DNA of 32,895 bases. It comes from a bacterium. Its GTDB lineage: Bacteria; Patescibacteriota; Minisyncoccia; UBA6257; JACOXY01. Under the pieces are notes generated by a model. That model saw only the letters and a program-made list of their open reading frames with translations, was not told where the DNA came from and made no database searches. The stretch is from assembly GCA_030680955.1 (NCBI GenBank), contig JAUXUB010000031.1, positions 1-32,895 on the forward strand, given 5' to 3'. Of this stretch, positions 1-32,895 are shown one piece after another. Numbering within the stretch: the stretch's first letter is position 1; every line of letters begins with the position of its first letter. The translations under genes and the position numbers were made by a program.

Positions 1-56
1 AATATAATAAAAACTAATTAATATCTCCGCTTGTCGAAGACTTACCTAGATTTTAA

Positions 57-128
57 GTCAAAATTTTACCCTTCGACAGGCTCAGGGAATAAAATTTTGA
101 CTAATATTCTAATTTTGCAAAAGGTCTA
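57..128. repeat. Composite palindromic element: AGTCAAAATTTTA...TAAAATTTTGACT hairpin enclosing CCCTTCGACAGGCTCAGGG, followed by a single AATTTTGCAAAAGGTCTA end
   Basis: Inverted repeat 57-102 with the inner motif at 69-87. Bases 111-128 match the terminal inverted repeat of the MITE at 19267-19426 with one mismatch. Confidence 0.6.
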
Positions 129-145
129 ATGTAAATTTCAGCCTT

Positions 146-535
146 TTAACTATTTTTAAGAATATCTATTAACTTACTACCAAGATTTTCAAGATCTTTA
201 TCTTTTCGTAAATACGCAACCGCCCCAAGTTCGTGAGCAAGATTTTCTTCATTTATGGTTCCTGGCCAAGGCGCTGATAAACTAGTTAGAAATGCAACTT
301 TAATTTTTTTAAGTTCCGGGTGGCTTTTTAGATCTATTATGGCCTCTGTGCCACTGATCCTCGGCATGTTTATATCCAATAAAATCAAATCTGGCTTAAG
401 AGCCATTGCCTTTTCTAGCATGTGCTCCGCTTCATTTGTTATCTCTACTCTAAAACCAGCTTTTTCAAGCTTGTCAGTAATAATTTCTAGTATATCAGCT
501 TCATCATCGACAACTAGAATGAGGGGCTTATACAT
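146..535 (-). CDS. Stand-alone response regulator receiver (CheY-like)
   Basis: ILVVDDE, PDLILLDINMP (phospho-Asp), FLTS, GAVAYLRK; no output domain. Confidence 0.93.
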   Translation of the reverse strand: MYKPLILVVDDEADILEIITDKLEKAGFRVEITNEAEHMLEKAMALKPDLILLDINMPRISGTEAIIDLKSHPELKKIKVAFLTSLSAPWPGTINEENLAHELGAVAYLRKDKDLENLGSKLIDILKNS

Positions 536-538
536 TGT

Positions 539-934
539 TTACTGATTAATTCCACAAAGTTCTTTAAGGTGTGCAACTGCAAGATTAAGATCATCCGTCT
601 TTCTAATAAAATCCATAGCACCAATTTCTTGTGCATACTTCTTGTCTGAATCACCTAACTCAAGAAGTGGCTCACCATGATTTGTCATAAATACAACCTT
701 AAGTTTTTTAAGTTCTGCATCTTCTTTCATTTTCATAAAGGTTTCTAGCCCATTCATCTTCGGCATCATAAAATCTAGAATAACTAAATCTGGCTTTATT
801 GTTTTAAGTTTCTCTAATCCTTCTACACCGTCTCCCGCTGATTGCACATCAAATCCACCTGCGGTTAACTTTGCAGTCAATATTTCTCTAAAATCTGCCT
901 CATCCTCTACTAATAAGATTAATGGTTTATTCAT
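539..934 (-). CDS. Stand-alone response regulator receiver (CheY-like)
   Basis: ILLVEDE, PDLVILDFMMPKMNG, FMTN, GAMDFIRK. Confidence 0.93.
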   Translation of the reverse strand: MNKPLILLVEDEADFREILTAKLTAGGFDVQSAGDGVEGLEKLKTIKPDLVILDFMMPKMNGLETFMKMKEDAELKKLKVVFMTNHGEPLLELGDSDKKYAQEIGAMDFIRKTDDLNLAVAHLKELCGINQ

Positions 935-959
935 AATTAGTTGATTAATTAATATCTAA

Positions 960-968
960 ATTATACCA
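960..968 (-). promoter_or_regulatory. Extended -10 promoter (TGGTATAAT)
   Basis: Perfect TGnTATAAT 25 nt upstream of the ATG at 934. Confidence 0.6.
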
Positions 969-997
969 CAATACAAAAATAAACGCGCAAGTAAGCG

Positions 998-1870
998 TCA
1001 ATGAGCTATTTTATTAAAAAGTTTTAACCTATTGATTACTATTTTTTTAACTTCTTGTCTTGCAGAAGCTAATATTTTATATGGAGTTACCTCATTTGCG
1101 TCAGCTTTAAACGCTTCCTCAATACCCTTACGCCAAGCCACACGTATTTCAGTATTTATATGAATTATTCTTATTCCAGCCTCTATTGCTTCATTAAAAT
1201 CTGAATCAACAATCCCAGATCCACCATGCAAAACAAGGGGAACTCCACATGCTTCTGCGATTTCTCTAATACGATTTATCTTAAGCCTTGGATTTGGCAT
1301 ATTTTTCAACATTCCATGGATATTGCCAACGGCAGGCGCAATCAAGTCTATCCCAGTTTCGGTAACAAATTTTTTTGCCATCTCCGCGGAAGGAAGCGCA
1401 CTTTCATCAGTAAGGGCACCCTCGGGAAGAGAATCTAAAAGTTTTGACGAACTGCCAATATAACCAATTTCGGCTTCAACTAATATATTAGGATTTATAC
1501 TACGTGCAATTTCTGCCGCCGCTTTTGTTTGTTTTATATTTTCTTCAAATGAAAGTTTTGCGCCATCAAAGATCACCATATCAAATCCCGCTTCTGCCGC
1601 TTTTTTGATTCCATCTAATGTATATGTGTGATCAGCATTTATAAATATAGGATAGTCGTATTCTTCTCGTAAACTCTTGACAAGCGCCGCGGCTTGCCGA
1701 ACTCCAACAAACCCCCGCTCGCCTTCTGAAAGCCCAATTATTACTGGCAGATTAAGCTCTCGTGCCGCATCAAAAATTGCTAGTAGTGCAGCTATGTCTG
1801 AAATATTAAAATGACCAATAGCGATTTTTTGTTGTTGCGCATCTTTCAAACATTCACGTAAGTTTTTCAT
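998..1870 (-). CDS. fba: Class II fructose-bisphosphate aldolase
   Basis: ADH, VEAEIG, AVGNIHG, LVLHGGSG and INTE motifs of Zn-dependent class II aldolases. Confidence 0.93.
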   Translation of the reverse strand: MKNLRECLKDAQQQKIAIGHFNISDIAALLAIFDAARELNLPVIIGLSEGERGFVGVRQAAALVKSLREEYDYPIFINADHTYTLDGIKKAAEAGFDMVIFDGAKLSFEENIKQTKAAAEIARSINPNILVEAEIGYIGSSSKLLDSLPEGALTDESALPSAEMAKKFVTETGIDLIAPAVGNIHGMLKNMPNPRLKINRIREIAEACGVPLVLHGGSGIVDSDFNEAIEAGIRIIHINTEIRVAWRKGIEEAFKADANEVTPYKILASARQEVKKIVINRLKLFNKIAH

Positions 1871-1894
1871 AATGTATCTATAAAAATAATAATA

Positions 1895-2036
1895 TATCTT
1901 AAATGTAAAATCTTTTATCTCAAATATAAATCTAATAATCTGTTAATATTTTCAGAAAGATTTTAATTTTGATATGTACTTTTGAGATTTAATTTTTTAG
2001 ATTTGATTTTGTTTAGTAATTAGAAATTAGAAATTC
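1895..2036. repeat. Degenerate short-unit tandem arrays in inverted arrangement
   Basis: A-rich units (e.g. AAAATCT, TAAATCT) face T-rich units (AGATTTT, AGATTTA, AGATTTG), ending TAGAAAT-TAGAAAT. Confidence 0.45.
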
Positions 2037-2041
2037 TCTTG

Positions 2042-3310
2042 CTACGCAAGAGAGATATATCCTTTATCAAAATTATCTACAATTAATCTTTCTGTTTCTT
2101 CGTAACCAAAATATTCCATAAAAATCTGATTCCAAAGTGCTTCTTGATGATGATACAAATATTTAACCATATCTTTTTGTTTCACAAGAGACATGACTGC
2201 GTCTATTAAATTGAACGAAACTAAGTCTTCAATGCCAGAGTCATCTGTAAAATAATCACCAACAAAATCCAAATCTTTCCAAAAATCTAATCCCAATTCG
2301 TTGTGGTCGCCCCCAAGATGGGCAATATCCTGCGCTGCCTTTGTCCAATGAATTGCCTCCGGATTTACATGCGGTTCGAACAACCGCCAATCAAAAAGAT
2401 CGTCTTTTGCTAAATATCTTTGCACTATCATCCATTTTTTGCCTCTATCCTCTTCTTTAAAGCGCTCATCTAGGACATCGCCGCGTAAGGCCGAAGCAAG
2501 CTTAGCGGAATAATCTGCTGGATTTTCTTTGGCATATTTCCGGAATAGATTAGAATAGAAATTAACTTCATGTAAATAATGAAGCACTAAACTAAAAAGT
2601 CGCATAGTCTCGCCTGATGAATCAATTGGAATTGGAATTATAAAAATAACACCGAGCTCTTTAAGATGGCTCACATTGTGGTGCTTCTTTTTTAAAAATT
2701 TCGATGCAACGTTTAGCCACTCGCCATGCAAAACTTTTACTTCAATATCTCGCTCTTCAAAGTCAGCGGGGGTAACATTTTTAAGTTGTTTAAAGAATAT
2801 ATTGTTTAACCAATCTTTATCTTCTACAAAACGAAGTGCGCTATAAATTTCAAACAAGTCATATTTTTTAAGAAGCTCTTCTGGTTTTTGGACTTTAAAA
2901 TAGGCCATCATATTTGGCGGAGGCTCATTTATAAAAAACTCATGAGCAACTTCTCTCTTTAAGAAAAAACCTTTGGGAATCTTTGCGAGGCTAATAGCTG
3001 ATGCAATCAAAACACTTGCACCTGTTTCCCTTTCAAAATTGGTAAACCAAAAATGTTCAGAGAGCTTCTCATCATCTAACTTGGCTTTCTTTATAAGAGC
3101 GCTATAAATATCTTTGGAATTGAGTTCCTTCACGCGAAGCTGCTTCATGCGATCAGCCATTAGAGCTTCATTCTTTTCTATAATTTTCTCTAAACAATTA
3201 TTTTTGCCAATAACTGCAGAAAGGCGCTCGTCTACAATACGCACAACATCTTTATCTGTTCGCAGTATTTTTGCTATTTTTTCATATGGCGTATTAGTTT
3301 CAACTTTCAT
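2042..3310 (-). CDS. Hypothetical protein (422 aa) within the carbon-metabolism cluster
   Basis: Long ORF with globular composition and His/Glu-rich motifs HHNVSHLKELG, HYLHE, EPHVNPEAIHW; no family recognised. Confidence 0.85.
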   Translation of the reverse strand: MKVETNTPYEKIAKILRTDKDVVRIVDERLSAVIGKNNCLEKIIEKNEALMADRMKQLRVKELNSKDIYSALIKKAKLDDEKLSEHFWFTNFERETGASVLIASAISLAKIPKGFFLKREVAHEFFINEPPPNMMAYFKVQKPEELLKKYDLFEIYSALRFVEDKDWLNNIFFKQLKNVTPADFEERDIEVKVLHGEWLNVASKFLKKKHHNVSHLKELGVIFIIPIPIDSSGETMRLFSLVLHYLHEVNFYSNLFRKYAKENPADYSAKLASALRGDVLDERFKEEDRGKKWMIVQRYLAKDDLFDWRLFEPHVNPEAIHWTKAAQDIAHLGGDHNELGLDFWKDLDFVGDYFTDDSGIEDLVSFNLIDAVMSLVKQKDMVKYLYHHQEALWNQIFMEYFGYEETERLIVDNFDKGYISLA

Positions 3311-3429
3311 CCCGTTAGAGATAGGACATCAAAGATGACCGTAACTCGTTTAATTTGTTTGCAATCGACGTTTTATTTTTGGCAGACATTAAGTTTCTCA
3401 TAAATATTATTTGGTTATCTCTAATGGGA
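3310..3429. mobile_element. MITE-like element with TCCCGTTAGAGATA...TATCTCTAATGGGA ends
   Basis: 14-bp terminal inverted repeats with 1 mismatch; fills the whole intergenic gap; same end motif at 30335-30383. Confidence 0.7.
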
Positions 3430-3430
3430 C

Positions 3431-3817
3431 TCATAATCCGTTTTGTGCTTTTATATCATTAATTATATCTCCAATACTAAACTCATGTTTTGGATAATGT
3501 TTATTTGCACCCAATCGCATATATTCATCTACGGTTTCCTGGTCCGCAGTAACTGAAACAATATATACCGGAATTTTCTTAAATTTTTCGTCTTTTTTAA
3601 TTATTTTTAAAAAATCGAGGCCCGTTTCATCCTCTAAAAGTAAGTGGTCAAGCCAAATTAAGTCTACCCAACCAATATCTTTAAGGGCATTCAATGCTTG
3701 CTTGGCACTTCTTGCAGTAACCACATCAAAACCACTTAAAACTAATTTTTTCTGAAGCGCCATCAAAAGAGGCGTTTCGTCTTCTACCACTAAAATTGAT
3801 TTTTTATTATCTGTCAT
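3431..3817 (-). CDS. Stand-alone response regulator receiver
   Basis: ILVVEDE, VDLIWLDH, TGLDFL, IVSV, LGANKHYPK. Confidence 0.88.
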   Translation of the reverse strand: MTDNKKSILVVEDETPLLMALQKKLVLSGFDVVTARSAKQALNALKDIGWVDLIWLDHLLLEDETGLDFLKIIKKDEKFKKIPVYIVSVTADQETVDEYMRLGANKHYPKHEFSIGDIINDIKAQNGL

Positions 3818-3827
3818 AATAACATAA

Positions 3828-3910
3828 TCTGAATTTACGAATTTTTAACGAATAATACAAATCTAGTAATTTTATTCGTTATATTCGTCGATTACATTCG
3901 TTGTATTCGC
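3828..3910. repeat. Inverted arrays of (A)CGAAT / ATTCG(T) units
   Basis: CTGAAT, ACGAAT x2 and ACAAAT facing four ATTCG units. Confidence 0.55.
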
Positions 3911-3919
3911 ATTACTAAT

Positions 3920-4960
3920 TTATAATTTTTTCCTTTCTATAGATAATTTTCCCCAACGATTAGAATTAAACTGTTTCTTCGTGAGGATTCCTTCCTTTGC
4001 GCCAACATATTCTACCACAGAAGTAGCATTCGCAGAACCTAACCGAATTGCGTATTCTATATCCGCTGGTGCCCAGCTTGCAGCTTTTAGCTTGTAGCTT
4101 TTAGCATTCCTCATAAGTCCCGCCACAAACCCTGAACCAAAGGCATCTCCTGCGCCAGTTCTGTCTGCAACTTGCTTCTCCTTATAAGTACCAGCTTTAT
4201 ATAAATAAACTCCATCTGAAACCAGAACGCCTCGAGGACCATCGCTCATAACTGCAATTCCTCCAATGGATCGATTAAATTCATAAAAAAGTTTTTGCTC
4301 GTCTATTGAATCCATTCCCATTAAAAGTCCAATCTCTTCACGATTACCTTTTACTAGAGTTAATTTTTTCAAAATAGGTTCTAATTTTTTTCTTCCCATA
4401 CTTAAATAATGGCTAGAAAGATCAATGGCAATTCGTGCGCCATTTTTGTGTAGCGCACTAACCATGTTTTCCATTACTTTAAAATCAATATTTCCGGGCA
4501 CAATATATGCCCACCTACAATTTAGCTTTCCCTTAGGAATTTCTTTTAATTCCAAATTATTTGCAGCGCCCCGATAAACCAAAACTGTGCGCTCTCCTGT
4601 GTCAGCTAGTAGTAGTGTGGAATATCCGGTTCCAAATTTTTTATCTTTCATTGCGAGAGTCGTTACGCCTTCCTTTTTTAAATCTTGAACAATTCCTTCG
4701 CCCGGTCTATCATCTCCAATTTTAAAAATAGAGGCGGTCTTATATCCTTGACGCGCAAACGTTACAGCGGCATTTGTGGCGCCTCCACCTGAAGTCAAAA
4801 CTGGTTTCTCTACTTCAATTTTTCCTCCCCAGACAAAACATTCAGCCACTCCACCAAAAATACCAATATCTTTCAAGTTTTCATTTCGAAACTCCTTAAA
4901 GTAACGGCTCTTTAAAAAAACATCGCGCGTTGCTGTTCCAATTGTAATAACGTCATACAT
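3920..4960 (-). CDS. PfkB/ribokinase-family carbohydrate kinase
   Basis: GGGATNAA and DRTGAGDAFGSGF signatures. Confidence 0.92.
   Translation of the reverse strand: MYDVITIGTATRDVFLKSRYFKEFRNENLKDIGIFGGVAECFVWGGKIEVEKPVLTSGGGATNAAVTFARQGYKTASIFKIGDDRPGEGIVQDLKKEGVTTLAMKDKKFGTGYSTLLLADTGERTVLVYRGAANNLELKEIPKGKLNCRWAYIVPGNIDFKVMENMVSALHKNGARIAIDLSSHYLSMGRKKLEPILKKLTLVKGNREEIGLLMGMDSIDEQKLFYEFNRSIGGIAVMSDGPRGVLVSDGVYLYKAGTYKEKQVADRTGAGDAFGSGFVAGLMRNAKSYKLKAASWAPADIEYAIRLGSANATSVVEYVGAKEGILTKKQFNSNRWGKLSIERKKL
4073..4107. repeat. In-frame heptamer array (NNAGCTT x5) inside the pfkB-family gene
   Basis: ccagctt gcagctt ttagctt gtagctt ttagcat; encodes NAKSYKLKAASW. Confidence 0.75.
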
Positions 4961-4966
4961 GGTTAC

Positions 4967-4975
4967 ATTATAACA
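4967..4975 (-). promoter_or_regulatory. Extended -10 promoter, probably leaderless transcript
   Basis: TGTTATAAT ends 6 nt before the ATG at 4960; no SD sequence. Confidence 0.65.
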
Positions 4976-5093
4976 TTTATATATCTTAATTTGTAAATAT
5001 TATAAAAAAAGCCTGTCGAAGCAATAGGATAATGTCCTATTATAAAAAGCCTAAAATAGGCACTTTTATGATTAGCTTAAGAATACCTCATTG

Positions 5094-5126
5094 CCAATAT
5101 ATCGTAACCCGGTTACGATATATTGG
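5094..5126. repeat. REP-like palindrome CCAATATATCGTAACC-C-GGTTACGATATATTGG
   Basis: Perfect 16-bp arms; second copy at 17174-17200. Confidence 0.85.
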
Positions 5127-5134
5127 ATGTTAGA

Positions 5135-5539
5135 TTATAAACCCATTGTCTTTTTTTCAAAATATTTTCCAAATAAGTTAACGGGTTTCATATCACCTTT
5201 GTAAGCATTAATGATACCACTTATCCCTAGACTTAAAACAACTATCAAAACTAGACCGAAAATCATATTAAGAAACATAAACGCATATTGAAGATCTGCC
5301 GGTACATATAAATTAGCGCTTACCCAAAGGATAAAACAAAATATGCTTATTATAAAAAGACCCATGCCTTGTCTTGCATGATAAATCGCAAAAATACTTT
5401 GACGTTTTATCATCATTACAAGCAAAAAAAGTGGACCAAAATATGAAAGTACAGCCCAAAGCCAGTTTTCTTCAATGTCTTCCGGAGTGGCTATAATTGA
5501 TAATTCTTTATTCTGAAAATTGTAAGAGTGCTCGGCCAT
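5135..5539 (-). CDS. DUF4870-like small membrane protein
   Basis: WAVLSY...YHARQG...GIINAYKG...P pattern with three hydrophobic segments. Start moved to ATG 5539 because the longer ORF starts in a heptamer array. Confidence 0.75.
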   Translation of the reverse strand: MAEHSYNFQNKELSIIATPEDIEENWLWAVLSYFGPLFLLVMMIKRQSIFAIYHARQGMGLFIISIFCFILWVSANLYVPADLQYAFMFLNMIFGLVLIVVLSLGISGIINAYKGDMKPVNLFGKYFEKKTMGL

Positions 5540-5628
5540 ATTGGGGTAGAAGCATGAATTAAGATTAAAATCGTCATGTATCACAAGGGCTCTTTCCAAT
5601 TCATTATTCGTTATTCTTAATTCATAAT

Positions 5629-5695
5629 TCACTTACGCCTAATTATCTTTATTAACTGCTCCTATTATATCTTTAACTCCCATTCCATATTTTTT
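5629..5695 (-). pseudogene. Remnant 3' end of transketolase C-terminal subunit (distal copy)
   Basis: Reads KKYGMGVKDIIGAV[1-nt frameshift]KIIRRK* versus the intact EKYGMGAKDIIRAVRKVIRRK*. Confidence 0.8.
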
Positions 5696-5697
5696 CC

Positions 5698-5770
5698 CGA
5701 TTTTGTTTTCGCAAAGCGAAATTACAAAATCGAGGACCCCGTTAAATTTTGCTGACAAAATTTTTTACGG
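5698..5770. repeat. Two adjacent hairpin elements between the transketolase remnants
   Basis: CGATTTTGT-TTTCGC-AAA-GCGAAA-TT-ACAAAATCG (5698-5732) and CCGTTAAATTTTG...CAAAATTT...ACGG (5739-5770). Confidence 0.65.
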
Positions 5771-5772
5771 AG

Positions 5773-5865
5773 CTATTTCTTCCTTCTTATAACCTTTTAA
5801 ACTGCGGATTTTATCGACTGAACATCCATGCCATATTTATTTATAAGCATATTCGGCGGTTCACC
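5773..5865 (-). pseudogene. Remnant 3' end of transketolase C-terminal subunit (proximal copy)
   Basis: Reads GEPPNMLINKYGMDVQSIKSAV*KVIRRKK* versus the intact SGLPSQLLEKYGMGAKDIIRAVRKVIRRK*. Confidence 0.8.
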
Positions 5866-5887
5866 CTCCTAACATTTTAAAATATAA

Positions 5888-6880
5888 TCACTTTCTGCGG
5901 ATAACTTTTCTAACAGCCCGTATTATGTCCTTCGCCCCCATCCCGTATTTTTCTAAAAGTTGAGAGGGCAATCCAGATTCTCCAAAAGTATTTTGCATAC
6001 CAATAAATTCTATCGGTGTGGGCGCATGTTTTGCTAAAGCTTCGGCAACTGCTCCTCCTAAACCACCAATTACTTGATGTTCCTCTACTGTAACAACCGC
6101 GCCGCATTTCTTTGCCCATTTTGAAATTTCTTTTTCATCAAGTGGTTTAATGGTGTGGCAGTTTAAAACAACTGTACCAATCTTTTCTTTCTCAAGTTCA
6201 CGAGCAGCAAGCATAGCGTTATATAAAAGTGAACCGCAACCTATGATTACACACACTGGTTTTTTTGACATCCAAAATACTTCCGCTTTTCCAGGCACAT
6301 AAGGAGTCTCATCAGTTGTAAAAACTGGAGTTTTTTCTCTTCCAAGTCGAATATATATCGGACCCCAAATTTTTGCCGCCATTATCGTAACTTTTTTTGC
6401 CTCTATCATATCAGCCGGTACAAAAACTTTCATATTGGCAATAACACGCATGGTAGCAATATCCTCAATTGCCTGATGAGTGGCGCCATCAGGTCCAACA
6501 GAAATCCCTGCATGAGATCCTATAATTTTTACATTAGAATTATTGTAAGCAATAGTAGTTCTAATTTGCTCCCAATTTCTTCCCGGAGAAAAAGTCGCAT
6601 ACGATGAAATAAATGTAACTTTGCCAGACACTCCAAAACCAGAACCAACAGTTGCCAAATTTTGTTCAGCCACGCCAATTTCAAAAAATCGTTCTGGGTA
6701 TTTTTTAGCAAAAGCTTCAATGCGAGTGGACTCGGTTAGATCAGCACAGAGTGCAACAACGTTGGGATTTTCATCTCCAGCTAAAACCAAACCATCACCA
6801 AAACCATTGCGAGTTGGCTTTTGTTCTAGGTCATTTTCGAATATTTTTGGTGAAAGATTTGCGCTAGGATAAATTGGCAT
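5888..6880 (-). CDS. Transketolase, C-terminal subunit (split gene)
   Basis: EIGVAEQN, GPDGATHQ, YIRLGR, TIKPLD, VEEHQVIGGLG. Confidence 0.95.
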   Translation of the reverse strand: MPIYPSANLSPKIFENDLEQKPTRNGFGDGLVLAGDENPNVVALCADLTESTRIEAFAKKYPERFFEIGVAEQNLATVGSGFGVSGKVTFISSYATFSPGRNWEQIRTTIAYNNSNVKIIGSHAGISVGPDGATHQAIEDIATMRVIANMKVFVPADMIEAKKVTIMAAKIWGPIYIRLGREKTPVFTTDETPYVPGKAEVFWMSKKPVCVIIGCGSLLYNAMLAARELEKEKIGTVVLNCHTIKPLDEKEISKWAKKCGAVVTVEEHQVIGGLGGAVAEALAKHAPTPIEFIGMQNTFGESGLPSQLLEKYGMGAKDIIRAVRKVIRRK

Positions 6881-6907
6881 AAAAATAAATTTAACTGCAA
6901 ATATAAA

Positions 6908-7792
6908 TTAATGCTCACTTTGAATTTTTCTCCCAAGTGCCTGAAGTTCTTCAAGTGCTCTCCCTGCCTGTTCTGATTTAGGTACAATATTTTCTGGTCC
7001 TTCGCCAGGCGGCGTTCCATGCCATCTATAATCTCCTTCCATAAAAGAAACCCCTTTGCCTGGAATGGTGTGCGCAATAATTACAGTAGGTTTTTCATAA
7101 ATTGCCTGTGCCTCGTATACAGCGTCCACAAATTGCTCTATGTTATGGCCATTAACTTCAATGGTATGCCAGCCAAACGCTTCCCATTTATCTCTAAAAG
7201 GTTCGAGTGGCATTATGTTTTCTGTATTCCCATCTATTTGAATATTATTTCTATCTATTATTGCGGTAATATTGCTTAATTTATATTTTCCAGCAAGCAT
7301 TGCTCCTTCCCATGTGTTTCCGGAGTCGCATTCACCATCAGACATCATGCAATAAAAATGATTCTTCTTTTTATCAAGACGAGAAGCTAGAGCCATTCCA
7401 CAAGTCTGCGAAAGCCCAGAACCGAGTGGACCAGAAGTAGATTCAATCCCCGGAAGAACCTGACGATGTGGATGCCCCTGAAGGCGTGTATTTATTTTTC
7501 GGAGAGTCTTAAGTTCTGCTTTCGGAAAGTATCCGGCGAAGGCCATTGTAACATATAGCACTGGACAAATGTGTCCATTAGAAAGTAACAATCTATCTCG
7601 TTCCGGCCAATCTGGATTATTTGGATCATGTTTCAAAACATGAAAATACATGGCAGTAAAAATATCCGCCATACCAAGTGGTCCAGCAGTGTGACCAGAT
7701 TTAGCCTCCGCGAGAGTCAAAATTATAGTCTGCCGAATTTCATTCGCCAGCACTTCTAACTTTTTTAATTTTTCTTCATGAAGTATTTCCAT
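6908..7792 (-). CDS. Transketolase, N-terminal (TPP-binding) subunit
   Basis: SGH, DRLLLSNGH, LQGHP, GPLGSG, SDGE...DRN, TIPGKG. Confidence 0.95.
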   Translation of the reverse strand: MEILHEEKLKKLEVLANEIRQTIILTLAEAKSGHTAGPLGMADIFTAMYFHVLKHDPNNPDWPERDRLLLSNGHICPVLYVTMAFAGYFPKAELKTLRKINTRLQGHPHRQVLPGIESTSGPLGSGLSQTCGMALASRLDKKKNHFYCMMSDGECDSGNTWEGAMLAGKYKLSNITAIIDRNNIQIDGNTENIMPLEPFRDKWEAFGWHTIEVNGHNIEQFVDAVYEAQAIYEKPTVIIAHTIPGKGVSFMEGDYRWHGTPPGEGPENIVPKSEQAGRALEELQALGRKIQSEH

Positions 7793-7800
7793 TTATGTTT

Positions 7801-7809
7801 ATTATACCA
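7801..7809 (-). promoter_or_regulatory. Extended -10 promoter of the transketolase genes
   Basis: TGGTATAAT 8 nt before the ATG at 7792. Confidence 0.65.
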
Positions 7810-7889
7810 CAGCCAGCTTTAATTCTTATACCCTTCGTTAGATCTTATTAGATTGTCGTTTAAATAGTAAATAAATGACCATGCTTGGA

Positions 7890-8183
7890 CTACGCTCTTC
7901 TCCTAAGACGCTTGTAGATCTTATCACGGTTATCTACAGCCAAAAGTTTAATCGTATGAGTAGAAAGAAATTTAAAACCAACTCGATAATCGCGCGTAAT
8001 GCGAAAAGAAAACATCCCCTGAAGTGGTGCGCTAAGAGGCTTTGTGTGAAGCCTAGAATCAAAGACATCTTCCTCAAGAATTTCTATAAGTTCTGCTAGT
8101 TTACTCTGTGATTCTTCGGGGAGCTTGCGTACGTCCTTAAGGAAGTCCTTGTCATATACAATCTCATTTCTTTGATCTGACAT
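7890..8183 (-). CDS. RelE/ParE-superfamily toxin
   Basis: FLKDVRKL...LHTKPL...FSFRITRDYRV...RDKIY; small and basic; overlaps the upstream small ORF. Confidence 0.85.
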   Translation of the reverse strand: MSDQRNEIVYDKDFLKDVRKLPEESQSKLAELIEILEEDVFDSRLHTKPLSAPLQGMFSFRITRDYRVGFKFLSTHTIKLLAVDNRDKIYKRLRRRA

Positions 8184-8388
8184 GCTTTAGAAAAGATTCT
8201 TTACCTGCAAATTTATAAAGCGATTTTTTGCCTTGAGCTCGCAAAAGCATCTGTTTTACAAAAGATTCCTCATATTCACCTTCTGGATCATTAAGGGGCG
8301 TGAATAAAAATTCTCTCATTTCTCGAATGTCATTTTTTAGATCTCCAACTTCTCTATTGAGTTTTTTTATAATAACTTGCGTACTCAT
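8164..8388 (-). CDS. Probable antitoxin of the RelE-like toxin
   Basis: 74 aa, overlaps the toxin start, DPEGEY motif, TGGTATAGT 9 nt upstream of ATG 8388. Confidence 0.7.
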   Translation of the reverse strand: MSTQVIIKKLNREVGDLKNDIREMREFLFTPLNDPEGEYEESFVKQMLLRAQGKKSLYKFAGKESFLKHVRSKK

Positions 8389-8481
8389 AACATAAAAACT
8401 ATACCAATTTATAATATGAACCACAAGGATTATTTGAAATATGTTTTAGCACTTATTTTACATAGTTATCTTTAACGGAAT

Positions 8482-8856
8482 CTATCGAAAAAACCCGAAG
8501 TAAATCCATAAACAAAATAATATTACAAGAATTAAAACGATGTATTTACCCCACCAAGAAAGACTTTTATTACCCGAAAAATCTAAAATTAATCCCGCCA
8601 TTGTAAAAGCTAGAATATCCAAAAACAAAGTCAAATAAATTCCACCCCAAACGCCAGAAGACAAATAACCATTTGTTATCAACGATAGGACTGTAACCGG
8701 TGCAGATAAAATTATTCTCACTGAATCTCCAATTGCAAGGCAAGAACCTGAAACACCGGCAAAATACGAACCACTGCAATATCACGTTATAAAAAATAAG
8801 ACTACAATAACCACCAACCCCAAGAAAAAACCCCGATATACGTATTTAAATGTCAT
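8482..8856 (-). pseudogene. Membrane protein gene interrupted by one in-frame TGA
   Basis: ATG 8856 reads MTFKYVYRGFFLGLVVIVVLFFIT, TGA at 8784-8782, then continues in frame YCSGSYFAGVSGSCLAIGDSVRIILSAP... to the stop at 8482. Confidence 0.65.
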
Positions 8857-9009
8857 AAAAATTTATAAAATTAATAATAATTTCTTATCCTCAATCTTAT
8901 GAGTTTCGCTTTCTAAAAATATAATTTCTCACTTTCAAAATACCTATTTACATCTATATCTATTATACCACAGCACGCTACTATATTTCTTACATTTCTT
9001 ACATCTCCT

Positions 9010-9221
9010 CTAAAGCAAACTCTTAAATTCTTCGTCAGTAAGTCCAGCGTCACGAATAATACCTTTCAGCGTGTAAGGGTTTAGTCTTTTATGACGAGGA
9101 ATAATAATCTTCATTCTGCCATTCTTTAGTCCATAATGCTTTCCGCCGCTTTTTGAAATCAAAAACCGACCTTAGTAAAAGCCTTGATAGCGCGCTCAGA
9201 AGAAACGTCTGTAAAAAGCAT
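9010..9221 (-). pseudogene. hicA: HicA-family toxin, frameshifted
   Basis: MLFTDVSSERAIKAFTKVGF / ISKSGGKHYGLKNGRMKIIIPRHKRLNPYTLKGIIRDAGLTDEEFKSLL*; one base is missing at the T run 9161-9165 (212 bp in total). Confidence 0.85.
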
Positions 9222-9232
9222 GTGATAAGAAG

Positions 9233-9433
9233 TTAAGTAACCGAGACCTCTACTTCCCGCATTATTGATCCCTTAAGCTCTTCTTTTCCCATTTCAAGAT
9301 ATGTAAGAATAGCATCCTTGATATTTTCTAAAGCTCCTTTTTCTGTTGATCCTTCACTATGACAACCCGGAAGTGCTGGGACGTGAGCGTCATACCCATA
9401 TTTGCTCTTATGAACAATAACAGTGTATTTCAT
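9233..9433 (-). CDS. hicB: Short HicB-family antitoxin
   Basis: YDAHVPALPGCHSEGST...ALENIKDAI; no DNA-binding domain. Confidence 0.9.
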   Translation of the reverse strand: MKYTVIVHKSKYGYDAHVPALPGCHSEGSTEKGALENIKDAILTYLEMGKEELKGSIMREVEVSVT

Positions 9434-9467
9434 ATATTTAGAAATACTAGCATATTTTGATTAAATT

Positions 9468-10334
9468 TCAAGCTACAATTTTACTTAATTCTTCGTAAGC
9501 TCCTTTTGGATTTTTACTATTAAATATATATGCACCCGCTACAAAGAGATTAGCACCCGCTTCCTTAGCCAGTTTTGCAGTTTCTAAATTTATTCCACCA
9601 TCAACCTCAATAATCGAATCTTGAAACCGATTGCGTAATTTTTTTATTTTCTCAAAAATTCTCTGATCCATCTTTTGTCCAGATGGACCAGGTGTCACTC
9701 CTAAAATTAAAAAACCATCAAAATGAAGTGCCTCGCTGTCAGCAGACAGTAATTTTTCTTTTCGAGGCACGGAACCCCGCACCAAAGCCCCACCAGACGC
9801 CATGTTCATATCCATAAAATCTTTTTTTTCTAATACCACTCCATCACTAAATTGATTCAAGGGACTTTTAGTGCGCGGGTCAGTATATGCAAACAACCTA
9901 TCAACTTCTGTTTCAGGTTTGATAGCCAAAAAACATTCTGCATTATATTTTTTGCATTTTTCTAAAATTAAAACTGAATCCTGCATTACTTCTAAATGAA
10001 CAATTATCCTTTTTGCGCCAGCTCTTAGCCACGCGTCAATATATACTTCGGGATTTTCTATCATCAAATGAACCTCAATCTTGATTCTTGATTCATTATT
10101 CATGATACTTGTGAGTTCGTCTGGATTATTCCAAGAAATGTGGGGTGTGAATTTGCCGTCAGAGACATCAATATGAACCCATTTATCCGCCGTAGCTTTA
10201 GCGAAGGAGGACGCGCCCGTCCCGCCTTCATCGGGATTAGGGTTTTCCTGCTTAAAAGCTGATGCGAAAGCGATGCGTTTTTTAATACAAGAAAAATCTT
10301 CACAGTTAATTGAGGGAATAACAATATTTTGCAT
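9468..10334 (-). CDS. rpe: Ribulose-phosphate 3-epimerase with multiple in-frame insertions
   Basis: IPSI, HIDVSDG, EVHLM, GVTPGPSGQ, EVDGGI; 288 aa from ATG 10334, with TGATAAGAT 7 nt upstream. Confidence 0.9.
   Translation of the reverse strand: MQNIVIPSINCEDFSCIKKRIAFASAFKQENPNPDEGGTGASSFAKATADKWVHIDVSDGKFTPHISWNNPDELTSIMNNESRIKIEVHLMIENPEVYIDAWLRAGAKRIIVHLEVMQDSVLILEKCKKYNAECFLAIKPETEVDRLFAYTDPRTKSPLNQFSDGVVLEKKDFMDMNMASGGALVRGSVPRKEKLLSADSEALHFDGFLILGVTPGPSGQKMDQRIFEKIKKLRNRFQDSIIEVDGGINLETAKLAKEAGANLFVAGAYIFNSKNPKGAYEELSKIVA
9728..9880. mobile_element. Two abutting inverted-repeat elements inserted in-frame in rpe (153 bp)
   Basis: GTGCCTCG...CGAGGCAC (9728-9770) and ACCCCGCACCAAAG...CTTTTAGTGCGCGGGT (9774-9880). 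Confidence 0.7.
10186..10236. repeat. Two short palindromic elements in-frame in rpe
   Basis: TCCGCCGTAGCTTTAGCGAAGGAGGA (10186-10211) and TCCCG-CCTTCAT-CGGGA (10220-10236); together encode PDEGGTGASSFAKATAD. Confidence 0.7.
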
Positions 10335-10351
10335 AATATTAATCTTATCAC

Positions 10352-10379
10352 AAAAACTCCCACATAAAAGCGGGAGTTT
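10352..10379 (-). terminator. Probable intrinsic terminator after the FN3 gene
   Basis: AAACTCCCGC-TTTTAT-GTGGGAGTTTTT on the minus strand. Confidence 0.6.
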
Positions 10380-10400
10380 CAAGATGCGATTTTTTGCGAA

Positions 10401-11627
10401 TTAATACCCAAAATCACTCACAAACGAATAAACGTTCCTTGCGGTGCTATCCATCACTTTTAAGACAAGCGCATAAGTGGTCGATGCATAATTAGGTATA
10501 AATGTTGGGCCAGGAACCGTTGTAGAGGAAGTGCCTCCAATCAAAGTACCAGAAGCATTACTTAATTGTGGACAAGGTACGGTGCTGGATGGATTTGAAA
10601 TATAACAACTATTCCACGACCAATTAAATGAGCTCAAATCACCATCCACGTCTTTCGCCCAAGCGCCACCATGAGTATGTACAACACCAATAGGAATATA
10701 ATGCTGCGAACCGGCGTTAGCAGTCGGGGAACTCTTAACTATTGGGGAAGGCGTAGGATATGGAGTTGGGGTTGGGGTAGCCACAGTATAAGTAAATTCT
10801 ACTTTTGTGGCGTAGCCTGCTGTAACAGAAAAAACCTTACTACAACTACCATTCACACAAGTTACGGCAGTCGAGCTTCCAACTGTGCAATCCGACTGCG
10901 CTCCGCTTAAAAACTGACAAGACCCTGCTTTTTTAGTATAACCGCTTAAATCAGTAACATAAGCAGTATGAGTGCCTGGAGTTTTACTCTGAAACCATGC
11001 TGGATTATATGAATTGCTACCAGCTTGGTTAGCTAGCGCATCAACGTTTGCTGAAGTTGTGACTGTTCCCGAAAGTCCAGACCTTAAAATTTCTACTTCA
11101 CCAAAAGTTGGTGTTGGAGTTGGAGATACAATTGGTGTTGAAGAAGGTGTCGGCGTTACACACGAAAGTATTCCGCAAGAAAGACAGGAACCACCAACAT
11201 AACTACAATTAACAGGTGGGGTGGCACAAGAAACACAAGATGCTGGTGTCGTCGCATTTGCAATATTAGAAAAGACTGAGAGTTTGTTTCCGCTAACAGT
11301 TTTTGCCTTATAATAATATGTTGTGGAAATACTTAGGCCTTGATCCGAATAACTTGTGCTATTTGCTGGGGTAGTCGCTATCAATTTAAATCCAATACTT
11401 TTATCTAGGCTCCGATAAATGTTATATCCAGTTTCGTTAGAATTAGTATCATACCAAGTAAGATTAATTTGCGTTGTAGAGATCGGAGTAGCACTTAAGA
11501 CTGTAGGCTCATAAAGTTTTGCTATTGTAGTAAGCACGCTATTTCCCCCTTGTCCCATTAATAATACACTTCCCAAACCAATCAATACTACCACACCTAC
11601 AAGTAAATATATTTTTGACATAGGCAT
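10401..11627 (-). CDS. Membrane-anchored or secreted surface protein with fibronectin type III domain, Cys-rich motif, Pro/Thr linkers and C-terminal PKD-like domain
   Basis: N-terminal hydrophobic helix; INLTW...NETGYNIYRS...YSDQGL...YYYK; TPTP linkers; PTANAG...DVDGD...W...LKVMD. Confidence 0.8.
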   Translation of the reverse strand: MPMSKIYLLVGVVVLIGLGSVLLMGQGGNSVLTTIAKLYEPTVLSATPISTTQINLTWYDTNSNETGYNIYRSLDKSIGFKLIATTPANSTSYSDQGLSISTTYYYKAKTVSGNKLSVFSNIANATTPASCVSCATPPVNCSYVGGSCLSCGILSCVTPTPSSTPIVSPTPTPTFGEVEILRSGLSGTVTTSANVDALANQAGSNSYNPAWFQSKTPGTHTAYVTDLSGYTKKAGSCQFLSGAQSDCTVGSSTAVTCVNGSCSKVFSVTAGYATKVEFTYTVATPTPTPYPTPSPIVKSSPTANAGSQHYIPIGVVHTHGGAWAKDVDGDLSSFNWSWNSCYISNPSSTVPCPQLSNASGTLIGGTSSTTVPGPTFIPNYASTTYALVLKVMDSTARNVYSFVSDFGY

Positions 11628-11700
11628 AAAATAAATTTTAGTTAATAATAGAAGCGACAAATATAGATTACACTATACAGACAGGGGGGCAATGTGGATA

Positions 11701-11843
11701 ACCCTGCACCAAGCATCAAATATAATTTAGTCTGGTTTGTATGTTTGCAACACGGAACTCGCCTCAATTCGTACAATAGAACTTATTGAATTTCGGCTTT
11801 AGTTTAAATATTGCTATTACCTGTACTTAATGCTGATGCGGGG
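11701..11843. mobile_element. MITE-like element with CCC(T/C)GCA(C/T)CA ends
   Basis: ACCCTGCACCAAGCAT...ATGCTGATGCGGGG imperfect terminal inverted repeats; same end family as 9774-9880. Confidence 0.55.
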
Positions 11844-11852
11844 CAGGCTATC

Positions 11853-12308
11853 CTATTTAAAATTCTCTCCCTCAATTACATCAATTTTGCCAAGACGTCT
11901 TTGGTTACGTTCGGCGTTATCAAAGTTAGTGCGAAGCCAAACATCAAGTATCTCGCTGGCTTCTTCTGGTTTTAGCCAATCGGCAGGAAGAGTTAAAACA
12001 TTGGCATTCTCATGTGCGCGAGATTGAATAGCAACTTCCTTCTTAAAAGCAAGCGCGGAGCGAACTCCTTTATATTTGTTTGCAACCATATCTACGCCAT
12101 GCCCCGAACCACATACCAAGATACCTTTATGCTCCTCTGGGGAACTTGCCACGCTTTTTGCCACCATTGCCGCAAAATCTGGATAATCGTCAACTTCTAC
12201 TTCCTCAATTGCACCCACATCAAAAAACTGGACTTTATTTTCAATAAGCCATTTTTTTAAAATCTCTTTTAGTTCAAAGCCGCGATGATCGGCGCCAATA
12301 TATATCAT
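11853..12308 (-). CDS. rpiB: Ribose-5-phosphate isomerase B
   Basis: IGADHRG, DYPD, CGSGHG, ANK, RAHENAN, R...RR. Confidence 0.95.
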   Translation of the reverse strand: MIYIGADHRGFELKEILKKWLIENKVQFFDVGAIEEVEVDDYPDFAAMVAKSVASSPEEHKGILVCGSGHGVDMVANKYKGVRSALAFKKEVAIQSRAHENANVLTLPADWLKPEEASEILDVWLRTNFDNAERNQRRLGKIDVIEGENFK

Positions 12309-12313
12309 AAGTA

Positions 12314-12778
12314 TCACTTATTTATAACATAAGGAGCAGAGGTTAAACAACTTGGCCCCTCTGGTGATTTTGATTCGTACTTAGCACAAATTTTAAAATC
12401 AGTACCGGTAGAAATCAATTCGTAATAATATTGTTGATTAGTCGCTGGATCAGTCGGTAGATATTTTATACCTATACTAACTGGGCCGCCCACACAATTT
12501 AAATCGCTATTTGGCTTAATTAAACTTCCAAGTTTTTCTGGATATTTTTTACAAACATCAAAAAATAATTCTAATCCATTATGAATTTTCTTTAAATCGG
12601 AAATCCGCCGACCATCTTGACTCTGCAACCAACTTGCTTTGCTTGGTATGAAATTTAAGATAAAAAAGAAAATAAATAAAAAAGAAACTATACCCAAAAT
12701 AATTTTTGCATTTATAACTCTCCTATATTTTAAAATGCGTAACTTAATTGCCGATTTGTTTAGAACACGAGTAGTCAT
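12314..12778 (-). CDS. GspG/pilin-like protein lacking a recognisable prepilin cleavage motif
   Basis: TM helix then DGRRISDL...LELF...YP...LPTDP...YYY...FKICAKYE. Confidence 0.65.
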   Translation of the reverse strand: MTTRVLNKSAIKLRILKYRRVINAKIILGIVSFLFIFFFILNFIPSKASWLQSQDGRRISDLKKIHNGLELFFDVCKKYPEKLGSLIKPNSDLNCVGGPVSIGIKYLPTDPATNQQYYYELISTGTDFKICAKYESKSPEGPSCLTSAPYVINK

Positions 12779-12786
12779 TTTTTAAA

Positions 12787-13659
12787 TTATGATTTTTTTA
12801 CTATTGCTAACAAAACTAATAAAATAACCACCGCAACCGCCACAATTATTCCAAAAATAAAAAATCCAATAATGTATCCTTTCTTTTCTGCGGGCTGAAG
12901 AGAAAGTAAAGACGATTTTTTAAGTGCAATATCGCGATACATAAGATACGTATAAATAAGTACATATGGCATAAACAAAGCGATGAAAATTTGAGACGTA
13001 ATTTGCGACATTAGGTTATAATTCACAATATTTGAGCCGAAAAATACTTTCCCCAATGCAACAATTAAACCCAATGCAAAAGAGATACTAAGAAAAGCCA
13101 AACCCAACACAAAAAATCTTCCGAAAACTGGCCAAAAATAACCCCTTAGGTATGCCTTGCTCTTCTTAAGCGCGTTTATTCCTCGCAATTCTTCATGAAC
13201 AAATACATAACTGGCCAATGAAAACCAGACCATAAAAACCAGACCAGGAATATATAATAAAGTGGCACCGCCAATAAATACAAATAATGTTAATATTCCA
13301 ACCCAAATAAATGGAAATATTTTAGAAAACGCGAAACGATAAGCATTATAAATAGAAATGGGTTGTGAAATCGCATAAATTAATGCAATTTGATAAGTAA
13401 TGCTCAACACAAAAGAAACAATGGTGATTATCAAGCTCAAAATTAATAACACTATTGTAGTAACAGTTCCATAATTTGGAATAAATCCAATAACCGTATG
13501 AACAAGGCCGACAATAACTGGTATTCCCGCAATGGCGAAAAATGTATCAAAACGCGCACGGTAAATTTCAAACGCTTGATCAAAAAGATCGCCGATTGAA
13601 ATTAACTTCGGCAAAACCAAAGGTGGTTTAGTGGATTCCAATGTTTGTGCTTCATCCAT
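12787..13659 (-). CDS. Polytopic membrane protein (uncharacterised)
   Basis: Multiple TM helices; IGDLFDQAF, GINALKKS...G.FWPVFGR pattern. Start moved to ATG 13659 because the upstream part is a repeat array. Confidence 0.8.
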   Translation of the reverse strand: MDEAQTLESTKPPLVLPKLISIGDLFDQAFEIYRARFDTFFAIAGIPVIVGLVHTVIGFIPNYGTVTTIVLLILSLIITIVSFVLSITYQIALIYAISQPISIYNAYRFAFSKIFPFIWVGILTLFVFIGGATLLYIPGLVFMVWFSLASYVFVHEELRGINALKKSKAYLRGYFWPVFGRFFVLGLAFLSISFALGLIVALGKVFFGSNIVNYNLMSQITSQIFIALFMPYVLIYTYLMYRDIALKKSSLLSLQPAEKKGYIIGFFIFGIIVAVAVVILLVLLAIVKKS

Positions 13660-13768
13660 AGATATTAAGAAATTTACAATACTCAATTTATGCCGATAAA
13701 GTCGGGACAATTTACATTTAAATTTCAATGTTTCACTTCAAGATATTTAAAATTGAGAAATTGGATTA

Positions 13769-13990
13769 TCAAGCTTTTCTAAATTCTTCATCACTTACTT
13801 GGGCAAGTTCCAATACGCCCAAAAGTGTGCCACGCGTTAACTCTCTATGGAGTGGCACAATTGTAGTAATAATTTTTTCTCCGTCTTTTCTTCTTAATTT
13901 TACATGACTACCTTTTTGAGACACAACAAAAAAACCAAACTCACGTATTAAAATTTTTATAACTTCTTTCCCAGAATAGGTTTTAGCCAC
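13769..13990 (-). CDS. hicA: HicA-family toxin
   Basis: SGKEVIKIL...GF...QKGSHVKL...VPLH.EL..GTL; GTG start overlaps the end of hicB. Confidence 0.9.
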   Translation of the reverse strand: MAKTYSGKEVIKILIREFGFFVVSQKGSHVKLRRKDGEKIITTIVPLHRELTRGTLLGVLELAQVSDEEFRKA

Positions 13991-14207
13991 GAGTTGAAAC
14001 TTCAATAGAAGTGATAAGTGGAATTTCTTTTGAAAGAGTATTTTTATTCGCTGGCATATCTTCTAGGTAGAGTTCTACAGCTTCCCGAAGATTCTCTTTG
14101 GCTTTCTCAATGGTTCTCCCTTGTGTAGTTACTCCAAGTTCAAGAGAGCGAGCAACAAACCATTTTCCTTCTTTTTGAATAATTGCCGTTGATTTATAAT
14201 GTATCAT
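13983..14207 (-). CDS. hicB: Short HicB-family antitoxin
   Basis: WFVARSLELGVTTQGRT...AKENLREAVELYLE. Confidence 0.9.
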   Translation of the reverse strand: MIHYKSTAIIQKEGKWFVARSLELGVTTQGRTIEKAKENLREAVELYLEDMPANKNTLSKEIPLITSIEVSTRG

Positions 14208-14265
14208 ATAAAAATAATAGCAAATGAGAGTAAGAAAATCAAACTCATTTATAATATTTTACATC

Positions 14266-15270
14266 TTATAAATTTGCCGCGACTCTCCTCACATGCTCTA
14301 CTAAAGTTGCGGTGTAACCCGCTTCGTTATCGTACCAAGAAAGTACCTGAGCAAAATCTCCATCCATCAATTTAGTCATCCCAAGATCTATAACTGCACC
14401 GTATAGCTCTCCTATAATATCAGTTGAAACAAGCGGCTCATGCGATGCTTTTACGGTTTTGGAAAATCGAGGGGAGTTCGCTCCGATTTCTAATGCTTTA
14501 TTAAGTTCTTCAAGAGTTGTTTTCTTTTTTAAAAGCACGGTGATAACGCTAATTGAACCTGCGATAACTGGCACACGAAGAGAGACTGCATCAAACTTAT
14601 CTTTCAACTGTGGCATCGCTTGAACCACGGCTTCAGCCGCTCCTGTTGTTGAAGGCACGATATTTACCGCGGCAGCGCGCCCTCGTCGCAAATCTTTGGA
14701 ATCCGGCGCATCAACTAATTTTTGCGTAGCAGTATAGCCATGTGTTGTGCTCATTCCCGCTTTAACAATTCCAAACGCTTCGTCCAAGATTGCAAGTACT
14801 GGCGCAACAGAATTTGTCGTGCAAGATGCGTTACAAGTTATCGGACCAGTCTTTCCAAAAAGGTCGTCATTCACTCCAACTAGTAACGTTGCGACTTCCC
14901 CTTTGGCTGGAGCCGAAATTACAACACGCTTTGCTCCGGCCGTAAGATGAGCTTTAGCTTTTTCACCTTCTGTAAAAAAGCCAGTGGACTCTACAACGAC
15001 ATCCACGCTAAGCTTGCCCCAAGGAAGTGCGCTAGGATCTTTTTCGGAAAACACTTGAACCTTTGTTCCGTCTACGGAAAAAAATCCATCTCCTGATTCA
15101 ACTTTTTTGCCATAACGACCGTAAACTGAATCGTACTTTAATAAATAACTAAGAGTTGCTGTATCGGTTAAATCGTTTACAGCTACTATATCGAAATCAG
15201 GCGACCCAAACGCATCTCTAAAAAATAATCTGCCAATTCGGCCAAAGCCGTTAATCGCAATTTTTGCCAT
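14266..15270 (-). CDS. gap: Type I glyceraldehyde-3-phosphate dehydrogenase
   Basis: INGFGRIGR, NASCTTN, PSTTGAA, WYDNE. Confidence 0.97.
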   Translation of the reverse strand: MAKIAINGFGRIGRLFFRDAFGSPDFDIVAVNDLTDTATLSYLLKYDSVYGRYGKKVESGDGFFSVDGTKVQVFSEKDPSALPWGKLSVDVVVESTGFFTEGEKAKAHLTAGAKRVVISAPAKGEVATLLVGVNDDLFGKTGPITCNASCTTNSVAPVLAILDEAFGIVKAGMSTTHGYTATQKLVDAPDSKDLRRGRAAAVNIVPSTTGAAEAVVQAMPQLKDKFDAVSLRVPVIAGSISVITVLLKKKTTLEELNKALEIGANSPRFSKTVKASHEPLVSTDIIGELYGAVIDLGMTKLMDGDFAQVLSWYDNEAGYTATLVEHVRRVAANL

Positions 15271-15425
15271 AAAGAATAACCGCTAATATAACTAATACTA
15301 GACAAAATACACTAATTTTCTAATTATATATTGTCAGCATTCGTATATTTAGTTTTAAATTTATATATTCGTGATTACTCTCATTATAACCTGTGAGTAG
15401 CTAACCAAGCAAGCTAAGTTATTAT

Positions 15426-16562
15426 TTAGAAAGCCCACGAGCCACTTGTAAATATTACAGTAAAATACAATAACATTACGAGAAAAATTCCCATTACACC
15501 ACCTTGTAGAAGCTTATTTTTGAAAGAGCCTAAAATCATAAAAATCGGAAATATGGCGAATGCATACCTAGCATTACTTATCCCCCACGATAATGATGCG
15601 AAAAGAAATAATGAGGCTATAGAAAATAAGGCATATTCCCATCGCATTCTTTTTATACCAAGAATAATTATTAGAAGAGTAGAAAAGGTAAATATAGCAT
15701 TCCAGCCACGCGTCATCATAAATTCTTGATTTTTATAATTATTAAATTTAAACGTAGCAATTAAATCATCATAAGATTCTTTAAAGGGGACTATCAGATG
15801 TTTTGTAGTATTAAAAGATATTTTTTCATTCAGAAAAAATAGATAATCATCATAATAGAATTTATTAATTCCCATGTAAATCACTACTGCTAAAATTGGC
15901 AACAAACATAAATAAAATAACTGAAAATTAAACTTTCTGTTTTGATAATAATTATAAATAAAATATAAAAAATAAATTGGTACTAAGACCACCCCAACAA
16001 TTCTTGTCAAAATTGATCCGAAAGCAAAAAGTCCTGCTGTAAAATAATTTTCTTTTCTCAAATAATAAAAACTTGAAATTGTTAAAAAAAGAAACAGAGA
16101 TTCAGAATAAACACTTACGGCAAAGTAACTTGTAGGATATAGATTTAGAAAAAGAACAGAAGAAAAAGCGATCTGCTTATCTTTAAATTCATAAAACGCT
16201 AATTTATAAAGCATTAAAGAAGCCAGAATATTTGAAATAAAGGAAACTAAAACTCCAGAAAATGGAATAGTAAATCCAAATAGAGAGACTAAATAGATTA
16301 GTGCGGGGTAAAGAGGAGGAAAATGACTATGGAAAGCCCAATCCTCTAGCTTTGTATTAGTTAACAAATAAGCAGAGGTGGCTATGGCTTTATACGAACC
16401 AGAATCCCATCTATCCCAAATACTTATCCAATCTTCGTTTGGGTTACTTGCAAAATTAAAACTAAATACAGCCCAAGTAAATATTAGCAATTTTATTAAT
16501 AGAACTACCGCGATTATTCGTGCTTCAGTACTATATTTTAGTGGTAATGTTATGCGAAACAT
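15426..16562 (-). CDS. GT-C fold membrane glycosyltransferase (PIG-V/mannosyltransferase-like)
   Basis: RWDSGSY..IA, FPPLYP, YSESLFL, many TM helices. Confidence 0.8.
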   Translation of the reverse strand: MFRITLPLKYSTEARIIAVVLLIKLLIFTWAVFSFNFASNPNEDWISIWDRWDSGSYKAIATSAYLLTNTKLEDWAFHSHFPPLYPALIYLVSLFGFTIPFSGVLVSFISNILASLMLYKLAFYEFKDKQIAFSSVLFLNLYPTSYFAVSVYSESLFLFLTISSFYYLRKENYFTAGLFAFGSILTRIVGVVLVPIYFLYFIYNYYQNRKFNFQLFYLCLLPILAVVIYMGINKFYYDDYLFFLNEKISFNTTKHLIVPFKESYDDLIATFKFNNYKNQEFMMTRGWNAIFTFSTLLIIILGIKRMRWEYALFSIASLFLFASLSWGISNARYAFAIFPIFMILGSFKNKLLQGGVMGIFLVMLLYFTVIFTSGSWAF

Positions 16563-16566
16563 TAAA

Positions 16567-17166
16567 TTATAATTTGAATTCTACAATTGAACCAATATGA
16601 ATTCCGTTACGAAGTGCGGTTCCCGCGGGAATTTCCAATACATACTGGACCGGAGTTGGCGAAAAAACTGTCAGTGGTCCACCGCCAATTGAACGAAGCG
16701 AAGAGATACCCTTAACCTTATTATTTAAAATCCAAATAATATCCAATGATATTAAAGTATTTTCATTCCAAAAACTAACTTCAGAAATATCCTGAAAAAC
16801 AAAAATCATGCCTGTATTCGAATCAAGATGATCTCGATTCATAAGACCAATCTCTCTCTCCTCTGGTGTCGATGCTACCTCAACATTATATACTCGCTTA
16901 TCAATTATAACTTGAGAAAATTTAGATTTATTTGAATTTAGCGATAATTGTTCCAAAGAAGTTATGGGAACATTCTCTTTTTGCTCACTTATACCACTCA
17001 CGCTGCTTGTTGCTTCCGCATAATTATTATTTTCCTGAAATACATCCGGAGAAATACTGGGGTTAGAAACAGACGGTTGATTTGAAATAATTATTGAGTA
17101 AAAAAATAAAAAACTACCCAAAACAAGAGCAACAACGACTATTGATAAATATGCAAGTTTCCGCAT
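16567..17166 (-). CDS. DUF192 family protein with N-terminal membrane anchor
   Basis: VEVA.T...R..GLM, GMIFVF, FWNENT...LDIIW, YVLEIPAG. Confidence 0.88.
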   Translation of the reverse strand: MRKLAYLSIVVVALVLGSFLFFYSIIISNQPSVSNPSISPDVFQENNNYAEATSSVSGISEQKENVPITSLEQLSLNSNKSKFSQVIIDKRVYNVEVASTPEEREIGLMNRDHLDSNTGMIFVFQDISEVSFWNENTLISLDIIWILNNKVKGISSLRSIGGGPLTVFSPTPVQYVLEIPAGTALRNGIHIGSIVEFKL

Positions 17167-17173
17167 AAGTTAA

Positions 17174-17200
17174 ATATATCGTAACCGGGTTACGATATAT
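17174..17200. repeat. REP-like palindrome ATATATCGTAACC-G-GGTTACGATATAT
   Basis: Perfect 13-bp arms; opposite-orientation copy of 5094-5126. Confidence 0.85.
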
Positions 17201-17205
17201 GATAT

Positions 17206-18666
17206 TTAAGCATCCTGTCGTGTCATCAGCTCACGATACAATTTTGCGTATTGAATAATCGGTTTCTCCCAGCTAAAATCTTTTTCTAGCGCCAATTCTC
17301 TCATTCGTCCTAGACTCTCCTCATCTACAAAAACTGCAAGTGCGCGCTGCATAGTTTTAAGTAATGCTTTCTCATTTTTTTCCTCAAAAAGAAACCCAGT
17401 TTTGCCGTCTTCTATAGAATCACGTAATCCCCCTGTCGCCCTTGCTATAGGCAATGAGCCATAGCTCATCGCAATCATCTGCTTCGATCCAAATGGCTCG
17501 TGACTAGATGGCATTAAAATAAAATCAGAAGCGGCATATATTGCGCCGTCAAGTTTCTCGTCAGATCCTATTTGAACGAAAATATTTTGAGGATATCTCT
17601 TCGTGAGACTTAGAAGCGCTTCTTCAAAATGCTTTTCGCCAGTTCCAGAAAAAACGAATTGCGCGTCATACATTTCCACCATATAAGAAACAACCGGAAG
17701 CACCCATTGAATTCCCTTGTGTTCGTGCAGTGCTGATACCATTGCAAATATGGGATGCGAATTCCCCTGTTTTAAATTATGCTCCTCTTGGAATTTAAGT
17801 TTGTGTTCGTCTTTATCTTCAAACGAATCTAGATTTTCATAATTAAAGCCATGCAAAATCCCACGAGGCTGTTTTCTTCGCAAAAGAGCGTGAAGCCCAA
17901 AACCATGCTCCTTGCTTTGAATTTCTTGCGCATATGTAGACGAAGAGGTAGTAATTAAATCTGTATTTTCAATGCCTTCCCTTAAATAATTTTTACCATT
18001 ACCCATCCCCTGATCTGCAAGATTATGGACGGTAAACATAACCTTTGGTGGCATAATTTCACTTTTTGCCTGCATCACATTTACACCTTTTAATCCATTA
18101 GTTTTTTTTCTTTTCCTGTCTTTCTTTATTTGTTTTGCAACTTGCAATTTATAATTTGCTAGTTGAGCAACCAATGAACCAGTTTGCCAATCGTGAGCGT
18201 GAACTATGTCTGGTTCAAATGGAAGTAATTTTTCTTTTAAAAGCGTAAAAACAACGTCGGAGAAAAAAGCATATCGTTCAATTTCTTTTTTATGATTTGT
18301 TTTTACTCCAGAATTTTTAATCGTAAGACCTGCAATAGCTTTTTTTGTTAAATAAGAATCACCCGAACCAAGATATTTTTTATTTTCCACTAAATATATT
18401 GGCGTGGAACTTTCTGGCAAAATTCCACTCCAAAGCCCAACGCTAAAGGTATTTTTTTTAACTTTTAATCTCTTTTCTCGCCAAATTGGCTTTAAATTAT
18501 GTTTTTTTACTTCAATCGCCTTGTACAATGGAAGAATAACGCGCGCATCAATACCAAGCTCTTGAAGTTCCTTGGAAATACCACTAACGGCATCTCCGAG
18601 TTCGCCAGACTTTATAACAGGCGCGCATTCGGAAGCAACTAATAATACTTTTAGGTTCTTATTCAT
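17206..18666 (-). CDS. glgA: Glycogen synthase-like GT5 protein with degenerate catalytic motifs
   Basis: VASECAP..KSGELGD, HAHDWQT, FTVHNL, MPSSHEPFG, ATGGLRDS, FSW. Confidence 0.8.
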   Translation of the reverse strand: MNKNLKVLLVASECAPVIKSGELGDAVSGISKELQELGIDARVILPLYKAIEVKKHNLKPIWREKRLKVKKNTFSVGLWSGILPESSTPIYLVENKKYLGSGDSYLTKKAIAGLTIKNSGVKTNHKKEIERYAFFSDVVFTLLKEKLLPFEPDIVHAHDWQTGSLVAQLANYKLQVAKQIKKDRKRKKTNGLKGVNVMQAKSEIMPPKVMFTVHNLADQGMGNGKNYLREGIENTDLITTSSSTYAQEIQSKEHGFGLHALLRRKQPRGILHGFNYENLDSFEDKDEHKLKFQEEHNLKQGNSHPIFAMVSALHEHKGIQWVLPVVSYMVEMYDAQFVFSGTGEKHFEEALLSLTKRYPQNIFVQIGSDEKLDGAIYAASDFILMPSSHEPFGSKQMIAMSYGSLPIARATGGLRDSIEDGKTGFLFEEKNEKALLKTMQRALAVFVDEESLGRMRELALEKDFSWEKPIIQYAKLYRELMTRQDA

Positions 18667-18764
18667 AGTGCAATTTCAATAAATCAATAGATTTTTAATA
18701 ATTCCTAGAGCTCAACCTTATATTTATCCACGGGCCATAATCTTAAGTTACATTATAACCGACA

Positions 18765-19244
18765 TTATTTATTTCTCCAAATCAAACCAAAAGCTACAAT
18801 ACCAAAAGCTACAGCAACATTTAAAGATTCCTTTTTACCAGCCATCGGTATTTCTAAAATATTATCACATCTCTTCAAGATACTAGAAGACAATCCTTTT
18901 ATCTCATTTCCCAAAACCAAAGCTACTTTATCTAGCTTATAGCTTTTGGCTTTCAGATTATAGTAAAAAATTGATTGTTGATGTTGCTCAATTGCTAAAA
19001 TTTTATATTTTTCACATTTTAATTTTTTTAAAAGCGTACTCGACGATTTAACGTACTCCCATTCTACAGTTTTCTCCGCGCCTAATGAAACTTTTGTTAA
19101 TTGTGCACGTGGTCTACCTAACCTATCGTATGGTGTTGAAGTAATACCAGTTAAATATATTTTTTTAATTCCAGCGGCATCCGCCGTTCGGAAGATTGAG
19201 CCAACATTATGAAGACTTCTTATGTTATGTAATATTATAATCAT
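18765..19244 (-). CDS. TrmH/SpoU-family RNA methyltransferase
   Basis: NVGSIFRTADA, LGNE..GL, IPM.G..ESLNVAVA. Confidence 0.92.
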   Translation of the reverse strand: MIIILHNIRSLHNVGSIFRTADAAGIKKIYLTGITSTPYDRLGRPRAQLTKVSLGAEKTVEWEYVKSSSTLLKKLKCEKYKILAIEQHQQSIFYYNLKAKSYKLDKVALVLGNEIKGLSSSILKRCDNILEIPMAGKKESLNVAVAFGIVAFGLIWRNK

Positions 19245-19266
19245 AAATAAATTCTTAATTTTTAAT

Positions 19267-19426
19267 TAGACCTTTTGCATAATTAAATTCGTTACGAGAT
19301 TTTCAAATTTGAGGCGAGACGAAGTGAAAATTTTGAAGCATATACAAAGTATACGTTGATAAATTTTCACAAAGTCGTAGTCCAAATTTGGAAATTGCAG
19401 TAGAATATAATTATGCAAAAGGTCTA
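19267..19426. mobile_element. 160-bp MITE with perfect 19-bp terminal inverted repeats
   Basis: TAGACCTTTTGCATAATTA (19267-19285) and TAATTATGCAAAAGGTCTA (19408-19426); internal nested inverted repeats. Confidence 0.85.
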
Positions 19427-20034
19427 TCATACCGAGGAAATTTTTCACTTTTACCACTGCGCTTAACTTCTGCGCGTGCCATGGCAAATAATAAACTAGA
19501 AAGTCGATTCATATAAGAGAGAATTTCTGGGGCTAGTTCATATTTTTTAGAAAATGTAACAACGCTTCTCTCAGCACGACGGCAAATCGCACGTGCAAAA
19601 TCTAGCCAACCAGCGGACGGCACTCCACCAGGGACAACAAAACTTCGAGCCGGGTTTACCTCCGCTTCTAACTTATCAATCAGATTCTCAATTGTCGTAA
19701 CTTTACCACTTCCTAAACTAGGAGCTTTATTTTTTTCATCTTCTAAAGATTTCGCTTCACCTGGTATGCAAAAAAGCGCATTCGCAACATTAGCTTGCAC
19801 AATAAATAATGCCTCTTGAACATCCTGAAGCGCCATAACAAAATCAGATGAAACGCCTTGGTGTCTAATAAGACCAATTAAACTATTTAATTCATCTAAA
19901 TTGCCAAGTGCTTCAGAAATTACCGAATCCTTAACAAGAATTTTTTTCTTGGCTGGCTCTAGAGGATCATTCGGATTTAGTGAATTTATTATGCTTTCTC
20001 CTTTGTCCCCTTTTCCTGTATAAAATAATCCCAT
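19411..20034 (-). CDS. PduO-type ATP:cob(I)alamin adenosyltransferase
   Basis: YTGKGDKG, GNLDELNS, ARAICRRAER, YMNRLSSLLF. Confidence 0.88.
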   Translation of the reverse strand: MGLFYTGKGDKGESIINSLNPNDPLEPAKKKILVKDSVISEALGNLDELNSLIGLIRHQGVSSDFVMALQDVQEALFIVQANVANALFCIPGEAKSLEDEKNKAPSLGSGKVTTIENLIDKLEAEVNPARSFVVPGGVPSAGWLDFARAICRRAERSVVTFSKKYELAPEILSYMNRLSSLLFAMARAEVKRSGKSEKFPRYDRPFA

Positions 20035-20063
20035 AATAAAACCTTAATATAAAAGGTCTTTTA

Positions 20064-20219
20064 ATACCATCCTAAATTAACCACTTCCTATAAGACTTTT
20101 GTCATTGCGAGGGCGAAGCCCACGGCAATCCAAGAAATAACGGGATAAACATGGATTGCTTCGTCGTTCCTCCTCGCAAAGACGAGGTTAAAAGAGTAGT
20201 GGTTAATTGGGGATGGTAT
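20064..20219. mobile_element. MITE-like element with 22-bp terminal inverted repeats carrying an internal palindromic repeat
   Basis: ATACCATCCTAAATTAACCACT...AGTGGTTAATTGGGGATGGTAT (2 mismatches); inner GTCATTGCGAG...GCAATCCA...TGGATTGC...CTCGCAAAGAC at 20101-20183. Confidence 0.8.
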
Positions 20220-20268
20220 AACTATATCAAAAAATTAGGATCACAACATTAGACCCCTCACTAATACG

Positions 20269-20312
20269 ATTTTACTTGTCAGTCAGACGATCGTCCAACT
20301 AACAAGTAAAAT
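20269..20312. repeat. Imperfect palindrome ATTTTACTTGT...GACGATCGTC...ACAAGTAAAAT
   Basis: 11-bp perfect outer arms and a self-complementary core. Confidence 0.6.
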
Positions 20313-20376
20313 GAAATATTAAAACAAATTTTAAAGATTCTATTATATTAAAAAGGGTTGGTAATAAAAAACCGCG

Positions 20377-20745
20377 TTAGTCACGCGGATTAGGATGCAA
20401 TGCATTCATTAGTTTACAATGACTTTCTGTTGGCTTTTTATCAGCTCCACATCTTTCGCATGTGTAAAGACTACTGTCATAAAAAGCCCTTAAAATTGAA
20501 TCAATATTTTGATCACTCCAATTATCATCATGATATTCTACGTCAATTACTAGTCCACCAAACTTTTCCCTAATTCCTATCACTTTAAGTTCATTAACTT
20601 TTACAGTCAGAGTAAGCCGACGACCCAAACCTTCAACAATATTAAACCATCCATCTTCGCAATCGAAACCAGTACTAAATCGCTCGTGATTTCTATCAAA
20701 AATCGGGTATGTTTTAAAGAGGTATTCTTCCTTTTCTGGCGTCAT
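20377..20745 (-). CDS. Hypothetical protein with C-terminal CxxC motif
   Basis: GFDCEDGW...REKFGGL...TCERCG; AGGGAG SD upstream. Confidence 0.75.
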   Translation of the reverse strand: MTPEKEEYLFKTYPIFDRNHERFSTGFDCEDGWFNIVEGLGRRLTLTVKVNELKVIGIREKFGGLVIDVEYHDDNWSDQNIDSILRAFYDSSLYTCERCGADKKPTESHCKLMNALHPNPRD

Positions 20746-20757
20746 TTTTTCTCCCTT

Positions 20758-20850
20758 GGTTCGCCATAGCTTTCTTAACCTTCGAAGCCTTGGCCTCCTT
20801 CGTCGAAGTGACTACGAAGGCCGAGCGCGAAGGAGGTAGCGAGGGCAACC
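20758..20850. repeat. Three nested copies of the CCTTCG/CGAAGGAGG palindromic element
   Basis: Outer 20758-20773 plus 20837-20850, middle 20779-20793 plus 20826-20836, inner 20792-20822. Confidence 0.6.
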
Positions 20851-20938
20851 TATATAGTACAAAAACTATTGACATAATAGCATGAGATTTAACCAAAGTC
20901 AATAAATAAATTTGGTTAAATAAATGACTTTATTTTAT

Positions 20939-20966
20939 TTGACATTTGCTGGTTTTAGTATATAAT
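20939..20966 (+). promoter_or_regulatory. Consensus sigma70 promoter for the rlpA-like gene
   Basis: TTGACA-16 nt-TATAAT; SD AAGGAGG at 21001-21007. Confidence 0.8.
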
Positions 20967-21013
20967 GTACCCAGTTTCAATTAGTAAAATAAGGAGAATA
21001 AAGGAGGCACGCC

Positions 21014-21631
21014 ATGTGGTGGATGGTAATTTGCCTAATTGCAGCATTCTTCATGATGAATGCTGGATCAGACCCATCTCAATCTTCAAGACTCGGCACT
21101 GCGCCAAAATCAATTGTCGCAGAAGACACCTTTCCCACGGATGGGAAAAGGTACAAGCCAGATCAAGGAAGATCGACCACACGGCCGCCGCTACGAAATA
21201 ACAACCCCCCCGACCGCAAAACCAGAGTTGCAGACTGGTATGATGTAAATCCAGAATATGCTCCGAGGAATTTTCGCAGGCAAAGACAAAAACTAATTCC
21301 TCAACGTGTAGTAATAGACAAAGCCAAGCCCTTTAAAGTGGAGGGTTGGGCACTTGCTAGCTGGTATGGTCCAGGTTTTGAAGGCAAGCCTACTGCTTGG
21401 GGCAAGCCATTCAAAAAATGGGACGAAACAATCGTAGCTCATAAGTCACTACCACGAGGAACAAAACTACGATTGACATATCCGAAAACTGGAAAAACTA
21501 TCGATGTGACGGTTGCAGACCGTGGGCCATACTGGGAAGATCGCGAAATAGATCTCTCACAAGGTGCCGCTTTTGCTCTCGGCATGCTTGATAGTGGTGT
21601 CGCTTGGCTTCGCGTTGAGCGACTATCATGA
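21014..21631 (+). CDS. RlpA-family lytic transglycosylase (double-psi beta-barrel)
   Basis: Hydrophobic N-terminus; ASWYG, AHKSLPRGT, DRGPY, IDLSQGAA. Confidence 0.88.
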   Translation: MWWMVICLIAAFFMMNAGSDPSQSSRLGTAPKSIVAEDTFPTDGKRYKPDQGRSTTRPPLRNNNPPDRKTRVADWYDVNPEYAPRNFRRQRQKLIPQRVVIDKAKPFKVEGWALASWYGPGFEGKPTAWGKPFKKWDETIVAHKSLPRGTKLRLTYPKTGKTIDVTVADRGPYWEDREIDLSQGAAFALGMLDSGVAWLRVERLS

Positions 21632-21663
21632 CACACAAATTCTCCCGCCTATTTTTACGAATC

Positions 21664-21695
21664 CCCCAGCGTGCAATGCGCTGGGGTAATTTTTT
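21664..21695 (+). terminator. Probable intrinsic terminator
   Basis: CCCCAGCG-TGCAATG-CGCTGGGG followed by TAATTTTTT. Confidence 0.6.
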
Positions 21696-21779
21696 ATCTT
21701 ACCAAATTTAATTAAAATTATTATCGCTGCGGTCTTCGAATTCCTCACGCAAGCATAGCAGTATGCTTGCTCTCGTACG

Positions 21780-21802
21780 TGGTGCGCTCGGAGGGATTGA
21801 AC
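21780..21802 (-). repeat. Duplicate of the tRNA-Arg 3' end (att-like)
   Basis: GTTC-AATCCCTCCGAGCGCACCA matches the tRNA T-arm and acceptor with one deletion and ends in CCA. Confidence 0.85.
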
Positions 21803-21960
21803 GCGCTCTTTGCCGACTGGCAAATCGCTTCACGAAACCCACGGTTTCGTGAACTTCCTACTCGGGAGACCAAATGTTCTCCCGACCCCTCTCCAGTTCG
21901 AACCCCTTCTCGACGCCATACAAAACTAAAACGCCAATAAAGATTGTCTAGTTTTGTATG

Positions 21961-22032
21961 TGCGCTCGGAGGGATTCGAACCCCCAAATTCAGCTTCGAA
22001 GGCTGACGTGATATCCATTTCACCACGAGCGC
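21961..22032 (-). tRNA. tRNA-Arg(TCG)
   Basis: Cloverleaf: GCGCTCG/CGAGCGC acceptor, GTGA/TCAC D stem, TCAGC-CTTCGAA-GCTGA anticodon arm, TTCGAAT T loop; CCA not encoded. Confidence 0.95.
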
Positions 22033-22067
22033 TTATAACCCTACCAACATAATAAAACCAAAATAAC

Positions 22068-22096
22068 TGGACTAGGTCAATGGTTTTTGATATAAT
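22068..22096 (+). promoter_or_regulatory. sigma70 promoter for tRNA-Lys (possibly also recG)
   Basis: TGGACT-17 nt-TATAAT. Confidence 0.6.
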
Positions 22097-22115
22097 AACC
22101 GCACAAAATAATATT

Positions 22116-22186
22116 GCCCTCATAGCTTAATGGTAAAGCACCCGCCTCTTAAGCGGAGTATCTAAGTCCGATTCTTAGTGGGGGCA
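22116..22186 (+). tRNA. tRNA-Lys(CTT)
   Basis: GCCCTCA/TGGGGGC acceptor, GCTT/AAGC D stem, CCGC-CTCTTAA-GCGG anticodon arm, CTAAG-TCCGATT-CTTAG T arm. Confidence 0.88.
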
Positions 22187-22276
22187 CAATATTTCTAGTT
22201 CAATGAGTAAGCATTAAAAATCGTAAATCCTTTAATGATTTAATAGATCAGCCCTCAATAAGCCTTGGATAAATTT

Positions 22277-24448
22277 ATGCTTAAACTTACAACACCTCTT
22301 TCGGAAATAAGCGGTATTCCCGATAAGTTTTTGAAACGTCTAGCTAAACTCGGTATAAAAACAGCCAAGGATCTTTTGTGGCACTTCCCAACTAGATACG
22401 AAGATTTTTCAAAAATATATTCAATAGACGAACTTATTCCAGGCCAACAAGCAACTATTCAAGGTCAAATAGAAAAAGTTAGTATAAGACGAACGTGGAA
22501 GCGTCAAATGTTAATTGCAGAGGCACATATTGCAGACCAAACCGGAGTTATTCGTGCTGTCTGGTTTAATCAACCATATATTGCTAACACTTTGCGACGA
22601 GGAATGCTTGCAAACTTTGCCGGTAAAGTTCAAGAAGATGATGGCGAACTATATCTTTCAAGTCCAGCATACGAGCGCGTTCGCAATGCCGAACCAAATC
22701 ACACAGCTCGGTTAGTCCCGATTTATCCCGAGACAAAAGGATTAACATCAAAAGGTCTTAGATTTTTAATTAAACCTCTATTAAAACAAGCAGAGCAAAT
22801 AGCTGAATGGATTCCCGATTATATATTAGAATCGCAAAATATTCCCAAAATAAACGAAGCAATCGCCAATATTCATTTTCCTAACGAAATTGAAGATGCG
22901 CTTAGCGCCAAAAAAAGATTTGCATTTGAAGAACTTTTTTTAATGCAGCTTTTTAATTTAAAGGAAAGAGAAGCTCTTGCTAAAGAAAAAGCTCCAGTTT
23001 TTCAATTGACCATTGAAGAACTTAATTTAATAACAGAAAAATTACCTTTTGCATTAACGGGAGCTCAAAACAATGCGCTCACAGAAATATTAGCAGATCT
23101 TACAAAAGGCGCTCCGATGAATAGGCTCCTGCAAGGCGACGTGGGCTCTGGGAAAACAGTAATCGCGGCTATTGCCTCTCTTGCTGCGGCGAAGAACGGA
23201 TATCAAGCAGTATTTATGGCACCAACTGAAGTTTTAGCAGGACAACACTTCACTACACTGCAAAAACTTTTTGCTCCCCTTTCCCAAAAAGTTAGCCTAG
23301 CATTAATAACCGGAAGTGGCGCAAAAATGTTTTTTGAAAATAATTTATCTACTGACACAACAAAGAAAAATGCAAAACTGGCAGTTGAGCGAGGAGAAAT
23401 TAATATTGTAGTTGGCACACACACACTGATTCAAAAAGATATAAAATTTACAAATTTAGGCTTGGTGGTAATAGATGAACAACATAGATTTGGCGTAAGG
23501 CAACGAGCTGAACTTTTAACTCAAAGTAAAGAGGTGGGTTTTATCCCGCATCTGCTTTCAATGAGCGCGACACCAATACCAAGAACTTTAACCCTAACAA
23601 TCTTTGGAGATTTAGATCTCTCTATCATTAACGAAATGCCAACTGGCAGAAAACCAATTCTCACAAAAATCGTCTCCCCTTCAAATCGCGACAAAGCATA
23701 TGCATTTATAAGAGGTCAAGTAAAAAACGGAAAACAAGTATTTGTAATCTGCCCTCGTATTGAGACAACCGATGACTCACAACAAACAACTGACAACAAA
23801 AACGATGGAACACCAGAGTCGTCGGTTGTTGGTCGTAGGTTATTAGTTAACTCTTGGGCTGACGTTAAAAACGTAACCGAAGAATACGAAAAACTTTCTA
23901 AAAAAGTGTTTCCTGATCTTAGAGTAGAAATGCTCCATGGCAAGCTACCAGCAAAAGATAAAATTGAAGTTATGAGAAAATTTCAAAATCGCGAATTTGA
24001 TATTTTGGTTTCAACTTCCGTTATAGAAGTAGGCGTAGATGTACCCAACGCAACAATTATGATGATTGAGTCGGCCGACAGATTTGGACTTGCTCAACTT
24101 TATCAATTTAGAGGCCGGGTTGGTAGGGGCGAGCATCAATCTTTTTGTTTTCTTTTTACCGATTCATCATCTAAATCTACCGAAAATAGATTAAAAGCTT
24201 TAATTGAGGCAAAAAATGGATTTGAACTTGCAGAGATGGATCTAAAACTTCGTGGTCCAGGAGAATTTTTAGGTTCAAGCCAAACTGGAATGCCAGATAT
24301 AGCAATGCGTGCGCTTCAAAATATGGAATTAATAAAGGAAGGTAGAGCGGCAGCAGAAGCAGTACTTGCAAAAAGTTCAGACTTAAAAAAATATCCCTCA
24401 CTTGCCGCAAAAGTATCGGAATTCAAAGCACTAATCCATTTCGAGTAA
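22277..24448 (+). CDS. recG: ATP-dependent DNA helicase RecG
   Basis: HFPTRYED, QGDVGSGKT, DEQH, MSATPIPRT, QFRGRVGRG, DLKLRGPGE. Confidence 0.97.
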   Translation: MLKLTTPLSEISGIPDKFLKRLAKLGIKTAKDLLWHFPTRYEDFSKIYSIDELIPGQQATIQGQIEKVSIRRTWKRQMLIAEAHIADQTGVIRAVWFNQPYIANTLRRGMLANFAGKVQEDDGELYLSSPAYERVRNAEPNHTARLVPIYPETKGLTSKGLRFLIKPLLKQAEQIAEWIPDYILESQNIPKINEAIANIHFPNEIEDALSAKKRFAFEELFLMQLFNLKEREALAKEKAPVFQLTIEELNLITEKLPFALTGAQNNALTEILADLTKGAPMNRLLQGDVGSGKTVIAAIASLAAAKNGYQAVFMAPTEVLAGQHFTTLQKLFAPLSQKVSLALITGSGAKMFFENNLSTDTTKKNAKLAVERGEINIVVGTHTLIQKDIKFTNLGLVVIDEQHRFGVRQRAELLTQSKEVGFIPHLLSMSATPIPRTLTLTIFGDLDLSIINEMPTGRKPILTKIVSPSNRDKAYAFIRGQVKNGKQVFVICPRIETTDDSQQTTDNKNDGTPESSVVGRRLLVNSWADVKNVTEEYEKLSKKVFPDLRVEMLHGKLPAKDKIEVMRKFQNREFDILVSTSVIEVGVDVPNATIMMIESADRFGLAQLYQFRGRVGRGEHQSFCFLFTDSSSKSTENRLKALIEAKNGFELAEMDLKLRGPGEFLGSSQTGMPDIAMRALQNMELIKEGRAAAEAVLAKSSDLKKYPSLAAKVSEFKALIHFE
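23764..23852. repeat. Inverted heptamer arrays in-frame in recG
   Basis: gacaacc gatgact cacaaca aacaact gacaaca ... gtcgtcg gttgttg gtcgtag gttatta gttaact. Confidence 0.75.
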
Positions 24449-24449
24449 T

Positions 24450-24480
24450 CAATATTCGGACTTGCGAAGTCCGAATATTG
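24450..24480. repeat. REP palindrome CAATATTCGGACTT-GCG-AAGTCCGAATATTG (left of transposase)
   Basis: 14-bp perfect arms; identical to 25214-25244. Confidence 0.93.
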
Positions 24481-24498
24481 TGATAACTTATTTATATT

Positions 24499-25212
24499 AT
24501 GAGACCACAAATTGTACCAGGAAATATTTATCATATTTTAAATAGGGGTGTGGATAAACGTAAAATATTTCTAGATGATATGGATTATCTTAGATTTATT
24601 CACGATCTTTTTGAGTTTAATGATGAAAATCCCTCGCTAAGTAATAGCCACCTTTTCAAAGCAATAAAAACATTCGAACCCCAATATTCGGACTTGCGAA
24701 GTCCGAATATTAGTAGGGAACCAAGAAAACTATTAGTGGAAATTTTAGTTTTTTGTTTAATGCCTAATCATTATCATCTTATGGTCAGACCTTTAACTGA
24801 GAAGGGATTGGTAAAATTCATTAAAAAACTAAATATTGGTTACGCCAATTACTTTAATCAAAAATATGAAAGGAGTGGAGCATTATTCCAAGGACGATAT
24901 AAATCAATTGCAATTACAAACGATGCGCATTTTATACATCTTCCATACTATATCCATATGAATCCATTAGATCTATATATGCCAGAGTGGCGCAAGAGGG
25001 AACTTAAAGACTACAATAATGCATTTGCTTTTTTAGAAAAATATAGGTGGAGTAGTTTTCAGGATTATATTGGAAAAAAGAATTTCCCATCAATTACACA
25101 GAGAGATTTCTTATTAAAATTCTTTAATGGACCAGAAGAACATAAAAAATCAATACTTAAGTGGTTAAAAGATTTTGATCCTGAAGAAACAAGGGCCTTG
25201 ACACTCGAATAG
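24499..25212 (+). CDS. REP-associated tyrosine transposase (RAYT, HUH Y1 family)
   Basis: YHILNRG...IF, CLMPNHYHL (HUH), GALFQGRYK, YIHMNP (catalytic Tyr), YRWSS; flanked by palindromes. Confidence 0.92.
   Translation: MRPQIVPGNIYHILNRGVDKRKIFLDDMDYLRFIHDLFEFNDENPSLSNSHLFKAIKTFEPQYSDLRSPNISREPRKLLVEILVFCLMPNHYHLMVRPLTEKGLVKFIKKLNIGYANYFNQKYERSGALFQGRYKSIAITNDAHFIHLPYYIHMNPLDLYMPEWRKRELKDYNNAFAFLEKYRWSSFQDYIGKKNFPSITQRDFLLKFFNGPEEHKKSILKWLKDFDPEETRALTLE
24683..24711. repeat. REP palindrome inside the transposase ORF (in frame)
   Basis: AATATTCGGACTTGCGAAGTCCGAATATT, read as QYSDLRSPNI. Confidence 0.93.
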
Positions 25213-25213
25213 G

Positions 25214-25244
25214 CAATATTCGGACTTGCGAAGTCCGAATATTG
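25214..25244. repeat. REP palindrome (right of transposase)
   Basis: Identical 31-mer starting 1 nt after the stop codon. Confidence 0.93.
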
Positions 25245-25302
25245 AAATAAGATAGAAAAGAGAATTGTGTAGATAAAAGCAAAAAGGAATTTTGCTTTAT
25301 GC

Positions 25303-25335
25303 TTTATATTCTGGTTTCGCAAACCCGAATATAAA
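25303..25335. repeat. Degenerate opposite-orientation REP copy
   Basis: Reverse complement TATATTCGGGTTTGCGAAACCAGAATATA resembles the REP; another hairpin lies at 25273-25300. Confidence 0.6.
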
Positions 25336-25359
25336 AAGGAAGGAGAGAGACTAGGAAAA

Positions 25360-28300
25360 TTAACGGGGGCGGGGTTGTTTGAGTTGCTCAAGGATATTCA
25401 AGCGGTCTTTTAGGAAATTATTTTTTATTTTAAGTTCGCGCAATGATTCAATTGCGTGCATCAAGAAAGCGGTGCCATAATCAACTCGCTTGAAACCTTT
25501 ATCGTCAGTTGAAACCAGTTCTGGGAATACTTTTTCTACGTCTTGCGCAATTAAACCAAGATTTTGAGATTCACCTTTTAAATGTAATTGAGGATATTCA
25601 TTAGCGCGCCAATTGAAATATGTCGGCTTTAATTGAATGAGTTTATCTAAAGAGCCAGTAAGCGGAATAAGATTTTTCTTGAGGCGTAAATCAGAATTGC
25701 AAGTTCCAACTGGAGAGCCAGGCGTCATAGGAGTTGAGGTGGCACGAACACCATCAAATCTTTTAACGCAACCGAACGACCCAGAAGTACCAATGCGCAT
25801 ATCACCACTTATCATAAGTGCTTGACTAGGTTCAACATTTCCAATTCCAACGAAACCAGAGGCACTTAATGTCATTAGATTTGTGAAAGACGAAGACATA
25901 ACCCTAAGGTAATTGTTATTTGCTGGCCCACTACCGTAAAAATCAGCCACGGCAACAAAAGTGTTATCGCCATAAGCAACACCGCGCCAATCGTTATCAG
26001 CTGGATTAAGCCGGGATGTCCACGTAATTCCATCAGGCGAGGTCATAATACGATTACCTGAACCACCAGTACTTACGGCTACAAATAAACCACTGCCATA
26101 AGCGATTGCTTGCCAATTATTATCAGCCGCAGCGATTCGCATAGTCCATGTTCCAGTTCTTCCTGTAGGCGAAGTCATAACTGCATTTAAATCACCTACA
26201 GCAGTGTTCGCCACAGCCACAAAAGTGGTGGTGGCGACACCATTTATAATTGGAGTGCCGTAAGTTACGGCTTTCCACAATTTATCTAATGTAGGCGAGG
26301 CAGTTGCTTGCAATGCCCAAGTTATGCCATTGGGCGAAGTCATAACTCGTTGACCCAATCCATCTTTTGAAACGGCCACAAAAGTGGTGGTGGCGACACC
26401 ATTTATAATTGGAGTGCCGTAAGTGACAGATTGCCATGAATTGTCTGGGGTGGCGGCACCAACAAAAGACCAATCTTGACCATTATTAGTTGAATACATA
26501 GCATGTTTTGTGCCTCCAGTACTTGCTACAGCAACAAAAGTTGGAGTTTTAATAGTATTTATAATTGGTTCGCCATAAGTAACAGATTGCCAATTTGCGT
26601 CTCCATCAATCTCTATATCTGGGGATAGTGCCCAAATAATACCATCAAGCGAAGTCATAACACGGTCACCACGACCAAGCGTGCCATCATTTGCCACAGC
26701 CACAAAGACTCCATTGCCATATGTAACAGATTGCCATGGATGACTAGGGGGGGTGTCATTTGACTTGCGGGTGGTCCAAGCTATGCCATCGGGAGAGGTC
26801 ATAACTCTACTATTTGTTCCATCACTTGCAACGGCTACAAAAAGACCCTCACCATAAGTGACAGATTGCCATTTGTCATTATCCGGAGTAACTTGTTCTG
26901 CCCAGCTTCCATTAAAAACCGTCGCAGTCATTGCTTGATAACCAGAAGTATCACCAACAGCCACAAAAGTATTATTGGCATAAGTAACGCTATTCCAAGT
27001 ATTAATTGGAGACGTAGCCCTTGTTGTCCAAGTGATACCATCAGATGAGTACATAACACGCGTGGTAGGCAAATTAGAAGCTACCGCTACAAAACCACCA
27101 TTGCCGTAAACAACAGACTTCCAACTATGTGCAGTAGTCGTATTCCCGGGAAACCAACTATTACCATCAGTCGAATACATCGCCTGCCCACCAGTTTCCA
27201 CGGCTACAAAACGATTAAGAACACTACTAAAAGCGATAGAAGACCAAGCTTTTGATTTGGTATCAGCGTCAGTGCTAAGAGTCCAATTAGTTTTGCCATT
27301 AAGAGACCACATAGCGCGTCCATTAGCACCGCTAGATGACACAGCGACAAAGCGATCAGTGCCATAAGTAACAGACTCCCAATTGTAGTTTTCGGGAGAA
27401 ACTCTATTTGTCCATGGATCAGTTATTCCCCCATCCGATGAAGTCATTATGTTATTATTAGAAGTCGCACCAACAGCCACGAAGAGATCATTGCCATACG
27501 TTACGCTTTGCCAAGTGCCAGCGGTAGTAGTCGCGCGAGTTGTCCAAATTATGCCATCAGGAGAAGTCATAACACGATTATCAACACCGTTTGAAGATAC
27601 CGCTACAAAAAGACCATTTGGTGTTGCACCGCTTGAACCACTTTTACCAAAAGCTACAGATTTCCAATTATTATTAGCTGGAGTAACGCGATTTGTCCAG
27701 TTAACACCATCAGGAGAAGTCATAACATGATTAAAATTACCTGCGGAACTGCCATTTGCCACTGCTACGAAAAGACCATTACCATATGTTACAGAATTCC
27801 AAGAGCCATTATTGGGTGTAGTACGAGAAGTCCAATCATTGCCTATCGCATTATTGCCACCAAGTTGAAGATGTAGAGTGTTATCATTTTTAGCACTCAA
27901 AATCCAAAAAGGATTAGACTGACTCAAGGGCACCCCACTATAAAAGAGAGTCATCGCTGGAGTAGAACCATAAATTTGCAAACTGGTCTGCGGAGTTGTT
28001 GTACCAATTCCTACATTGCCACTGGCACTAATACTTAACCCTCCACTGCCTTTGGTAGACATAGAAATATAGCCATTGCTCCCCGCACCACCAGCAAGCA
28101 ACCGAATGCCTTTTATAATTGAAGTTGTACTAGACCCAATTTCAATTTGGTCTAATGCATTGACATTTAAAATTGGCTGGTTGCTGCCAGTAAAAAATCT
28201 TCCAAAAATCGGCTGGTTATTACTGTCTATAAATAATGAACCAGATTGAGGATCCCCACGAGTTACGGTACCAGAACCCCCAAAAATAGTTGCCCCTTGC

Positions 28301-30312
28301 GTAACGTGGAGCGCGGCTCCAGGAGTCGTTGTTCCAATTCCCAAAATTCCAGTGCTACTGCCCATTATACTCATACCACCTTGGAAGATATTATTGTGCG
28401 GAGTTATTTGGTAGTCAGCTTTGCCGGAAATCATAACACATCTACTCGGCCCACCACTTTTACAAGACGTAGCATTATTATATGAAGTCACAGCTACAAA
28501 AATACCATTGCCGTAGGTGACGGAATCCCAAGCATTGTCAGCAGCAGAATTGCGAAGAGTCCAATTGATACCATCTGACGAAGTCATAACACGATTCCCA
28601 GTGCCAGTAGGCGCTACAGCAACAAAAAGACCATTGCCGTAGGTGACGGAATTCCAAGCATTGTTGACTGGGGTAATACTAGAAATCCATGGGATAGTTC
28701 TGCCACCATCAGGTGAAGTCATTGCTTGATTAGGGCTACCATTTCCAGCAACAGCCACAAATAAACCATTGCCGTAGGTGACGGAATTCCATAAGATTTG
28801 AGGAGGGTTAGTTATTGGGAATGACCAATTAATACCATCCAAGGAATACATAACTCTTTGGGCGCCAGAAGAAGCCACAGCTACAAAGAGACCATTGCCG
28901 TAGATGATAGAAAACCATTGATTATTTGCGGGTGTATCACGAAGAGTCCAATTAATACCATCTGGTGAAGTCATAACACATTTATCTTGGCCAGCCATGC
29001 AAGTACCATAATCACTTTCCATTACAACCACAAACAAGCCATTGCCATAGGTTATATACCGCAAATAATTTAGGGCGGAATTGCGACGAGTCCAATTGAT
29101 ACCATCTGGTGAAGTCATAACTCCATTACTAACACCAATCCCAGCCACTGCAACAAATAAACCATTGCCATAGGTAACAGATCGCCATCCAAGATCTGCG
29201 GCAGAATCACGAGCAGTCCAATTTATGCCATCTGGTGAAGTCATGACGCGTTGCCCAGCAACAGCACCATTATCTGCCACAGCAACAAATAAACCATTGC
29301 CATAGGTAATCCCAATCCAATTTTTATCAGTTGAGGTTGAAAGAGTCCACTCCGTTCCCTTCGAAATAATATTTCCAACTACTTCTAATTTTTCACCAGG
29401 AATCCATGTAGTATTTGTCCCGATTAAAACGTTACCGCTTGTGCTTGCTATAGTTAAAATATCTTTTTCCAATCCCGTAGTACTCGCGAGTATCCGAAAA
29501 TTATTCTGAAAATTATCTAGAACGAAATACTTATTGCTAGAAGTTCCCAAAAGCTTTAGCTGGCCGCCTTCATCGGCAGAATTTATATTACCCAGGACCA
29601 AACGATCAGAAGAATCATCTACATCTGGCTGTACATCTCTTGCAGTACTTACTCCAATTCCCACAACACCAGAAAATCTTGCATTCCTCCATCTTAGAAG
29701 TGTAGTGGTAGAGCCAATGTTTTGCGTGTCGGAAACCAAAGGAACTAAATTATCATCAAAAACTGCCGCGGTAATTCTGTCTAGTGTCGTAACAAATTGT
29801 TTTGTTGATGAGCTTACGCCCGTAGCAGTAGGATTATAATAAAGCGTAAAACTTACTTGAACTGCATCTTTGGAAGGCGGATTAAAAATTCTTATAAATG
29901 AAACGGTACTGGAGACAACAGAAACTTTATCTGTTGTAAGGAGAGAAGTGGAAGCTGTACCTATTCCATATAAAGTTGAGGATCCTGTATCCATATACAT
30001 ATTTGTTCCAGAGGCATAGTAAACAACATAATCACGACTACTTGACGCGAACCTTAAAACTAATTTTGGAGATGGGGTGGAAGTGGAAATATCTATAATA
30101 CTTGAATCTCTAACATCGCGACTTATTCTCTCTAAAATAAATCTAGCTTGTTCAGAAACTTCTCGCGCTGAAGTACTTTCATTTTGAATTCTAAGAGTAG
30201 TAAGAAGTGTGCCAACTGCAAGGCCTGCCACAATTACAACAATGCCAGTATATAAAATAGCCTCTAATAATGTGAAACCGTTATTTATTTTGTTTAATTT
30301 TATGTAATTCAT
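25360..30312 (-). CDS. Giant type IV pilin-anchored fibre adhesin: prepilin N-terminus, fibre shaft, three 7-repeat propeller modules, C-terminal Peptidase S74 chaperone
   Basis: NG|FTLLEAILY N-methylation motif; GNVGIGTTTP-type shaft motifs; 21 W..VTYGNGLFVAV...MTSPDG..W repeats; SDLRLKKN...GLIAQDVEKVFPELV...VDY plus coiled coil. Start is ATG 30312 or GTG 30324. Confidence 0.88.
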   Translation of the reverse strand: MNYIKLNKINNGFTLLEAILYTGIVVIVAGLAVGTLLTTLRIQNESTSAREVSEQARFILERISRDVRDSSIIDISTSTPSPKLVLRFASSSRDYVVYYASGTNMYMDTGSSTLYGIGTASTSLLTTDKVSVVSSTVSFIRIFNPPSKDAVQVSFTLYYNPTATGVSSSTKQFVTTLDRITAAVFDDNLVPLVSDTQNIGSTTTLLRWRNARFSGVVGIGVSTARDVQPDVDDSSDRLVLGNINSADEGGQLKLLGTSSNKYFVLDNFQNNFRILASTTGLEKDILTIASTSGNVLIGTNTTWIPGEKLEVVGNIISKGTEWTLSTSTDKNWIGITYGNGLFVAVADNGAVAGQRVMTSPDGINWTARDSAADLGWRSVTYGNGLFVAVAGIGVSNGVMTSPDGINWTRRNSALNYLRYITYGNGLFVVVMESDYGTCMAGQDKCVMTSPDGINWTLRDTPANNQWFSIIYGNGLFVAVASSGAQRVMYSLDGINWSFPITNPPQILWNSVTYGNGLFVAVAGNGSPNQAMTSPDGGRTIPWISSITPVNNAWNSVTYGNGLFVAVAPTGTGNRVMTSSDGINWTLRNSAADNAWDSVTYGNGIFVAVTSYNNATSCKSGGPSRCVMISGKADYQITPHNNIFQGGMSIMGSSTGILGIGTTTPGAALHVTQGATIFGGSGTVTRGDPQSGSLFIDSNNQPIFGRFFTGSNQPILNVNALDQIEIGSSTTSIIKGIRLLAGGAGSNGYISMSTKGSGGLSISASGNVGIGTTTPQTSLQIYGSTPAMTLFYSGVPLSQSNPFWILSAKNDNTLHLQLGGNNAIGNDWTSRTTPNNGSWNSVTYGNGLFVAVANGSSAGNFNHVMTSPDGVNWTNRVTPANNNWKSVAFGKSGSSGATPNGLFVAVSSNGVDNRVMTSPDGIIWTTRATTTAGTWQSVTYGNDLFVAVGATSNNNIMTSSDGGITDPWTNRVSPENYNWESVTYGTDRFVAVSSSGANGRAMWSLNGKTNWTLSTDADTKSKAWSSIAFSSVLNRFVAVETGGQAMYSTDGNSWFPGNTTTAHSWKSVVYGNGGFVAVASNLPTTRVMYSSDGITWTTRATSPINTWNSVTYANNTFVAVGDTSGYQAMTATVFNGSWAEQVTPDNDKWQSVTYGEGLFVAVASDGTNSRVMTSPDGIAWTTRKSNDTPPSHPWQSVTYGNGVFVAVANDGTLGRGDRVMTSLDGIIWALSPDIEIDGDANWQSVTYGEPIINTIKTPTFVAVASTGGTKHAMYSTNNGQDWSFVGAATPDNSWQSVTYGTPIINGVATTTFVAVSKDGLGQRVMTSPNGITWALQATASPTLDKLWKAVTYGTPIINGVATTTFVAVANTAVGDLNAVMTSPTGRTGTWTMRIAAADNNWQAIAYGSGLFVAVSTGGSGNRIMTSPDGITWTSRLNPADNDWRGVAYGDNTFVAVADFYGSGPANNNYLRVMSSSFTNLMTLSASGFVGIGNVEPSQALMISGDMRIGTSGSFGCVKRFDGVRATSTPMTPGSPVGTCNSDLRLKKNLIPLTGSLDKLIQLKPTYFNWRANEYPQLHLKGESQNLGLIAQDVEKVFPELVSTDDKGFKRVDYGTAFLMHAIESLRELKIKNNFLKDRLNILEQLKQPRPR

Positions 30313-30334
30313 ACTTGTTGCCACTAATTAATTT

Positions 30335-30383
30335 ATCCCGTTAGAAGTAGGACTCGAAACGAGTCCGCAACTTCTAATGGGAT
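30335..30383. mobile_element. Short ATCCCGTTAGAAGT...ACTTCTAATGGGAT element
   Basis: 14-bp inverted ends (1 mismatch) with inner GGACTCG-AAA-CGAGTCC hairpin; overlaps the stop of the upstream gene. Confidence 0.75.
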
Positions 30384-32895
30384 TCCAACGCCTTTATTCG
30401 CGCTTGGATAGAATCATTTTCTGCGTTTAGTTCTGTAACCGATTGGATTACACGCATTAAAAGATCCGAGCTGTAGTTAACTCTCTTAAATCCGTCTTCG
30501 CCAGTTGAAACCAGTTCTGGGAATACTTTTTCTACGTCTTGCGCTATTAAGCCAAGATTTGTTATATCACCGCTTAGATATAACTGTGGAAATTCATCAG
30601 CACGCCAATTAAAATATGTTGGTTTTAATTCCACAAGTTTATCTAGCGAGCCAACTAGTGGTACAAGATTTTTCTTAATGCGGAGGTCGGAAGGGCAAGC
30701 CCCCCACCAAGAAGTATAGTTAAAGTTTTTAACACAACCTGATGCCGCAGAAGTGCCAATGCGCACATCGCCAAAAACTTGAAGTTTATCAGCTGGGGTC
30801 GAAGTTCCAATCCCAACATTGCCATTTTTATCAATTACTAAATTAGCTTTATAAAAAGAATAGTCTTTAGTGGTTTCAATATAAAAATAACCGCTGCTGC
30901 TGGCGCGAAATACCCAAGCTGGATTGCCATCACCTAAAGGTGCATCGCTATCAAAAAAAGATAGGCGCGGATTAGAACTTACAATTTGTAAAATACTCTG
31001 TGGTGATGTTGTTCCAATTCCCACCCTACCACTTGAGTCAATTGTCATTCTTGGAGCGACGTTGCCATTAGTCCAAAAAGAAATAGTACTTGATGGTGTA
31101 GCGCCAGAACCATTGCCGGCAAGCAACCGAATTCCTTTTATAACCGAATCATTTGTGCTAGTTCCAATATCAATTTGATCGGCTGAATTAACATTCAAAA
31201 TAGGGCGATGGTAGCCTAATCCACCCCCACCAATAAACTTCCCCATAATTGGCTGATTATTAGTATTCAAAAATAGTGAACCTGTTTGAGAATCAGTTCG
31301 AGTTACAGTAGATGTCCCACCAATAATAACACCGCCAACAATATGGAGTGCTCCTTCAGGAGTTGTTGTGCCAATACCTAAAATTCCATTGCTCGGCCCC
31401 ATAATGCTCATCCCTCCTTGGTAGATGTTATTAGTTGGAGTTATTTGATAGTCTAGTTTGCCGGAGACAATTACCTTTTCATTCACATCCATATAAGACA
31501 CGGCTATGAAGAGTCCATTACCATAAGTAACGTCATTCCAATGTCCCGAAAAAGGCGTGGTGCGAAGCGTCCAATTGAAACCATCAGGTGAAGTCAAAAT
31601 ACATTTAGGTGCGCCTCCAGCGCAAGGTGCATAACCATACATCCCAGCCACAAAGAGACCGTTGCCGTACGTAGGTGGACCTAAGGTTGAAGCGGGTGTG
31701 TTTCTAGGTAACCAATCGATACCATTTGATGAAGTCATTACACAATTATATGGGCTTGCTCCACAATCCCACGCCGTCGACACAAATTTTCCATTGCCAA
31801 AAGTAACCCCATTCCATTCACCTGTTGGAGTAACATTACTTAAATTCCAAATAGCGCCATCCATAGAATACATAGCACGTTTAGTAGCATTAAAACCACC
31901 GCCATTTGCCACAGCTACAAAGCGCCCATTTCCATAAATAATATCACTCCAAATATTAGTTGGCGTAGTTATAGGCGTCCAATTGATACCATCAGGACTA
32001 GTCATGACACAATTACTCTGAGCTACCGATGGTAAACATGAGGTACTTGCTTCCTGACCAGCTACGGCTACAAATAAGCCATTACCATAAGTTACTGAAT
32101 ACCAAGCAGATGCGGCGGCAGCTGCACGAAGCGTCCAATTTTTACCGTCAGGCGAAGTCATGATACATCTATTATCAACGCCTTTCTTACAAGTACCAAA
32201 AGTAGAAGTTGCGACAGCCATAGCTACATAAAGTCCATTGCCGTAAGTGACAGTATTCCATAAATTACTAGCAGGAATAGTACTTGTTGCCCAATTCATA
32301 CCATCAGAGCTTGTCATAACACAATATTGTGTACCAGCAGCTTTCGTGCAAGGCGCTGTACCAGAGTTTGCACTAGCAACAGCAACAAAAATTCCATTAC
32401 CATAAATAACAGATTTCCAATCTTGTCTAACTGGTATGTTATTACTTGCTTTCCACTCCGTCCCTTTGGAAATAATATTTCCAACTACTTCTAGTTTTTC
32501 GCTTGGTGCCATAGTAGATGAAGTTCCAATTAAAACATTTCCGTAATCTGTTACGCTTAATCTTGTTGATAATTGCCCTGTGCTTGTGGTCATTATTCGC
32601 AAAGTATTACTTGAGTTATCAATTACTGTATATTGGCCAGCAAGTGGTCCCAAGAGTTTTAATTGTCCACCCTCGGACGAAGTTAAAGGATTTATTGGGC
32701 CTAAAACCATTCTATCAGAATAATTTATCCCTTCCTCAAACGAAAATAGTGTGGCACCATCAAAATCTTTCCCAACCCCAATATTTCCAGTAAAACGGCC
32801 ATTCTTCCACTGTTTTAAATTCGTGCCAACATTTTTTTGATTCCCACTTTGCTGTGGAATTAAATCAGAATCAAAAACAGATGCGAAAACATTAC
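30374..32895 (-). CDS. Paralogous fibre adhesin with one 7-repeat module and C-terminal Peptidase S74 chaperone (5' end outside window)
   Basis: Frame stays open from 32710 to the window edge (ASVFDSDLIP...NVGT...WKNGRFTGNIGVG, matching AAVFDDNLVP...WRNARFSGVVGIG of the neighbour); SDLRIKKN...GLIAQDVEKVFPELV. Confidence 0.88.
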   Translation of the reverse strand, partial: NVFASVFDSDLIPQQSGNQKNVGTNLKQWKNGRFTGNIGVGKDFDGATLFSFEEGINYSDRMVLGPINPLTSSEGGQLKLLGPLAGQYTVIDNSSNTLRIMTTSTGQLSTRLSVTDYGNVLIGTSSTMAPSEKLEVVGNIISKGTEWKASNNIPVRQDWKSVIYGNGIFVAVASANSGTAPCTKAAGTQYCVMTSSDGMNWATSTIPASNLWNTVTYGNGLYVAMAVATSTFGTCKKGVDNRCIMTSPDGKNWTLRAAAAASAWYSVTYGNGLFVAVAGQEASTSCLPSVAQSNCVMTSPDGINWTPITTPTNIWSDIIYGNGRFVAVANGGGFNATKRAMYSMDGAIWNLSNVTPTGEWNGVTFGNGKFVSTAWDCGASPYNCVMTSSNGIDWLPRNTPASTLGPPTYGNGLFVAGMYGYAPCAGGAPKCILTSPDGFNWTLRTTPFSGHWNDVTYGNGLFIAVSYMDVNEKVIVSGKLDYQITPTNNIYQGGMSIMGPSNGILGIGTTTPEGALHIVGGVIIGGTSTVTRTDSQTGSLFLNTNNQPIMGKFIGGGGLGYHRPILNVNSADQIDIGTSTNDSVIKGIRLLAGNGSGATPSSTISFWTNGNVAPRMTIDSSGRVGIGTTSPQSILQIVSSNPRLSFFDSDAPLGDGNPAWVFRASSSGYFYIETTKDYSFYKANLVIDKNGNVGIGTSTPADKLQVFGDVRIGTSAASGCVKNFNYTSWWGACPSDLRIKKNLVPLVGSLDKLVELKPTYFNWRADEFPQLYLSGDITNLGLIAQDVEKVFPELVSTGEDGFKRVNYSSDLLMRVIQSVTELNAENDSIQARIKALESH

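What the first reader, a model, noticed from the sequence alone, without database searches (positions are those of the whole stretch)
9468..10334. Housekeeping epimerase carrying five inserted repeat elements, all in frame
Seen: Rpe is 288 aa, against roughly 220 for typical Rpe, with catalytic His/Asp motifs intact. The extra length maps to two inverted-repeat elements (9728-9770 and 9774-9880, 153 bp together), a heptamer array (10081-10109) and two palindromes (10186-10211, 10220-10236). Relatives of several occur intergenically here (11701-11843, 20758-20850, about 13692-13708). Established precedent: Rickettsia palindromic elements in coding genes. Inference: several unrelated families do this here, so either the loops tolerate them or they are removed at the RNA level.
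Basis: partly seen in the sequence, partly recalled or inferred. Interest (0 to 1): 0.7.

Follow-up and report, generated by a model that had tools for sequence, protein, structure and literature searches.

The report
Mobile repeat translated inside sugar epimerase
A tiny groundwater bacterium's only ribulose-phosphate epimerase gene carries a 156-base copy of a mobile inverted-repeat element and a second short G+C-rich insert, both read through as floppy loops on the back of the enzyme, much like the palindromic elements known from Rickettsia.

Summary
The core observation holds; the count of five elements does not. Rpe (9468-10334, minus strand, 288 aa) is 59-80 aa longer than 16 relatives' Rpe (208-229 aa). 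The excess is two blocks, not five.

Block 1 is one 156-nt composite element (about 9724-9879). It lies antisense to rpe and encodes 52 aa. Three intergenic copies exist in this genome, each starting on the TGA stop of an unrelated gene. A profile built from those three finds the rpe copy as the only other hit (E 2.3e-5).

Block 2 is 51 extra nt (17 aa, 58% G+C) with weak REP-like palindromes. The heptamer array adds no length.

Both blocks sit in alpha-to-beta loops and model as disordered, while the barrel is confident.

Two diverged orthologs carry a homologous 52-aa insert at the same site. The carriers are not one clade (AU p 2e-10), which implies precise loss or allele exchange.

I read the inserts as translated and tolerated, not spliced. 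No RNA data exist. Earlier work in this scan found other in-frame repeat families in this genome (uvrB, cca, a hydrolase); this family is new to it.

The parts
9468..10334 (-). rpe, ribulose-phosphate 3-epimerase, 288 aa, the only copy found in the genome
   Evidence: ORF and translation. PF00834 E 1.6e-34. Solved Rpe chains E 9e-25. The AF2 model matches Rpe crystal structures, TM 0.85-0.89 normalised to the target. One match in G000.
9724..9879 (+). 156-nt composite inverted-repeat element, antisense to rpe, translated as residues 153-204 (PRTKSP...SEALH). Boundaries are good to about 2 nt.
   Evidence: Absent from 16 of 16 relatives' rpe. A profile of the 3 intergenic copies hits 9753-9879 at E 2.3e-5 as the only extra hit in 1.07 Mb. 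Aligned with those copies.
9724..9774 (+). Module 1: TGAAG, an outer stem (9728-9735 with 9763-9770) enclosing a terminator-like hairpin (9735-9750) and a T-run, then GGAA
   Evidence: Perfect 8-bp inverted repeat (I18). Terminator-like site on the + strand. Fold. 9 of 13 pairs of helices 1-2 change on both sides across the 4 copies.
9775..9879 (+). Module 2: about 104 nt closed by the terminal inverted repeats CCCCGCACCAAAG ... CTTTTAGTGCGCGGG
   Evidence: Arm pair found. Aligned with C14, C79 and C24 copies of 102-103 nt. The arms pair in the folds of both strands, z -2.6 and -4.0.
10190..10262 (-). Region holding 51 extra nt (17 aa, within QENPNPDEGGTGASSFAKAT), 58% G+C against 36% for the gene core. 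Exact boundaries are ambiguous.
   Evidence: Absent in G001 and in P0004. G+C content. pLDDT below 50 at residues 41-48.
10187..10210 (.). REP-like imperfect palindrome CCGCCGTAGCTTTAGCGAAGGAGG inside the N-terminal block
   Evidence: The same pattern occurs at C29 3162 and, as a variant, at C67 7502, with a 26-nt 92% match to C29. The stretch 10178-10212 matches at least 7 other listed contigs in 3 groundwater runs of one study.
10079..10111 (.). Imperfect heptamer array (TCTTGAT x 4.7). It codes SIMNNESRIKI and is not extra length.
   Evidence: TRF score 38. No gap against G001. 29/30 match to non-coding C58 1085-1114.
11702..11843 (+). Intergenic copy of the sister family of about 140 nt, with the same terminal arms and a conserved inner hairpin
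   Evidence: Alignment of 14 copies. Profile hit E 1.9e-28, though this copy is in the training set.

Best explanation
rpe of this roughly 1.07-Mb Patescibacteria (CPR) genome was hit by dispersed repeat DNA at two places, and both pieces are now translated as part of a still functional enzyme.

The larger piece is one copy of a small non-autonomous mobile element of about 155-200 nt. Its first module is a stem around a terminator-like hairpin and a T-run. Its second module is closed by the terminal inverted repeats CCCGCACYAA...TTRGTGCGYGG. Between genes, this element sits directly on the stop codon of the upstream gene, in that gene's orientation.

In rpe the element lies antisense. Its TGA and its terminator therefore do not act on rpe, and one frame has stayed open. 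It is read as a 52-residue disordered loop between helix 5 and strand 6. The 17-residue block lies between helix 1 and strand 2. Both loops are on the face of the TIM barrel opposite the active site, which would explain why the enzyme tolerates them.

The insertion happened once, in an ancestor or an allele of a small clade of Rpe. It was then either lost precisely several times or passed between alleles.

Shown: the extra blocks; family membership; orientation; the open frame; loop position in the model; the patchy distribution.
Inferred: mobility; translation; retained enzyme activity; precise loss.
For: Insert is lineage-specific:
- 16 of 16 relatives' Rpe lack both blocks. In the same-genus genome the two halves of the match lie 3 nt apart.

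Family membership:
- Three intergenic copies (C14 12661-12862, C24 11600-11761, C79 10422-10585) share the two-module plan.
- In 3 of 3, the first three bases are the TGA stop of the upstream ORF: ThrRS, an HtrA-like protease, and a membrane protein.
- A profile of these three hits the rpe copy at E 2.3e-5, the only further hit with E below 1.
- Covariation: 12 of 29 pairs change on both sides, against 5.6 +/- 1.6 in shuffles (0 of 500 reach it) and at most 5 in the slid controls.
- A model of the 4 copies finds a copy in another genus at E 1e-14.
- The terminal arms are non-random: 13 arm pairs against 0 in each of 10 shuffles.

Translation:
- Only the rpe frame is open across the element. 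Intergenic copies carry stops in 17 of 18 frames.
- The interior of the rpe copy is 36% G+C, against 22-27% in the intergenic copies.
- P0002 and P0003 keep a 52-codon insert at the same site. Insert identity is 56-62%, close to core identity of 58-68%.

Tolerance:
- AF2 mean pLDDT is 82. The barrel blocks score 88-98 and the inserts fall below 50 (residues 41-48, 156-196). The inserts lie between H14-24 and E51-59, and between H144-150 and E207-211.
- The fold matches solved Rpe.
- Catalytic His/Asp are kept.
- This is the only rpe found in the genome.

Not an assembly error:
- A separate assembly of the holding run covers 9439-10500 with 0 differences.
- The insert recurs in 2 other assemblies.
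Against: - No RNA or protein data exist: no RNA run is listed. Translation and activity are therefore inferred.
- The family is small, with 4 copies here. No target-site duplication could be defined, and no autonomous element with these arms was found, so mobility is inferred from distribution alone.
- The equivalog model TIGR01163 scores 132 against a cut-off of 212.6. This is probably because the insert splits the match, but it also means the curated threshold is not met.
- The residues encoded by the arms are nearly invariant among the three insert-bearing proteins (20-21 of 22), while the interior is 33-40% identical. A merely tolerated, decaying passenger should not show this. It points to constraint on the DNA or RNA, or on the peptide.
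- The N-terminal block has only weak, short relatives, and its palindromes fold no better than shuffles.
Confidence: 0.75

Rival explanations
1. The 52-residue segment has been taken over as a working part of the protein, for example a docking or regulatory loop. It is kept by selection on the peptide, and its repeat origin is only history.
For: It has persisted in three lineages whose cores are only 58-68% identical. The blocks DPRTKSP, GGALVRGSxPR and SxALH are nearly invariant, 20-21 of 22 residues.
Against: - The conserved residues are exactly those encoded by the arms and stems that are also conserved in non-coding copies.
- The closest relatives do without the insert: P0004 at 77% and P0007 at 85% core identity.
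- The segment is predicted disordered.
- No other protein carries it. The 52-aa peptide searched against 1.84 billion representatives, and a word-indexed search of longer proteins, each returned only P0001.
Confidence: 0.13
2. The inserts are taken out of, or skipped in, the message. Possible routes are excision at the stem formed by the inverted repeats, or ribosome bypassing as with the G+C-rich elements of some yeast mitochondria (recalled, not looked up here).
For: The sense-strand RNA folds so that the two ends of module 2 are brought together: -55.8 kcal/mol, z -4.0. The inserts are G+C-rich islands in an A+T-rich gene.
Against: - The length is a multiple of three and the frame is free of stops, and the same holds in three diverged orthologs. 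Removal or bypassing would not require this.
- No intron family of Rfam was found in the window.
- No RNA data are available either way.
Confidence: 0.05
3. rpe is a decaying or inactive gene, so insertions simply accumulate in it.
For: Two inserts lie in one gene. Relatives' Rpe carry yet other inserts in other loops: P0003, P0007, P0008 and P0002. The match falls below the NCBIfam equivalog cut-off.
Against: - The 288-codon frame is intact.
- Catalytic and phosphate-binding motifs are invariant.
- The barrel model is confident.
- It is the only rpe found in a genome estimated 96% complete.
- 37 of 41 related genomes, counting this one, keep the gene.
Confidence: 0.05

Closest known systems
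Rickettsia palindromic elements (RPE). Ogata et al. 2000 and 2002, as summarised in the MITE review PMC10969869; I read passages only.
   Same: Palindromic repeats of about 100-150 nt occur both between genes and in frame inside unrelated housekeeping genes. They are read through as extra peptide that is compatible with the fold.
   Different: - The phylum differs (Patescibacteria) and no sequence relation was tested or is expected.
- This family has a two-module plan with a terminator-like hairpin, and its intergenic copies start on stop codons.
- Only one coding copy was found, against 44 reported for R. conorii.
- The coding copy is antisense to the element's own polarity.
Bacterial MITEs that carry terminators or regulatory signals, such as SPRITE of Streptococcus pneumoniae and Correia elements of Neisseria (PMC10969869 passages; PMC3049150 search listing only)
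   Same: Small size, terminal inverted repeats, several dispersed copies, a hairpin plus T-run placed after genes.
   Different: No target-site duplication could be defined, and no parent insertion sequence with the same arms is in the assembly. The copies are very diverged inside, with only the arms and stems kept.
REP/REPIN elements with their RAYT transposases (PMC2817692, PMC3116915; search listings and abstracts only)
   Same: Hairpin-forming repeats in a genome that encodes three Y1 (IS200-like) transposase genes. Single-strand Y1 enzymes excise precisely, which would fit the scar-free empty sites.
   Different: The three Y1 genes are flanked by their own, different palindromes and not by this family's arms. 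The arms here are not themselves palindromes.

Membership tests
Ribulose-phosphate 3-epimerase (PF00834 / TIGR01163) | Sequence match above the curated cut-off | tested here: met
   PF00834 scores 119.5 bits against a cut-off of 21.1. The stricter NCBIfam equivalog TIGR01163 scores 132.1 against 212.6, and NF004076 scores 140.9 against 165, so neither is met. In both, the match is split in two by the insert.
Ribulose-phosphate 3-epimerase (PF00834 / TIGR01163) | TIM-barrel fold of Rpe | tested here: met
   In the AF2 model the barrel blocks have pLDDT 88-98. The top Foldseek hits are all Rpe, E about 1e-19, TM 0.85-0.89 normalised to the target.
Ribulose-phosphate 3-epimerase (PF00834 / TIGR01163) | Metal-binding and catalytic His, Asp, His, Asp (the roles are recalled from the literature) | tested here: met
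   H54, D56, H89 and D245 align with H-x-D, HLM and DGG of 1tqx, 4nu7 and 1h1y. D56, H89 and D245 are invariant in 17 sequences. Activity itself was not tested.
MITE (miniature inverted-repeat transposable element) | Terminal inverted repeats, size under about 300 nt, several dispersed copies | tested here: met
   The arms are conserved in 4 composite copies and in about 14 copies of the sister family. 13 arm pairs against 0 in 10 shuffles.
MITE (miniature inverted-repeat transposable element) | Target-site duplication | tested here: inconclusive
   The filled site was compared with the empty site of the same-genus rpe and of thrS-miaA. No clear direct repeat was seen. The junctions are ambiguous by 1-3 nt.
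MITE (miniature inverted-repeat transposable element) | A parent insertion sequence with the same arms | tested here: not met
   No arm pair 400-3500 bp apart has 12 of 15 matching extended arms. The assembly has 80 contigs, so an unassembled copy cannot be excluded.
Rickettsia palindromic elements | In-frame copies in protein-coding genes as well as intergenic copies of one repeat family | tested here: met
   1 coding and 3 intergenic copies here. This is a likeness in behaviour only.
Rickettsia palindromic elements | Sequence homology to RPE-1 to RPE-10 | not tested
   No RPE sequence was at hand. The family is confined to 3 of 41 related CPR genomes by a strict pattern.
REP/REPIN with RAYT | The repeat flanks the RAYT gene that moves it | tested here: not met
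   The three Y1_Tnp genes are flanked by other palindromes, for example AATATTCGGACTTGCGAAGTCCGAATATT in the window.
Intron or intein | Group I/II intron RNA signature, or intein splice-junction residues | tested here: not met
   At gathering threshold Rfam finds only two tRNAs in the window. The insert begins with Pro, ends Leu-His and is followed by Phe; the intein junction rule is recalled. At 52 aa it is too short for an intein.

The most novel reading that the evidence does not exclude
The composite element is a living, site-choosing mobile cassette of Patescibacteria that docks on stop codons and brings its own TGA and terminator. It can leave without a scar. The copy inside rpe is not a dead passenger: its arms and stems are still under selection on the nucleic acid. 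That would be why the residues they encode are nearly invariant over deep divergence, and why insert-free rpe alleles identical in length to the ancestral state recur next to insert-bearing ones (85% and 77% core identity). If so, a housekeeping enzyme carries a reversible, translated mobile element.
Probability: 0.2. Interest if true: 0.75.

Novelty: new variant of a known kind. Interest (0 to 1): 0.55.

Why it matters
Ultra-small CPR bacteria have minimal genomes and are assumed to be streamlined. Yet this one tolerates, in its only pentose-phosphate epimerase, 69 residues that come from repeat DNA, and relatives' Rpe carry other inserts in other loops.

This has three consequences:
- Repeat elements are a regular source of protein length variation in this phylum.
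- Curated annotation thresholds can fail on such genes. The equivalog model misses its cut-off here.
- The system is tractable for study: one site, with filled and empty alleles among close relatives. It allows a test of whether such elements excise precisely and whether selection acts on the DNA hairpin or on the peptide.

I found no paper describing this in Patescibacteria in five full-text searches. Those searches cover only the open library.

Tried and rejected
- Whole-insert BLAST against the own genome gave no second copy. Kinship appears only with a profile, because the interiors have diverged.
- Rfam, at gathering threshold on the window and at E<=1 on six element loci, named no family for either repeat family.
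- The profile of the sister family of about 140 nt does not hit the rpe insert. It also does not hit the arm pair inside a 494-aa ORF on C6, which I therefore drop as a chance pair.
- The 52-aa peptide returned only P0001 in two searches: against 1.84 billion representatives and in a word-indexed search of longer proteins at E<=10. The second did not even return P0002 and P0003, so these searches are too blunt for a 52-aa query.
- The metagenome scan for insert-bearing rpe DNA gave one locus, which is a glutamine amidotransferase sharing LHFDGVLI by chance.
- No RNA holder is listed. Laying contigs of three DNA runs of one study showed only the source-like contig and short repeat matches. One other contig has 285 letters where the window has 426 between two short conserved rpe blocks. 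I read this as another organism's shorter rpe and not as an excised form.
- The uvrB in-frame insert reported earlier in this scan is unrelated to the rpe N-terminal block, with at most 7-nt words shared.
- TnpB (PF07282) was not found in the genome.
- Earlier notes of this scan hold no look-alike of the rpe insert, the 11702 element or the N-terminal block.

Full report
**The gene**

The frame 9468-10334 on the minus strand gives 288 residues starting MQNIVIPSINC.
- It matches PF00834 at E 1.6e-34, but in two stretches.
- It matches solved Rpe chains in two blocks: query 49-152 and 208-281 against 1tqx 31-135 and 142-215. About 52 query residues therefore have no counterpart.
- The stricter NCBIfam models fall below their cut-offs: TIGR01163 scores 132.1 against 212.6.
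- The genome is 1.07 Mb in 80 contigs and is estimated 96% complete.
- Names attached to homologous proteins place it in Patescibacteria/Parcubacteria.
- Neighbouring genes are a fibronectin-type-III protein upstream and a HicB/HicA pair downstream, all on the minus strand.

**Is the extra length real and lineage-specific?**

A protein search of 41 related genomes (40 relatives plus G000) found rpe in 37, counting this one. I extracted 16 orthologs of 208-229 aa.
- None has the block between YTD and FDGF.
- 15 of 16 have nothing at the N-terminal site. One, from G005, has a shorter unrelated extension there.
- In the same-genus genome the two halves of the match lie 3 nt apart.
- The DNA alignment shows a clean 153-nt gap and a 51-nt gap.
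- The heptamer array (TRF 10079-10111, score 38) lies in a stretch with no net gain against that genome.

The excess is therefore two blocks, not five.

**The large block is one element**

Searching the genome for the arm CCCCGCACCAA showed paired arms 100-156 nt apart on many contigs. With one mismatch allowed in a 9-mer there are 13 pairs, against none in each of 10 shuffles.

Two related families emerge.
- The first is about 140 nt long, with a conserved inner hairpin (CACGGAAnTCGCC...GGCTT). It has 14 aligned copies, 10 from this genome, and includes window 11702-11843. Its profile finds 14 loci here, all between genes. A strict pattern finds it in only 3 of 41 related genomes, all of one family. 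Rfam has no name for it.
- The second has arms CCCGCACYAA...TTRGTGCGYGG around about 80 A+T-rich bases. It is preceded by TGAAG, then a stem enclosing a G+C hairpin and a T-run, then GRAA.

The rpe insert has exactly the second plan:
- TGAAG at 9724;
- stem 9728-9735 with 9763-9770;
- terminator-like hairpin 9735-9750 with T-run;
- GGAA;
- arms at 9775 and 9879.

The three other copies follow thrS, an htrA-like gene and a membrane-protein gene. They lie in the orientation of those genes, and their first three bases are the stop codon of each. In the same-genus genome the thrS-miaA spacer is 45 nt with a plain terminator, and the ThrRS C-terminus has the same length.

Statistical support:
- A profile built from the three intergenic copies alone finds the rpe insert at E 2.3e-5. 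It is the only further hit with E below 1 in the genome.
- Across the four copies, 12 of 29 predicted pairs change on both sides, against 5.6 in shuffles and at most 5 in slid controls. The caveats are that there are only four sequences and that the structure was derived from them.
- A covariance model finds a further strong copy in another genus (E 1e-14), plus weak hits in two genomes.

**Orientation and frame**

The element lies on the plus strand, antisense to rpe. Its TGA and its hairpin with T-run therefore do not act on rpe.
- Across the 156 nt, only the frame used by rpe is free of stops.
- The three intergenic copies have stops in 17 of 18 frames.
- Their interiors are 22-27% G+C, against 36% in the rpe copy.

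**Other Rpe with the insert**

Among the 120 best homologs listed, two, P0002 (279 aa) and P0003 (292 aa), are long for this reason. I aligned 8 of the 120, and 40 for the tree. Both carry a 52-residue block at the same site, with DPRTKSP, GGALVRGSxPR and SxALH in common with the window. These are the translations of the arms and of the outer stem.

| Measure | Value |
|---|---|
| Insert identity among the three carriers | 56-62% |
| Core identity among the three carriers | 58-68% |
| Arm-encoded residues identical | 20-21 of 22 |
| Interior residues identical | 10-12 of 30 |

The interiors of the three inserts are alignable with each other, unlike the intergenic copies. I therefore take them as one origin.

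On a tree of 40 cores with the insert columns removed, all three lie in one well-supported clade of nine (99/96), but each pairs with an insert-free protein. The P0001-P0004 pairing has support 100/98, and P0003 sits in a clade with P0007 and P0009 (99/94). Forcing the three together costs 105 log-likelihood units (AU p 2e-10).

Insert-free members have exactly the outgroup length at the site. So the pattern reflects either several scar-free losses or exchange of alleles. In 3 of 3 sister pairs the carrier has FDG and the insert-free sister has FNG just after the site. This hints at short exchanged tracts or a target requirement, and I could not test it without DNA.

**The small block**

The small block is 17 residues and 58% G+C. 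It holds an imperfect palindrome, CCGCCGTAGCTTTAGCGAAGGAGG.
- The pattern recurs at two other loci, and there is a 26-nt 92% match on C29.
- The stretch 10178-10212 matches at least 7 other listed contigs in three groundwater runs of one study.
- As structure it is weak (z -1.7 and -1.0).
- Its boundaries are ambiguous, because ASSFAKATADKW can also be aligned without gaps to the relative's ASSFKNDSSDNW.

**Structure**

With a 17-sequence alignment the AF2 model has mean pLDDT 82.
- The barrel blocks score 88-98.
- Segments 41-48, 156-190 and 192-196 fall below 50.
- The inserts lie between H14-24 and E51-59, and between H144-150 and E207-211.

These are alpha-to-beta loops. By the general rule for TIM barrels (established knowledge) they lie opposite the catalytic face. 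The model matches Rpe crystal structures.

**Mechanism and rivals**

Best reading, 0.75: a mobile repeat was inserted once, antisense, and is translated and tolerated in a back-face loop.

The near-invariance of the arm-encoded residues is not explained by mere tolerance. It suggests either that the hairpins still matter as nucleic acid or that the peptide has been co-opted (0.13).

Removal or bypass at the RNA level (0.05) is disfavoured by the kept frame in three lineages, but it is untested: no RNA holder is listed. A dead gene (0.05) is disfavoured by the intact motifs and by rpe being the only copy.

**Who moves it?**

No parent element with these arms is in the assembly. The genome has three Y1 (IS200-like) transposase genes, but each is flanked by its own different palindrome. 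TnpB was not found. Precise excision by a Y1 enzyme would fit the scar-free sites, but this is conjecture.

**Comparison with what is known**

In behaviour this is closest to the Rickettsia palindromic elements (PMC10969869, passages read) and to terminator-bearing MITEs. It differs in four ways:
- phylum;
- the two-module plan;
- docking on stop codons;
- the discordant same-site distribution.

Five full-text searches found no description in Patescibacteria.

Earlier notes of this scan report other in-frame repeat families in this genome. I located the uvrB insert and found it unrelated to the rpe blocks. Its peptide GVGAPTEASG does resemble GVGVPTKASG in the separate insert of the relative's Rpe, P0007. 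Rpe in this clade has thus been hit by several families.

Noticed in passing
window 24499-25212 (+), with palindromes at about 24450-24480, 24681-24713 and 25214-25244: A 237-aa Y1_Tnp (IS200-like/RAYT-like) gene is flanked on both sides by the palindrome AATATTCGGACTTGCGAAGTCCGAATATT. It carries a third copy in frame inside its own coding sequence (PQYSDLRSPNIS). The two paralogs on C34 and C15 each have a different cognate palindrome, both at their flanks and at the equivalent internal position.
   Followed up: partly
window 11702-11843; also C13 9100-9255, C25 17017-17158, C52 3639-3778, C66 8606-8746 and others: Family of about 140 nt with arms CCCCGCACCAA...TTGGTGCGGGG and a conserved inner hairpin (CACGGAAnTCGCC-stem-GGCTT) whose stem varies in a compensated way. 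There are about 14 intergenic copies. A strict pattern finds it only in 3 of 41 related genomes, and Rfam has no match. It could be a structured RNA rather than, or as well as, a mobile element.
   Followed up: partly
G000 C13 8855-8964 and C49 12826-12960: Two tRNA genes are bracketed by inverted repeats of the same kind, CCACCCACCAAAT...ATTTGGTGGGTGG and CCCCGCACCAATT...AATTTGGTGTCGGG.
   Followed up: no
window 10079-10111 and G000 C58 1085-1114: The heptamer stretch coding SIMNNESRIKI in rpe has a 29/30 copy in apparently non-coding DNA on another contig, and matches in other metagenome contigs. Several Rpe orthologs have similar peptides here (RIQNSELKIN, KIENSKLKIE).
   Followed up: partly
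Rpe orthologs P0003, P0007, P0008, P0002, P0010, P0016 (not in the window): Relatives' Rpe carry other inserts at other loops. P0003 has one at the same N-terminal loop with unrelated sequence. P0007 has 21 aa after DAW that contain GVGVPTKASG, which is like this genome's uvrB insert peptide GVGAPTEASG. P0008 has 25 aa after SDGK.
   Followed up: partly
whole genome G000: Very abundant G+C-rich 11-mers, such as CTCGCAATGAC (117 copies), CTCGCAAAGAC (110) and CGAAGCAATCC (85), point to further high-copy repeat families in a 1.07-Mb genome.
   Followed up: no
window 9010-9162 and 9233-9433 (-): A HicA-like toxin gene and a HicB-like antitoxin gene lie directly downstream of rpe.
   Followed up: no

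What the first reader, a model, noticed from the sequence alone, without database searches (positions are those of the whole stretch)
25360..32895. Type IV pilin fused to a phage-tail-fibre-like adhesin with a self-cleaving S74 chaperone, in a tandem array
Seen: G|FTLLE prepilin motif and minor-pilin-like domain, GNVGIGT-type shaft repeats, propeller modules, then SDLRLKKN...GLIAQDVE plus coiled coil. The upstream paralog shares the post-pilin architecture; its N-terminus is outside the window. Established: Peptidase S74 domains trimerise phage tailspikes and fibres and autocleave at the Ser of this motif, and prepilin peptidase cleaves G|FxxxE. Inference: a doubly processed trimeric phage-style receptor-binding fibre mounted on a type IV pilus, possibly as a heterotrimer of paralogs, used by an episymbiont to select host cells. 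This is the best candidate for an undescribed system in the window.
Basis: partly seen in the sequence, partly recalled or inferred. Interest (0 to 1): 0.88.

Follow-up and report, generated by a model that had tools for sequence, protein, structure and literature searches.

The report
Pilin fused to phage-like trimeric fibre
A tiny, probably host-dependent bacterium encodes a type IV pilus subunit whose outer part is built like a phage tail fibre with three propeller domains and a self-removing folding domain, making it a good candidate for how such bacteria recognise their host cells.

Summary
Window 25360-30324(-) encodes a 1650-aa protein (start ATG 30312). It has a prepilin leader (MNYIKLNKINNG|FTLLE) and a roughly 170-aa head that models as a GspJ/XcpW-type minor pilin. 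After the head come a conserved fibre base, 21 propeller blades (7+14) separated by GxVGIG shaft repeats, and a C-terminal Peptidase_S74 domain with an intact SDxxxK dyad (S1544/K1549). The C-terminal 175 aa are predicted to form a trimer (0.89, best control 0.00).

The fusion is not a misassembly. The same head-fibre-S74 gene occurs in at least 7 of 201 genomes of the order, across 5 families. The locus is not a prophage.

The head belongs to a large Patescibacteria-wide pilin family (1251 representatives), most of whose long members carry fibre shafts. A true phage contig carries a 46%-identical propeller module.

The upstream paralog most likely starts with a plain signal peptide, not a pilin. 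A heterotrimer is not required.

The kind is already partly known. The pilin+S74 architecture was catalogued in 2021, read as "peptidase activity". Propeller-bearing minor pilins mediate host binding in cultured Saccharibacteria, and Bdellovibrio uses S74 fibres on its surface. Verdict: a new variant of a known kind. Display on the pilus and a role in host recognition are inferred, not shown.

The parts
30277..30312 (-). Class III (prepilin) leader MNYIKLNKINNG, ending in Gly(-1). The likely true start is the ATG at 30312; the listed ORF's GTG at 30324 lies 4 codons upstream.
   Evidence: homologs start at MNY/MNL; DNA
29770..30276 (-). Mature pilin module (aa 17-185). It comprises F+1, E+5, a hydrophobic alpha1N, a long alpha1 helix and a beta-sheet head of GspJ/XcpW/PilW type.
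   Evidence: AF2 pLDDT 87.7 with helix 15-69 plus 8 strands. VIA-align: 3nje Z 11.0, 5g23 Z 10.9, 3ci0_J Z 9.7, 2ret Z 9.4, 7b7p Z 7.9. The family has 1251 representatives.
29350..29769 (-). Conserved fibre base module (aa 186-325). It runs from the AAVFDxxLxP junction motif through the first GxVGIG shaft repeat to EKLEVVGNIISKGTEW, and is shared by all paralogs, with or without a pilin head.
   Evidence: Alignment A1 invariant columns. The junction motif is present in 119 of 148 head-family representatives.
28405..29349 (-). Propeller 1 (aa 326-640), seven 4-stranded blades with S.DG..W / W.SVTYGNGLFVAV repeats.
   Evidence: AF2 pLDDT 83.8, pTM 0.86. Foldseek gives generic 7-blade propellers: Ycf48 TMq 0.62-0.64, Kelch. 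Pfam EPTP.
27820..28404 (-). Inter-propeller shaft (aa 641-835), with the SGKxDYQITPxNNIFQGGMSIMG exit motif and two GxxGIGTTTP repeats.
25870..27819 (-). Propellers 2 and 3 (aa 836-1485, 14 blades). This insertion is absent from the 953-967-aa homologs. The blades are 47-52% identical to propeller 1 and to each other, so it is not a recent duplication.
   Evidence: No tandem DNA repeat. A Logan contig spans 26395-30531 with 0 differences.
25696..25869 (-). Terminal shaft (aa 1486-1543) with GFVGIG, leading to the predicted cleavage site before or at S1544.
   Evidence: Interface residues 1483-1555 in the trimer model.
25363..25695 (-). Peptidase_S74 intramolecular chaperone domain (aa 1544-1654) with S1544/K1549 (SDLRLK), GLIAQDVEK and a C-terminal coiled coil. 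The stop codon is at 25360-25362.
   Evidence: Pfam E 1.5e-12. S, D and K are invariant in 6 of 6 sequences. Weak PDB sequence matches to 6f45 and 7dc3. Trimer score 0.89 against 0.00.
30374..32893 (-). Upstream paralog, at least 839 aa, cut at its 5' end by the contig end. It has base module, one 7-bladed propeller, shaft and S74 (aa 735-795). It lies 62 nt upstream of the pilin-fibre gene on the same strand.
   Evidence: The same-genus synteny partner has a signal-peptide N-terminus. It aligns from residue 35 of that protein.

Best explanation
The gene encodes a modular minor type IV pilin. Its N-terminal module is a GspJ/PilW-class pilin: a prepilin leader, cleaved by the genome's single Peptidase_A24, followed by the alpha1 helix and head. 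Grafted onto it is a phage-type fibre consisting of a conserved base, three seven-bladed propellers per chain joined by GxVGIG shaft segments, and a C-terminal S74 intramolecular chaperone.

The proposed sequence of events is as follows. The protein is inserted into the membrane by its alpha1N helix with the fibre outside. The S74 domains of three chains associate and nucleate trimerisation of the shaft. The Ser1544-Lys1549 dyad then cuts the chaperone off. The resulting trimer, with three pilin stems, is taken up by one of the cell's type IV pilus machines as a priming or tip unit, in the way CofB/TcpB trimers are thought to be. The pilus thus presents up to nine propellers, which bind a surface glycan or protein of the host cell.

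Shown here: the domain architecture, the pilin fold by model, conservation of the dyad, the predicted trimer of the C-terminal part, recurrence of the fusion, and homology to phage fibre modules. Inferred: both cleavages, the trimer along the whole length, incorporation into a pilus, and the ligand.
For: Architecture.

Pilin identity:
- E+5 is invariant in 38 of 38 and 66 of 66 family members.
- N_methyl is found in 43 of 66 long family members.
- The AF2 head model has pLDDT 87.7. The top 5 of 48,161 chains are all minor (pseudo)pilins, Z 7.9-11.0.
- A 47%-identical paralog is the fourth pilin of a PilB-PilC-pilin operon on contig C32.
- The genome has 1 Peptidase_A24, 7 T2SSE and about 5 T2SSF genes.

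S74:
- SDxxxK is invariant in 6 of 6 sequences. The dyad's role is taken from passages of PMC3742443 and PMC10769870.
- Homotrimer of aa 1480-1654: ipSAE 0.89 in 3 of 3 runs, best of 3 controls 0.00, at least 92% of contacts shared, pLDDT at least 82. The mark was reached by 20 of 30 solved pairs and 1 of 23 single chains. The calibration was for two copies, and the pass may be from memory of solved S74 trimers.

Recurrence:
- The same head+fibre+S74 occurs in P0004-P0006, 69-74% identical in the head.
- Head and S74 lie in one ORF in 7 genomes of 5 families among 201 searched. This is a lower bound, because 179 head matches were not listed.
- 15 of 66 long head-family representatives carry S74.
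- Minimal members such as P0071 (386 aa) are just head + roughly 100-aa stalk + S74. This makes sense only if trimerising the pilin itself is the point.
- Other modules on this head include C1q, YadA_head and phage Collar. That these are trimer-forming is recalled, not tested.

Phage link: phage contig L066 (terminase, portal, major head protein) encodes a 764-aa protein 46% identical over the propeller and its entry and exit shaft motifs.

Precedents:
- CofB and TcpB are tip minor-pilin trimers (PMC8179133, passages).
- TM7x PilX2 is a minor pilin with a heptabladed propeller, and its deletion halves host binding (PMC11623550, passages).
Against: - No pilus gene lies in the 32.9-kb window.
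- In 4 other genomes with the fusion, no PilB gene lies on the fusion's contig or within about 40 kb of it. The gene is therefore an orphan, and no particular pilus can be assigned.
- Pfam N_methyl is below its cut-off for this protein (15.7 against 21.2 bits).
- Foldseek found no PDB match at E <= 0.001 for the head. The pilin fold call rests on VIA-align Z 9-11, only moderately above the Z 7-8 typical of unmatched models.
- Only the last 175 aa were tested as a trimer. Whether three pilin stems can enter one filament is untested.
- Two paralogs carry the same fibre on a plain signal peptide, so the fibre clearly works without a pilus.
- There is no expression evidence.
Confidence: 0.6

Rival explanations
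1. This is a membrane-anchored surface fibre, not a pilus component. The pilin-like N-terminus serves only as a class III signal/anchor, so the trimeric fibre stands on the cell membrane like its signal-peptide paralogs, comparable to Bdellovibrio MAT fibres on the predator's surface.
For: Two paralogs (C17, 881 aa; G012 upstream gene, 882 aa) carry the same base, propeller, shaft and S74 on an ordinary hydrophobic N-terminus. The gene is an orphan away from pilus operons, both here and in 4 other genomes. MAT fibres with S74 sit on the cell surface of a predatory bacterium (PMC10769870, passages).
Against: A complete globular minor-pilin head of about 170 aa, 47% identical to an operon-encoded minor pilin, is retained. 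A simple anchor would not need it. The head family is N-terminal in all 150 listed representatives and carries fibre shafts in 91 of 107 long members, which points to a dedicated pilin-fibre coupling.
Confidence: 0.22
2. The fibre is a heterotrimer with one pilin chain plus the two signal-peptide paralogs, so that a single pilin stem enters the filament.
For: This genome has exactly three S74 fibre genes and the same-genus genome has three S74 matches. The tandem order signal-peptide fibre then pilin fibre, with gaps of 62 nt and 7 nt, is conserved. Base, shaft and S74 modules are 52-64% identical between the paralogs.
Against: In 5 of the 7 genomes with the fusion (G010, G040, G052, G081, G148) it is the only S74 match. 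The pilin chain has 14 extra blades that the partners lack. The homotrimer of its C-terminus scores 0.89.
Confidence: 0.12
3. This is a phage or prophage tail-fibre gene, or a remnant of one, with no cellular role. Alternatively it is an assembly chimera.
For: Modules hit phage proteins: 297 phage records, with the propeller and the shaft+S74 hitting separately. Two IMG/VR contigs carry 54-58%-identical segments. An IS200-like transposase lies next to the gene.
Against: No terminase, portal, capsid or tail gene lies in the contig. The neighbours are RecG, tRNAs, glycolysis and pentose-phosphate genes. No phage record covers at least 80% of the paralog (0 of 297). The junction between head and fibre is present in three further protein clusters and in the same-genus genome. 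It is also spanned by a 4137-nt contig of a second assembler with 0 differences, although that contig comes from what may be the same sample.
Confidence: 0.04

Closest known systems
Modular type IV pilins (S. sanguinis PilB/PilC; InterPro architecture IPR012902-IPR030392, Raynaud et al. 2021, PMC8179133)
   Same: An N-terminal pilin module carries a functional module grafted on the C-terminus. The pilin+S74 combination is listed there among the 15 most frequent architectures (passages read). S. sanguinis PilB (7b7p) is the fifth-best structural match of the head, Z 7.9.
   Different: That paper reads S74 as 'peptidase activity'. Here the S74 domain sits at the end of a fibre with shaft repeats and propellers, so it is read as a trimerising, self-removing chaperone. 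PilB/PilC modules are monomeric vWA or lectin domains. Dataset S1 of that paper could not be seen because supplements are closed.
Saccharibacterial PilX2 of Nanosynbacter lyticus TM7x (PMC11623550; bioRxiv 10.64898/2026.10.06.756255)
   Same: [quoted passage not shown] It is needed for host binding (10.6% to 4.6% of hosts bound) and binds host cell wall (passages read).
   Different: PilX2 is described with RCC1-type blades and a non-canonical signal peptide. In the passages read, 'trimer' and 'tail fib' have 0 occurrences in both papers. Here there is a canonical G|FTLLE leader, three propellers, shaft repeats and S74. Sequence homology to PilX2 was not tested because the sequence was not on hand.
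Trimeric tip minor pilins CofB/TcpB of type IVb pili
   Same: These minor pilins form homotrimers through their C-terminal domains and are placed at the pilus tip, as cited in PMC8179133 (passage). They give a precedent for three pilin stems in one tip unit.
   Different: They trimerise through beta-repeat and beta-sandwich domains without S74, autocleavage or propellers. They are diderm T4b systems. The head here is GspJ-like. CofB/TcpB are not among the 50 listed VIA matches, which excludes nothing.
Phage tail fibres and tailspikes with the C-terminal intramolecular chaperone (endosialidase K1F, T5 L-shaped fibre, S16 gp37), and MYRF
   Same: PF13884 with the SDxxxK Ser-Lys dyad, C-terminal to a trimeric beta-rich shaft, and a predicted trimer. 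The dyad and trimer-dependent cleavage are taken from PMC3742443.
   Different: The N-terminus is a pilin instead of a virion-attachment domain. The gene is chromosomal in a cell. Folding would occur outside the cytoplasm.
Bdellovibrio MAT (mosaic adhesive trimer) fibres (PMC10769870)
   Same: They are cell-encoded phage-like trimeric fibres for recognising other bacteria. 13 of 21 end in S74 with SDxxxK. All have a conserved N-terminal beta-rich domain of about 130 aa right after the signal peptide, and capping loops with a VG..P...L-type motif (passages). The window's signal-peptide paralogs have the same layout. A Bacteriovoracaceae MAG protein shares the S74 domain (33% identity) and the GNVGIGTT.P..KL.V repeats.
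   Different: MAT fibres are not fused to pilins. The authors only raise a possible interplay with type IV pili. MATs use beta-helix prisms and varied tips rather than propellers. Homology of the N-terminal base domains was not established here.

Membership tests
Type IV pilin (class III signal peptide protein) | Short basic leader ending in Gly(-1), hydrophobic residue at +1, Glu at +5, and about 20 hydrophobic residues (alpha1N) | tested here: met
   MNYIKLNKINNG|FTLLEAILYTGIVVIVAGLAVGTLL. Glu is invariant in 38 of 38 and 66 of 66 family members. +1 is F, L or M in the close homologs.
Type IV pilin (class III signal peptide protein) | Recognition by Pfam N_methyl (PF07963) at its gathering score | tested here: inconclusive
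   This protein scores E 0.011 and 15.7 bits, below the 21.2 cut-off, but at the right place, aa 14-36 of the piece. 43 of 66 long family members hit at E <= 0.001. The C32 paralog scores 21.5 bits.
Type IV pilin (class III signal peptide protein) | Lollipop fold: a long N-terminal helix packed on an antiparallel beta-sheet | tested here: met
   The AF2 model has helix 15-69 and 8 strands, pLDDT 87.7. Best VIA matches are XcpW Z 11.0 (rmsd 3.2, 117 aligned), TTHA1219 Z 10.9, GspJ Z 9.7, EpsJ Z 9.4 and PilB Z 7.9. Foldseek gave no match at E <= 0.001. This is a model, not a structure.
Type IV pilin (class III signal peptide protein) | Cleavage and N-methylation by prepilin peptidase, and polymerisation into a filament | not testable with these tools
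   One Peptidase_A24 gene, seven T2SSE and about five T2SSF genes are present in the genome. No biochemical data.
Peptidase S74 / intramolecular chaperone auto-processing domain | PF13884 match above the cut-off, at the C-terminus | tested here: met
   aa 1544-1604, E 1.5e-12, 48.1 bits against a cut-off of 22. Whole-genome scan: 54.5 bits.
Peptidase S74 / intramolecular chaperone auto-processing domain | Catalytic Ser-Lys dyad in SDxxxK | tested here: met
   S1544-D-L-R-L-K1549. S, D and K are invariant in 6 of 6 aligned paralogs and homologs. The dyad is defined in PMC3742443 and the SDxxxK motif in PMC10769870.
Peptidase S74 / intramolecular chaperone auto-processing domain | Homotrimer formation | tested here: met
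   By prediction only. Three copies of aa 1480-1654 score 0.89 against a best control of 0.00 (3 runs, 3 controls). The pass may reflect likeness to solved S74 trimers.
Peptidase S74 / intramolecular chaperone auto-processing domain | Autocleavage at the Ser after folding | not testable with these tools
   Needs expression of the wild type and S1544A.
Bdellovibrio-type MAT fibre superfamily | Signal peptide followed directly by a conserved N-terminal beta-rich domain of about 130 aa, then a trimeric fibre | tested here: inconclusive
   The paralogs on C17 and G012 have a signal peptide followed by a conserved base of about 140 aa. The pilin fusion replaces the signal peptide with a pilin. Homology of the base to the MAT N-domain was not tested, as no MAT full-length sequence was on hand. 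A Bacteriovoracaceae relative aligned only in the shaft and S74.
Prophage tail module | Neighbouring phage structural or packaging genes | tested here: not met
   Pfam and PHROGs on 30 window ORFs found no terminase, portal, capsid, tail tube or baseplate. The only 'tail' hit is an fn3 domain at E 4.3e-5.

The most novel reading that the evidence does not exclude
A whole Patescibacteria-wide class of GspJ-like minor pilins (1251 representatives) is built to be homotrimeric. A phage-derived shaft, often with an S74 chaperone that works outside the cytoplasm as a folding checkpoint, ties three pilin stems together into a self-sufficient pilus tip and priming unit. This unit would replace the usual heteromeric minor-pilin tip complex. 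Its receptor-binding modules (propellers, C1q, Collar, lectins) would be exchanged with phages that attack the same host cells, so that episymbiont and phage share host-range determinants.
Probability: 0.25. Interest if true: 0.85.

Novelty: new variant of a known kind. Interest (0 to 1): 0.62.

Why it matters
How ultrasmall episymbiotic bacteria pick their hosts is largely open. In cultured Saccharibacteria, type IV pili and lectin-like minor pilins are the only handles so far. This locus offers a concrete, testable candidate: a pilin whose outer part is a phage-style receptor-binding fibre.

It also changes the reading of a catalogued architecture. In pilin+S74 proteins the S74 domain would be a trimerisation chaperone rather than a peptidase activity. 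That implies trimeric pilins and a possible simple solution for building a pilus tip.

The 46%-identical propeller module in a real phage points to traffic of receptor-binding modules between phages and cellular adhesins. If confirmed, the variable modules could be used to predict host range of uncultured Patescibacteria.

Tried and rejected
- Misassembly is rejected. The same junction is found in P0004-P0006 and G012, a 4137-nt Logan contig spans it, and there is no tandem DNA repeat.
- Prophage is rejected.
- Recent duplication of the propellers is rejected, as they are 47-52% identical.
- NCBIfam gave no family for either protein.
- Foldseek against PDB gave nothing at E <= 0.001 for the head. 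VIA-align wide was used instead.
- Foldseek on the propeller gave only generic propellers such as Ycf48, Kelch and WD40, so no ligand can be inferred.
- A PDB sequence search of the C-terminus gave only weak hits: 6f45 at E 0.012 and 7dc3 at E 0.4.
- Expression: no RNA holder was listed. This is no evidence either way.
- Reads: only contigs of one DNA run, which may be the source sample, could be laid. The stretch 26184-26235 is not covered by the 8 pieces shown; 4 more pieces were not shown.
- The search for the missing 5' end of the upstream paralog on other contigs found nothing.
- Pilus operon linkage: PilB lies on other contigs, or 40 kb or more away, in G010, G040, G052 and G081. G012's fusion contig is only 5.9 kb long.
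- Literature: 'intramolecular chaperone' + 'pilin' gave 6 papers, none about pilin fusions by title. 'type IV pilin' / 'intramolecular chaperone' / 'tail fiber' listed none with both of the first two terms among the 15 shown. 'chaperone of endosialidase' / 'Peptidase_S74' with pilin or CPR terms gave 0 occurrences of the S74 terms in the 25 listed of 458. 'minor pilin' / 'tail fiber' / 'trimeric' gave 3 listed, none relevant. I therefore found no paper that reads pilin+S74 as a trimeric fibre, but only this library was searched and supplements are closed.
- PMC13278184 (outline and abstract read) describes a different, donor-strand pilus and is not relevant.

Full report
WHAT IS THERE

The window is a complete 32,895-bp contig (C45) of a 1.07-Mb, 80-contig genome that is 96% complete. 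On the minus strand, 25360-30324 is one open frame of 1654 codons. Close homologs start at the internal MNY.., so the likely start is the ATG at 30312, giving 1650 aa. Residue numbers below follow the 1654-codon frame.

The N-terminus reads MNYIKLNKINNG|FTLLEAILYTGIVVIVAGLAVGTLL. This is a short basic leader ending in Gly, then Phe+1, Glu+5 and a hydrophobic helix. Pfam N_methyl finds it only below threshold (E 0.011, 15.7 against 21.2 bits).

Pfam places Peptidase_S74 at aa 1544-1604 (E 1.5e-12) and repeated EPTP-like blades. NCBIfam gives nothing.

Motif counting gives 21 blades: seven at aa 336-640 and fourteen at aa 842-1485. GxVGIG shaft motifs lie at aa 219, 659, 769 and 1490.

The upstream gene (30374-32893, minus strand, 62 nt away) is cut by the contig end. 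It has base, one propeller, shaft and S74. A third paralog of 881 aa lies on contig C17.

THE N-TERMINAL MODULE IS A REAL MINOR PILIN

- A phmmer scan of aa 5-200 against 1.84 billion representatives gave 1251 proteins at E <= 0.001 and 353 at E <= 1e-10. The match is at the N-terminus in all 150 listed proteins, which are 99-1650 aa long.
- In 201 genomes of the same order, 168 have a match, in frames of about 110 to 2040 aa.
- The window's own genome has a 47%-identical paralog of 335 aa on contig C32. It is the last of four N_methyl pilins that follow PilB and PilC.
- An AF2 model of the head, built with a 38-row alignment, has pLDDT 87.7, with a helix at 15-69 and eight strands.
- Foldseek found no PDB match at E <= 0.001.
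- VIA-align against 48,161 chains ranked five minor (pseudo)pilins first: XcpW 3nje (Z 11.0), Thermus TTHA1219 (10.9), GspJ 3ci0_J (9.7), EpsJ 2ret (9.4) and S. sanguinis PilB 7b7p (7.9). The next hit scores Z 5.6.
- The genome has one prepilin peptidase gene, seven T2SSE ATPase genes and about five PilC genes. About 19 frames carry a convincing prepilin motif, and this is the only one longer than 600 aa.

THE C-TERMINAL MODULE IS A PHAGE-TYPE FIBRE

- In the alignment of the three paralogs and three homologs, S1544, D1545 and K1549 (SDLRLK) are invariant.
- The Ser-Lys dyad and its dependence on trimer folding are described for endosialidases and MYRF (PMC3742443, passage). The SDxxxK motif with experimentally shown self-cleavage is described for Bdellovibrio Bd3182 (PMC10769870, passages).
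- Three copies of aa 1480-1654 were predicted to bind, with ipSAE 0.89 in each of three runs against 0.00 for the best of three controls. Contact agreement was at least 92% and pLDDT at least 82. The calibration mark was reached by 20 of 30 solved pairs and 1 of 23 single chains. The calibration was made for two copies, and the pass may come from memory of solved S74 trimers.
- The first propeller (aa 320-650) models as seven four-stranded blades (pLDDT 83.8, pTM 0.86). It resembles generic seven-bladed propellers such as Ycf48 (TMq 0.62-0.64) and Kelch, so no ligand can be read from it.
- In the phage collection, the propeller and the shaft+S74 of the paralog hit different phage proteins: 297 records, none covering 80%.
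- In IMG/VR, contig L066 carries terminase, portal, head protease and major head protein. It also carries a 764-aa protein 46% identical to the paralog across the propeller, including the GNVGIGTTAPGEKLEVVGNIISKGT entry motif and the SGK..NNIYQGGM.IMG exit motif.

THE FUSION IS REAL AND RECURRENT, AND THE LOCUS IS CELLULAR

- Three other protein clusters of 953-967 aa share the head at 69-74% identity, and all carry S74.
- Cross-reading the order-wide scans, head and S74 lie in one frame in G000, G012, G010, G040, G052, G081 and G148. That is seven genomes in five families. S74 occurs in 29 of 201 genomes. The count of seven is a lower bound, because 179 head matches were not listed.
- Of 66 head-family representatives of at least 520 aa, 15 have S74 and 43 have N_methyl. 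Others carry Gly_rich_2 (4), Laminin_G_3 (2), phage Collar (2), Kelch propellers, C-type lectin, YadA_head, C1q, F5/8-C or dockerin.
- A GxVGIG shaft motif follows the head in 91 of 107 representatives of at least 330 aa, against 15 of 578 frames of at least 200 aa in the genome. The AAxFDxxLxP junction motif is present in 119 of 148.
- Minimal members such as P0071 (386 aa) are just head, a stalk of about 100 aa, and S74.
- A contig from a second assembler, from a run that may be the source sample, spans 26395-30531 without a difference. There is no tandem DNA repeat, and the three propellers are only 47-52% identical.
- The rest of the contig encodes RecG, two tRNAs, an IS200-like transposase, a DPBB protein, glycogen synthase, GAPDH, RpiB, Rpe, split transketolase, PfkB, FBP aldolase, response-regulator receivers and a RelE-like toxin. 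There are no phage structural genes.
- The nearest named relative record (L026, the same contig as G012:C37) is labelled Candidatus Saccharibacteria. Fibre relatives are spread over many Patescibacteria lineages.

In the same-genus genome the tandem pair is complete. An 882-aa fibre with an ordinary hydrophobic signal or anchor N-terminus lies 7 nt upstream of the 958-aa pilin fibre. The window's upstream gene aligns from residue 35 of that protein. It therefore probably lacks about 34 residues of signal peptide, not a pilin module. The C17 paralog also has such an N-terminus and begins its mature part at the same junction motif.

A heterotrimer is not required. In G010, G040, G052, G081 and G148 the fusion is the only S74 match. 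It remains possible in this genus, where each genome has three S74 matches.

MECHANISM (INFERENCE)

The chain is inserted by its alpha1N helix and the leader is removed by the prepilin peptidase. Outside the membrane, three S74 domains nucleate the trimeric shaft and then cut themselves off at S1544. The trimer with three GspJ-like stems is used as a tip or priming unit by one of the cell's several pilus machines. The propellers bind a host surface structure.

Precedents:
- CofB/TcpB are trimeric tip minor pilins, and modular pilins are expected at the tip (PMC8179133, passages).
- TM7x PilX2, a minor pilin with a heptabladed propeller, halves host binding when deleted (PMC11623550) and binds host cell wall (bioRxiv 10.64898/2026.10.06.756255).

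Against this reading:
- The gene is an orphan away from pilus genes, both here and in four other genomes.
- The same fibre exists on plain signal peptides.
- Only the last 175 aa were tested as a trimer.
- No expression data exist.

COMPARISON AND NOVELTY

The pilin+S74 architecture (IPR012902-IPR030392) was already listed among the 15 commonest modular pilin architectures, where it was interpreted as peptidase activity (PMC8179133). Its Dataset S1 could not be read. Bdellovibrio MAT fibres are cell-encoded S74 fibres for prey recognition, and their authors only speculate on interplay with type IV pili (PMC10769870).

I found no paper in the searched library that reads pilin+S74 as a trimeric phage-like fibre. 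The finding is therefore a new variant of a known kind. It is a well-supported architecture with a plausible but untested role as a pilus-borne host-recognition fibre.

Noticed in passing
L066:7356-9650 (IMG/VR contig, 25.1 kb): A true phage contig (terminase, portal, head protease and major head protein by PHROGs) encodes a 764-aa protein 46% identical to the window's fibre propeller, including its shaft entry and exit motifs. No S74 was found in it by Pfam. It is unknown whether this phage infects the Patescibacterium or that bacterium's host.
   Followed up: partly
window 24499-25212 (+): An IS200-like Y1 transposase (PF01797, E 2.7e-9) lies convergent with, and directly downstream of, the pilin-fibre gene. 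It could bear on the mobility of the locus.
   Followed up: no
G000:C32:3351-13527 (L025): A pilus operon with two pilin-motif genes, a 326-aa ORF, PilB, PilC and then four N_methyl pilins. The last of these is the 47%-identical paralog of the fibre's head. The 1.07-Mb genome holds seven T2SSE ATPase genes in all.
   Followed up: partly
head-family representatives P0007-P0154: The same pilin head carries many other C-terminal modules: Gly_rich_2, Laminin_G_3, phage Collar, Kelch propellers, C-type lectin, YadA_head, C1q, F5/8 type C and dockerin. Several of these are known (recalled) as trimer-forming.
   Followed up: partly
L030, L034, L036, L040 (genome contigs): Close fibre relatives (44-54% in the best segment) sit in MAGs labelled Bacteroidetes, Omnitrophota and Gammaproteobacteria. 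This could be mis-binned Patescibacteria contigs or horizontal transfer.
   Followed up: no
window 146-535, 539-934, 3431-3817 (-): Three stand-alone response-regulator receiver domains (PF00072) are interspersed with glycolytic genes (FBP aldolase at 998-1870, PfkB at 3920-4960). No output domains or kinase were seen in the window.
   Followed up: no
window 5888-7792 (-): Transketolase is split into two adjacent genes, the N-terminal part at 6908-7792 and the pyrimidine-binding plus C-terminal part at 5888-6880.
   Followed up: no
window 7890-8424 (-): A RelE-like toxin (PHROG 1213, E 2.9e-12) has an overlapping 86-aa upstream ORF without a family hit. This is a possible toxin-antitoxin pair.
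   Followed up: no
window 10401-11660 (-): A 419-aa protein with one fn3 domain and no other family hit sits between rpe and rpiB. The local GC of 0.40 is higher than that of the neighbours.
   Followed up: no
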